Assembly: GCA_965113315.1 (NCBI GenBank)
Contig: OZ220369.1
DNA from: Podarcis vaucheri
Taxonomy: Eukaryota
Strand: one strand, 5' to 3'
Length of the DNA stretch: 64,000 nt
Positions 1 through 64,000 of this stretch are shown one piece after another. The position numbers and the translations under genes were made by a program. Below the pieces are notes generated by a model. It ran no database searches. It saw nothing but the letters and a program-made list of their open reading frames with translations, and was not told where the DNA came from. Position 1 is the first letter of the stretch. Every line of letters starts with the position of its first letter.

Positions 1-142
1 TTCGCCAGAAGCGGCTTGGTCATGCTGGCCCCATAACCTGGAAGCTGTACGCCGGCTCCCTCGGCCAATAAGGCGAGATGAGCGCCGCAACCCCAGAGTC
101 AGTCACGACTGGACCTCATGGTCACGGGTCCCTTTACCTTTA
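1..142 (+). mobile_element. Sauria SINE, 3' part (cut by the window edge)
   Basis: gccagaagcggctt...gagatgagcgccgcaaccccagagtc...cctttaccttta; homologous to the 18288 copy. Confidence 0.9.
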
Positions 143-602
143 TCCTTCATGCAGTAGTAATAAAGATGGTAGAATTCACATAAAGCCCAACCGCATGTAG
201 TATGACCAATGTGTGTGCTGTGAAGGTTGTGGAAGGTCTTGAGTTGAGCCAGCTTGATTTAAATTTAGGCTGTGCCGCTGAAGGTTCCGTCTTCCTGTCT
301 TCCATGAATTTGTCCTCAGCTGGTGGCAAGAACTGTGTTTTGTCATAGTGAATCCCATCATGTGTGAGAGATGCTGAAAACTTCTCTGGAATATGACGTA
401 GCTGTGTTATTCAGAAGTACCTCTTGGGTGAAATGAAAGGGTGCTCCTAATTTTAAGGGGAAAGGTCATAGGATTCCCCCAAAGTGAAGAAGACTTCAGA
501 CTTGCAGGCCATTTGGGTAGGCTGCCTTCGCAATCCCATTTCCTCTGGTAAGGATGCCCCAGGATACAGAATGTTTTCTCAAAATGTTTTATTTTCCTAC
601 AG

Positions 603-706
603 ATGAAGGAAGTGTTTACAAAATAAAAGGTGTAAGGGAAGAGATACAGAATGCCCAGGAAATCAGAGATGATGAAAACACACAGGTGGAATTGCCTCTT
701 GACCAG
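603..706 (+). CDS. DCDC2B: DCDC2-family (probably DCDC2B) internal coding exon near the C-terminus
   Basis: ttttcctacag acceptor and CAG|gtatga donor. Encodes (D)EGSVYKIKGVREEIQNAQEIRDDENTQVELPLDQ, resembling the DCDC2 C-terminal motif GVFKA...EVQEDEDTQVEVPVDQ. Paralog chosen by proximity to IQCC. Confidence 0.8.
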
Positions 707-1171
707 GTATGAGGGGGTTATGTGGGCCTCTCTTTAGGTCAACATCTTCTGGATTGATTTTATGAATGGAAACTGTCACCACCGCAAAGAATCCCAGTGG
801 GTGTCGAAACTTCAGCAGGAAGAATTCACTCTCAAAATGTGTCGGGGGGGGGGGAGGAGTTGTGGAGAACTCTGAATATTGGGTTGGAGTCTCTTTGCCT
901 TTACATTGACTTGAAAGCTGAAAGCTTTTTTAGATCTCCATCCTCACACAAGGAGCCTGTTGTTAAATTTTACATTCCAATTGTGGCCACGATTCTAAAA
1001 AGCAACTGGCATTGTGGCTGTGGCCAACTTACTGTACAGCCCTCTACACAGAAGCAAGTCCCATTTTCTTCACTGGGACTTAGTGCTGTATGGAGCAACA
1101 AAGCACTTCTCCAGCTGTGTGTGTTGTGAATCCTCCTGGGCCTCTTCAATTCTATCTCCCCTTTTTTCCAG

Positions 1172-1243
1172 AAAGCTGCAGAAACTGTAGAAGAGGAAGT
1201 TGTGCCCAAAAGTGAAGCTTTGCAACGCAGGAAGGTAAAGTAG
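1172..1243 (+). CDS. DCDC2B: DCDC2B next coding exon (ends at TAG 1241-1243, or splices at AAG|gtaaag after 1234)
   Basis: ccttttttccag acceptor, phase 0 matching the previous exon. KAAETVEEEVVPKSEALQRRK resembles DCDC2 RPAEIVDEEE. Confidence 0.75.
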   Translation, partial: KAAETVEEEVVPKSEALQRRKVK

Positions 1244-1696
1244 CCGGAAAGTAAAGTAGCTGTCTAAGAGAAATGTGCATGTTGTCTGCAGCACCTTTCA
1301 CAGAAAAAAAAACATATCCATAGTTTAACCCCTTCACCTTAGAAAAGGTGGTTAATCACTTGAGCACAAAATACCATTTATTCTTGCACGTGTTACCTTT
1401 TTCTAAGACAGGGGTGGGGTACATCAGTGGCCCTCCACATCTTGCAGGGCTCCCAAGTCTCATTGTCCCCTGCAGGCAGCATGGCCCAATGGTCAGGGAT
1501 GATGGGAGTTGTAGTCCAGCAACACCTGGGACACCACAAGTCCCCCATCCCTGTTCTCTTCCTACATCTCTCCTACTCCAGCACTTGCACCCCAGTCCAA
1601 CCTTCCTTCCAATGCCCTCTGGATGCTTATTTCAATATTTTTTGGAGACAGCACTAGCCTTGTTTTTTAATTTCTAATTCTTTATGCATCAAGTAG

Positions 1697-1798
1697 GTTG
1701 AGAATACTGACAAACTACAGAAGGCCCACACAATTCAGTGTTCTGCTGGTGACTCGCAGGAAGAAGTGACAAGAAAGCCTCCTTTCCATCCGGCTTGA
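1697..1798 (+). CDS. DCDC2B: Possible terminal coding exon of DCDC2B
   Basis: T-rich tract then tag acceptor; phase-0 frame VENTDKLQKAHTIQCSAGDSQEEVTRKPPFHPA*; AATAAA at 1950-1955. No homology recognised. Confidence 0.45.
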   Translation, partial: VENTDKLQKAHTIQCSAGDSQEEVTRKPPFHPA

Positions 1799-2170
1799 AG
1801 AAACTTTGTTTCACCTGAGAAAAGACTGTGGTAACACAAAGACCCGGCAAGGCTTTTCCTAGATATGCGTGTGTGTGAGATCCTTAAACAACCACATGCT
1901 GGTTTTGTGCAATCTTCGACTCAAATGCTTATCTTATGGATGTTCTTACAATAAAGATGTCGCATTGGAATGCTCTCTACTTTGGAATGTACATCTGAGG
2001 ATCACATCACAGAGGTGGGCTGTGGTGGTGGGATCCAGGAGGCGGAAAGGGGTGCAGACCTCAATGGGCCTGTGTATGTGAGACAACTGATACTTGCTAG
2101 TTTAATACAGTGACACACACACAAAAATATGGGAATGGGTAAACAGCAGTTAACAAAAAAAAAAAAAAAT

Positions 2171-2565
2171 CCTTCCAGTAGAGACCAACTAAGTTTGTTA
2201 CTGGTATGAGCTTTCACGTGCATGCACACTTCTTGAGATACACTGAAACAGAAGTCACCAGACCCTTATATATAGTGAGAGGGTGGGGAGGGTATTACTC
2301 AGAAGGGTGGTGGGAATGGGTGATTGGCTGATAGGTGTGGTAAACCTGTTGACGACTGCAATTCCACCTTTCTGAGTAATACCCCTCCCCACCCTCTCAC
2401 TCTATATAAGGGTCTGGTGACTTTTGTTACAGTGTATCTGAAGAAGTGTACATGCACACGAAAGCTCATACCAATAACTTAGTTGGTCTCTAAGGTGCTA
2501 CTGGAAGGATTTTTTGTTTGTTTGTTTTGACTATGACAGACCAACACGGCTACCTACCTGTAACT
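2171..2565. mobile_element. Penelope-like element terminal (pLTR) remnant as an inverted duplication
   Basis: Arms ~2171-2310 and ~2364-2508 are near-perfect reverse complements. Contains CTGAAGA...GAAAGCTCATAC followed by TTAGTTGGTCTCTAAGGTGCTAC, typical of reptile PLE ends. Confidence 0.75.
2434..2471 (+). ncRNA. Minimal type I hammerhead ribozyme motif (Penelope-associated)
   Basis: GTAT-CTGAAGA-AGTGTACATGCACAC-GAAA-GC-TC-ATAC: CUGANGA and GAAA boxes, stem II hairpin, GUAU/AUAC stem I, CUC triplet, palindromic AGCU in place of stem III. Confidence 0.7.
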
Positions 2566-3432
2566 ACGACAGTTAACATCATAGATACCAGGGGTGTGCA
2601 AGAGAAAGTATGCATGTACTCACTTAACTTTTCCAAGGGATTTGTGCAAAAGTTGGGTCCAGTAGAATTAATCTGAGCCTTGAGAGCACATCGTGTGGGA
2701 AACGGGTGTCCAACTGCCTCCTTCAGTTCTAAGTACTTTTCAAGGGAGAAGGTGGTAAGGAACCTCATCATCTCATGATCAAGGGGGCACTGAGCCAGGA
2801 GTTCAGGGGCTTTATGTGGGCTGGGAGACATCATTGTGGCAGTGCAAGTCAGACTGGCAAACTGGGTCTTAAAATAATGTTTTCTCAATTCTTGTTCATA
2901 CTATAACCACATTTGCTATAAAATTGATTCTGACCCAGATTTGGGATTGAAAATGTCTTGATGGTCCTGCTAGATGGTCTATACCAGTGGAGGGTGCGTG
3001 CGAGTATATTGGCTCTCCTATAGCTTTTCAGCTTTTAATACTAATATGTTTTGAAGGGAGGGAACTGGCACTACACTTTAGTGACTTATCTGGCTGATAG
3101 CAATCCTAGGGGACTGCTGCTCTGCCCCAAGGCTCCTCTTGGCTGTGTCACCCTCCTGTGCCCTCCCCATTCATTTGCTCAGGGGCCCTTTCATTTCTTG
3201 GATGGATTTTTAAATGTCATTGTAAGCTGCCTTGGGAACTAAGGCTGAGAGATGGGGAACAAATACATAATTGCAAGGCTTGATTTAAATATGAGGCAGT
3301 GTGGGGAGACAGACTGTTTAATAATGCATCTCTGTCTTCAAGCAAACTTATACATTAGCATTCACCATATACTGTCAGTACAAAACATTTATTTAGTGTC
3401 AACAGTGCATAACACCCCTCTCAATTCCAGAC

Positions 3433-5490
3433 TAAGGTTGCCATATTTTGAAGAACAAAAAAGAGGACACATTTGCTAACTTCTACTTTTAATTACCTTA
3501 TGGTATGTCACTTTCAAATGCACTTTGTTCTTCTTTCTGATGTTGTCTGGCCCAAGCATATTTCTCTGTAGATCTTATCTTATTCAACAACTGCTTATTG
3601 CTTAAGAGATAAGCATGAAATTCCTTGCAAGTAAAGTGCTTATAATTATATTGTACTAGCAATATACTCCGCAGCGATTCCAAGGATAAGTGGCCTCTTT
3701 CTTTGCTCCACCAACTCTGCATCAAAGAGAAAATGTGTTCCATATTTGCATTATCATGTGATGCAACAGCAAAAAAAAACTGTGCAATCTTCAAAAGTTC
3801 TGAGTGGCACATGTTTTGGGAAGTCTCAAAGTACTTGGTCCACTTCTGATGTGCCTGAAGATTAATGAACCTATCATCACCTTTGCATTGATCCACAAAC
3901 TTCTTGAGGTTGCAGAATTGATCAAAGCACTTCACATCATCTATGGAAACATCCCTGTCCAGGAGAAATTTTATGGAAAGTTCTACCTTATCCCACTCAA
4001 GTGACTCACTAAGAGACATCCACATGAAGCATGAAAACTCTTTCATGGACTCCATCCATTTCCCCAAATATTCTATGCAGCTGTCATATAAGCTATTTAC
4101 ATCTGCATAGAATTTGTTACACTCTGCACCAAGACCCTCCTTACGCTTTTCTTCTAGAAGGCTCTTAACTTTGAGGGACATAAAGTTGTTGCTTTTATGT
4201 TCATTGAGCACGTTCTGAACACAAAGCAGAACTTTCAGAACCTCTACAACTGAATTATTTTCCCTTTCAAGTTCTAAAATGTATGAGTGAAACATACTCA
4301 TGAGAGACTGCAAGTGCAATAAATAAACCTCACTAAACGCGTGCTCAAAAAACCTTTTTAACACTGTTGGTGGATTATTCTGCGAGAGAAAAAATGCCTT
4401 GACAGCTGGAAACACGCGAATGAGTCTATTGACGCCTGGAAATAATGACAACCACCTTGTCTTGCTATGAGATAGCAGCTTTTTGTATTCAGTATCTACA
4501 AATTCACAGTACTCTTTTAACTGCTCCGTTCGGACTGTATAGATGTGAAAGTACTGGTATATCTTGAAAATGATGCTCTCAACATCAATGTCCAAAGTTT
4601 CTGCTGCCTGATGAACACAATTATTCAAAATGTGTCCTGGACATCCCACACCAATTAAAGTTTTGTTATCTAGCTCATTGTTCAACTTTGCGAACACATT
4701 TCTTCCTTCTGAATCCCATCGTATCCCTCCAAACATTGTGTTGCAGTTGTCACCTATGAATGCTATGCATTTCTTTAGCAGTCCTTTACTTTCAAGAGTT
4801 TCCTTCACGTATGACAAGATTGTATCTGCAGTCTCATTGGGTTGGCTTTGCATTTCAATTATTTTGGACTGCAAACCACCACTTTTCCAGTCAAAATACT
4901 GAATAACTATTGGAAACACCTTTACTGAACCATGGTTACTCCCATCAGTAGAAACTCCACAATAACATACGTCATTTTCTTCAATGCTTTTCAAAACATT
5001 TTCCAAACAATCGGGTGCCAAGACAGAATTTACAATTGCTTCTGTCTTGGTTTTTGCACTTGAAAACTTCCTTGCGATATTGGAATCCGGGAATGTCGTC
5101 TTCAGTAGGCCTGATGTGCACGCCATCACATTATAACTGTTGTGGTGCTTAACAGTGTGAAAAGCAAAAGTTCCTTCAGCTGCAGTTACTTCATCTTCCA
5201 ATTTGCTACATGGTTTTATGAAAAAGTCTGTTAATTGTGCTGAGGAAGCTTCGCCTCGAATTGCTTTTTTGTGTTTTTCGGACTCCACGTGTGATTGCAA
5301 GTCACGTCCTCCTTTATTTGCCACAGAGACAAATGTACCTGGTTTACATATCATGCATTCACCTTCAAAATCATCTCTACCTCTTCTAAAACAGGTATAC
5401 TTCTTCTGTAGCCCAACAGAAAATTTACATTTTCTTTTCGGCATTTTGTTGTGTCGAAGCACTAAATCTCAGTTTTGCCTGAAATGACTG
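3433..5490 (-). mobile_element. hAT DNA transposon body with one recognisable end
   Basis: TAAGGTTGCCATATTTTGAAGAACAAAAAAGAGGACA at 3433 resembles Blackjack-type TAGGGTGACCATA ends and lies 65 bp beyond the stop codon. No matching end with a TSD found, so the upper boundary is approximate. Confidence 0.7.
3498..5444 (-). CDS. hAT-superfamily (Blackjack-like) transposase, 648 aa from ATG (MPKRKCKF...), uninterrupted
   Basis: BED-like CxxC...HxxxxxH (CMIC...HVESEKH), STDGS, IGDNCNTM, CPGHILN (CxxH), KTRWLS and a C-terminal NANMEHIFS hAT motif. The track start at 5462 is GTG; the first ATG is 5444, with an in-frame TGA at 5471-5469. Confidence 0.9.
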   Translation of the reverse strand: MPKRKCKFSVGLQKKYTCFRRGRDDFEGECMICKPGTFVSVANKGGRDLQSHVESEKHKKAIRGEASSAQLTDFFIKPCSKLEDEVTAAEGTFAFHTVKHHNSYNVMACTSGLLKTTFPDSNIARKFSSAKTKTEAIVNSVLAPDCLENVLKSIEENDVCYCGVSTDGSNHGSVKVFPIVIQYFDWKSGGLQSKIIEMQSQPNETADTILSYVKETLESKGLLKKCIAFIGDNCNTMFGGIRWDSEGRNVFAKLNNELDNKTLIGVGCPGHILNNCVHQAAETLDIDVESIIFKIYQYFHIYTVRTEQLKEYCEFVDTEYKKLLSHSKTRWLSLFPGVNRLIRVFPAVKAFFLSQNNPPTVLKRFFEHAFSEVYLLHLQSLMSMFHSYILELERENNSVVEVLKVLLCVQNVLNEHKSNNFMSLKVKSLLEEKRKEGLGAECNKFYADVNSLYDSCIEYLGKWMESMKEFSCFMWMSLSESLEWDKVELSIKFLLDRDVSIDDVKCFDQFCNLKKFVDQCKGDDRFINLQAHQKWTKYFETSQNMCHSELLKIAQFFFAVASHDNANMEHIFSLMQSWWSKERGHLSLESLRSILLVQYNYKHFTCKEFHAYLLSNKQLLNKIRSTEKYAWARQHQKEEQSAFESDIP

Positions 5491-6352
5491 AACCAGAAAG
5501 CAAAAACAGCTCTTGAAAGTAGTATGAAGAACTTAAGAAGTTTATACAATTATCCATTCCATGTGGGAAAATATTAGTCCAAGGTGTTATCCTGAATTTA
5601 AGGAGAATTTCAAAAGTTCATGAGGTAGGTTCTGCAGACTTCAGAAGTGTTTGAAGTGGAAAAGTGACTGAGCTGGTTTTAATCCCAATTTGCTTTTTAG
5701 TCAACGTTTTCCCTTTCAACCGAAGCAGACTCTGCAGGTCAACATCCAGCTATCTTTTGTCCCCCACAAGTGAGGCAACAGGTTGCAAAATATCCTCATG
5801 TTCAGAATCCAGATCACCTAGAAGGCCAGGCTGGGAAGAAGAGACAAGACACATTGCAATCAGTGTTCCTTTCTCCAGACGTGAACACCATGTACTTGTG
5901 AACAAGGAAGTCTTAAAATAAGAACATGCAACGAAATCCACACCGATTGCGCTGGAAGCATACGCTAAAGTCGGCAGAAAAAAGAGGTGAGAATGTCTTA
6001 CTGCAGGGTGAAACGGTGATACTATAATGGGAGGCAGGCGCGAAGGAAACCGGAGGAATTAAAACTGTCACCAAGCACGCTAGCAGAAGAGAAGGCAGTC
6101 CTCGGTGAAAGGAGGAGTTGCAGTTGCAACCCCAAGGCATAAGAGTTACTTGGGAAAAGTCCCCGTAACGCACCGTGTAGCTTACTTCTGAGTAAACACG
6201 CAACAGGACGGCGCTGCAAACCACCAGAGGTGGCAAGCTCGGATCCGGGACCCGAGGAAAAGAAAGAGGGGGCGGAGGAGGAAAGGCGCCCGCGGATCTC
6301 AGCGCCTAACCTGCGGGACTGCGCGCGTGTTTCCTGCCCTCCATCTCCCCTC

Positions 6353-6507
6353 CATAGCTGTCAACCTTCCCTTTTTTTGCGGGAAATTCCCTTATTCCAG
6401 CGCCGTTTCCCGCTGCTATCCCGGATTGTTAGATATCCCGTAGACTGTCCCCGGGACAGGTGAGGCTGTTGATCCCTTATTTTCGAATCTGAAAGTTGAC
6501 AGCTATG
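6353..6507. mobile_element. 155-bp non-autonomous hAT MITE
   Basis: Perfect 13-bp TIR CATAGCTGTCAAC/GTTGACAGCTATG and perfect 8-bp TSD CTCCCCTC (6345-6352, 6508-6515). Confidence 0.92.
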
Positions 6508-6888
6508 CTCCCCTCCCATTTCATAGCCAGGTAAAGTCGGGTACGACTCCCCCCACCCCAGGTTGCCCTATCTACACTCTCCCTCGCAACCCGCCTCCAA
6601 CTGCCGCTCCTCGACCAAGCCGGACCCCAACGGAACTTGAGTCCCATTATTTTTCCCCCTTGGAAGAAGAAAGAAGACGGGGGAAGGACGGAGAGGCCAC
6701 ATGCTCGAGGTAGGGGGCGAAAGACCGAACTATGGGAGCCTCAGAGCCTGGCTTCTCCTCCCTCTCCCCCCCCCGGACGCGCCCCGCCCCCCACACGCAA
6801 ACATTGTTTCCTCCGCCTCCTCTTCCCTCAGGCCGGTCGGCGGTGTGGAGGGAGGAGGAGGAAGCGGCGTCGCCGCCGCGACTCTCAC

Positions 6889-7120
6889 CTGCCAGCCAAG
6901 TTCCGGCAAAGCACAGCAGCTCCAGTCGGGACCCCGGATTTTGAACGCTCCTCTTTGCCGCCGTTTCTCCCCCGCCGCGCCCACAAGGCCTCGCTCCAGT
7001 CTGCCAGCCAGTTCCAAAATGGCGCGGCTCAGGCATCCGCGATGCCTTGCGAACAAGCCTCGCGAGAGCTCGCCGCCAACAGCCGCCGCGAGCTGCCGAC
7101 GAGACTTGGCTGCGGGCAGG
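6889..7120 (-). other. Candidate non-coding first exon of a minus-strand transcript (5' end approximate)
   Basis: CAG|GTGAGA donor at 6889/6888 inside the CpG island, with GCCATTTT in the exon. Confidence 0.5.
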
Positions 7121-7370
7121 TGGGCTGGAGGAAGGGTCGTGCGCGCGCCAGACGTTGCAATTAATTTGAAAGCAAATAACGGAAATTTTTTAGTTTCCCC
7201 ATTCGCCTCCGTCATCCAGCCCGGAGAACGAAGAGGGCGCCTGGACAGCGCCACTTCGCGGCCGCTCTGAGGAACTTCAGGAAAAAGGAAGAAGAAAAGA
7301 GCCCGTGCTTGTCGCGCTTCGCTGACGTCATCGAGAGACGCGGTTGCCAGGGCAGCCAACGCCGAGGAAG

Positions 7371-7436
7371 ATGATGGAGGAGAGCGAGGAAGAGCGGCAG
7401 CGACTTATGCTGAGGAGGAGAGTGGTGACGCTTCAG
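7371..7436 (+). CDS. IQCC: IQCC coding exon 1
   Basis: MMEESEEERQRLMLRRRVVTLQ then CAG|gtgccg; corresponds to human MEPELLVRKVSALQ. Confidence 0.85.
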
Positions 7437-8117
7437 GTGCCGGAAGCAGATTAGTGGGTGGCATCGGTTGGCATAGTGCACCTGCCACTCAAGACAGACC
7501 TAGGGGTGCTCGTCCTCATGGTTTGGCTTCCTATCATGGCCTCATCCCCCTGGGGACCCTGAAAATGTGTAAATACACATTTCACCCATCCCACCCCTTT
7601 CCTCAGTGATTCCCTTGCAGCAAACAAACTGCTCTGCTGTTTATTTTGTGCTGCTGCTGCTGCTGTTTTTAAATGGAAATGGTGGCTTCTGTTAAAGAAT
7701 GCCCAGAGGGAAAAGTTCCCAAAAGTGGTGGTGGTAGCATGTAATATATAAATATGCACACATACATATGCCTTTTGCTCCTCTTTCTTTCCTTTCCTGC
7801 CTCCAGCATCTCCTCTCTTGGGATTGGGGTCAGGAGCGCAGTATACTAGGACTGCCAACTTCCTAACTGGCCTTTCTCCTGCATCTTCCACAGCAGCCTG
7901 GCAAAGGTGGAGATAGAAAAACCATCACTATATAATTCCTGCTTGTTGGGCTACTTTTTAAAGCCACAAGACCAGGAAGTGGGGGGAAGGGGACTCATGG
8001 CAACCCTAGAAGACTGGCCTGTGTGCACTTGTCTTATTAAACCAGGCTTGAGCTAATGACCTTTAATTCCTTCCTAATTTGTGATTGTTATTTTTTTATG
8101 ATTCATTTACTTCCTAG

Positions 8118-8261
8118 GCTCATGTCAGGGGTTACCTGGTCAGGAAGAGATTTAAAAGCTTAAAGGGGGAATATGAGAGCATCGTCAAGGAGATTGAAGG
8201 GGATCTGGATTGGCTGAAGTGGAACAGTCATTCCATGCCTGTGCCGGTGTTTCTTCCAAAG
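8118..8261 (+). CDS. IQCC: IQCC coding exon 2 (IQ motif)
   Basis: AHVRGYLVRKRFKSLKGEYESIVKEIEGDLDWLKW...FLPK matches recalled human [30 protein letters not shown]; canonical ag/gt, phase 0. Confidence 0.93.
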
Positions 8262-8448
8262 GTACGGTTACTGGTTCTTTCTGCTCTTGGTAGAAGCTGG
8301 CAGTGCTTATAATTTCGCTGGCTTTTAATTGCACGAGGAGGAAAGAGAAGAGGGAAATGAAAACTGACATCAGTAAAAGTGTGGGTGATACTTAATGTTG
8401 CAGCCATGCATTGAAAATGGTGCTCTTCTTCCTCTGTCTTAAATGTAG

Positions 8449-8761
8449 TCTGTCCAGAAACCAGTAAAAGCCAAGGAATTAAGTGTCCAAGAGCCAGGGG
8501 CCAACAAGAACAAGTTGCATGAAAAGGAGGCAGTGCTTTGTCGTCAAGAAGAGCTACTCTCCAAAAAAGACCTTGATTGCAAGATGCAATCACCAGCTGA
8601 AGTGGTGGCAGAAACTGAGGCTGAGGAACATCTTGTGGGCAGGCCCCCTGGGAATGCTTGCAGCTTGCCAGGAGAGAGTGAGGAAGGCAAGCACCACAGT
8701 AGCATGTTGTCCGAATGGAGCAGCATGATCCTCAACATGGAGTCTCCGAGGATGAGCCAAG
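8449..8761 (+). CDS. IQCC: IQCC coding exon 3 (alternative in-frame acceptor at 8458)
   Basis: Open frame between a tag acceptor and G|gtaagg; phases join exons 2 and 4. Confidence 0.8.
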
Positions 8762-8983
8762 GTAAGGCATGTGGAACAATTTGAGACTCCAAGCTCCCAC
8801 CCACTGTCTTCCTTTGCTTTGCAGTACAGTTGCTGTTTTTCTCTGTTCTTCAGCATCATCACCCAACATAGTGCTTTTTGCTTATGCTGAAAAGGCAAGT
8901 CCCTGCCCCAGTAAACTTACCTGGTAGTGGGGGGCAGGGAAGAGGAGCCAACCGGAGGGGAGAGAAAAGGGGGGACAATCTAA

Positions 8984-9199
<216 letters not shown>

Positions 9200-9343
9200 T
9201 AGGAGAGCCAGTGCTGTGGTGCGAAGCTGTGACTTCTTGTTCACACCTTTTAAGATGCCTATAGCACCCTCCAACCATTGAGAAAAGAGCTGGTGGGTCT
9301 GGGATGATCCCTCAGCTTTTGTTTCTTTGAATCTCAGTGGGTG

Positions 9344-9468
9344 GGTAAAAGGTAAAAGGTGGGTAAAGGGACCCCTGACAAGTCCAGTCATGAACGACTC
9401 TGGGGTTGCAGCGCTCATCTCGCTTTACAGGCCGAGGGAGCTGGCGTTTGTCCGCTTCCGCAGACAGT
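9344..9468 (-). mobile_element. Sauria SINE 3' fragment in IQCC intron 4
   Basis: ggtaaagggacccctgac...ctctggggttgcagcgctcatctcgc. Confidence 0.85.
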
Positions 9469-9666
9469 TCAGCACCAAATAGCTAAAACTGGCAAAGGCA
9501 CTATCCATTGGAGTCTAATGGGGGTACTGGTGCTTATTACAATTTAATATTCATTTCAGAACCAATGGTGCCCTAGGTGCTGTACAAAGGACAAGATTTC
9601 ATCTGCAACTCATTTCCTTATTTCTTCCTTTCCTCTCTCTTTTCTCCCTCCCTCCCTTCTTCGTAG

Positions 9667-9705
9667 TATTTGATCCTGAAACAGAAGTTGGGGAGCCCAG
9701 AGTGA
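9667..9705 (+). CDS. IQCC: IQCC last coding exon
   Basis: Long pyrimidine tract plus tag; YLILKQKLGSPE* matches human YLLLKQTLRSPE. Total CDS 681 nt, 226 aa. Confidence 0.88.
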   Translation, partial: YLILKQKLGSPE

Positions 9706-11282
9706 CTGCCTACTTGGAGGTCTCCAGCCTATGTTCCCAGTCAAACAGAAACAGATGTAACTGCTCTTACCAGCCATCAGGGGGAAGAAAGCATTGGGGG
9801 AGCAGCTCCCACCATGACTGCAGGAAAAAGCTTGTAGTTCCCTGGAGCTGGCTACTCCACATGCCCCCAGCTTTGATGTTTGTGAAAGCAACAGTGAAGA
9901 TTCTCTTCCGATTTATCTGTTGTGAGTGAGGCTCAGAGCCCATTTCTACAGACTGATAGCTGGTCTACCTTGGATGAAATCTGAACTTTACATGAGCTAT
10001 TAGCACCCTTTATGGTCTCTGTATTGGCTTGTTCTGCTGTCTGTTGGTTGTTGACCTTGGCTGCATGTGGATGATTTGACAGAAGGAGGTAAGTCCCGAA
10101 TTGGAGGCGGAGCTTTGTGGCTTCATAGAGTTCAGCTCCCATAACTGTACTCCAGAGCTTACAAATATCACTGTGAAGTGACAGACATGGCTCTTAACCT
10201 TTGTAGAACAGGCTGCATTCAAGCCACACAGTGTTTAGATGTGCATCAGCACACCCACAACCACCTCTCCATCCTCCATGGACAATTTCTAAAAAGATTT
10301 AAATGCACACCTGTGACAGAGGGTGTAGTGCAGAGACTTTTAAGGGAAGATGGATGAAGGAAAAGCCGATACAATGGAGAACACACAAGAGGATAACAAC
10401 TGGGTGGCATCATCATGTAGGTGTCCCATAATAAATGAGGGAACAATGTGTTATCTCTTCTAAATGTGCAAAACAAGTGCTGTTGGACTCTAGGGGAACT
10501 GCAAGTGTCTAACGTAGACAACTCCTGAATGTCTCTATTCCATTACTTATTTTGCTGTTCTTGTTCTCATGTTGCACTAGGCCAAACCATGGCTTACTGA
10601 GAGCAAAGAAGAACTCAAGTCCACTATGGTCTCCCTGCTACTTGCCTTACTCCTACTTTTGATGAGATGCTCTTTAGAAGGTGCCCCATGCAAACAGGAC
10701 CTCTCTGCAGCTAGAAACTTGGATTTTCAAAGGGATAAAATGGCTATCAAGAGCACTGGCCAGGCACCCAATACCCTGGTCCCAGGCTTCTTTGGGGAGA
10801 GGAGAGATATGGCCGTGACTACTTGAAACTAAACAAGCACATGCACAAGCCTGGCTAAGAACCAGTTTCCTTCAGAACCTCTAGGCTCCCAGTTTGGCAG
10901 AGCTCCAGGCAGTCCGTTCTGGCCAGAAAGAAGAGACTCTGTCTGAAGTTTTGGCTTCCTGTTTCCTTCAAGGGGTTGAAGGGAGTTTCCGAACCTGTAT
11001 TTTTTTGGGCAGTTTGTATATCATGGTTCCCTCTTAAAGAATAGATGTCGCTTGATAAGTGGTATGTTCTATGGCACGTGCCTTTGTTTGTCCTGCTTGT
11101 AACCCTAAAGGGACTCAAGGAGGCAGGTGACTAGAGAGAGAATGTTTAACACTGTTTGGGGTCTCATCACCCACACTTGTAGGGATCAAGACATTTGCCC
11201 CCTTTTAAGGGGACGGGAAGAAATTCACTTAGACAGTTAACCTTTCAACTCTTAGCTCTGGCACTACCGGAATCTCTTAGAC

Positions 11283-11413
11283 CAGGCTTCCTCAACCTTG
11301 GCCCTCCAGATGTTTTTGGCCTACAATTCCCATGATCCCTAGTTAGCAGGACCAGTGGTCAGGGATGATGGGAATTGTAGTCTCAAAATATCTGGAGGGC
11401 CGAGGTTGAGGGG
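11283..11413. mobile_element. Palindromic hAT-like MITE
   Basis: cctcaaccttggccctccagatgtttt ... aaaatatctggagggccgaggttgagg. Decayed relatives near 1430-1545, 36540, 46690, 52070-52190, 54380-54480 and 59770-59880. Confidence 0.75.
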
Positions 11414-14184
11414 CCCTCCTTTCTATTCCTCCACCCAAACTGAATTGGGTATGTCAGGTTTTAATTTCAACAGTAATTGCCAGCTAAATGATGTTTGTTT
11501 TGGTGGGGTGGTCATAAGCCTCACTCATTAACTTCCCCCTTACACCAGATAATATAAGGCAAATGATATTAAGCCTCACTTAAGAAGCTGGCATAATAAC
11601 CTTCCCATGCACAGACAGAAAGAAGTGGCACACAAGCCTTGAAAAAATGTGGGGCAGGATAGGACCCAGAAGGATTTCAGGGTGACTGGAGACACTGGCC
11701 TTGGAGATGCTGTGTGCGTGAAATCCCAACACAGTTGATGATGTGGATACAAAAAACAGATGTCACATTCCTAACTTTCAACAGATGGGAAGAGGGAAGA
11801 CCCTGGGCTGGCACAGGCTCTCTTTGGGGCATGTGGACCCAGAAGCCTTGCCTTCTTTTCCCACTCCCTAGATGCAGGATGGCTTCCTTCCCCCAACACC
11901 CTTTCTCATCCCCTCATCCACTGCATTCCAGGCAACTTCCTGCCCAGCCCCCCCCCCCGCCTGCAGGAAAACATCTGGCTCCAATTAGAGCAGCAGGAGG
12001 AGGAGAGGACGGGCTATTTTTATCAAGCCAAACTAGGGAGGAGTGGGATAAAGAGCAAAAGGAGCAGGGAGGAAGGGGTGTGTGCCTTGAGCCCTTTTTG
12101 TCCCAGGACCAATGACCCCAAATGTCCTACCAGGGGCCAGATGCTGTCAGGGGTGGGGTTTGTTTTCTTGGATGGAAGAATTGGTGGCTTTCCCTAATTG
12201 CAAAATAAACTCTTTAAGTATCTGATTTTCAGCTGTGCTTGTCCCTGCTCTGCACTGCCCATTCCCAGCCCAGACAGATTTACTCTGCTCTCACTCTCCA
12301 CCCCTCCCACATCACCAGTGCTGTGTCTCTGGGGGAAAGCATGCAGCTACTGGACAGAGGCTTTGACCCTGGGAAGCCAACCTCAACCTGACGACCCCCT
12401 CGCCCTTCCCACCAGCCTGTTATGTTTTCCAAGATTGAGTCAAGGGACAGGTGGGGGTGGGGAGGAGGTTTGTGGGAACCAAGAAGAGGGCTCCCAAACA
12501 AGGAAGGTCAGTAAGGGCCTTCAAGTAGCATGGGTACAAAAAACTCTTCTTCCAATAACACAGGGAAGGTCTGGTGCAGAGGAGAACCAGCCTTTTTCAG
12601 GAAAAGACTAGACATCCTTCATGTTGGCTGGTCTGTGCGTGTGTAGATGGGGACAGAGAGAAAGTTAAAGGAAGTTATACTACCAAAATATGCTTGGAAC
12701 ATGGCCAAGAGTCTCTCAGACTCACCCGCCCTCTCAAACCTCCCATCTGGCTCCTTCCTGTGCATTAGGGGGCTTAGAGAGAGAGGCATTGGCAAAGCAT
12801 CTCAACCAAAAGAGGTTCCACCAGGGGTAGAGGAAAGCTAGCCTTCCTGCCTGCTTCCCCCATTTTCCTTGTTACCCAGGTAAAATTAGGCAGAGGACCA
12901 GAGGTGAGACCACAAGGCAAGTTGTGGAAAACTGGAATGATGTTTATGAAAGATAAGGCACATTTTTACACAAAAGTTTACCGGCCTGTTAAAAACCAAG
13001 GTCCTGTATACAACATGGGTCTGTGCAAAGTTGAAAGAGTCCCCCTCTGGGGTACATGGGCACCAGGCACAAAGCCTCACAGGACCAGTGGGAGGGTTGC
13101 TAATCCCCCCTTTTTTCCATCCGGGGAAAGAGCCATAAAGGCAACTGGACAATGCTGCTGCTTGATAATACTTAGCCAAACCACACTCTGTTTGTGGGAT
13201 GAGAGGAGTCAGGCAGCAAAGGATATGCTGGGGTCATCCCCAAGCTGCCTCCCTGCAGGATGCGCCCCAGTTGTGCATCAACCTGGCTGAAGGTGGGATG
13301 AGATGAAGTGCTGCACCCTGAGAATTCACTGGGAGTTTCCCGGTAGTGTGGAAAAATACTGAAGTTGGCACTTACCTGTTCCCTATGCAACTCCTTGAAA
13401 TAATAAGCACCATTTGGGAGGGGTAGGAGAAAAACAGGCTTCCAACACAGCCAGGAAAAAGGGAGATACAGAACTTTGTCACAGTTGATATGTCTCCCTT
13501 GGTATGTGGTTGTGTGTAAGCACAGGTGGGTCGAAGGTCCTTGCAGTCTATTCCCTCCAACCCATCCCTTTAGAGGTACCTGGACAGGTGCAACAAGACC
13601 CCCCCCCCTACTGCCACCACAATCCTCCCCAAGAGCACCTTATTCCTTTTTTGCCTACTAAATCAGTTAAGCACAATGCAAGCTAGAGTCCTGCTTGCAA
13701 GTACTGACTTTGGTCTGTTCAGGCTGGTGAACTGCAACCCCCGTACCTTTCTGTTACTGCAGTGGGCACTGCTACACCACTTTCCATGTTCCCTACACAT
13801 GTCCATTGTGAAAATCAGGAATAGTCCTCACACATAAACAAAGGAACTGGCATTAGTTCTGTGTGCTCCTTTACTTTGGCTGCACTGCCTTCCCTCTCAA
13901 GTTCCCAGGAGGAAAAGGAGCAGAGTCCTTGAATTTGCTGTCCAACAGTTTAACTAACTCATCTTGGTCCTTCTTTCCATTTTATCACTGTCACTTGATC
14001 CTCTCTCACCCCTGTGCAATACCGCTGCCTCTTATCTGGCATCAGGGCAGGTCTCGCAATGTTTGAGATACTGGCTGGGTGAAGTGATTAACCATAAATC
14101 CCTTGGGGTGAGACAAGGGGGTTCAAGAGTTCAGTAGCAGTCCACCCTGCCCAGGTGAGGAATGTGACCATGGCCAACCATGGG

Positions 14185-14609
14185 TCAATAGTAATGGACT
14201 CTGCCAATGGTGCCAGTGCCTGTGCCCAGGATGTCAGGCTGCCCGTTGCGCCAGATCTCCCGGAGAATGCGTTCCCGCTCCTCCAGCCGCTGGGCACGCT
14301 CCAGCTCTTCTGCCGAGGCAAAGACGTTGACCGTGAGGGTCCCATCAGGGGTGGAGTGGGCCTCCAGCGGCAGCTCCGTCATAGCCAAGGGGGGCTCAGA
14401 AGCCGCTTGGTCAATGGTGTCTTCCTCCTCCTCATCTTCATCATCATCCTCCTCGTCCTCATCTTCACTGAAGTCGCGTAGGCTTTTCCGGGGCTTGCGG
14501 GGGATGGCCTGAGGCTGCCATGAGATGTGGATGACCAGCAGGCAGAGGGTCAAGACAAGGCCAAAGCAGACCCCCAGCACGAAATAAAGGCCAAAGCTCT
14601 CAGGGTGAT
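14185..14609 (-). CDS. EVA1B: EVA1B (FAM176B) last coding exon: TM helix, acidic tract, C-terminal domain
   Basis: (D)HPESFGLYFVLGVCFGLVLTLCLLVI...NVFASAEELERAQRLEERERILREIWRNGQPDILGTGTGTIGRVHYY*; ctctcatctag acceptor. Confidence 0.95.
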
Positions 14610-15368
14610 CTAGATGAGAGAGACATGGAGGGGAGGGTCAGAAATAGGCTGGGAAGACCACAGAGAAGACCAGCTTTTGAGATTCAAATGGTAGTGAAGG
14701 GGACAGAAATGGTTAAGAGCTGGGGCTCCAACAGACTCTGTAGACATTAGGCGGTAATAAACTGAGTTGATTTGCCATTTCTTTGTGGATGCTGGAATTT
14801 TAGTAGCCAAACACTGAAATACACCAGAGATTTAAACTATTGTGCAGCTGGAGGTGAAGGGCTGTTCAGTACTAAATGCTTAAAACTTAGATAAATACTA
14901 TGGTGGAGGGAAAGTAGAATTACGTATATAGAAAATTTAGGGATACAGTTTCTTCTGTGTGAAATAAAGAAATGGCCTTTGAATAGCTGGGATGTAATGA
15001 GGGAATACGGAAGTGGGTACAGGAAGAAGGCAATTAATTTGACATTGTAGTCTTTCGCTGAGGTTTCTTAAATGGTTACCAGAGTATTATTTATTTATTT
15101 CACATTGTAAATGCTCGGTTTCAGGCGTTTGTGAATTGCACATCAAGGGATAGATAGCCTTCATCCTCAATGACACAGCTCTATACGAATTAGTTTATGA
15201 ATGAATGAATGGAAGAGCACGGTGTTGAATGCCTCCCACTGTTTTCCATTATGAAGTCAAGGAGGTATCCTAAATCACACTGCACTGTATGGAGCAATAT
15301 AACTTTTATAATGTTAAGTTGACCAAGAGGGTTCCTGAACTTGAAATGCAGTGGACTATATTGGCTTC

Positions 15369-15416
15369 TGGTCCATGGGGTCACGAAGAGTCAGACACGA
15401 CTAAACAACAACAACA
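15369..15416 (+). mobile_element. Bov-B/RTE LINE extreme 3' tail
   Basis: GTCCATGGGGTCACGAAGAGTCAGACACGACTAAACAACAACAAC. Confidence 0.75.
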
Positions 15417-15681
15417 TATTGGCTTCTGAGAGAAGAAATCCAAAGGCTGGTGGCTAAATTGGCTGGTCAGTTCATAAATGCAGGTAAACCAGACTCCCTT
15501 CTGGGGATGGGAAGGAAGGAGGTTGATCTGCCATTTTGAAACAGGAGGAAGATCCTCCATCCACATCCCAAGATAATGTGCTGAGGACGGATAGTGGGAA
15601 CAAGATGCCACCTCTGGCCAAGTGCCAGAGACTGCCATTGCTCACATATATGTCCGCCCCTGCCCCCATTTCCTGACCCAC

Positions 15682-15748
15682 CTCGGATGTGTGCATAGGC
15701 TGCCATGCTGTTGCTCAGCAGCTCCATCTCCCGCTTGTGGGTCTCCAT
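15682..15748 (-). CDS. EVA1B: EVA1B first coding exon (exon begins 15767)
   Basis: gccaccATGG Kozak; METHKREMELLSNSMAAYAHIR; G|gtgggt phase 1. Joined CDS 492 nt, 163 aa. Confidence 0.95.
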
Positions 15749-15949
15749 GGTGGCTCCTCAGTGGCACCTGGGAAGACAGGGAGGAGGGGTCGTTATTAGC
15801 ATATTACTCCTGCCCAATTCCTTAGAATTAGGAGACATGGTTCATCTAATGATTCATTCAGACAGGAGGCAGCTTGACTGGAAAGAGGACTAAATGACAG
15901 GGTGTCCATGAAGAATTGCAGAAAACATCAGGCTAAGGGCCTTCAGAAA

Positions 15950-16560
15950 GAACACAGAGGACCTTCTATCAATATCCCTGCTGAGGAGCAAGGACAGAAT
16001 TGTTTGTGGTCTGAGATAGGACAGTGTCACCAATGGTCTTCAGAATCGTATTCACAAACATTGGCATCTCAAGATAGCGTTCTATGTTTAGAGAGCAAAC
16101 CTTTAATCACAAAAGAACAAGGAACTTAAAGCACTGGTTGGTCCGCAGCGACTCTAATGTAAAATCCACCATAGTCCATTATCTTGGGAATATCTAAGCT
16201 CTCTGGCCACCATCCCTGCAGACACTGCATTCACTGTAATCATACAAGTAAATTTTACATGTTCACAAATCCAACAGTTTATACCAGCCAATATTTCTCC
16301 ATGTGCAGTAGCAGTTATGTAGAATATGCCACTTGGTGTGCATGCAGGAAACTGTATGTGGGTCAAACACAAAGACCACTACAAATGAGCACCTCAGTAA
16401 CATGTGGGATAAAAACAAGATACACTGCCCCCACTGTGAATCATTTCTTAGAACCAGGTCACATAAAGCTGAATGCACACAAGTTAAATGCATGTGGGTT
16501 GCAGGTCTACTAAGATGCCTCCAACAAAGGAATTTCTCTAAAATGGGTCGGGCTTTTAAT
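15950..16560 (+). mobile_element. Degenerate Penelope-like (Neptune-type) linker and GIY-YIG endonuclease fragment in EVA1B intron 1
   Basis: KRTRNL..WLVRSD linker, HHPCRHCIHC Cys cluster, CSSSYVEYATWCACRKLYVGQTQRPL (GIY-YIG); frameshifts and stops present. Confidence 0.7.
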
Positions 16561-18029
16561 AAATTGATTGTGGCACTCCTGAGAACTCCTCTCTCTTGGT
16601 TTTGCTCACACTGTGGGGTGCACAGCCCCAGAACTCTTAAGCTTAAAGGGCAAACAGCTGAGATAGTTTTAAATTGCCAAATAAAAGAAACCTTGGGGGC
16701 TTGACTGTGCCAAACAACTGCCCCCCCATTAATTAGCAAAACAGCTGCCTTGCTTCCCTCAGGCCCCCAGGCCAGTCATGGGGTTGCTGGACAGGACAGC
16801 CTCTCAGGCTACAAAGTCCTGTGACAGTCATCCCTCCCAGGGGGCCTCTTCCGACATGCGTCACACACCACACCCCGGGCAAGCTTGGATGGAGGCATCT
16901 GTCAGTGACTCTGCAAGCTGAAAAGAGGGGCGCCAAAGGATACAAAGAATTTCCTGTGGCATTTAATCCTCTCAATGACCCAGACCTTTTAAGTTTCATG
17001 CCTGAACAGGGTTTGAACCCAAGTTTCTCCGTACCCAAACCCAATACATTATTCACACTGCCTTGTCATGCACCGAGGCCCAATGTTTAATTTACAGTTG
17101 TGCATGACCCTGGGAACAGAGTCCCAGCAAATGTTTCCTCTCTTCCCCCATCCCTTAAGCCCCCCACCCCCAGGGCACTTCCTGCCACTGTCACAGGAAA
17201 AGATGCATCCTCAGCGGTGGGAAGATGGCTTGTTGTTTGGAGACCGGATGTTGCCTCTTCCTCTACCCCCACCCAGCAACAGCCGCACTCAGGAGTCTTC
17301 CAGGTCAAGGCTATTTCTGGCAGGTTGAAAGGATGTGGCAAAGGGTCCAGAGGACACACTCCAGGGTGGACAGAACAAGGGCCAGGGAAGAAGCTGATAG
17401 TCATAGAATTGTAGATGCTGCAAGGAACCCTGAGTATAATCTAGTCCAACCCCTTGCAATGCAGGAATATGTGGCTGTCCCATACGGGGATCAAACCTGC
17501 AATCAGAGCAGAAAGGTCTTGGGGACAGAAGGGCAGGTTGGGTCTGAGACTCTCAGGTTCAAACTAGATCTGAGTCAAAAGCTTTGAAGATTCTCAAGCT
17601 GCATGTGAACACAAATTTTCACCACTATTACTACCCACAGCACTGACTCCTTAAACAGGGCCTTGGGCAAATAATTATTCCTGGCCCCCACTTCCACTGA
17701 ATAATAGATAGAAAGCACCCCACCCCCATTCAGGACAACATGCTGGATTGGATGCCCCCTTGAGCAATGAGCAGCTCACAGCCACCCATTTTCAGGAGCC
17801 ATCCAGGCAGATGCCAGCCTCATCTGCAAACAGAACTCTCCCCCCTCACCCCACAAGCTTTTCATGAGTCCAAGATTTCCTAAAGCTCTGAGCGACCCTT
17901 TGATGAGAGCCAGGCAGCTGGGCTGGGCAGCAGGCCAGAGAAGAAAGAGGGGAGTTGTTTTTGGGGAAAAATTACCTCCTCTTCTGAACATGCTAAGGAT
18001 AAACCATGCAAAGTTATGGGCCCCAAACA

Positions 18030-18287
18030 TAACAACATAAGACCAGCCTGCAGGATCAGGCCCATGGCCCATCTAGTCCAGCATCCTGTTCTCACAGTGG
18101 CCAATCAGATGCCCTAAAGGGGAAACAGCAACCAGGATTTTTCCAGTGGTTTCCAGCAACTGGTATTCAGAAGCATTGCTGCCTCTGACTGGTCGTGGCT
18201 AGTAGCTATCATGGTTGTTAGTCAACAATAGCCCTCTCCTCCGTGAATTTGTCTAAACCGCTTTAAGAGTTATCTAGCTTGGTGACT
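18030..18287 (-). mobile_element. CR1 LINE 3' end fragment
   Basis: aacataagaccagcctgcaggatcaggcccatggcccatctagtccagcatcctgttctcacagtggcc; similar copies at 27890 and 61850. Confidence 0.75.
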
Positions 18288-18640
18288 GGGACGCGGGTGG
18301 CACTGTGGGTTAAACCACAGAACCTAGGACTTGCTGATCAGAAGGTCAGCAGTTCGAATCCCCGGAATGGGGTGAGTTCCCGTTGCTCGGTCCCAGCTCC
18401 TGCCAACTTAGCAGTTCAAAAGCACGTCAAAGTGCAAGTAGATAAATAGGTACCGCTCCAGCAGGAAGGGAAACGGCGTTTCCGTGCATTGCTCTGGTTC
18501 GCCAGAAGCGGCTTAGTCATGCTGGCCACATGACCCGGAAGCTGTACGCCAGCTCCCTCGGCCAATAAAGCGAGATGAGCACCGCAACCCCAGAGTCGGT
18601 CACGACTGGACCTAATGGTCAGGGGTCCCTTTACCTTTAC
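18288..18640 (+). mobile_element. Full-length Sauria SINE nested in a CR1 fragment
   Basis: tRNA-like head (GGTGGCACTGTGG; GTTCGAATCC B box), (ACCTTT)n tail, TSD CTAGCTTG[G/T]TGACT at 18274-18287 and 18641-18654. Confidence 0.93.
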
Positions 18641-20359
18641 CTAGCTTGTTGACTACCACTGCCTTGTTGATCTGGGGTGTGAGTTTGGTCACTTCTGCTG
18701 GGAAGGAGAGCACCTCCTCTTGTTACCTCCCACTGTTCATCTCTACAAGGAATGCAGAGAAGGTCCTGCATCAGGGGTCTGTTCAGCTCCTACCAAACTG
18801 GCTAAGCAGTATTTCCACATAAGTCGGGGATAACAACCAAGTTGTAAGGGAGGGAACAAGGGGGTGTTGCTGCTAACTTTCATCAAAGGTAAGAACTGCC
18901 TCTTCTCATTTGTCTGTGATGTTGGAAAATACGCACACACACCTCGACCAACCCCATGGCAGTACAGCAGGGATGCAATGGGAAACGGAGTCTAAAAACC
19001 ACTTGCAAAAATATCTGTAAAATTCGGAAATGAAAATGAGACATTTGGGCACAGAGGATGAAACCCTTAAAAAAACCCCAAAAATGCAGAAAAACAGACG
19101 TGTGCCATTGATCACTAACTGGAGTGCAACACACACATATTGGAGTGTGGGTAGCAAAGGGGTCCCCCCATGACCTGTTTTTCATCTGTTTTAGCTAATA
19201 AGCATAGAGATAAATGCTTCCATAATCTGATCAAAATAATCTGAGATAACGGAATAATTTTAAAAATAGAGATTTCTGTTATGAAACCAATCTCACCAAC
19301 AAAACCCAGCTTTGTCCTATTTTTTTCAAATATCAAGCAGGGGAGAATAAAGAAAAAAGAAAGAAAAAGATTGCAGAGGAACCTTTTGTGAGTAGGGAAA
19401 GCAATTTAGAAGGTGCCTCAGATTCTCTCCCGCCCCCGCTGGTATGTTCTGGGGAACTCTCCTAGATGCTTTTTTTTCTGGAGGGTGAATGAATTTCAAA
19501 GAGGGACCAGGCAGTTCCTCCTCCAGTTGAGCCTGAAATTAAAATGGAAACTGGCTTGGCTTGGTTGGAGTCTCTCCTGTGCTGACCAAATTGCCCAATG
19601 ATGCCTGGCCTGTTGCAGCAGGAAGCCAAGAGTGCAGGAATGCAGGGGAGGGAGGGAGGGAGGGGGCGGGGAGAAAGGGGAACCAGCAGAAGCCAGACAC
19701 AGATGCAGCTTCAGGCACAGTCCTGGTGCTCAATGTTGCTTTAAGCGCATCTCTGGGAATGTGCTAGCTAATAACAAAGGCAATAATACCCAAAAGCATG
19801 CACAGAGAGCATCCCTCACATTGAGGAAACATTGCCTCTTATTTGGAGGAGAGCAAATCTAGAAAGTTGGGTGGTTTTTTGGGGGGTGGGGGGAGACTTT
19901 GTGAATATGTTACGGTGAACTGCAGCTTTGGCTGAAGACATAATGTTAGTAGGGACTGGAAAAGGCTCCGTGAAATGGGATTTTCCACAGAGCATTAAAG
20001 ATGTAGAAACTGATCTCACCCAGAAACAACAGGATATTAAGATGTCACTGGGGGACTTGACTGGAGATACAAGTCGTTGGCAAGACTCAGCTTAGAATTT
20101 AATAATAAATTCTGTCTCTGAGCATGGGCAGAGTGCTCTTGCATCCACAGCAAGCCCCCTCCTCCAATTTGGGATAAGAGAGGACCCTCCAAGGGCAGAG
20201 GTGATAGCTAGCCAGGTCTGCTTTGTGAAATTAAGAGCCGTTACCCCATCCATTGGTGAAAGTGAGCTATGAAGGTTCAGGAGCTACGTCTGAGTAGGTT
20301 ATTCATGCCACTACAGTAAAGGATGTGTGGAAGAGGCCAGAGATAGAACCAACAGGTCT

Positions 20360-20512
20360 GTCCCTAGAGGTGGACTCTCCTTCGCTGGAAGTTTTAAAGC
20401 AGAGGTTGGATGGCCATCTGCCAGATTCTTTAGCTGTGATTCCCACATTGCAAGGGGTTGGACTAGATGACTCTTTAGAGTCCCTTCCAACTCTACAATT
20501 CTTTGATTCTAG
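20360..20512 (+). mobile_element. CR1 LINE 3' end
   Basis: gtggactctccttcgctggaagttttaaagcagaggttggatggcc...gtcccttccaactctacaattctttgattct. Confidence 0.8.
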
Positions 20513-21201
20513 GAACAAGCACAACTTCTTCTAAAGGAACAGTTGCCAGAGTAGAATCGGACTGGAATCCCAAGGCTTGTTCACCCACTATTTCCACTGA
20601 GAAGCTCCTTCCACAAAGCTCCTTCTATCAGCCCATCCTTCCCAAATGGCACAGGGACAAGATCCCCACTCAGGCATCACCCAAAAAGGATGAGATGCAG
20701 CACCAAAAGAGGGGCAAAGAGGATGCAATTGCACAAAATTTGGATGCACTAATTCACGAAAGCTTGCAAGTATTTACTGTGCTTTCGATGGAAATACAGT
20801 ACATCTCACCCTGGCAGGGAAGTTTGTCAGGCAACCTGTGGCCCTGTGCTTGGTCTGCTATCCAAGTGCATAGATGTAGATGGGCAACTTCCAGCTCTCC
20901 TTTCTGAAAAGTTTGCTATCTTCAAAGCAGATTTGAATGGGACCGTTACAAAGCGGCTCATGCAAATAGCAGCCACAGAATCCAGCTATCAGACCAACAT
21001 TGAGAAAGGGTGCCAGGCTTACCGAGCGCAGGGTCTGTCCGAATTCAAGGCTGCTGCTCTGCCTCCATTGCAGTCCTTGTCAGAAGAAAGGAGCCTCTGA
21101 GAAGGAGGGGAGAAAGGGAGCCCCCCCCCCTTGAGCGGGATCTTACAGAGCAGCAGCAGACTGGCCTCTGGACTGAGCGGCTAATGGAAACTGCCGCTCA
21201 C

Positions 21202-21480
21202 TTCCGTGCAGCTGGAAGCGCACAAATGTCAGGACCGGCCTGGCTCCCTTTGGACAGTGAACCCGCCCCCTCCCCTGGAGCAGGAAGCCTGGGCTGGACA
21301 CACGGACGGACACACACACACCCAGGGACACACAGAGGGAGGAGAAGAGAAGGCCTCCTGTTTCTCTGCGTTCCGGGGAGGAGCAGCCCCCGGGCAGCAG
21401 AGGGCCAGGCAGCAAGGAGGAGAGGCTTGCAAGGGCCAATGGACTGCAAAATCCTTTGCGAAAGGAGCTGTCCCTGTGCC
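21202..21480 (-). promoter_or_regulatory. EVA1B: Probable EVA1B promoter and non-coding first exon (approximate)
   Basis: GC-rich patch with GC boxes and a minus-strand GGAA|GTGAGC donor near 21202. EVA1B needs an upstream exon because its ATG exon starts with an acceptor. Confidence 0.4.
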
Positions 21481-24464
21481 CGCCCCCTGCCGTGGTGGTC
21501 AAAGGGGCCCAGAGTCCACGGAAGGAAGTCAGGATCAAAAGAGGTCCACACAAAGGACCCTCTCTCTCCGCACCAGGGAGGCCTCCAAGGTTGGGCTTGG
21601 GTTGGCATCAAGACCCGCTGGGTATGTTTGCACAGCCAGGGCAAGAGAAACACCCTCCTGCCAGCAGAGGCAGAAAACGGCTCCTTTGGGCCTCTTAGAT
21701 TTGGTCCCGGGCTTCATCAGCAGAGCTTGGTTTTAAAAAGGAGGGGTGCTGGATGCCCCCCCCCCAAGGCTGCCTCCTTCTGGATGGGAAACTAGTCAGT
21801 AAGCTTAACTATACCGGAGCAGCAATTTCTTAGTTTGAAAGGGGAAAGTCTCTCTCTGCACATGGCGCAGAGACACTCTGTTCCTGTTTCTCCAAGCTAA
21901 GCGGTTCTCGGATTAAGCTCCCAAAACGGCACCCTGGCAGCATGCCTCCAATGGGAGGGGTGCTCATTAGATGTGGCCGGTTAAGTTTAACTCAGCCCCA
22001 CAGGAGAGAAAACAAGCACTGCAGCCAAGGCACTGGTCCCAGGAGGCCACACTGGTTGGCACACCCTGCAAGGGATGTTGTTTTGGTGCATGTCAAAATA
22101 ACCTCTCCTGCTGTTGCCAAGACTTCTCCCCCAAAATGTCAAAACCGCGCACAGGCCACAAATGCAGCATCCAGTTCCAGCAGGTTTTGCAAACCCTGTT
22201 ATCAAAAAGACAAACACCAGGTGCCCTGTCTTAGGGAGAAACACTGCATTCAGACAACCAAACTTTCAGTGCAGGAACCCTTCCAAGAATGTGGGTTGCT
22301 GCCCACCCCCACCTCCCCAAATACATTATAAAAACTGGTCAGCCTGATAAGGAAAAGGATCCGGCCATCTGCTCCAGAAATATATAGTGACTGCTCCCCT
22401 CCACCATTGGTTCAGATTTGGCACACATGTTTTCCTGGCACACGAAAGTGCTCTCATACCTCTGGGCACTCCAGCCTTTAAGTCCCTCAGCCTTTTAGTC
22501 ACTAACCTCAGAACCCCAGCAGTGGCAATGGGGCTGGGAAGGATCAGGCCTCCTCTAGCATCCTTTCTCTTTCTCCGCTTCACAACACTGAGCTCAAAAG
22601 CAGCTGTCCCGTCTCCTTGGCTGCAGCAAGTTTGGCAGCTGGAGTTTTCCTGGGACTGAGAGCGATGGCTGCTGAGTTTAGCCCAAGTGGGGCAGTGGAC
22701 ACAGGGGCAGCCAGATCCTGTTTTTCCCAGAAATATCCGGATGGATGGAGGATGAAGAGAAAAATCCAAAAAATGTGACACATCAGCAGAGATGAGTCAA
22801 GCCAGGCCAGCAATAGAAAACACAGACCCCCTTCGGTGGGGTGGGGGGGCTTCTGGCAAGGAGCAGGAGGAGGGATGCCAAGTATTCAGCCACAGGAAAT
22901 GGGGGGTGCTGGGGCCCCTCTCTTGTTTGTGGTGGTGGCGGAGGGGGGGCAGTCACTGCCTTAAGGAGTGGAGCTGTTCCCCCAGCCAGTTCAGTGGCTT
23001 CTCCCAATCTGTACTGATATGTCTGGCGGTATCTGTCCGACAAAGGGCTGGTTGGCGAGTCTGTTGGGGGAGGGAGGGAGGGAGAGAGGCAAGTCAATGA
23101 AGTGGCCAGGCTTGAGTGAGAGTTGACACTTCACTACCACAAAGAGGGGTGATGAGGTTGAAGCTGCCAGCCTTGAGGGGACCCTGCTATAGGCACATTA
23201 TGAGTCCAGACTAGGGCCACTAAAATAATGTGAAGTGGCCCTAGGTTGACCCTTGCAACCTCTTCCACAATCTTCCCCTCCTCCCCTCAATGCAGCAGCT
23301 CAGTTCCTATAAGCTCCCACCATCCAGCGCCCCCCCCATTCCCCGGTCTCCGCACAGCTCAAACATCTGGTTAATGATTAAAGCAAAGTCAAGAGGCTTG
23401 AAGTGCAGGGAGAGAGCAGTGGAGGGGGTGACTCAGGGTGCCAACTGTTCAGCTGCAAAGTGTAACTGTGCCTTTGTAACAGCACATTGGGCCGCAAACT
23501 TTAGCAGGTGAAAGGACAAATGGTCTCAGTGCTGTTGGAGGCACAAGAGCAAGGAAGTCCTGCATCTTCGTAGTCAGCTGGCAGGCTGGAGAGCTGGAGG
23601 AGGAAGCAGTTACAGGTGGAAAGAGAAACGGAGTCCCAAGACAAAGGGTGTGCGCTTGCAATAAGGCCACTGGCTGACAGTCATCCTGGGGTGCCCTTGG
23701 CTCATGCTTTCATCTCTGCAGTATTCTCAGCTGGCTCCCGACTACTTAGGGGAGTCTGCAGCACTCTATATATGCATTATTGCAACTGCTGAAGAGTACC
23801 CAACGGGGGCAGCTAAGTCCATTTGGCCCCAGCCAGAGCCATGAACAAGAATGTCGCCCGGACTTTTCAGGAGAAATTCCTGGGCCTGCTGGGAATGTGC
23901 TAACAGGAATGGGCATTGCTATCATGTTCCAGTCCTCATTGCTGAGCCATGTGCTGCCAAGATGGCAGGAGAAAGCTTTCATGGCCCAAACCCAGGAAGC
24001 AACACTGAGCTTTGAAGAAGCCTAGTGCCCTGTGGACTTTATCTCATGTCTTTGACCCTAGCAGGCTTTAAAGGCAGGGCAAGGTGGAAGAAGGGGGTGG
24101 ATTTGGACCTGGAGCCCCTTCTCAAGGCCTTCATCAGAGCCAGCTTCAGGTTTGCCTTGGGCAACAATGCCCTCTGATGGGCTTAGCTGACTGCTGGGCA
24201 GTGAAATCTATGTACTTTTAAAATTTCATACAGTACCCCAAAGCAACATTAGGCCAGGGGCATTGTTGGGAAATTTAAAAGCTGGATAGACCCCATTGCA
24301 ATGCTCATAGTGCTCCCCCACCCCATCAAAATTATAGGAGGTCCAGGGCAGGCATCAGCAGTGGACCATGCCAAGGTACTGCAATTCTGGAAGCTGCCCA
24401 AGGATGCTAGTTGCTGACACAGAGTCTAGCATTCAGCGCTGGGACACATGGAATCAGCAGCCCC

Positions 24465-25072
24465 ACTGTTGAGTCAGCAGTGGGATAGGGTGTCTACAAA
24501 GGCTAGTGAAATTCTAGGTTGCATCAGCATGATAGCATCCAGATCACAAGGAACGGTGCTGTTCCATTCTGTTGTGACCAGGCCTCTTATGGAGAACAGT
24601 GTTAACTTCTGGGCACTGGAGCTTAAAAAGGCTATTGACACATTGGAATGTGTCCAGAGGTTGGGGTTGGGGTGGGCAAGCAAGCAAGCAAACTAACAAG
24701 GGGAGGGACAAGAGGACCCCTTTCTTCCTAGGTCTTTAGGTTGAAGCAGCTGAGTATATTTAGCCTGAACAAGATACAATGACAACTACTTTCAAATATC
24801 TGAAGGGCTGTCACAGAGATGGGGCAAATCTGTAGGACTCCTGAAACAACAGATTCAAATCACATGAAAAAGGATTTTGCCTTATTAGAAAGAACTTCCT
24901 GATAACGTGAGCTATTTGGAACAGGCTGTTTCAGAAGGTGGTGGACTCTCCTTTCTTAGAGGTTTTTAAGCAGAGGTTGGATGGGATGCTCAAGCAATGG
25001 GCGTCTTTGCACCGAGCAGGGGTTTGAAGTGGACGAGCTTCAAGGTCTCTTCCAACTCTATGGTTCTGTGAA
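24465..25072 (+). mobile_element. CR1 LINE ORF2 3' fragment
   Basis: Decayed SQQWD...KASEILGCI...RPLME..V.FWA..LKKAIDTLE.VQR followed by a CR1 3' UTR ending ttccaactctatggttctgtga. Confidence 0.8.
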
Positions 25073-26336
25073 ATAGCTATGGCATCATTGAACACATGCA
25101 GAGGGACACTGCTGAGTAACTACAGTCAACTGCTACACATTTGAAAACAATGGCTCCCTAATTCCAAGGGTTAGAAGGGTTGCAGAAGTTAAGTAGGACC
25201 GGAGAGGAGGAAGGTGGCTAGCTTGTTCTCCGGCTGAATTCTAGCATCTGAGAGAACTCAAGTCTGTGCCCAAGACGCAAATTTGAGCATGCTTGCACTG
25301 AGCTAACAGGCCCAGATCGCTTCCTCTCCCTACATACAAGCAAACACATGAACACACACACAGAGAAAGAGCAGAATCGGGGTGGGGGGAGATTTCTCCG
25401 CTACCTTCCTTGTGAAACATGGTGGAGAACCTCAAGCTAAGTGGCTTCTAAGCCAGATGCAGAAGCCGTTCCTCTTTCTCCAGTGATCAAAGAACTGGGT
25501 CGCCTGGATCCCTGGGTGGGAAGACATTAGAGATGGGGGTGGGGTGGGGGAAGGCTGCTCGCCATGGCATACTCACCGGGCACACGGAGAAGAGGGACGC
25601 GGGAGCACCAGGGGTGCCAGGAGGGAAAAATGGAGCCCCTCTGCCATGGAAGGACCCCCCTGCTCCGTCCTCTTGCTTGGGAATGAAAAGAGTCAGAGAG
25701 GCAAAGATGGGGTCTGTTTTCCATTAACGCTGCTGAGCAACAGGAAGTGGTTGAGAGGGGGCTGGCGGGTCAGAGCTCCCCCCCCTTCCACCCACACAGA
25801 GGGAGCGAGAGCAGGGATGGCTGGATTATTTTGATGGCTAACCTGCTTCAGGTAGAACAAGCAAGGGAAGGCAGGTGCCGTCCCTTAAACAAAAATGGCC
25901 ACTGGAGTACACAACAACAATTATGCGTATTGAAATTCCATGTGGATGGGAGGGAAGGAGGATTAAATATTCCAGCTGGAATAGTTGGCATGTTAATTTA
26001 TTTAAAGATATGCAGATTTGAGGAGCCTGTTGGTTTAACCTTAAAAAATAGAATAGGCTGAGAGGCGGGAGAACAAGAGACATGATCCCTACCAGGACAG
26101 AACAACAAGTCCTTCATGGGCACAAACTGCAGCTCCCTTTAGTTACAAGTATCCAGCTCTTGAAGGTGTAAATCCAGAGAACTCATGGCTTTCACACATT
26201 CCCATATCTCCTGCTCTGGTGTTCATGGGCAGGCCTGCAAAAAGCCCCTGTGTGTCCTGTGGAGTTTAAGGGTGGATCTGTGCCAGGGAATGACTTGAAA
26301 TGGGGGACCCCTTTAGACCAGCTGACTCTCTGTTAT

Positions 26337-26745
26337 CAGGGGTGGAGAACCTCAAACCTGGGTCTGAATGTGGCTGGGAGTCTTTTGCAGGGCACACCCC
26401 TTCTCCCCAAGGCCACAGCCGTCATCTGCCTGGCTCATCACCCTCCTCAACTGCTTTTGCCTGGCTAGAACGTGCCCATGAGCTGTGTGATCAGGCCTCC
26501 TGCTTGCTTGGACAGAGGGAGAAGCGTGGGTGTGCAGGCATGCACCCACTCTGACCTGTGTGGCTAGAATGCAGGAAGTAGGAGTCACCTCCGCTGCTCT
26601 GCCCACTCTTGTGTCTGGCCCCACCCACCACTGGCAGGTGACTCCCAGAAGACATGCTAAGACTGAACATAGCATGTTGGGCTGAAAATTCTCTCCTTTC
26701 ATTCTTTCCGCTTCTCAACCATTTGCAGGTCCTGCCCAAGTGTTG
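26337..26745. mobile_element. Decayed hAT-like non-autonomous element
   Basis: CAGGGGTGGAGAACCT start; right end degenerate. Confidence 0.45.
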
Positions 26746-27889
26746 CAGAGACCCCCACCCATAAATTCAGTCCCCCCCCTACCTCATTTATAACCAGCTG
26801 CTCTCCCAACAAATTTAACCTGAAGTTCTAGATCTGGCCATTCCCTTCCCTTCTCACCGGTATCCTCCTGCTGCTGCTGCAGCTCTCTCTTTCTGAGGCT
26901 GTTTCCTCCACAAGACTCTTATGTGTTCAATCATGTGCAACTTCTACTTGGGTCGAAGGAGATTTTGTAGGCATTAGTCCAACCAGGGTTTAGAAGGTGC
27001 TCCTTAGTCCACTTCTATTACCTCAAAGGGCAGCTGTGCCAGCAGCACAGCCCATTTCTGTCCACCCAGTCCCACAGGGAAATGGGGCTGGAACTTAACC
27101 CTGCCTCCTTGCCTAGATGCCTTGTCCCCCAAATCCAGGGGGCAGGAGAGTGGGGCTGGGCTTATTGAGCTGTGAAAGAAAAGCATGCACTCAGGAGGGG
27201 ATGTGGACACTGGCACTGGGAAGCAATGGCAAGTAGCGAGGAAGGGGCAATGCTGCGTCCTCAAGGGCTACCCCCAACCTCTGGAGAGCTCTCCCTAGCC
27301 ACCCCTTGTGGGCTGGCTCCATCTCAATCACCTCCACTCCTATACGAAGGGATTTCCAATTATGCTAAAATAGGTCCCCAATTCCTCAGTTTGGGCACAA
27401 AGTTGCACAAGCAGTTTGCCAACCCCAAAACAAGTTTGGGGCCAACCTGTTGGGTACGCAGCCCCCCATCTCTCATTCTTTTGGGGTGGGGGTGCAAGAG
27501 ACCCTCAGGGAAGCTGCTCAAAGAAGATGGGAAGCCCCAATAGAAAAGCTCCTTTCTCCTTCCAGGTCTTGAACTGGGAAGTTGGGGAGAAAGCGCTGGC
27601 AGAGACTTTCCCACCCCAAATCTTCCTTTGCAGGAAGGGAAGGCTGCTGCTGCTGCAGTTGCAAAGGGTGGAGCTTCCAGGAGGGACTGAGGCCCAGTCA
27701 GGGCTTCATCCAGCGCCCAACCCTCTTGTGCCATAAAGAGGGCCAGGCATTAACTCAGTAGTGGAAGAGTCCAGCCTGAGGCCCTTGCTTGCCCTCATAT
27801 CCCTTTCAGGGGAGCAAGTGAAGGTGCCACACTGGGAGCCCCAGTCCTTTCACTGACTTCTCTTCAGGCCCTTGTTGCAGCACCCAATG

Positions 27890-28320
27890 CAAGAAGAGCC
27901 TGCTGGATCAGGCCAGTGGCCCATCTAGTCCAACATCCCTCTTTTCCCAGTGGTCAACCAATGCCTGTGGTAAACCTGCAAGCAGGACCCAAGCACGAGA
28001 GGATTCTCCCCTCCTGTGGTTTCCAGCAACTGGTATTCAGAAGCATTGCAGAGACAGGGCGTAGCCATCTTGGCTAATAGCCTTCTCCTCCGTGAGGTTG
28101 TCCAATCCTCGTTTAAAGCTATCCAGGTCAGTGGTCACCCCTTCCTCCTGTGGGAGAGAGTTCCACAGTTTACCTATGTGCTGCATAAAGGTTCTTTTAT
28201 CTGTCCTGAATCCTCCACAGCTTTCGGCTTCGAATGTGTTACGGGGGAGGGAGATAAACTTTCCCCTATCCACTTCCTCCATGCCACACATTTTGTAATC
28301 TTCTATCACATCACCTCTTA
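27890..28320 (-). mobile_element. CR1 LINE 3' fragment
   Basis: Minus-strand YKMCGMEEVDRGKF...FRTDKR..F.Q..GKLWNSLPQE.V....LDSFKRGLD. Confidence 0.85.
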
Positions 28321-28948
28321 ACTAATTTCTTGCCACGCCAGCAGTGACCGGGGGGCTTGGGCAACTGACCTAGCCCTGGTAGCAGGCCTCCAAATCACCA
28401 TCACTTGCAGGGTACACCTCAGCAGTGCCCCTTTGTACCAGATCACTGCAGAGGATCCTCTGGGGCCCAGAGAACATGGAGAGGGCCTGCACCTGATTGG
28501 CTGGAAACCCCAAGTTCAAGCACGGGGGGGGGGGGGCTATACCAGGTGGTAGAGTTGTGCCCAATACCCTGAAGCAGGCGACACCAGGTGAGAGGAACAA
28601 ATTAATAGTCAGACTGATTCTACATGGCAGCTGCGTGCAAGAGGGAGCATCCAGCCTAGCACAGGGGTGTCTGCAGCATGCTGTTGGTTTTAGACTGGGG
28701 TCAATTTCCAATCCACCCACCTCCCTGAGCCAGAGCACTCTCTGAACTAGTCATCCTTTTGGGTTAGCCTACCTCACAGGGCTGGTGCAGGAGATGTCCC
28801 GCCTAATGAGCTTGCTGCAATGTGGACCTACCAGTGTGTTACCAAGGCAGAGGTGGGTTAACGGTGCCTTGTTGGACTGGAAACTCTAGCTCACTTTACC
28901 TGCTGCGAAGGTTCCTGGATTTTCTATGCCAGGCCATTTTTCACTGTG

Positions 28949-29120
28949 AAGGTAAAGGTAACCCCTGACCGTTAGGTTCAGTTGCAGACGACTCTGGGGT
29001 TGCAGCGCTCATCTCGCTTTATTGGCTGAGGGAGCCGGCATACAGCTTCCGGGTCATGTGGCCAGCATGACCAAGCCGCTTCTGGCGAAACTAGAGCAGC
29101 GCACGGAAACGCCGTTTCAC
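28949..29120 (-). mobile_element. Sauria SINE, 5'-truncated
   Basis: aaggtaaaggtaacccctgac...gcgctcatctcgctttattggc...gcacggaaacgccgttt. Confidence 0.88.
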
Positions 29121-29842
29121 CGTAGGGCTGCCTAAATGTCTGTGTGCATGGGAAATGCAAAATTATTCCTGCAGCCCTCCTCCGACTCTGTAGAATCAGA
29201 AGCGGGCGGCAAGGGAGAGATCTGAGAGTGTCTTCCCCTTCCCCAGTTGAGTACCAGCTTGTGCCCTCTTGGGTTTTGCTTCCTCAATGGTGGAGTGGTG
29301 CTTCAGAGGAATTTTGAGTGTGTTAGATAAGACAGACCAGTGGAATTCTCTCCCAGCTGGGGCTCAACACATTCCTAAGTAGAAGAGTTTTAACTACCAC
29401 AAGCACCCATACCACCAGGGCAGAAAGGACATACCTGACTGCCAGTGATAACACAGGTGTAGAACATTGGTGTTTGACAAATGAGTTGCACAAACAACTC
29501 AAGGGATGCTCCTCAGGCAGCGGCGAGAAGCCCTTCGCTCTGACTCACTGCAAGGCTTGCTTATTTGAGACACATTATATTCTGTCTCCTTGGACAACCC
29601 AAACTGCAGGCCTTTCCTAAGTTACACAAAGTGATCCCATGTGCTCAACCTCCCCATGTGCAATTCGTTCTAACCTGTTGTCTCATGTGCAGCCTTCCTT
29701 CCCTCCAGCTCCCAAGATTTCTGCAGATATTGCCTACCTCATTCCAAGCACATCTTCAGACGCATGAGAACTAGGAGTTTCTGTAAAAATGTTTAAAAGC
29801 TAGCAAAATAATTCTCTTGAAACAGAATTCTGTTTTCACATG

Positions 29843-29844
<2 letters not shown>

Positions 29845-29910
<66 letters not shown>
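29845..29910. repeat. Compound (TC)n(AC)n microsatellite
   Basis: Seen directly; reads (GT)n on the minus strand just downstream of the STK40 poly(A) signal. Confidence 0.97.
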
Positions 29911-29914
<4 letters not shown>

Positions 29915-29981
29915 CTTGGCTCCAGACAAAAGTCGCCAGCACCTTCCAACACAATACAGATTTAGTTCTACATTATGAAAT

Positions 29982-29987
29982 TTTATT
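29982..29987 (-). terminator. STK40: Probable STK40 polyadenylation signal (3' UTR ~2.9 kb)
   Basis: AATAAA on the minus strand at the end of a TE-poor, U-rich stretch running from the stop at 32861. Confidence 0.6.
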
Positions 29988-32860
29988 GCTGACATGCAGG
30001 AATAGTTGGATGTAATACAAAAATAGGTCTCTATACAAATTATCTTTGCAATTTTTTTACAATAGGATCTTTTGTCTCTGGTGTCTCACCCAGCTTGTAA
30101 TCCACAAAAACACAACCCAGACAGCTCACCCCAATTTCCACACACCCTCACTCCCCATTTCCTTTCAGTTTGCTTTTCATCACCATGTCCAGAGTTGGGC
30201 GGAGCACACAGCTTGACAGCCTGTCGAGTATTGCTATGTTTTTTTAGGATGGAGAGAGTCCCAATGCAAAACACACAGCCAGCTCTGCTGGGGAAGATGG
30301 TCAGTACTGGTGAAGGGGAGATGAGAGAGAGAAAGGAAGCAGAGGGAGCAGTGTCTGCCCTGCCTGAATTCTGAGAGGGGGCTTCTATTGCTACTGACAC
30401 AGGAAATATTCCAGGCAGAGGAGAAGTCCACAGAAACCTCCTGCTTGGGAAGTGGACTAGAAAGTTGCCGTGAAAGCTGGCCCACACCTCGCCTGTCATC
30501 CTACACTTCTTCCCCCACCTTCCAATACTGTTAAGAAAACACATCAGCTGGGACTGCAACCCCATAGAAAGCTGTAGGTAGGACTGAGGGAAACTGCTAA
30601 GGGTCTGTCTTCAGCAGAACAGTTCATTTTGGAGGTGTGCAGGCCCCGCTCAAGCAGGACACCTCGCATGTGCTTCCAGATGACATTATGGGCAACTCAG
30701 ATTTGGAGTGGGGGAAATATCTTAACCCCCCCCCCCCGGACAGAGGGATTCCTCCATCTTGTGGGCTATGATGGTGCTGCAAGCAACAGTCACAAAAACC
30801 ACCAGGGAGGCTGGGCCACAGGACACAAGATCCAGAGGCCTACAGCAACTGGCTCACCTGGAGAGGTTTGGCTCACAGAAGGGGCTGTGAAATGGGAGCC
30901 CAAATTTACTGCCCCCACCTGGGCCAAGCAAGGGGTGCCATTAAGCTTGTTAGCGTTTACCAATCCAGTTTTGGCTTGATCCACAGAGCTAATGCCTTAT
31001 AGACAGGTTTATGCTGTGTTTCTTGGCGAGACTGCATGGGGGGCTGGTGACCTTTGAGGGGTTGCTTACCGTCCGTCCCTAGCGAGAGAGCAAAATAAAC
31101 TTTTCCTGGGTTTCCCTAACTCCATCTCTGTTTCCCAACTTAGCAACGATGAGAAAGCCAGAGAACAGCCAAAGCAGAGTCTGCCCTACAGAGGGGAGGG
31201 GAGTGTAGATCAGGCACAAAGGTTCTGCAAGGAAGTTTACACGTGGTTGGTTTTCTTCTTTTCTCTTTTTAAAGAGATTTGCAGAATTCTTTTGCAGTTC
31301 TCGTCAGTAGAAAAGAATTCCTTGTGCTGAAGTCATATTTCAGAATCTACAGCCTTTGCTAGTCCTCCTCTTTGAACCATGCAAAAACATTCACACTAAG
31401 GGAGGCCGTTGTCCTTGGCTGGTTCATTCATCTCAGGGCCACACCAGCCAGACTGCAGAGGTCTTGAGCCAACTTCCTTCAGGTCAGTGTCGCTTCCTGG
31501 ATACTGCAATGCTGCTTCTGCTGGCACCCAGTGGTTCAACAGGGTGGGTGGGGAGGGGACACCTCACATTTTGAGACAATTTTTGAAAGGGTGATGAAGG
31601 CTGACCGGAAACGGGAAGGGAGTGGAAATGGGGCAGAACAGCCTAGGGAGGGTTGCTTGAGAACAGCTTATCTGGCAAGAGAGGCATCCAGTTCCAACAA
31701 ACGAGGCTCAGAAATGATCCAGCCCAGTCCCAGCAAGACCTGTCGCTTGCGCAGCATCAGGGGGCACTCCTGCCCACCCCCGCAAAAAATAATAATAAAT
31801 GTCATGGTGGGGGAATTGTCTGTGACAAGATGGCAATGGCAAGACAAAGCAAAGAGCACATCAAGGAGTGGAGACCAGCAGGCATGTCTGAACCTGAGAC
31901 AGCCTGGGGGGGCGGGGCGGATAGGGGACAAAACAAAAACGAAGCAAGCAAACCCTTTTCACATTTTTCACAGATTTATCCCTTCAGCCGTACCAGTGTG
32001 GGTGAGGAGGAGGAGGGAGAAATGTCAACAGAATTAATGCAACGTTACTGCACCTTTCAAAAGCTACCATTTAAAAAAGAAAGGAAGACAGAACAAAACA
32101 AAAACCCTCCCAGGATATCCCCAAATAATTAAAGTGATTGGAAAAGGGAGGTTTGGGCCCTCAGAAAAGCTACATTTTTTAAACAGCCCCTGGTTTGGAA
32201 CTCTTTCCCCAGGTCAGAATCTGCAGAGTGAGGCTTTCTCACGTGGAGAGAAGCTCGTAGTGGAGGCAACCCATTTGCTAAGCCTGTGGTCACGCAGAGG
32301 GCCCGAAACCAACGTTTACACAAAATATATTCAAACCAGGTGTTAAATTAAAAATAGAACAAAGGGGATGGGGGAAGAGGGTTTAAGAAATAGTTACTTT
32401 CATGAAACCCACCAGGGGGGAGGGAAGAAAGGAGGGGGAAATGATTAAGCTTATTCAAACCAGACAGAGCGAAGCACGGCCCACGTGGTCTCCGCAGCAG
32501 TCCAACGTCTGCGTCAGAAATGAAGCCTGCGGGGGCAAACATTGCCAAAAAACGCTCCTCGTTTCAGTCCAGAGAACAGTGTGGTTAAAAAGAGGCAGAG
32601 AGGTAGATTTCAGAGTCATGATTAAAAGCAGATTAGCTGTCTAGGTGTGGAGTTAAAATCCGCCAGCCATTTCCCCAGACAGTTGGGGTCTTTCCCCTGC
32701 TGCCCCCTCCGGGGTCGGGGGGGGCAAAGCCCAGCAGGCGAGGCCCACTGAGCACTCAGCACACAGGGAAAGACTGCTACATTGTGAGGGATCCTGGGAC
32801 CTGGCTGTCGCTGTCGCACGCCCCGTCGGGGGCAAGAGACCCACGGTGGGGTGGGAGGAG

Positions 32861-33079
32861 CTACTTCCGAAGGTAGCGCTGTGCAAGGATGGCCGCGTCC
32901 AAGGGGTTCATTGGCTGGGCGTCGTGGCCCAGGCGCCGCACCGGAGGGATGTTCCCAAACTGCCGCTTCTGGAGGAAACTCTTGGCCTCATGGAGCGTGT
33001 TCTTCTCCTCGGCCAGCAGCAGCTGCTGCCTCATGTAGTTCTCAAACTCGTACTGTGAACACTCCTCCGTCACCTTCGC
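32861..33079 (-). CDS. STK40: STK40 last coding exon
   Basis: AKVTEECSQYEFENYMRQQLLLAEEK...AILAQRYLRK*; ccttgcag acceptor. Confidence 0.97.
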   Translation of the reverse strand, partial: AKVTEECSQYEFENYMRQQLLLAEEKNTLHEAKSFLQKRQFGNIPPVRRLGHDAQPMNPLDAAILAQRYLRK

Positions 33080-34060
33080 CTGCAAGGAGAAGCAGCCCTG
33101 TTAGAAACCACCAGGAAGGTAGGGGCCAGACCTGCTTGCAACAGCATCCCCCATTCCCCCCAGCATTTGTACACAAGCTCACTGCTCCACTGCACACACC
33201 AGGAAGCCTGCCAGGCTCGTTTTCTGCATTGACAAGTCGCTTCCCACCCCTCCATGTTCAAGCACCTGGGAATCCCAGATTCGTTCAGAGCAGTGGGCAT
33301 ATGACTTGAAAGCAAGCTCTGAGAGGCGACAAAGGTCTCTGCTGCAAGGAGCCGCCAGATTTGCAGCACTTGAACACAACCTGGGGGCTCTTAATATTTG
33401 GCAGGAATGTCCTCAAACAGTCCAACTGCCAAAGGGAAAGCAGGAGGGGCCTGGAGGGAAGGCAGGTGGAGTCAGCTAAGAAGGGAAGGGGCCACCTGCA
33501 GGTGAAGAGAGAGAAAAAAGGAGGCCAAGAGACCAGCTGAATTTCATGGACAGGCACAGGTGGTTGACTTCAGATCCGCAGTAGCATTTAATAATACTTA
33601 AGAATCTGCATTAAAATTGCAATTGGGTTTAAAAATGTGTTGCTATCTCAGAGAGCTTTCTCAGCAAGACATTCGTTTTCCCCAGCCATCACTCCTCATC
33701 AGCTGGGAACCAACTGATGGAAAAAGCGCCCCAAGGCCAGCAGAGACAGATGCTGCTGGGTACCTGCTCTGCCCTGCTTGTTTCATTTCTGACTAGAAAA
33801 CAGATCACACTAAATGTCCTCACAGCTTCTGTCTGAAAGACACACACACACATGCACACCAAAGAGTTCCCATGTGGCTCTGGAAGCAAAATCTGGGATC
33901 AAGCCACCTGAGAATGGGGCTTCAGAATGGAACGGAGCTCCTTTGACCCTCCGCACAGCTTGCAGAAAATATGCAAATCAAGCAAGACACACCATCCAAT
34001 CGGGCCGCAGAGCCCGCCTCCCCCAAGGGCAAGTGGTCCCGCTCAGCAGGCAGGTCTTAC

Positions 34061-34145
34061 CTCGTGTGCGCTTTCTGGACTGGCCACCTGGTCGTCTATG
34101 TCAGGCACCACTTGCAAGGGCCCGCTCAGCAGGGACATGGACTGC
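34061..34145 (-). CDS. STK40: STK40 coding exon 9 (COP1-binding VP motif)
   Basis: QSMSLLSGPLQVVPDIDDQVASPESAHE; cag/gtaag. Confidence 0.95.
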
Positions 34146-34642
34146 CTGCAGGAGAGACAGGCTGGTGGGTCAGGAAGCGGCACATTTGTGACAACCTCAG
34201 AGGTGGCCTAAGCCCCCAGTTGGAAGACGGCAACCCTCACACACGGCACCCAGGAGCCTTGCCCACCCACCCACCTCACCATTTCTCAGCATGTGAAGCA
34301 GCAGCACAGGACCGGGGTGGGGGCAACATGGTGCAATGGTTATTATGGATGCTTCTTTATCAGTGGACCGAAGGGTCAAGTGCTGTAGGCACTTGTTCAA
34401 CACATGCTGCAGGCAGTTGTTCCATCCCCAGGATCCTTTTGACTGTCCTTTGACAGCTCTACAATATCTTTTTTAAGACCTGGTAGTTAGAACTGTAAGA
34501 GGTCTTCCACAGTGCCCACTGTCAAGAAAGGCAAGCCTTCCCCTGGGCTGGGCACTGAAGGACACAAATGGGGTGCTTCCATTTAGTTGAGAAGTAAGTA
34601 AAGGTGGCTTCTCGTGCTTGATTCGGTACTTGGGTCTTGGTA

Positions 34643-35006
34643 AGGTAAAGGTAAAGGTACCCCTGCCCGAGCGGGCCAGTCTTGACAGACTGTGGGGTTT
34701 GTGCGCCCATCTCACATCTATAGGCCGGGGGCCAGCGCTGTCCGGAGACACTTCCGGGTCACGTGGCCAGCGTGACAAAGCTGCATCTGGCGAGCCAGCG
34801 CAGCACACGGAACGCCGTTTACCTTCCCGCTGGTAAGCGGTACCTATTTATCTACTTGCACCCGGGGGTGCTTTCGAACTGCTAGGTTGGCAGGCGCTGG
34901 GACCGAGCAGCGGGAGCGCACCCCGCCGCGGGGATTCGAACCGCCGACCATGCGATCGGCAAGTCCTAGGCGCTGAGGCTTTAACCCACAGCGCCACCCG
35001 CGTCCC
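34643..35006 (-). mobile_element. Full-length young Sauria SINE (second subfamily) in an STK40 intron
   Basis: Intact CpGs, GGTTCGAATCC B box, perfect TSD TTGGGTCTTGGTA (34630-34642, 35007-35019). Confidence 0.95.
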
Positions 35007-35340
35007 TTGGGTCTTGGTAGCAGGGTATAAAACTTAGCTCAAGAAGATGCTCTTCTAGCAAAGGGAGCAAGGTGAGGAGGGTGAAATTATGCCGCATCCA
35101 CCATTAAGAAACAAGAGACATGGCCCAGGGTGTTCCTTCCCAAGAAGTTGAGACAACACTTCCTGTGTCTTTTGGCCAATGTTCAAATCATTTACAAAAG
35201 ACTCCTCCACCCAGCCTTCCCAACAAAGCTCACTCCTTTACCACAGGCCAGCTTTGGGCTGGAAGGGTGAGATGAGCCTTTGGCTTGATCCATCTGCAGG
35301 GCTCTTTGAAGGATTTTATCCCCTTCCACCACACACTCAC

Positions 35341-35460
35341 CAGGAAGCAATGATGGAACTGAGGGAGTCAAGCACTTCGGAGGCGGTCAGGCGCTGCTGA
35401 GGGTCCAAGACGAGCAGCTTTCGGATCAAGCACACAGTGTTTTCCGACACCCGCCCATCT
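35341..35460 (-). CDS. STK40: STK40 coding exon 8
   Basis: DGRVSENTVCLIRKLLVLDPQQRLTASEVLDSLSSIIAS; cag/gtgagt. Confidence 0.96.
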
Positions 35461-35560
35461 CTGTTAGGAAAGAACGAGAGTGAGGGGCAGTGGAGCTACC
35501 AAACCAGAGACACCAAGGCCCACAACCCCGTGGCCAGGCATGCCCCCGACCCCCACTTAC

Positions 35561-35705
35561 TCGGGGATGGTGTATTCAGCAGCCTTGATCTTGCGGAAGA
35601 GCTCCTGGGGGATGCTGTCGTAGAAGGGGAACTGCCCGTACAGCATGGTGAAGAGGACCACGCCCAGGGCCCACATGTCACTGGGTTTCCCACGATACGG
35701 CCTGC
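35561..35705 (-). CDS. STK40: STK40 coding exon 7
   Basis: RPYRGKPSDMWALGVVLFTMLYGQFPFYDSIPQELFRKIKAAEYTIP; cag/gtaagt. Confidence 0.97.
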
Positions 35706-35948
35706 CTGCAAACAGAGAGAGACGGCCCTGGAGAGTTAGCAGAGCCCATCCAGGAGGAGGAGGAGGAGGAAGACAAAGGAGAGGCGCTAAGCAACCAGCC
35801 TTTGGGCTGGTCTCACGTTCCCATCTTGGGCCCAACATTGGAGGGGCTCAGTGCCGCGTCACATGCCTGCGATGTCATGCGTGCAAAGGAGGGAGGAGGC
35901 CCTTTTGGGAGAAAGGTCTGGGGGCTGCCACGGGATGCTGCTGCCTAC

Positions 35949-36064
35949 CACTGAGGACATCAGGACTGATGTAGGCGGGGCTCCCACGCTGGTCCTTCAG
36001 GAGGTCATCTTCACTCACCAAGTGCTTCCCCAGGCAGAAGTTTGTGATGGTGATTCGGTGGGTC
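35949..36064 (-). CDS. STK40: STK40 coding exon 6 (NFC replaces DFG)
   Basis: THRITITNFCLGKHLVSEDDLLKDQRGSPAYISPDVLS; cag/gtaggc. Confidence 0.96.
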
Positions 36065-37689
36065 CTGAAGGGGAGAAAAAGTTAGTGGCTGGGTAACGGG
36101 GTGTGGGAGTGAGGGGTGTTGGAGTGGTATGAATGACTGGGGTGTCAACAAAGGCCGCTCTGAGGAATAATGCCAAGCAGCTAACAACAGTGGATGGACC
36201 AAATGGGGCTTTTGGTATGACATACACATCAGAATTATTCAGAGCCACTGTGGTGCAGCAGATTAGCTGGGAAGACACAAATTCAAACCCTCCCTTCAGC
36301 TGCAAAGTTCTCTGGGTGACCTAAGACCAGTGAGTAACTCTCTCAGTCTAGCCTACCTCATGCGGTAGTTGGCAAGGGCATGTGGGTGTATGGATGCATG
36401 ACCATATACATTGGCCTGAGCAACTTGGAGAAGCACTGTATAAATATTTTGCTGGCTATCTACCTAAATTAGTGACCTCAGGTTCAGCTTAAACTTTGAT
36501 GTTCAGAGTGTGAAGAATCGTCCTCAAAACCCTGATTCAGCCTTCACCAACTTGATGCCCTCCAGACGTTTTGGACTAAAACATCCTTCAGTCCTCCACA
36601 AATGCGGAGAGCCCTAAGATGGCAAAAGTTGCATTAACCCCCTGAGAGTTGGGGGCCTGGCACTCCACTGAAATGTTTTGCTCATCTGTGTCAGATTTAT
36701 TGACCTTCACTCAAGAAATACGAGCAGACTTTTGAGAAGTTGGGAGTGGGAGGGAGGGATGGCGGAGCAAGAGGCCTGAATGCACAAGAATCAGCAGGCC
36801 TGGATGTTCTTTGGCTAAATTAACTGAGACTTTTTTAAAAGACAGAAAGAAGTCAGCATTCCAAACAGCCAGCTCCTGATGACTCTCCTGTGAGCGAGGG
36901 GTGGAGGACGGCCTCAGCTCATAAACATCCGCCATGTCCTCCTGGCAGACGACAATGTTTTCTTGGCAATGAAGCCATCAGGAGATTAGCATCCAAGGTG
37001 CTTCAGCTGTGAAATGTATGAATGGCTGTTTTCAGGCAGCCAAAAACTGACCTCATCCCACAGGGGATCAGGAAGGAGCAAGAAATGGCATCATTTGCCT
37101 CACTGTGATCCTGGATGAGCGAGGGCCACCCAAAGGGCATTTCTGCACTACCAGGTCGTTGCTCAACAGATATTTGCCTGCTTCACACCTCTCGCTCCAC
37201 GAGGCCATTTGATGCGCTTTTAATGCAGCAGTGGCAACAGAAACAAGAACATGCCCACAAGAACATGGCCTTGTGGCCACCTTGAATGCAAAACACTGCT
37301 GGATCCCTGGGATTTTCATTTTTAGGAGTGTAAGAGCGGCCCTAGAAGGTTTATCTAACCCAGTATCCTTTTTCCAAATGCAGCAGCTCAAGTATCTCCA
37401 AGAAGCTCACAAGCCAGACATGAAGCTACATGCATGCCTTGTATGTTTCAGAACAGATATAACTTGTGCTTGTGGGTGGCAGGGGCTTGAACAGGCAAAG
37501 TCTTGCCAGAAATGTGAGTCACATTATGTGGAGCATGTGAGTGTGTGCAAGCAATGGATACAAAACCTACTGATGTGAGATAACATCTTGTTTAAAGGGG
37601 TGCATGGAGCTGTCAGTGGCATTCCTCATTGTGACCCCGAGTTGTATGGGAGCAAAGGAAGGGAGAGGGCAGTGGCAGCTATTGGAAGT

Positions 37690-38050
37690 TACCATATTTT
37701 TTGCTCTATAGGACACACTTTCCCCCCTCCAAAAATGAAGGGGAAATGTGTGTGTGTCCTATGGAGCGAATGCAGGTGTGCACCGACCCCCTCTTGCTCT
37801 TCAGGCTTCAGGCAACTATCCGCAAGCCTTCTGAGCGCGGTGGGAGCGCGGCCTGTTCTGGGGCTGGGATTGGGGGAAGCTCGGGCTTCCCCGCCCCCTA
37901 AGCTCTGGGAGTGGCGGCGAGGTTGCGAGCAATCTTGCCGCCGCTCCTGGACCTGGGGGGGGGGGAGATAATTCCCCCCCTTTATTTCCCTCCCTAAAAC
38001 CTAGGTGCACCCTATGGTCTGGTGCGCCCTATGGAGCGAAAAATACGGTA
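37690..38050. mobile_element. Tc1/mariner-type MITE (TA target)
   Basis: TACCATATTTTTTGCTCTATAGG ... CCTATGGAGCGAAAAATACGGTA inverted ends. Confidence 0.82.
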
Positions 38051-38460
38051 CACTCTGATTATCAAACTAGTTGGCCTCATCTCACTTGAGGCTCTTACGA
38101 GGTCAACCCTGAACTGGTACACAAATGACATGGCTGCAACATAAGTGCCCGCATCAGATGTCTAGGGGCATGAGACTGACATGGCCTCCCTCCTCCAGTT
38201 TCTTTCTCCTGTGACCTCGCTAAACTCCTAAGGAAGGCCAAAGTGCTTTCTCCAGGGAAAAACAAGCAAACAGGACACCGCCTTCTAATGTTGCTGTTTG
38301 ATTTGTGTGTGGATGCACAGACTGAAAAGCAAGAGCTTTCTTGGCAGGTGTTTCCCAGCACATACAGGAGATCAACTTTCTTTGGCGTGCCACCTCAATC
38401 CGCAGAAATCCCACCAGCTGCAAATAATGTTCCAGAGTGAAAATTGCAAAAGGGGCTCAC

Positions 38461-38513
38461 CTTTTGTTCAGCACCATGTTCCCCAACTTCAAGTCTCTGT
38501 GCACAATGTTCTT
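38461..38513 (-). CDS. STK40: STK40 coding exon 5 (HRD loop)
   Basis: KNIVHRDLKLGNMVLNK; tag/gtgagc. Confidence 0.96.
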
Positions 38514-38544
38514 CTAGAAAGACAAGAGGGAATTTATACTGTTA

Positions 38545-38767
38545 CAGTAGTACCTTGGGTTACAAACACTTCAGGTGACAGACTCCACTAACCCAGTAGT
38601 AGCACCACCTTGCGTTAAGAACTTTACCTCAGGATGAGAACAGAAATCGCGCAGCAGCGGCGCGGCGGGAGGTCCCATTAGCTAAAGTGGTACCTTAGGT
38701 TAAGAACGGTTTCAGGTTAAGAATGGACCTCCGGAATGAATTAAGTTCATAACCAGAGGTACCACTG
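38545..38767. mobile_element. Tc1/mariner (Tigger-like) MITE, copy 1
   Basis: TA-CAGTAGTACCT ... AGGTACCACTG-TA; three homologous copies in the window. Confidence 0.9.
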
Positions 38768-39091
38768 TAGAACAAAGTAGATTATTTGGTAAGATAAGAA
38801 ACTTAAATGCTTAATTCAATCCTCCCAACCCTAAAGTTGTGCTTGCAGAAAATGGAGTGGATCAAGATCACGTGTTCATTTCACCTGGCTCTTTATGACC
38901 TGAAGACTTTTGCACCAACTAAGTTGGATATAAGAAGATGCTTTGCACAGAACTCTTTCTCACTCAGCATCGGCAGACCCCATGCCCCCCACCAAAGCAC
39001 CAGGCCTCCCACACAGCCACGTGGCTGCCAAAACCCCACAAGGGCCCCACATCTTCCTCACAGTTCCCTGAGACAAGTAGAGACACCCTAC

Positions 39092-39319
39092 CTTGTGCAA
39101 GGCTTCCACTACCCGCACAACATCGTAGAAAATCACGACGGTCTCCCGTTCACTGAGGCGCTTCTCCTTGATGACATAGTGCTGCAGGTTGATGAGGTCG
39201 GCTGTCTTGTCACTGAAGTCATGGGCGCAGAGGCAGTCCAGCACCAGACAGATGCGCTTCTTCATCTTACGCACCATCCGGTTGGATTCCAGGTCTTCCA
39301 CATGCTCACAGGCTCGGTC
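39092..39319 (-). CDS. STK40: STK40 coding exon 4
   Basis: DRACEHVEDLES...KKRICLVLDCLCAHDFSDKTADLINLQHYVIKEKRLSERETVVIFYDVVRVVEALHK; cag/gtaggg. Confidence 0.97.
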
Positions 39320-40449
39320 CTGCAGAGCCCCAACAAGGATGGAGGCAACCGTTATTTTAATCTGGGAGAGATGGTGCCAAACTGGCCTTTCCATCCATCA
39401 GTGGCTGACCCCCATACTTGCTGCTTGTGTAGTTCCCAAAAGCCAAGACCCCTATCTAGGCCACCACTCCTTGGCATGAGAGGTCACAGCCAACCCCAAA
39501 CTCTACACCTGCATGATCACAGACATGCAATAAAGAGCCCAGTTATGGTTTTGGGATTGGAGGAAACTAAGGTATACTCAGAGCTGACCTCCTGAAATTA
39601 ATGGGCCTAAGTCAGTCCTGTCCATTAACTTCAATGGGTATATTCCAAGTATGACTAATACTGGATGCAGCACTTCTGTTTCAAAAGCCTCCTTTCCAAA
39701 AAGGTCTTTTTCCACCAGCACAACAGCAGCATGTGTGGCAGGTCTGGCCCATTCACCTTCTTCAGTCATGTGCTGAATTTACATGGATGGATGTGTGTGT
39801 TTGGTGGGGGGCCTGAGAAAAGGGCTTATTGCTGGAAGTGTGCTGGAATTCTTCCCACTAATGTGCCACAGACTCAAAAGGCTGAACTGCTGAATGTTCC
39901 ACTGAACATTCCTAAACACTTCAGCGTGGGTCACCCGCAGTCTGTATTATGAACTGCGATTTCTTACCTTCACCATAAAGTCCAAGGGTGGGTTACAACA
40001 ATGTAAGAATATTAAAACCGGGTAAAACAAGTTACAGTCAGAAGAACTTGAAGACTGTAGCAAAGCCTGAACAGAGTGATATTTAATTGTTGCAATATGA
40101 TTGCAAAACATGGAGTCACTGTGGCACTGGCAGCCTCAGCAAGCAGCTTTTAAATACTTTATTCCACTTTTCAGATAACAGATGCTGAGCTCAAAGAAGC
40201 TCATAATAACCATAATAGCATTTGGGGGGGTGGATCATGTTGCAAACACTATAATATCAATAGAGTGACATATAAGTGAAGCAAATATGGGGGCAATCAC
40301 GGTCACAAGAGCGGCTGGATAGGTGTGCAGTGTCTTTTGAGGAACACAGGCCCCACATCTCTCTAAAGGGCAAAAGCTGATAGAAAATGCAACCGGTTGG
40401 GCTGAGCAGGGATACAGAACTCCAGTGTGCCCAGAATGGCTGTGCTTAC

Positions 40450-40593
40450 CTGGAAAAGGCCATGGTGGTGGACCACCCCGTCCTGGTTGTGCAGGAGGGA
40501 GAGAAGCGAGTACTCTGTGTGGAGCAGCATCTTGCCCTGGCGCTCCTCCTGGGTTTCCGTGCCTTTGTCATTCCTGTCCTCCAAGGTGAGGAT
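40450..40593 (-). CDS. STK40: STK40 coding exon 3
   Basis: ILTLEDRNDKGTETQEERQGKMLLHTEYSLLSLLHNQDGVVHHHGLFQ; aag/gtaagc. Confidence 0.96.
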
Positions 40594-40906
40594 CTTTGGG
40601 GAAAGCAGACAAAGAAAAGAAAACACACACACACATATTGCATTTCTTTCTCGAAAGTCAACAAGCTCCAACATCAAACTCTGTGCTTGGAATATTTACA
40701 GCTGGACCAAGGAAACCCTGGTGCCCGACCTTTGGGGACTTGGGCAGAGCTGCAGCACCCTGGCAGCACTTTGTGCTGTGGTGTCAGCGGTTTAAAGGCT
40801 GACCATCACAGAAGGAACAAGGCCACAGACTGCAGCAGCTGCCGATGCTTGCGCAACCTGGCCAGCTCTTCTCCAGAAAAAAGGATTCCACCTGCTTGGT
40901 GTTTAC

Positions 40907-40992
40907 CTTGAGCTGGTAAAAGTCATCTGTCCCATCCTTCCTTGCCAAACACTGGACGATGCTCGGAACTGGGGAGTTGCCCAAGCGAGGCC
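40907..40992 (-). CDS. STK40: STK40 coding exon 2
   Basis: PRLGNSPVPSIVQCLARKDGTDDFYQLK; cag/gtaaac. Confidence 0.96.
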
Positions 40993-41479
40993 CTGAGAAG
41001 GCAAAAGCAGAACAATGGACTTTGCTTCTTCTGACTCATCACCTACACTGCTCACTGCTGGCAGTTCAGCTGCCGACCCTGATTATCAGGAAGTTCCCTT
41101 TCCCTGCCCGGGATGGATTACATGTCTTTCTGTAAGTCACACAGAGCTTCAGAGCATGGAGGCCCAAATGCTTTGCAGCCCCAAGTGAGGGTTGATGAAA
41201 AGAAACAGAAAACAGCGGCCACATAAACGACGTTTGTGTGACTGCTGTTTAGGAAGTATGGGATACGGTTTTTTAATATATATATTTTTAAAGTCCAGGA
41301 TTATCTTTACTGTCTCCCTTTGTGTTAGTGAAGTGAGTCGAACAGATATGCTTGAAAAATTAGGAAACCGCTCCTTTGGCTCCAATATTTACATCTCAAC
41401 AGTTGTATTTCTAAAAATAGTAAGACTTTGAAGTACTGTCATACTAATCCAGTAGTTCAAATAATCTGGTGTCAAAAAT

Positions 41480-42320
41480 TTATGGTAAGAAGTAAAAAAA
41501 TGTACAGTATATTATTAAATTTTGCATAGTAGTTGTTAATAGCTTTTAAGAAGCCTAGGGAGAAATGAATGGCTCAGATATATCATATCAGATATGACAC
41601 TCCATATTTGCAAGAGATTCACCTCAAACCATCTGCTGGAAAAGGAGAGAATCATTAAACTATGTAAGTGGTATCTGACCCCAGACAGGCAGTTTAGAAT
41701 ATTTAAAAAGCCACAGATCATGGCTGGTGCTGTACTCAAAATATGGCTAATTTCTACCACAGATGGTGAGCTTGCTTGTAAATGAAATCCTTTTCCAAAA
41801 CAAGCTAACTACACATTATGCCTAACATGAGGTTACACAATGCCACTAGATCCTCTCTTGAGGTCAGTAGGTTATGTGAATGACACAGTAAAGAAAGAAA
41901 ATTAGGGGCTAGTGTGAAAACTATTGTCAGCTGCAAAAATAGTGATTACAGAAAAGTGGAGAGTCAATTGTTTTTGTCACATCAACAAAAATGTGATTGC
42001 TCGAGATTTGGACTATTGTAGAAATTGCCAATATTACTGAGAACATTCAGTTAAGAGATGGCAGGCTGGGGGACGGATGGACAAAGGTTTCATCACCACT
42101 GAACATTATTTCTAAACTTTCTGAGGAATAGATATGGATTAGATATTAAATGCAATAATCTATTCAAACTAATTTAAGTGATTATGGTTAATGACTGCAT
42201 TTATAATCCTGGACCATACTGCATCTTATTATATTATCATTGTAGTGGGCTTAAGTGTATTTGGTGCTATTGATTGGTATTTTAGTATGTACCAGCCTGG
42301 AATTAATCTGAATAAGGAAA
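41480..42320 (+). mobile_element. Decayed L1-clade ORF2 C-terminal fragment
   Basis: AT-rich, with residual KWYLTP and AAKIVITEKW motifs; many stops. Confidence 0.55.
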
Positions 42321-43206
42321 TATAAAGACGGAATGGTATCTGGTAACTTAGAACTAAATTACTATTCTTCTTGATTGCACATCTAAATAGAGGGAAAGCA
42401 TACCTACATTTTAAGGAGATACAAGAAAGGGCACCTCCTCCAGAATTGGATCATGGCAGAAACGTCACACATGCCAGAAGAGCCTGGCTGTTTTTTACTT
42501 TTGGCGCAAGCCCTCCTGCTGCTCAGTGGTTGCCAGCATAGTCTAAACCACCACAGGACCTTTGGAGGCTGCACTTGGGCTATATCACAAGGAAACAAGG
42601 TGGCCAGGATTGGGCACTGGACACAGCAAACCACAAAAAGGAGAAAGGTAGTGCTCTAAGTCAGGGCCAGATCTGTGGAGCAGTGCTTGAATGACGGCAG
42701 CCGAGTCTCTGCTGCTTACCAGGAGGGAGAGTGGGAGGGGCAAGGAGGTCGGCAGGAGCAGAGACAATACAGCATCTCTGCCGGTGTGTTTGCACAGCAC
42801 TGACCTCCCCACCACCTTGCTCCTCCTACTTTCCCAGTAAGCAGCAGTGACTTAGCTGTAAGGTGAGCAACACTGTGTGCTACAGAGGAGCACCAATGTG
42901 GTACCAGGGACAGAGCTCTCCTTCAGAACCTTACCTATTCCCCCTTTTACCAAATTTAGAAAACAAACAAAAACTCCTAAGCCACCTGGCTGTGAAAATA
43001 AGCTTGAATCTGGAGGGATCTCAGATGCCAGAGGGGTGGGCAGAATATGACCATGTTGCCAGAGAATTAATTGTGCCCGATGCAAGCTCTATGCACATTT
43101 GATTAACATGCATTCTGCATGCCAGCTGCAGAGGAAGCACAGGGTAGGCTGCAGCCTGCCTTCGCCAGGTGCAATGCAGCAGATCACAGGCTCTGTTCCT
43201 GCTTAC

Positions 43207-43312
43207 CGAGAATGAAAGGTCCTGCCCGCTTGGTGTTGCTGCTGGAAATTCCCGGGCAGAAAGCCTTGGTGGATGTTTCCCCGCCCCCTCTGTCGGACAC
43301 TCGCTGGTTCAT
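43207..43312 (-). CDS. STK40: STK40 coding exon 1 (exon begins 43320)
   Basis: MNQRVSDRGGGETSTKAFCPGISSSNTKRAGPFIL versus human MKRRASDRGAGETS...KRAGPFIL. The ten exons sum to 1302 nt, 433 aa. Confidence 0.94.
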
Positions 43313-46300
43313 TCTGAGTTCTGGGGAAAGAGAGTAGACACTCATTGTGAGAATATCTAGTTGCCGTTTTGGGGTAAAATGTCTCTAAAGTCTTAATTTT
43401 CAAACAATGGACTGACTGAGATTGATTCTCATATAAACATCTGGCTAGTTCAGATGACAACCTTGAGCTAGGTTAAGAACTTTGAGAACTTAAAGAAGAA
43501 AAGCTACTTGATCCAGAGACAGTCCATGTATATACTGGCTTATTCCAACCTTTTTCTTAATAGTGACTGCTCCTGATCAAGCTGCACAGAAAAAGCATTT
43601 TGGTTCCAGAAATGCATTCTAATTGTGCCTATAAAAAACAAGTGATAGAATTCTACAGGACGGGGTATTAGTGTGTGAAAACAGTCCAGATACAATGATC
43701 CCCAGATGATGGAGATGTCAGGCACCATCCTGGCATCTTCACTTGGTCGCAAGTGCTCCATAGCCGGGTGCAAAGTGCGACTGGTGCCTGGCTAATTCTG
43801 AACGCTGTCCTCAAGTCAATAAATGCAACTCTCTCCCGCTTTATTCCATCCCTGCCAGGGACAGCCCCTGGGAAAAGATGGCTGTGCAACCCTCTTTATT
43901 GCCTTTGCCATGCACTCACAGCCAGCAGATACTGCCCACCCTGGGCAAAGGTCGCAGATGAAACATACAGGCAAACCAAAGGCTAAGAGAAATTAACTGT
44001 GCCCCTGTCCAATGCCCAGGATCAGACACCAGATTGGCCTCAAGTGATCCACAGATAAAAGAGGCTCAGCTGCAGCTGCAGCAGCTGTCACAGCCTTGTT
44101 ATGTAGGACTGTTGCTTTGCAATCACAGCCAAAATCCAAGCACATTTAGACTTTTCATACAAGAACAGAAAGGCACCAATAATGTGAACACCGCCTCTAA
44201 GGTTGAGTCAAATAAGATGAGATGTAAAAAGGCCCAGGTGCTCCTGTTATGAACCAGCAGTGGCCACAAACTGAAGCAGTGGCATTGAAGCTGCCCACAT
44301 TGCAGCTTCTGGAGCCAAGAGCCTAAGGAATGGTGGCTGAATTGAAAGCACATTCACCTTCCTTAAGAGGCATCACCCTACACGCATCCAGGAAAATAGG
44401 GCTGAGGGTGGTCTTTGGAAACACAAGAGGGATTTCAAAATGGGGACTGTGAGCCTGCTCAGCCCCTGGCACACAGGACCACCCACCCAAGGCTGAAGCA
44501 ACTGAGCATAATGTGACACAATGGGGAAATACGAGAGAGGTTCCCACGCTGCTGAAGTTGACAGGCATGCAGAGGAGATGAGTCACTTCTCCCTGGAGAC
44601 TCCTGGCGGGCACCATTTGTCATCAAACTTGAAATGTCAGCTGTTGCTGCAGCCTTGCCAGGACAGAGAGCCGCCCAGGTGGCAAGGGGCCAAGGGGATC
44701 TCCCAGCAGTGGCTGATGTTCTGTCAAAAGAGGAACAAAGGGAGCCCATGGGGGAATCTGGCCGGGATCTCCCTCGGGCTTCTCACCCTGTGAAAGTTCA
44801 CTGATAAAACAAATACACAGAAGCTATGGTGAAACTGTGGGCTCAGCCAACCCTCCAAGAGCTGCTGTCACCTGCCTTCAGCTGATACTTGGTGGCAGAG
44901 ATTATGGGAGAAGAAGATCTGTTTGTTCATGAGGAGAATAGGCAGAAGGGCACTGCCTTATTACGGTCAAAGGGGAGAATGTGGGATACCAAAAGAGCCA
45001 TCCAAAATCTCACAACACATTCCCATTCGCCTCTCTGAGTTTACTTGGTACACAAGAACAGGTCTCCCTGGCCAGCTTTGCCTGCCCATCTCTTCCAGAC
45101 CGAGAATCATAAACTCAACAGCAAAGACTCCACAGAGCACCAGTCAATGCAGGAGGGCTGAGAGCAGAAATGTATGTCAGATCACCCAAACGCAGCACAG
45201 AATTCAGCAATCTGGAAAATCTCAACTTTTTTTTATAATATAAAGGTATTTTTTGCACTCACAATAATCCATGAGGAAATCTATGCCCAGTAAAGACATT
45301 CAAAGTTGGGGGGGGGGGGGTTAGAGCTAAGCAGTCACTGCTACTGCCTGGGGTTTGAGCTGCAACCATCGGCAGAGACAGAGGAAAATATGTAACTGGC
45401 AGAATTTATCCAGGTTGCAGGACACAGCTTTTCTAGGTGCCAAAATGCCGGTATTGTGGTGCCAAAAGCACAATCACGTGGCTCGGAAAGGCAGCAATGC
45501 TGCAGCCTGATTCAAAGCCAGCTGTTCTCTGCACTTTGGCCCCCAGATTTGGATCTGGCTGCCTCCGAAGAGCAAAAGTAAACATCTGCTTCATTCTACT
45601 TTGCGTGGCCTGCAAGCAGCAGCCAGCCGAGCGCAGCGCCTTCTGTTACTGAACCATAGCCCACCCTCTGGCCACCTCCTCTTGGCTTCCAAAATCTGCA
45701 ACACAACTGGCCTGCAAGTTCTGTGCAAGGAAACCCCGTTTCAGAGATGCTGAAGATGCCGCAAAGCCCAGCTATGCAGGATGACAGCGAAGCCACACAA
45801 GGAGAACTGTGTTTTTAGCCCTCAGAGCTCTCAGGGTGTCTGTGGTTGCTGTTAGGGAGAAGAGAGGCAACACGGCAGATAAAGCGCTGCAGGGAGAGAG
45901 TGAGGAGTTTAACTCCCATCATCCTTAATCATTGGCTGAGGCTGATGTGGGCAGGAGTACAACAACAACTGGAGGTCCACAGGTTCCCCAACCCTAAACA
46001 ATTCCTGGAGAAAAAAATGTGCCTAGAAATGAGGAGACAAGCCTGCAGTCCCACCCAATAAATACTGATGAGTCCTTAGAAGGAAATCTTTCCTAATAAA
46101 GAGAGGAGCATGGCAAGAGTGGTTCTTGATGACAATGCCATCTGCTGCAGGGGAAGTAAGCAAACGGATACGGGATATAGAAGACGACCTGGTACGGAGG
46201 TAAATCTAAACCAATGTTTTGCATTACGAGCAGGCATTGCAGCCAGCCCCTCCCCTCCCCTGCCTTTGGTGCAGAGAAGCAGGAGGGAGTTTGGCTTGCG

Positions 46301-47449
46301 TTTTAGGTTAAGCATAGTTTGCTGTGCTGCCTGAACCCCAACAAACTGTGGTTAGCCTTAACAACCGTCAATGGGGAAAAGGCAGCTTAAAGCCACAGTT
46401 TATGAAACTGGCTTGTTTCAACTAACTATGGAGTTCCGAAGATTAAAATGGAAGTGGAAATTTCCAATATCCTTCTGGCAGCTGTAGTGGAGACGCGGTG
46501 CATGCTGGTGAGCGCCCTGACATGCTAGGGATTGTGCATGGGACCGTCAGCATACAGAAGATGCACAAAGTTGAGGCAGGCTTAAAAATAAGTAAGTAAG
46601 TAAATAAGTATTTTTTAAAAGCTCTCTTGGATAGGCAGTGCGCCAGTGTGAATCTGCCCTGGACCAGGGAACTCTATAAAAGAGGTTGGGGCTAAGGAAA
46701 AGTTGTAGTCCAAAACATTTGGAGGGCACCAGGTGGGTGAAGGTTGGTCTTAGGTGACATCACCTGGCTTTTTGGTGCCAGCAGTATGTTTTTAGGCCTA
46801 TTTCAGTATTTGGCTTTCTAGGCACCAGAATCAAATACCTATCATCAGGCGTCTGGATTTTTTTCAGCCCTGAACAAAGGCTGATGCAGCTGGAAAACAG
46901 AAGAACCAGGGACTTTGGAAAACTAGAGATTAGAGCCCCACTCAGGCATTGTTTAAGCATGCAAGTTACTGCATGACAAACACAGTAGCTGTGCCCCCAG
47001 CTTGTTTTCATCACCTTCCACAAATTGAAGGGAAGCCGTCTGTAGCAGGAAGCCTCTTGTCTCTGTACATTTTGGAACACTAGTGGAAAGCATTGGAAAT
47101 GGGGGTGGGGAGAGCTAGCACCCTCCCCACAAGCTTCTCACGTGCTAAGTTACACGCTTAAATAGCACGTGAACAGGGCTCAAGATGCACCATACCAATC
47201 AATTCATATAACCAGCCCAGTAGGAACCAGAAGCAGAGGGGAGGGGAGGGATAAGAGGAAAGGCAGGGCCCCAAACAAATGAGGCTGGCCTTACCCAAGT
47301 GCCGCCGTGCTATATATCACACAACTACTTCTCCAGCGCTTAGGAAGTTATGTTTCTTCTCTGATGCTCCAGAAATGGTGGGAACAGACTGGAAGGACCA
47401 GAAGGTTTGCTTTGGATTAAAAGTTCTATCCAAGGTGGCCTTGCAGAAT

Positions 47450-47750
47450 ACTAGAATTGTAGAGGTGGGAGAAACTCTAAGGGTCATCTAAGTCCAGCCC
47501 CCTGCAATGAAGGAATCACAGCTAAAGAATTCCTGACAGATGGCCACACAACCTCTGCTTAAAAAAACTCCACCAACTTCTGTGGGAGCCTGTTCCACAG
47601 CTCTTACCATCAGAAAGTTCTTCCTGATGTTAATCAGAACCTTCTTTCTTGTAATTTGAATCTATTGATGCGGGTCATAACCTCTGGAGCAGCAGGAAAC
47701 AAGTTTCCTCCTTCTTCCATGTGACAGCCCTTCAGATATCTGGAGATAGA
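47450..47750 (-). mobile_element. CR1 LINE 3' fragment
   Basis: Reverse complement of the type at 20360 and 24780. Confidence 0.75.
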
Positions 47751-48148
47751 TATCTCCATGTATGATAGGAAATCTCTGGTGAGACCTTTTCTTTACCAGC
47801 TGGGCAGGTGGAGTAGCTTGTAGATTTTGGAGTATTCATGTTCACAAGATAGGACCTGGAAGATTTCAGGGCTGTGATGAAACTCTCTCGTTGTCACCAG
47901 TCAGGACAGACCGGTGAAGGCCTGGTTTGCTTACCACTGTGCACAGACATCTTACGAAGGACGAGTATCAAGAGGTGGAAATGACAGGGAAGAAGATTTC
48001 AGCTAAACATCAGGAGGAACGCCCTAGCGGTAATATTACCTTGGGCAGAGATGGGCACCTCTGTTGGAGTTGTTTAAGCAAAGACTGCCAGTTGTCTGCC
48101 AGGGATGCTGTATCTGCTGTAAAGGGGACTGGGCTAAGTGACCCCCTA

Positions 48149-48278
48149 AAGGTAAAGGTAAAGGTACCCCTGCCCGAATGGGCCAGTCTTGACAGACTCT
48201 GGGGTTTGTGCGCCCATCTCACATCTAGAGGCCGGGGGCCAGCGCTGTCCGGAGACACTTCCGGGTCACGTGGCCAGC
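48149..48278 (-). mobile_element. 5'-truncated Sauria SINE, same subfamily as 34643
   Basis: Near-identical to 34643-34775; TSD GTGACCCCCTA (48138-48148, 48279-48289). Confidence 0.92.
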
Positions 48279-48344
48279 GTGACCCCCTAGCCCCCTTCTA
48301 ATCCTCTGCAAGAGAACCCTGAGCAGCATGCAAGAGAATATCCA

Positions 48345-48378
<34 letters not shown>
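48345..48378. repeat. (AC)n microsatellite
   Basis: Seen directly. Confidence 0.95.
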
Positions 48379-48383
<5 letters not shown>

Positions 48384-48955
48384 AACACACATACAGGTAT
48401 ATCTTGTTCAGTTCTCTACATCTCATCAGTCTAACCTACACCTACAGTTGGAAGATACTCTGGTTCCTAAAAGTATCACAACATTCCAATACCTCTGCAC
48501 TGGAATGATACTTTCCTAGCCCTGATAATCACTGCATGCTGCCACATAGCACCCGAAACACAGAACAGGATTATCTACAACTGTGTATATGTTTCTTAGC
48601 AAAGTCCTGCTCCCTGTTTGGTAGCTCTCACCGCCAACGGAACTCCAGCTTGATGCCCCATTATGCCACTGAAAATACACCCCCAAAGTGTTCTTTGGTG
48701 ACTAATAAAAAACAGGATTAGCAAACAGGTCTCACTTTCAGCCTTTTGTCACACTGACACTTCCAACCATAACTCAGCTGCTGTAATGTGCAGTTTTTGC
48801 ATGTTGTGCTGCTACATAACTGATGACCCCAAAGGTGATACAGATATTTAAACAAGAGGTTTGATCCATGATGACACAAATATTAAACACCTTACTAGTG
48901 AACCCATGCAAGGAAAGTGCCAACGTCTGATTGCCCCTGTCTGACCAATCCAATG

Positions 48956-49194
48956 CAGTGGTACCTCAGGTTACATATGCTTCAGGTTACATACACTTCA
49001 GGTTACAGACTCCGCTAACCCAGAAATAGTACTGTACTTCGGGTTAAGAACTTTGCTTCAGGATGAGAACAGAAATCGTGCTCCGGCAGAAGCAGGAGGC
49101 CCCATTAGCTAAAGTGGTGCTTCAGGTTAAGAACAGTTTCAGGTTAAGAACGGACCTCCGGAACAAATTAAGTACTTAACCCAAGGTACTACTG
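48956..49194. mobile_element. Same MITE family, copy 2
   Basis: CAGTGGTACCTC ... AAGGTACTACTG-TA; shared internal sequence. Confidence 0.9.
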
Positions 49195-51029
49195 TATGTA
49201 CTTTGATCAGATCCCATTCACTGATAGGCTAAAGGCTGTGATAAGAAGGTTCACAGAGGGCAAAGACTTTTCCATCAGTCAAAATCTCAAAGGAGCTCAC
49301 CTTGGTAAAAAGCAAAAAAGTTGTATGTATGCTGACATACTCATTACACAGAGACACAAAAAAACTCAGTGCAAAGTTCTTCTACCCAGTAGTAATGCTG
49401 GGTAGGAAATTTCCCACCGTTACCTTTTTCAAAGGAAGGTAAACGTTCCACTTTTAGAAATGCACTACTTCATAAGATTGGTAATATAATGAACAGACAC
49501 AACTCAGATTGGGCAACTGGGACAGATACAATACCACTCAAACCTAAAATCGATGTTTTAATTGTATGATATTTAGGTGACTATACTTAGGAAGCACATA
49601 TATTTATGCACAGAACTCTTCAGACATTGTAAAATGAGTACGTTAACAGTCTTCAGATCCTTCATTTTCCCTTCATGCTGCAATCCTAAGCACACTTTAT
49701 AAAAAGTAAATTCCACTGTGTTTAATGGGACTCACTTCTGCGGAAGCAGACATAGGACTGTGCTGTTAAAATCCAATGATTTGTGGGAAGCATATGCTAC
49801 TGAGCTGTCAGGTCTTAATGTATTTCTGCGTATGTCAATAAAAATATTTTCCAAGTAAAGTTTTGATTCCCCCCCCCAACTATAATACTTAAGCCACGCT
49901 AACAGCACTTTATTGGTCTCCCCCAACCCAAAATTTCAGCTCACTGACTTGGGCTACAGGGGCTGGGGAGGAAACTTACAGCTCAAAAAAGGAACATGAT
50001 AGGTTAATAAACAAGACAGACAAACAAAACTGTAAGACTGTAATTCTAACCCCACTTACCTGGGAGTAAGCCCCAGCAGACATTGTTAGAATTGCACTAT
50101 TAGGCAAACAAACATGCTAAATGAGATTTCCAAAGATTTAGAACAGCTGAGGGGGGGGGAGAAATAAATTCAAATGTTTCCAGAAAAATTTTAGAATGTC
50201 TCCCCAAAATAATATTTACACATGCCCCAGTTGTTGCTCAAAGGCAAAAAACTCTGTTTTCCTTGGGACATCAGCAACCCAGTGGGCCGTTCGCTGGTCA
50301 AACTTATTTTAGTGCCGTTCACTGGCCGAAGGTATGCTAGCTATGTGGGTTTGGCAAGTTTAGCTCAGAGCAAGCCACAAGGCTTGCCCACATTTGGTCA
50401 TACGGATAAGGAGAGTGGGGCGAGTGGAGGAAGGCCATGGCACTCCAGAATAGTAAGCCAGCCTGGTCATGATACCTAACAGCTGCACTCTTCCAAAACC
50501 TTCATCCCCAGAGCCAGAAGCCAGTTTTAAATGGACACTTCAACCAATGGAGTTTGAAAGGGAGGGAAGGCCTTCTTCTCAGAAGTCCCTTGCTGTTTTA
50601 TTTATAACTTGCCTTTGATTGAGTTAGTCTCAAGACGACTTACAAAAGATTTGAACAGCAAACACAAACCCCCAAACAGCCCTTGGCCTCTTGGTTGAAA
50701 GATGGGGCCAGGACACTTTTCCTTTCTGCTCTGTGGCCTCATGTGGAACTTTAGAGGAGAAACTCACTGAAAACCCAATCCGCAGGGAAAAACATGGTCT
50801 CTGTGGGCCAGATGCCAGGCAGAAAGCAATATGGAAGACACAGGCATATGGAGCAAACAGACCTTTCCAAGCACGAGTGAGGGGACACAACTGCTTGTCC
50901 ATGACAAAGGACCCCAGGCCCGGAAAAAAGGGGTCTGAAGTTATGTGAAGTTAAATTGTTCTGGGCCTGACTAGTGAACCTAGATTTCCTTAGCTTTGCC
51001 ACTTGGGGATTCCTGAAGAACAGATACAT

Positions 51030-51399
51030 CAAGGGTTCCCAAACTGTGGTCTGTGGACCACCAGCAATCTCTGAGCCCTGTCAGGTGGTCTGAGGTGTGG
51101 CTGTGGATTTGTGGCTGAAGACAGGACAGCGGCAATCCATCACATTCAACATTCATACTTGTTTTTAATCGTATTTTTATTGCTTCTCTTATTTCTTACA
51201 TTGTATTTTACCATTTGATTTCAAATTGCAATACAATAAAACCCAAATATGAGAAGTAAAAGAAGCAATGCAAAAAAACAAAAAACCCAGTGTCTAGCAC
51301 AGCATATTACAATTACTACAACAGGCAGAAATATCACGTGGTCTGCCAAGACCTGCATCACTTTTCAAGTGGTCTGTGGGGCGAGGGTTGGGAACCACA
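51030..51399. mobile_element. hAT (Charlie-like) non-autonomous element
   Basis: CAAGGGTTCCCAAAC ... GGTTGGGAACCAC inverted ends with repeated gtggtc subterminal motifs. Confidence 0.65.
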
Positions 51400-51719
51400 G
51401 GAGGCATTGATTAATCTGGTTGCTGCCTCTCCTAGAGCAAATTAATAGCAGCCCAAACAGAACCACTGACCTGTGCACACCCGTCCTGGGTCAGGCACCT
51501 GTTTCAAGAAGGACAGGTTTCTGTGCTATCAGTCACCAAAGTTTCTCATTGAGGAGCTATAATTATTGCTATTATTAAGAAAATGTATTTGTCCCTTTTT
51601 CTTGCTATAAGAAACTCAAAGTGATTTACAAAAACAAAACAAAAAAAATCACATGCATACAATTAAAACAAAGGAGAAAATATATTAACACACATAGCAT
51701 TAAGAAGCCATAAATCATT

Positions 51720-51860
51720 AACAGAGGAATGTTTTTGGGTGGCACCTAAAGATATGTAACCATGGTGCCAGGTGAGCCTCCCTAGGGAGAGCATTCTACA
51801 AACGGAGGCAACACAGGAAAGGCCTGTTCTTGTGTTGCCACCCTCTGGACCCCGTGATGG
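51720..51860 (-). mobile_element. L2 LINE 3' fragment
   Basis: ggcacctaaagat...ggtgccaggtgagcctccctagggagagcattc. Related L2-like pieces at ~52440-52670 and ~58800-59200. Confidence 0.55.
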
Positions 51861-54800
51861 AGCTAATGCACTGAAATAGAAGTACATGAGCATCTTGCTC
51901 AGTATCTGCACCTGCAATCTGCACACGCTATGCTTGTCATGTCCGTAGAGGAGATCCATAGCTCAAGGCCAGAGTCCATGCTTTGCATGTAAATCCCAGG
52001 TCCAATCTTTAGTTAGCACCTTCGATTAGGAAGGGAAGAAACCACACAGCTGCATGCTAGATGGAACAGCCAACATGGTGCCCTCCAGATATTGTGGCAC
52101 TATAACCCCCATCATACTGGACTACTGGCTGGGCTAGCTGGGGCTAATACGAGCTTTAGCCCAACACCATCTGGAGGTCTCCACATTCCTTGTCATCAGA
52201 TTAGACAGTAGTAGGCTTGATGAGCCAGCATAAAGCAGCTTCATCTATCCAAACAGATCAGAAGACCAACAGCCATTGGCAAAAACACTGCATTTATTTG
52301 GAAAATGATACCCATGACAAATGTGAACCAGCCTTGGAAAAATATCTTGCTATATGGATTTAGAGATCAAACCCAAATATATGTGCATGTGTGCAAACAC
52401 ACACTTTGACTCTGTTACTTTGGGCTCTGATCAATTGTATTTTACAGAGGCTTGCCTGGTGCCATCACTACATATCTTCCTGTGCCAGGCAAAAGTATTC
52501 CTCTTTATCCAGGCCTCTGGCTTCTAATTATCTGTGGCATTTTTGCATGGATGGAGCGTTTTAATGTAGAGATTTTTCTTTGCTGGTTTTAACTTGTGTT
52601 TTTGTTTAAAATGCTCTAAGTCGTTTTGAGTTGCGGCAAAAAAGAAAGCAACTAATAAATTTAATAAACAATAATGCTTCTAGAGTACTGCTTTTTACTT
52701 CTGGGGTGTAGCGCTGTAATCAGGGCTAGAATCATGTTTAAAAGTAAGATCAGAACGCTCAGAATGCCAAATAGACCCCACAAAAGCACATCAGGTTAAG
52801 TGCTATGCAGCCTGCCCGTGAACTAACACATAACCAGAAGCAAACCACAGGATGTATTTACATGGCCTGCCTTTCATTTTCTCACTCTCATTCATGCACA
52901 TGAAGACACAGGAAGCCAAGTTTTTCATCTCTGACAGCTAAGATTTTAACTCTATACCTGACTAACTCCTCCGTAAAGACCTCAAGCACAAGATATCAGA
53001 TGTATTCATTATGCCCATAAATCACCTCCTCTCACTGCCCATCCCCCAGCTTCCCATCAGAATTACAGAGCATATCCAAGGGTCATAGAAGCTATCAGAA
53101 ATCAAAGAGAGGTTTTTTTAAAAAAAGTTGTCAAGATTTACAAGCTACACAGATTCTGTGTAAGGTAACAGGAATGCCAATGATTTCTACGGATCACCAT
53201 CATGGGTATCATTACCTGACTTTCCTACGAGGCTATGGCTGGGTCTGCAAGCCAGCAGACACAACCAAGCTACTACCTGCAGAGAGGACTGTAAAATGAA
53301 GCCTAGTCTCTCAACCTTTCTCTCCACCTGAAGTGGTGGACTGCACCTTACTATAAAACCACACCTTAAGTTGCAGCATTATCAACGTGACAAGAAAAAG
53401 GAAGACCTGAGCAGAGAAGCAGCCCCGAGAAGCTTCAGGTTGAAAAGGGAAGAGAGTGGTACACACATGAAAGGAGAGCAAGCTCTGAACTCTGGGCCTG
53501 TTTTATAAGACAAGCTTGCCCAAAATCACACAAATGGAATCAGAGGCAAAGTAAGCCTACAGAGGAGAAAGGCTTACTCTATTTGTACTCAGTATGTATA
53601 TTTGCAATTAAAAACAAATGTTACAAGGCAAGAGAGAGAGAAGGGCTTAGATCAGAAGACCTAAGAAGACTCATAGTTCTCCACATGCTGAAGACCTGTG
53701 AAACAGTGACCCTCTCGGGCTAGAAAGCTTTTTCAATTCCTAGGTCAAAGATATCTCAAGTTCTTGGACACGAGGATCAAACTGCCATATATATATATTT
53801 TCCAAATCTTATTCGAGTAGCTGTTAGTAGAATTTCTATAGCTTTCTCTCATTAAGGAAATTTGCTTCCATAGACTTCTGGAGACAGAGACAGAGACAGA
53901 GCAGAGGCGAGGGTTATACCTCTGCTCCAGCTACTGGTGACACCAGAGTCAGAGGACTGGGAAAACTTTGTCCCACCTCAACATTTTAGCCAGTGGTAGA
54001 CCTGTGAACTTCCCCCACAGCTGTCAAGTGGAGTCACAGCAGAAAGCAAGGAGCTGTTAAGGTGCAAAAGTGCTGCAAGATCTTTTTCTGCATCATGGAA
54101 CACAAGTGCCATTATTCTCATTTGAGAGGAGCAAGTATAGTGGCTAAGAGCCAGCAATGTGGAAGCTCCCTCTCTCCCCCATATCTCTTCTCCTACAATG
54201 GCCACTGCCAATCTTTTTTCCCTTCAAACTCAGCTCCCACATTAGCCACATTGAGATAGTAGCTGTAGCTAATCATGTTTAGATAATGATGGTGAAGTGC
54301 TTCAAAAACTCTACAGCACAGTAGCCATGCTCACTAATAAGCAGAGATAATGGTTTGCCGTGGCAGAGCTGGGCATAGCCAGGTTCCCACCACATCCAGT
54401 GATAGTGGTCCCTGAACACTGACCACATTGAGTGGGGCTGATGGGAGCTGTAATCCAATAGCATCCAGAGGGTACCACAAAGACTATCCTGATCTGTGGG
54501 ACCACACTTTCTCAGAGGGCAAAAAGCAAATTCTTGTGATATAACTTTTATACACAAAACGAGTTGCCCGTTACTTGCAGGGTGAAGGCTGAGCCCTCAT
54601 ATTTCTCTTAGCTCTGCAAAGGAGCCCACCTGTCATTACTGAACAAGGATTGTTTTCATCCCCCTGAAAAAGTGCTCTTCTAACTACATGTGGGCTCCCA
54701 GCCTCTCCTGGGCCAAGAGTCCTTCCTCTCACCTTCCTTCCTGCCCTGCACTCAGCACCACCACAGGAAAGCCCTCATGGGTTGCAGCCTTTCCTTAATC

Positions 54801-55899
54801 TATCATCCCCATCCAGAGAAATGAGCAAAGCCAAGCACAGATCTCTTGAGCAGGAAGGGATGGCAGTGTGGGGAATTATGGCATGCTGCAGCAGCCCTGG
54901 AAGGGGTCAGGTAGAGGAGCTGAAGCAGCACACATGCCAGAAACAAAGCAACTGGCCGGTGTGGGGTACCGGTGGGTGGGGGGAAGATGGGAGGAGGCGT
55001 GGTCACGGAAGGGAGAGGAAAGAGTCTCAGCTGGGGGCAGGCAGGGAAAGAGAGAAAAGAGGGCTTGAACGTCGCCCCCCCCCCATATTTTTCTGATTGC
55101 AACAGCATTAAATGGACATGAAATCAGAGCGGCCAGCAGGGTGTGTATGAAGAGAAATGCAAGAGACCAAGATGAAAGGATCAAAGTAGAGGGGCAACAT
55201 CAGTGAGCAGGGGGCCGATTTCTGAACGGAAGGAGTAGGCCAGACTGCAGACGAGGGCAAACCTGAGGGTGAGAAGCAGCCATGGCCAAAGCAACTCTGT
55301 CCTCGCCCTGCAAGGAACAGAGCGGGAGTCTTCAACCGTTTCTTTTTGGGGACGGGGGGGACTGTATGCCGGTGATGAGCGACTGATTTCCGCAACGAAG
55401 GTGTTCAGGGGGTTGTCTCCACAAACCCGTATCCCAGTGAGAGGCCGGAGATGGGGAAGGAGGGGCGTGGTGGCTTAAAAGCTTGCAAAGGGGCACGTTG
55501 GTCCCCCCCTCCTCGATTCCCCGTCCCTCTCTCCGCCGCCCCAAACACCGTATGCCAGATCTACTAACCCCCTCGGCTCCGCTCCCCCTGCAGTCCTACG
55601 TGCCCTAAGCAGCCTTCCTGGGAAGGCCACCCCGTGGAGCTCAGCGAGGCTTACTCCCAAGAAAGCCTGCACACCAACTGCAACGGGAGTCCAAGGAGTA
55701 CGTAGAGGGCTGGGCTGCCACGGCTGGTCCTTGAACGAGGGGTGGGAAGGAGGACGGGGAGCGCTCCTGTACAGGACGCCAATTTGCCAGCCAGACCCTC
55801 TGGCAGGAGATTCCATTCCCTGCTGGGCTGCCGCGGCTGAGCCATTCATAAGAGCCAAAGCTGCTGCCGTACGGGAGGAGGAGGAGAGGCGGCGGGAGG

Positions 55900-56460
55900 G
55901 CTCCTGCTCAGGACACCAGCTGGTCAGCCGGCCAGCCATGCCCTCTACCAGGAGACTCCATTCCAACCCTACCTACCCTTTCCCACCCCCGCCCCGAGAA
56001 AGAGAAGGTTTCGCGCGCACCGCGGCGGGGGTAGATGGGCGGGCAGGGGGCGGCCTGCCCCTTCTTACCCATCGCCGCCGCCTCCGGGCCCGGCCCCGCC
56101 GGCCACCGTCCGCTTCTTGCCTGTCCCAGCCAACTCGGGCTCTTCGACTCCGCCACCTGACAACGGACGTGACGCGACGCTGCCGTCATCGCTAACGCCG
56201 GCCACGCCCCCGCAGGCTGCCGCCGCCGCCATCTTCTTCCCCGGAGCCTCGGCCTGTGTCAAAGATGGCGCCGACAGAAGCAAGGCCGGGCGGAAGAGAG
56301 GAAGGGGGGAAGTAGGCAGGGAGTGCCGGTGCAGGATTGGTGAACTCGAGAGTCCCCCACCCCTCCCTTCGGTAAGAAATCAGCCCTGCCCCTCACCTAC
56401 TCGAGGGCGAATGAAAGACCTACGCGGGGTATGATTGGCAGGCTCCGACTGACGTCACTT
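55900..56460 (-). promoter_or_regulatory. STK40: STK40 CpG-island promoter and first exon (donor at 56069/56068)
   Basis: CpG dense; GG|GTAAGA donor; two opposed AAGATGGCG YY1-like motifs (~56227-56235 on -, ~56262-56270 on +); CCAAT boxes 56336 and 56434; CRE TGACGTCA 56450-56457. Confidence 0.85.
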
Positions 56461-56759
56461 TAAATACCATAGGTTAACTGTATTAATCTATCTTTATTAT
56501 TTCTCTTTCGGAGCAACGTGTTTAAATATAATTAATTATTAAAAAAGCAAAACACATGAGAAACCTGGCCTAGCTGTTTCTACCAAATCTGCTCCTGGAA
56601 CTGGCCTAGGGGGAAAGGGGGCTTTATTATTTATTTATTTTTATAACTCTTATCTTCCCACCTTTTCCTCTACGACGCTCAAGGCGGCGCACATGTTTAA
56701 TGGCCGAGTAGGGATTTGAACCCTGGTCTCCCTGATCCTACTAAGGCTACAGTACAACA

Positions 56760-56945
56760 CCCTGGTAGATCAGGGTTCAAATCCCCACTTAGCCATGAAG
56801 CTCACTGTGTGACCTTGAGCAAAGCACTACCTCTCGGCCTCACCTACCTTCACAGGGTTGTTGTGGGAATTAAATGAGGAGAACCATGTCTGCACACCAC
56901 CTTCAGCTCCTTGGAGAGAAAAAGGTGGGCTATAAATGCAGTAAA
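56760..56945 (+). mobile_element. tRNA-headed MIR/L2-related SINE
   Basis: GGGTTCAAATCCC B box, gccatgaagctcactg, cctacc..cacagggttgttgtg; homologues at 57510 and 59937. Confidence 0.75.
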
Positions 56946-57509
56946 AAAATATATTGATGGGGCCTTCGCTTGCTCCTTATTTGACAGCCTCAAATTGCCA
57001 TATCTCTTAAGTAGAGGTTTTTTTTTAAAAAAAGTGAAAAGCAAGTAACCCAGAGCAACCCTCAGCCACTTTTGTAACTGGTGAGTCATGCTTGGGTGAT
57101 GGGGGCAGGAGGGAGAAGGACAAACAGCAGCTCGCTTTCTCTCCCTCAGTTGAGCACTTGCATCATGCAGGCATGACTCACTCTATGGGAGCCTCAACTG
57201 CCACTTGTACAAACAACAGACTCCAGGGAGGTAACAAAAGAGTGTTCGCCTTCCTTAGTACTGCCGGCATTAGGGGAAGTGGGGCTGCAGTCACCAAGCC
57301 TGACTTGAGCCCTCTGCCAATTTGGAGACTCTTTCTGCAAACAGCTCTGTGTTCTGGGTGTGCAACTCCCTCTTGCTATCATTGGCAGGGATGCTCAGCA
57401 CCGTTTGGAAATAAAGCCAGGCTCTTCCCACGCTTTGTCTAGTGCCAACTGAAGTGGATAGAAATCACTTATTCTAGAAGTTGTTGCAGCAGCCAAGAAT
57501 CCTGAATTA

Positions 57510-57735
57510 TGAGCCAGTGGTGGTGTGCTGGTTAGTGTTGGACTAGGACCTGAGAAACTGGCGTCCGAATCCCCACTCAGCCATGAAGCTCACTGGGTGA
57601 CCTTGGGCCAGTCACTTACTCTCAACTTAACCCACCTCACAAGGTGGTTGTGGGGATTGAATGAGGAAAGGGAGAATCATGCAAGCACCTTGAGTTCCAT
57701 AGTGGAAAAGGTGCAATATAAATGCAATAAATAAC
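57510..57735 (+). mobile_element. tRNA-headed MIR/L2-related SINE
   Basis: Same family as 56760; ends aataaataa. Confidence 0.75.
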
Positions 57736-57784
57736 AACAAATGCCACGTGTGCAGTCTGACTAGAGACCCTCAAAATACATATA

Positions 57785-58026
57785 CAGTGGTACCTTGGGT
57801 TAAGAACTTAATTAGTTCTGGAGGTCCGTTCTTAACCTGAAACTGTTCTTAACCTGAGGTACCACTTTAGCTAATGGGGCCTCCTGCTGCTGCCGCGCTG
57901 CCATCACACGATTTCTGTTCTCATCCTGAAACAAAGTTATTAACCTGAGGTACTATTTCTGGGTTAGCGGAGTCTGTAACCTGAAGCGTCTGTAACTTGA
58001 AGCGTATGTAACCTGAGGTACCACTG
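57785..58026. mobile_element. Same MITE family, copy 3 (opposite orientation)
   Basis: TA-CAGTGGTACCT ... AGGTACCACTG-TA. Confidence 0.9.
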
Positions 58027-59936
58027 TAGCTGCAAGCAAAAAGTCGGGAGACATTTCAGCATGTCCAAACTAGTTAGCATAGCAAATATGGAGCACACAG
58101 AATTCCATGGCCGTCATTGGCTCCTTAATGTGATGTGGCCAAGATGCCACGTTTTTCTAACCAGACAGACACACCAACATGTGCCAGGCAGCCTCTGCAC
58201 AGCCTTTGATTCACTTTGTAAACTTGCACCTGCTCCATCAGGTGAAGGGGACGTGTTAACATTTCCTGCAGTACAGATGAGTCACGTGCATGCAATGGCG
58301 GTGAAAGTAGCTGTGGGGCCCACATTGCTGCAGCATTCAGCACACATTAAGATGGATCCACACAAACATTAACTCTTTTGGGCTGTAGATTTTGGAAAGA
58401 AAAGCAAAGCTGGTGCAGACAGGCAGGCTGTCTGCTGTGTCCTCAGTGGCCCTGGAAAGCTCTGAATCATCAGCCCAAAGGCATTTAAGTCCAGCTCCTC
58501 TCCTGTGCCAGTTACCCCTCAACATGTGCTAGGCAAGTCAGCAGACTTGGCAGGAAGAGCAGCTTTCAATGCCTGTTGGAGGAAGGAGGGAATGCTGCTC
58601 TTTCATCTGCCTAGAGAGTAGCTGAACTTAATAGTGGGAAATAACAGGTGGCCTGTTGCCAGTACAGTACCTCTTTTGTGGGGAAGATGGTGGAGAAGCT
58701 GCAGAACTGCAAGTGTTCCTGGATGACACTGGTTATCAGGATCCAGGTTTAGGCGTGTTTTGGGGAATTAATTGGCCTTGGTCACCTTGATGGATGACCT
58801 GTAATGGGAGAAATATGGTGGTGCATGGCCCTGTAACAATTGCTTGATCTCTCAGCAGCTTTAGATAGCATTGGTCATGGTAACCTACTGGATCACCTGA
58901 GTGGGATGGGTGGAGACACTATATTAGTGATTCCACTCATACTTGCTTGCTTGTGTCCAGACAATAACACTGGGTGGGGGACTGCTCTTTGACATTGTTC
59001 TGGCATTGATATACAAAGCCCTGAGCAACTTGGGCCTAAAATACCTGAAGCCTGAACTGTTATATTCCAGCTTGACCACTGAAATCCAGAGGGATGATGT
59101 TAGTTGTCCCCCCACGTTACAGACCGACATTTAGAAACCAGACATTTAGCACTACTGGTCACATAGCCTCTGATGTACCTGCTTACTCTGCGCCTTGGAA
59201 CCTGACTTCTGTATCAAACTGACTTATGCATTAAAACTTTTGGAAGAAATGGTGTTGAGAGTTCTAGTTCCTCATCCAGCTGAGAGTCAGGACAATTCCC
59301 AAGCATTGCTTATCCATGGTGCAAACCATTCTCTCCTAACAAAAGAGCCATAGTTAGCAGCAACCTGCCCTCATAGTACCTGCTGCCCACTTTGGAGTGG
59401 GGCTGCCAGTTCAACTAAGTAATGCCCATGGGTGAAACGCAAGGGGGAACTGAGCAACAGTTAGGGGATGTTAGTAAGGCTGCAGCTGCCCTCCTCCATT
59501 ATTTTCAGAAGAGAAGGCATTACAGTCTACACATGTGCTTCTGGCAAAAAGAGATGATGCCCAGCAGCTGTATCATGAACTGAATGCACTCTGTCAGATG
59601 CAACTTCAGATCAAACAAGAGGATGAGTGAGAGAAGGGCTCAATGACAGGTTTATGTTTTGCAATCCTTGGGCATCTTCTACTGGAAAGATGTGATGCAG
59701 CAGAACTAAGAAAGCTCTCTCTGCCCATGGCTTTGGAAAACCACCACCATTAGTCAGCACTGGGCTAAATCAGACTCCTACAACTCCCATTAGTCCCACC
59801 CAGCATGAGCAGTAGCCAGGGATGATGTGAAGTGTAGTCCAGCCTCTGGAGAGCAGCAGGGTGGAAAAGGCTAGGCAAGATAGGCCAAGTTCCTGATACT
59901 ACTACTACATGTTCATATTGCATTATTGAGGTTCTA

Positions 59937-60160
59937 GAGCCAGCGTGGTGCAACGATTAGTGTTGGACTAAAACCTGGGGGACCAGGGTTCAAATCCTCA
60001 CTCAGTCATGACATTGGGCCAGTCACTTAATTCAGCCTAACCTACCTCACAGGGCTGTTGTGGAGATGAAATGGGGGAAGAGAACTGTATATGCCACCTT
60101 GTGCTCCTTGGAGGAAAGGTGAGATATAAATGTAAGTAAGTAAGTAAGTAAATAAATAAA
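59937..60160 (+). mobile_element. tRNA-headed MIR/L2-related SINE
   Basis: Same family; tail (gtaa)n(ataa)n. Confidence 0.78.
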
Positions 60161-60667
60161 GAGTCAAACAAGGACTGAGTGCTCTCTCATTTGTAATTTA
60201 ACCTTGGCTCAGCTGCTACTTTTCTCAGCCTGCAAATCCTTGTTAAAGAGGGATGATATGAGGATTTTCAACGTACAAAAAGGTGCTGGTTGGTCTGGTA
60301 AGAAACAGTTTGTAAAAGGAAAGTGGATCTTAAAATTTTGTAAACAGTTTATTTGGAAAAATGAGGCTGAAGAGGGTGAAGAGAGTATTAGTCCACAGAA
60401 AGCAAGAATCCTATTTGTTGCTAAGGTCAGTTGTATTCGAACTTATTCTTACAAAGAGACCTAATGCCCACTTCCCCGTTCTATAGAAAAGTTTGGTGAA
60501 CTCTTGAACTCAGGAAGTGCAGCCAGGTAAGGCATCTAGAAAAATCAGGGAGGGTTGTTTACAGGTCACTTCTAATCTCAGTCCAGAAAAATGTGCTTCT
60601 TCATCAGGAGTACAAGCAATGTCAGGCTGAGTTTGAGGCACATGGCAAATCCAGGGCACTAGCCTGC

Positions 60668-61039
60668 TCATTTGTAGCTCTGCTTAAGGAACTCCTTCCT
60701 GCCCCTGTCTCGGCCACCAAAAGTGCGAACTCTGTGAATGAGCTGCAGCTGTTTCTCAATGGTGGTCGTGATGTCCATGTCATCAGGGATGTGGACGTAG
60801 CGGACGTTCCTTCCCGTCACAAACAGATCATCCAGCCAGGTGGAATGGCCACACCGGTCGGTGAACGTCGCCTCGGCCAGGCGGATGTTCATGAAGGCGT
60901 CAACATTGGTGATGCGTCCCACAGCCATGCTCTCGTCCCGCAACTCCACAGTGGTGACGTGTCCGTGGAGGCCCTGCAGCAGGATGACAAGGCTGTTCTC
61001 CGAGATGGTGCGCTCCTTCACGGAGTGGCTGATCTCCAT
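60668..61039 (-). CDS. LSM10: U7 snRNA-associated Sm-like protein LSm10, single coding exon, 123 aa
   Basis: [37 protein letters not shown]...[18 protein letters not shown], an Sm fold; acceptor just upstream; AATAAA (-) at 60348-60353; next to STK40 as in mammals. Confidence 0.97.
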
Positions 61040-61849
61040 GGCGTGGCACCACCTGATGGCTGGAACAGAAACAGGAGGAAGAAGAGAGTTCAGTGAGTTA
61101 GCCCCATTAATCGCTTTCTCTCGTGCTATATAGAGAACGGGTCTGTGCCAACCACGGAATTCAGCTCATGATTTTAAAATCACAGTTCTTGTTTGTTTTG
61201 CTTGGAGAGTACACAGGTGAAACCTCAAAACCCAAACTGAGGCTCTGCAGGATCTCTAAAGGAACCTAAGCAAGCTTCAGTACAGAACTCTGTGTGTTGG
61301 TTGGCCTCTCCTTAGCAGCCAGGCAGTAATAATCAAAAGGGGCTGAGCCCATGATCTATCATCTGTCCCAAAGAATCTGCACATGCCCAGAGGCCAACTG
61401 CTCAGCAACCAAACATTCTCACTTGGAAGGAGCAGCAGTAAAATAGCGAGAAAGCTGAATTTCTTCTCTTTCCCATAATGTATTTATGTATACTGTATGT
61501 GCTTCAGTGTAAGTTGCTGCAAGACCTATTTGGTGACAAGCAACTAATAAGTTTAGTGGTGCCAGGGCCACTGAGAGAGGAACACTGTTACACTGGGTCC
61601 AGACTCTTGAGCTTTCTTTCTTTCTGTGTGTTTTTTTTAATTGAATTTAACACTTGTAGAAGGAAAGTGAGGAAGCAAAATGTGTGGGCATTTGAAGCAA
61701 TCACTATTTGAAGCAATTGCTTTGTGATATGAGCCTATTCCTGCTTTTCTGTTTTTAGCCAATGAGTACAGTCACAGCTGTGACCCATAAGTGCTGTGGG
61801 CAAATACATACACAGAGAGGAACCCTCAAACTTGGAAGCCTTTAAAAAA

Positions 61850-62120
61850 AAAGGATTGGGCAAATCAGCGGAGAAGGCAGTTGATGCTTCCTACCCATGA
61901 TGGAGGCCAGGCTCTGCCTGCACAGCCTGAGGCAGATGTGTTTCTTAACGCCAGCTGCTAGAAACAGCAGGAGGGTGTGTGTGCTGCTATTGCCCTCTGG
62001 TCCTGCTCTGGGATTTTTACATTGGGGGCATCTGTTTGGCCACTGTGAGATGAGGACACTGGGCTAGATTGGCCTCCTATGCCTCAATCTAGCTGCAGCC
62101 GGGCTGTTCTGATGTTCTTC
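61850..62120 (+). mobile_element. Old CR1 3' fragment in the LSM10 intron
   Basis: ggcatctgtttggccactgtgagatgaggacactgggctagattggcc...gggctgttctgatgttct. Confidence 0.7.
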
Positions 62121-62479
62121 TGTAAAACAACTTCCAAGTGGCCCAAAGAGTCCCTCTCATCAAGGAGGTGGCCTTCTAGTGGGGAAGAGGGCCCGATCCA
62201 CTCATGGGGCCTCCTGGGCCGCAGGAAATCCTGTGGGCGCAGAAAGCAAGCAGGCCGGCCGGCCGGCAGGAGAAGCAGACCCAGGGGCTCATGATAGGGG
62301 TCCCCAGCATGAGCTGCCCTGGCATAGGTGTAGCCAAGGGGGGCAGGTAGGAGCAGCTGCTCCCTTCAATAAAAATAAATAAAAATACAGGGGGTGGGGG
62401 CAGAACCTCTGTTAGCTAACAAATGACCCTAACAAAAATCCTGGCTACGCCCATGCCCCCTAGGCCTGCTCCTGGCTGC

Positions 62480-62960
62480 CTAACTCTCGCTGTCTCGTTC
62501 TCCGGCCTTTCGCTCCGCAGGCAACGCCAGGGAAGGGGAAAGGGCAGCTCGTGGCGGCTCCTGATCCGGATCGGGTCCCGTGCAGAAGAGGCGCACACAG
62601 CGGAGTCTCCGCTTGCCTACCTGTCTTGGATCTCCCGCCTCCTTGCCCAGCGCAAAAGCGGAAGCACGCATGCGCAATCGACAGGAGGCTTAATCAAAGA
62701 GACTTCGCTCCTCATTCGCCGGTTCTATGCCCAACCGGAAGAAAGTGGAGCAGCCCCATTGGCCAGAATGGAAGAAAAGGCGGGGCTCGAGGTGGGGGAG
62801 GAGAAAGCTGGCTTGTGATTGCTCCGTTGCTTCCGCCCGTAGCTGGTGCGCTTGGAGATTCGCTTTCCGCCCTGAAAGTGACGCGAACAAGCCGCCTAAA
62901 AGCTGGAGAGGTTGAAGTTTCGGCGATGTTGATTGGCTCATCAAAGCTCCAGCTCAAAGC
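62480..62960 (-). promoter_or_regulatory. LSM10: LSM10 CpG promoter and short non-coding exon 1 (donor at 62621/62620)
   Basis: CAG|GTAGGC donor; ETS CGGAAG ~62659; NRF1-like GCACGCATGCGCA 62664-62676; CCAAT boxes ~62758 and ~62932. Confidence 0.8.
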
Positions 62961-63301
62961 CGCCTTAACTCAACTAAACATGCTCAGAATTGCCGGTATC
63001 CGGGTGTGATTTTACTAATCACAGTAACATCAGACTGCAATCAAGTATTTTGGAGCAACCCTTGTTGAGCAGGGTAATGCTTCCTGCCCGGTAAACATGG
63101 ATAAGATTTAGTTAACTACACATGACGAGCTGTGTGTTAAGCTGCATTTTTCAAATTTCAAATATTTTAAATAAACACATATAGTTTTTATACACTATTC
63201 TTTAATGGTAGTAATGGATTTATAATTAACTTATAATAAAAGTAGAACTATCTTCTCTAATAAGCAGCTTTTGTTCTGTGCAAATAGGCTAGATCTAGTT
63301 C

Positions 63302-63447
63302 ACCAGAAGCAACTTAGTCATGCTGGCCACATGACCCGGAAACTGTCTGCGGGCAAACGCCGGCTCCCTTAGCGTATAGAGCGAGATGAGCACGCAACCC
63401 CCAAGTTGTGCGCGACTGGACCTAATGGTCAGAGGTACCTTTACCTT
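63302..63447 (+). mobile_element. Sauria SINE 3' fragment
   Basis: ccagaagcaacttagtcatgctggccacatgacccgg...gactggacctaatggtc...cctttacctt. Confidence 0.87.
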
Positions 63448-63494
63448 AGTTAGAATCTATTTGGGAGTCCTATGCACTCACTTAATATGAATGC

Positions 63495-64000
63495 ATCAGC
63501 TCCACAGAGACTCATCAACCATTTTACCAAACCTGCAGGCAGTTCCATCAGCCTGATGACTAACATCCTGGGTCAGGACGCTGCCAGCACTCCATGCATT
63601 AGCACTGGTGATCACACGCTTGAGATGGTAGACTGTTTTGTCTATCCGGATTTCACCATAACCAGCAGCCTCCATCAATGCTTAGCTGGACAAGCATATT
63701 GGCAATACAGCTATGACAATGTGATGCTAACATCCCATACCAAGATAAAGGTCTACCATGCTTGTGTGTTGAGCACGCTGCTTATGGAGGTGAGTCATGG
63801 GCAACTTAGAATTGTCAGGAGCGACTCCTCAACGCCTTACATGTGTGCTGTGTCAGGAAGCTTTTGGGTATCATCAGGGACATGCTCTATGGGAAAATGG
63901 CTTCAGGCACCAGGCCTGTTGGCCAGCCAACTCTGTGTTACAAAAGATGTCTGCAAACGTGACATGAAGGCTGGCAGCATTAATCCCACTGTGTGGGAAT
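63495..64000 (+). mobile_element. Decayed RTE-clade LINE RT fragment
   Basis: TNILGQD...DHTLEMVDCFVY...TKIKVYHACVLSTLL, with frameshifts. Confidence 0.75.

Follow-up and report, generated by a model that had tools for sequence, protein, structure and literature searches.

In the lizard Podarcis vaucheri, a minus-strand open reading frame of 648 codons encodes a hAT transposase, and the locus around it is probably a lacertid-specific domesticated host gene, one of three paralogues, that is expressed from a captured bidirectional promoter. An autonomous hAT element, of a family that is still TIR-bearing in other animals, would have inserted upstream of an IQ-motif gene, at a distance of about 1.5 kb, and would have lost its 5' end, so that excision would no longer be possible. 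The gene would then be transcribed as an upstream-antisense product of the neighbour's CpG-island promoter, with a non-coding exon 1 (about 7000 to 6889) spliced to an acceptor at 5830, and exon 2 would consist of the leader, the 648-codon frame, 65 nt of the transposon 3' terminus, and flanking host sequence that includes the AATAAA signal (Table 1). The protein probably now serves the host, most likely by binding specific DNA sequences as a dimer. Vertebrate regulators have repeatedly arisen by the domestication of transposases, and the lizard gene is a further example of the well-known class of domesticated hAT genes. Well-documented young domestications are useful because their steps are still readable, which in this case are one transposon end left in the 3' UTR, the loss of the other end, a borrowed promoter and first exon, and a poly(A) signal in the host flank. 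All coordinates refer to the window, which is the whole 64-kb stretch of DNA that was analysed.

Table 1. Features of the transposase-derived gene and of its divergent neighbour
Feature	Position	Strand	Evidence
Non-coding exon 1, minimum extent; donor CAG/GTGAGA after 6889	6889..6999	-	X17 contig record 7 covers 6889-6999 and resumes at 5830
Intron 1, 1058 nt, GT..AG	5831..6888	-	Joint 5830/6889 (plus strand CT..AC) in X2 (depth 25.9) and X17
5' UTR portion of exon 2, 386 nt, fast-evolving	5445..5830	-	Contigs continuous over 5443-5830
Coding sequence, 648-aa hAT transposase-derived protein	3498..5444	-	CCHH finger C30/C33/H52/H58; D167, D232, E569; C268/H271; W331
Transposon 3' terminus remnant in 3' UTR; TIR 3445-3433	3433..3497	-	Ungapped alignment A3 with termini of seven TE loci
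AATAAA poly(A) signal, host flank past the transposon end	3388..3393	-	Sequence
CpG island as bidirectional promoter	6600..7450	.	GC 0.625, CpG observed/expected 0.95
Neighbour exon 1, coding start ("IQCC" in the original prediction; carries an IQ motif)	7371..7436	+	ATG 7371
Neighbour exon 2, opens with second half of IQ motif	8118..8261	+	Pfam IQ E 0.0032; stranded reads on plus strand

Transcript structure and promoter

A GT..AG splice joint from 6889 to 5830 is present in RNA-like contigs of two studies, and the donor that had been predicted, with 6889 as the last exon base, is the one used by the spliced contigs in both. The acceptor had been expected at 5487 or 5478, but contigs are unbroken across 5443-5830 and the real acceptor AG lies at 5832-5831, preceded by the tract gtcttgtctcttcttcccag; the 5' UTR of exon 2 is therefore 386 nt long. 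The expected splicing as such was thus recovered, in two studies and with stranded reads on the expected strand, whereas the position of the acceptor had to be corrected. The exon-2 leader contains five upstream ATGs (5799, 5745, 5621, 5562, 5557) that speak for a weak translation, and a blastn comparison of leader and intron with 80 related loci gave no homology. An unrelated MITE-like repeat (inverted repeat I7) is found inside intron 1 at 6353-6507. In all these analyses the exons were treated separately, not as a joined spliced mRNA.

Stranded raw reads assign the RNA of 3288-5651 to the minus strand and that of 8016-8400 to the opposite strand. At the 5' side, coverage of the bin 6834-7030 is present in 4/4 runs, and three of these runs have no coverage in the following bin 7031-7227. 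At the 3' side, depth falls to zero between the bins 3288-3484 and 3091-3287 in X17, X19 and X24, and in X2 one longer contig reaches to 2918. The AATAAA at 3393-3388 had been proposed to lie in the flank beyond the TIR, and this agrees with a transposon end at 3433 and with the drop of depth in bin 3288-3484 in three runs. Expression is low, the raw RNA run has a low read depth, and the sequence is missing from one sample of study P6. Expression is of the host type, with a joint that begins in the CpG island, strand-specific RNA, and an AATAAA located beyond the TIR.

The plus-strand IQ-motif gene begins about 200 bp away inside the same CpG island, which also includes the donor, as had been stated before. 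On the minus strand the exon extends to 6999 or further, on the plus strand exon coverage begins at 7200, and stranded reads on one side run opposite to those on the other. The neighbour has a joint from 7436 to 8118 (GT..AG; reported as 7434/8116, cut +2) in X19 and in one X24 read, and its IQ motif spans the exon 1/2 junction, with positions 9-21 of the Pfam IQ profile at exon-2 residues 1-13; for its exon 3, an Atlas search returned no name. The proposed arrangement of a two-exon transposase-derived gene head-to-head with this neighbour on a CpG island is thus borne out by the joint from 6889 to 5830 and by the opposed stranded reads.

The encoded protein and the remaining transposon end

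The frame begins with an ATG at 5444 and ends with a stop codon at 3500-3498; an upstream in-frame stop is close by, and the A at -3 as well as the absence of interruptions are as originally described. Single-protein searches of Pfam and of PDB sequences yielded nothing useful, and the assignment required a family profile together with a structure model. The AlphaFold model (pLDDT 81.7) has a hAT fold, with Hermes as 10/10 of the best ten Foldseek matches (E 5.5e-9, TM (target) 0.66), and contains an RNase-H-like core that is split by an all-helical insertion domain, i.e. the Hermes fold. The family profile matches the C-terminal catalytic motif of Hermes (E 9e-5). D167, D232, E569, C268/H271 and R330/W331 are family-invariant columns, of which the E and the CxxH motifs align with Hermes, and the CCHH pattern C30, C33, H52, H58 is conserved. 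In the 648-aa protein, fixed changes affect otherwise invariant motifs or positions next to them, namely A270G in CPAH, R570H beside the catalytic E, Q578W and an insertion of 1 aa. The Pfam model Dimer_Tnp_hAT (PF05699) is matched by 21/37 aligned relatives and not by the window protein itself at E 0.01. The protein would have the full hAT architecture, with a basic N-terminus carrying the CCHH finger, the catalytic core, the helical insertion, and a C-terminal dimerisation region. Of the earlier designation "ZBED-like", the derivation from a hAT element stands, whereas the BED finger does not, since no Pfam zf-BED match (PF02892) is obtained up to E 1 and zf-DBF is only sub-threshold; the nearest named groups are hAT derivatives of the FAM200/ZBED5/GTF2IRD2 type.

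The surviving transposon end at 3433 reads TATGGCAACCTTA on the gene strand. The final 38 nt up to this position align ungapped with the 3' termini of relatives (28/38), and the similarity stops exactly at 3433. The relatives used in this comparison carry perfect 13-nt TIRs (TAGGGCTACCATA), the ends of the family's elements are represented by TAGGGYTRCCATA, and the terminus is homologous to those of the TIR-bounded elements L002 and L004. A 5' TIR partner was sought in 5445-7400, where nothing scored above shuffled sequence, including the candidate ends at 6743 and 6570, and an inverted-repeat search around the frame found no TIR pair. A weak inverted pair (3381-3398 / 5460-5477) was dismissed, given the absence of a TSD and the location of the true 3' end at 3433. 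No TSD is readable, since the loss of the 5' end leaves the 3' flank without a counterpart, and the flanks of 3433 do not match those of a TIR-like site at 8008. The single degenerate TIR that lacks a partner and a TSD is therefore as first noted. Within the 64-kb window there is no second copy of the frame and no element with a matching TIR, except for one uncertain solo match, again at 8008. Several RNA contigs match only about the last 54 nt of the transposon (3439-3492) and part from it at the element boundary, which means that other copies with the same end exist. This may hint at an origin of the paralogue copies by transposition and not by segmental duplication.

Orthologues, paralogues and selection

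Intact 648-aa proteins with 96-99% identity, one per species, are annotated in P. raffonei, P. lilfordi, P. muralis and Zootoca vivipara, and the genes of these four other lacertids are on chromosomes of 85-97 Mb. The only tie of another species to the locus itself is a transcript of organism B that carries the same host exon 1. The gene appears to be restricted to lacertid lizards, as far as annotated proteins show, and the suggestion that it may be lineage-specific agrees with counterparts that are found only in lacertids (three other Podarcis species and Zootoca). Among annotated proteins, Lacerta agilis is not represented in cluster 1. Many near-identical copies elsewhere would have spoken against a host gene, and neither the annotated proteins nor the RNA contigs contained any. 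Non-orthologous relatives reach 79-85% identity at the closest, and the closest proteins outside lacertids, fishes and snakes among them, 58-79%.

By its sequence relationships, the gene is evidently not a singleton but one of three lacertid paralogues. The two other groups are likewise open and conserved across lacertids; in one the first catalytic D is replaced (D167G), the other carries E569G and a 5-aa deletion, and the complete catalytic set of D167, D232, E569, C268/H271 and W331 is retained only in the window gene's paralogue. In the tree, the three lacertid groups form one clade, within which the branching of each group follows species relationships. Fish sequences of the family are placed inconsistently with fish phylogeny. 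As two sister groups are conserved in spite of a lost catalytic residue, catalysis is probably dispensable for the function that has been retained in the family, and the window copy could still cut DNA. One active site is intact and two paralogues each miss a different catalytic residue, and this contrast therefore makes it testable whether catalysis or only DNA binding survives domestication.

Compared with organism B, a sister species, the frame has 2 non-synonymous and 8 synonymous differences (p about 7e-5, omega about 0.1; with 1562 N and 382 S sites, about 0.06-0.08), which are small numbers that include only the best-supported read differences. They are far from the dN/dS near 1 that would have spoken against a host gene. 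The pooled N:S ratio is 4:10 (binomial p 3.9e-5). In X2, 10 substitutions and a 5-nt indel in the 386-nt leader stand against 8 substitutions in the 1944-nt frame, and the leader diverges about six times faster (p 1.7e-4). Random substitutions in the frame create a stop at a share of 5.3%, and the other lacertid sequences are open in 14/14 cases. Differences at 5413-5415 were set aside as probable paralogue-contig artefacts because of their position close to contig ends and their agreement with the residue of the paralogues. An avoidance of family-conserved columns by cluster-1 substitutions was not significant (7/183 vs 30/443, p 0.19). One low-depth X19 contig has a 1-nt homopolymer insertion at 5264 that, if real, is a frameshift in organism D. 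Taken together, the frame appears to have been under purifying selection since before the Podarcis/Zootoca split.

Alternative explanations and related systems

The locus could in principle be a young autonomous hAT copy that is still mobile and mimics a gene by a recent insertion. The intact frame, the full catalytic set, and the mobility of the family elsewhere (TIR-bounded copies, a fish distribution against fish phylogeny) fit this, but it is already contradicted and hardly conceivable, as a 5' TIR and a TSD are absent, the closest non-orthologous relatives are merely 79-85% identical, the same gene occurs in five species, and the transcript begins in host sequence. It is also very improbable that the RNA is a functionless relic, in which divergent CpG-island transcription runs as a by-product into an undecayed transposon frame. 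Divergent promoters commonly yield unstable antisense RNA, and the low read depth and the long leader with its upstream ATGs would be in line with such a relic; yet all 648 codons are intact in five species, Zootoca included, the frame diverges six times more slowly than the leader with 2 N to 8 S, and two further paralogue groups are open across lacertids.

A captured transposase that is no regulator but an immobilised source of catalysis, driven by the host promoter and mobilising non-autonomous or sister elements elsewhere, is improbable, too. It would explain why the window paralogue alone keeps the full set of active-site residues, and the RNA contigs that diverge beyond 3439-3492 point to further copies with the same end. 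However, selection at the transposon level cannot keep a single immobile copy over such a time span, and host-level selection is therefore needed; in addition, A270G, R570H, Q578W and the 1-aa insertion lie in or beside invariant motifs, the protein stays below the threshold of the Pfam hAT dimerisation model, and the window offers no same-TIR element besides the uncertain match at 8008. As hAT proteins act as dimers or higher oligomers, it is conceivable, albeit rather unlikely, that the three lacertid paralogues constitute one system, with the intact copy and its two catalytically dead sisters in mixed complexes. If so, the mixed complex could be a host-controlled machine that cleaves or rearranges DNA, or alternatively a dominant-negative brake on still-active family relatives in the lizard genome. 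The domesticated host gene is the preferred reading.

As such, the gene resembles the Buster- or Charlie-derived genes FAM200, ZBED5, ZBED8 and GTF2IRD2, which also have the full-length transposase frame in one coding exon behind a non-coding upstream exon, a fold of the hAT type combined with an N-terminal zinc finger and, in the lizard probably, a C-terminal dimerisation region, lost transposon end(s), and purifying selection at a fixed locus, although in the lizard the organism B transcript is what ties another species to the locus. The nearest named Atlas clusters contain the families FAM200-ZBED5_RNase-like, FAM200-GTF2IRD2-like, DUF4371 and Dimer_Tnp_hAT. Unlike these genes, the lizard gene is orthologous to none of them, is lacertid-restricted with three paralogue groups, keeps the whole catalytic set in the window paralogue, and its protein gives no match in a local Pfam scan. 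The ZBED family (Hayward et al. 2013, PMC3606216) comprises hAT-derived host genes that are thought to be DNA-binding regulators, and its origin goes back to early jawed vertebrates. The lizard protein shares the hAT derivation and has a CCHH finger spacing reminiscent of BED fingers, but it has no Pfam BED finger and is lacertid-specific. With the Hermes transposase (PDB 2BW3, 4D1Q, 6DWZ, 8EDG) it shares the overall fold and the catalytic motifs at just 13-15% identity, and whereas the Hermes element is mobile with two TIRs and 8-bp TSDs, the lizard locus retains a single decayed end.

The first exon and promoter of the lizard gene agree with a proposed route by which genes originate from divergent transcription. 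As in genes born in this way, exon 1 and promoter are the antisense side of the neighbour's CpG island, and a U1-type donor is near the transcript start; in contrast to them, the lizard gene received its coding part in finished form from a transposon, and this part did not arise de novo. Literature searches with the LOC identifiers, or with Podarcis and transposase domestication, found nothing relevant on the gene. The counterparts in Podarcis, Zootoca and Lacerta are labelled "uncharacterized" LOC in RefSeq, and several of these genes are now supplied with a name and an origin; for P. lilfordi, the name given to the counterpart is "golgin subfamily A member 6C", apparently an erroneous label.

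Transcript structure and the shared CpG island

RNA was mapped on 2500-8400 from four runs, namely X24, raw stranded RNA-seq of organism B (a sister species), two transcriptome-sized contig sets, X2 and X17, each from a further study of organism B, and X19, such a contig set from organism D; exons were analysed one by one, by reference coordinates. The stretch 5831-6888 is skipped in X2 (depth 25.9) and in X17, in which one contig covers 5443-5830 and then 6889-6999, and the skipped stretch has plus-strand ends of CT..AC, so that it reads GT..AG in the minus-strand direction. The original prediction had named precisely this donor, and spliced RNA from 6889 is indeed found in X2 and X17, but the acceptor is not at 5487 or 5478 as had been proposed: the contigs run unbroken from 5830 through both positions into the ORF, and the joint is 6889 to 5830. 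As contigs tile 3495-5830, the entire CDS lies in one exon. The ORF is, as foreseen, uninterrupted and has an A at -3; an in-frame stop lies a few codons 5' of its ATG, and the exon-2 leader of 386 nt contains five upstream ATGs. No second copy of the ORF sequence was found in the window, which has no N bases, when it was compared with itself by tblastn and blastn.

In X24 the first mates of all pairs lie on the plus strand over 3288-5651 and on the minus strand over 8016-8400, which, given the usual library chemistry, means minus-strand RNA over the ORF and plus-strand RNA for the neighbouring IQ-motif gene. Exon 1 extends to at least 6999, and three runs have no coverage in the bin 7031-7227. 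GC content, about 0.38-0.40 across the ORF, climbs to 0.55-0.64 across 6000-7500, and CpG observed/expected is 0.95 for 6600-7450, compared with 0.39 for the ORF and 0.09 for the following intron, confirming the CpG island expected at the donor. From the exon positions (minus strand at least 6999, plus strand from 7200) it follows that the two genes start about 200 bp apart in this one island, in the divergent, head-to-head arrangement that had been predicted. The neighbour's exon 1 closes with the first half of an IQ motif and its exon 2 opens with the second half (Pfam IQ, E 0.0032, profile positions 9-21), which fits its candidate assignment as IQCC.

At the 3' end, depth stops within 3288-3484 in three runs, consistent with use of the AATAAA that had been noticed beyond the TIR. 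One X2 contig (2918-3524) spans this end and continues 450 nt past the AATAAA, and some reads of the stranded run in 3288-3484 run in the opposite direction, so that there is either a longer 3' UTR or an overlapping convergent plus-strand transcript, perhaps of the candidate DCDC2B. Two repeats also stand out by their RNA depth. At the intronic MITE-like element, RNA contig depth exceeds that of the adjoining sequence by a factor of hundreds to thousands, and loose contig ends accumulate at 6352/6353 and 6507-6512, which marks the element as a highly abundant repeat present in many transcripts; the repeat at 2500-2696, probably a SINE or similar element, has a contig depth of 640-1889, is very deep in all RNA runs and has loose ends at 2564-2566.

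Features of the hAT gene and its surroundings
Feature	Position	Strand	Remark
Exon-2 junction of IQ-motif gene	8118	plus	joined to 7436, GT..AG (reported as 7434/8116, cut +2)
Site resembling the family's 5' TIR	7991-8008	minus	TAGGGTTGCCATGAGTCC; intron 1 of IQ-motif gene
ATG of IQ-motif gene	7371	plus	
Palindromic CRE-like site	7319-7334		TGACGTCA; first exon / promoter-proximal region of IQ-motif gene
Exon-1 contig of IQ-motif gene	7200-7436	plus	
Donor of hAT gene	after 6889	minus	CAG|GTGAGA
MITE-like element	6353-6507		155 bp; 17-nt inverted ends CATAGCTGTCAACCTTC / GAAAGTTGACAGCTATG
Acceptor of hAT gene	5832-5831	minus	AG, preceded by gtcttgtctcttcttcccag
ORF, ATG	5444	minus	648 codons
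ORF, stop	3500-3498	minus	
3' end of element	3433	minus	TATGGCAACCTTA; 65 nt past stop codon
AATAAA	3393-3388	minus	host flank

Protein family and transposon ends

The single window protein matched no Pfam family, with zf-DBF as the sole sub-threshold match, and no PDB sequence. It has hundreds of relatives in the protein database, and a profile made from an alignment of 37 sequences hits the Hermes transposase at its C-terminal catalytic and dimerisation motif (E 9e-5) and also aligns the CxxH motif to Hermes. When the AlphaFold model built on this alignment (mean pLDDT 81.7) was compared with the PDB by Foldseek, all of the ten top matches were Hermes (best E 5.5e-9, TM 0.66 on target). Pfam Dimer_Tnp_hAT is reached by 21 of the 37 relatives, the nearest named Atlas clusters carry Dimer_Tnp_hAT, DUF4371, FAM200-ZBED5_RNase-like and FAM200-GTF2IRD2-like, and the protein retains C30, C33, H52 and H58 (CCHH finger) as well as D167, D232, C268, H271, W331 and E569, all family-invariant or nearly so. 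These profile and structure matches, clusters and residues place it among the hAT transposases, in the FAM200/ZBED5/GTF2IRD2-like section of that superfamily; the "ZBED-like" label is loose, and no BED finger of the Pfam type was detected.

Scanning of metagenome contigs gave 80 related loci, representing host DNA in host-associated samples. Two of them, L002 and L004 (the latter 2753 bp), have perfect 13-nt TIRs at both ends (TAGGGCTACCATA / TATGGTAGCCCTA), and five further loci have the same 3' end. The last 38 nt up to 3433 align ungapped to the relatives' termini (28/38 to L004) and all aligned sequences diverge directly beyond, which is why this position, recognised before as a degenerate TIR, is where the element really ends on its 3' side. 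The prediction that it stands alone also holds: in 5445-7400, the best matches to four 38-nt probes for a 5' partner were no better than shuffled sequence, and a repeat search gave no credible inverted-repeat pair around the ORF. With one end only, the element is not excisable, and a TSD is unreadable.

The site at 7991-8008 agrees in 12/13 positions with the degenerate TIR consensus, has GTCC at L004's offset and lies in the gene's orientation; it shows no TSD with 3433 and no nearby partner, the chance probability is about 0.1, and the site may be either coincidental or the solo end of a related element. In several RNA contigs the match is confined to 3439-3492, about 54 nt of the transposon 3' terminus, one diverging at 3439, outside the element, and five at 3492, where they enter a different C-terminal coding end. 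They thus come from other transcribed family copies with the same end in organism B.

Lacertid counterparts, selection and alternative readings

The exact protein is absent from the protein database. Its 90% cluster (cluster 1) holds 648-aa proteins of four species, one each, on 85-97 Mb chromosomes: Podarcis muralis (LOC114601727, three transcript accessions; 4 residue differences), P. lilfordi (6), P. raffonei (LOC128418927; 11) and Zootoca vivipara (LOC132592316; 25). Two paralogue groups with 83-85% identity, cluster 2 (Lacerta agilis, Zootoca, three Podarcis species) and cluster 3 (three Podarcis species), lie on a 41-43 Mb chromosome. In the maximum-likelihood tree the three form a single clade (SH-aLRT 96), branching within each matches species relationships, and the cluster 1 stem has less than half the length of either other stem; sister to them is a 79%-identical 648-aa protein known only from assembly contigs of about 2.5-2.7 kb. 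Other squamates have distant relatives only (snakes 50-58%, skink and Sceloporus 46-47%), and the fish sequences are distributed without regard to the phylogeny of their hosts, as would be expected if the family is mobile.

The locus is best read as a domesticated hAT transposase gene specific to lacertids, in keeping with the predicted two-exon, transposase-derived and possibly lineage-specific gene, with spliced RNA and close proteins in lacertids. In this reading, loss of the 5' end immobilised the element, the neighbour's CpG-island promoter drives its expression on the antisense side by way of a non-coding exon that was captured, and polyadenylation takes place in host flank. A young mobile copy, to which the intact ORF with its full catalytic set and the mobility of the family elsewhere might point, is less likely, since no 5' TIR is left and counterparts exist in four other species. 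That it is a transcribed relic is less likely, too: frames are open in 15/15 lacertid sequences, which is unexpected for a relic as 5.3% of random substitutions in the ORF create a stop. A caveat is one low-depth X19 contig with a single inserted nucleotide in a homopolymer at 5264. The X2 and X17 difference lists are essentially complete, since per-contig difference counts agree with the listed positions, and against organism B they give two non-synonymous changes, 3871 (R525K) and 3886 (C520Y), to eight synonymous ones (4062, 4067, 4269, 4281, 4515, 4692, 5130, 5340). The ORF has 1562 non-synonymous and 382 synonymous sites, so that omega, from small counts, comes to about 0.06-0.08; by hand calculation the neutral probability of at most 2/10 is about 7e-5, or about 2e-3 if just 70% of neutral changes are non-synonymous. 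Adding organism D's listed changes, an incomplete list, gives 4 to 10 (p 3.9e-5). In X2, the 386 nt of exon-2 leader show 10 substitutions plus an indel of 5 nt, versus 8 substitutions in the 1944-nt ORF (p 1.7e-4); avoidance of family-conserved columns by cluster-1 substitutions was not significant (p 0.19).

The leading proposal for the protein is that it may act as a dimeric DNA-binding factor, as two sister paralogue groups persist without a complete active site: in cluster 3 the first catalytic D is G, and in cluster 2 the catalytic E is G, with a 5-residue deletion. Cluster 1 retains all three catalytic residues, and as this triad is intact, DNA cleavage by the window paralogue may still occur; an immobile yet active transposase source for other elements is the less likely reading. 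Cluster 1 also carries fixed changes in otherwise near-invariant columns, A270G in CPAH, R570H beside the catalytic E and Q578W, and a fixed one-residue insertion, all common to Zootoca.

A literature search gave no paper naming the counterparts or describing transposase domestication in Podarcis. Such domestication is a well-known kind of event, to which this gene adds an instance (for background see PMC3606216 on ZBED evolution and PMC3014272, a survey of Anolis DNA transposons). In RefSeq the counterparts are uncharacterized LOC genes, and in P. lilfordi they are labelled "golgin subfamily A member 6C"; all P. lilfordi members of the three paralogue groups (P0121, P0128, P0130, P0131) bear this name, which appears to be a mislabel of hAT-derived proteins. 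The snake relatives form their own clade with a truncated C-terminus. Those of 575-580 aa (P0014, P0025-P0040, P0168, P0169) range from boas and pythons to colubroids, roughly match snake phylogeny, end directly after an FSLM motif and have the catalytic E replaced in some, and they appear to be a lineage of their own within this hAT family, possibly a domesticated one.
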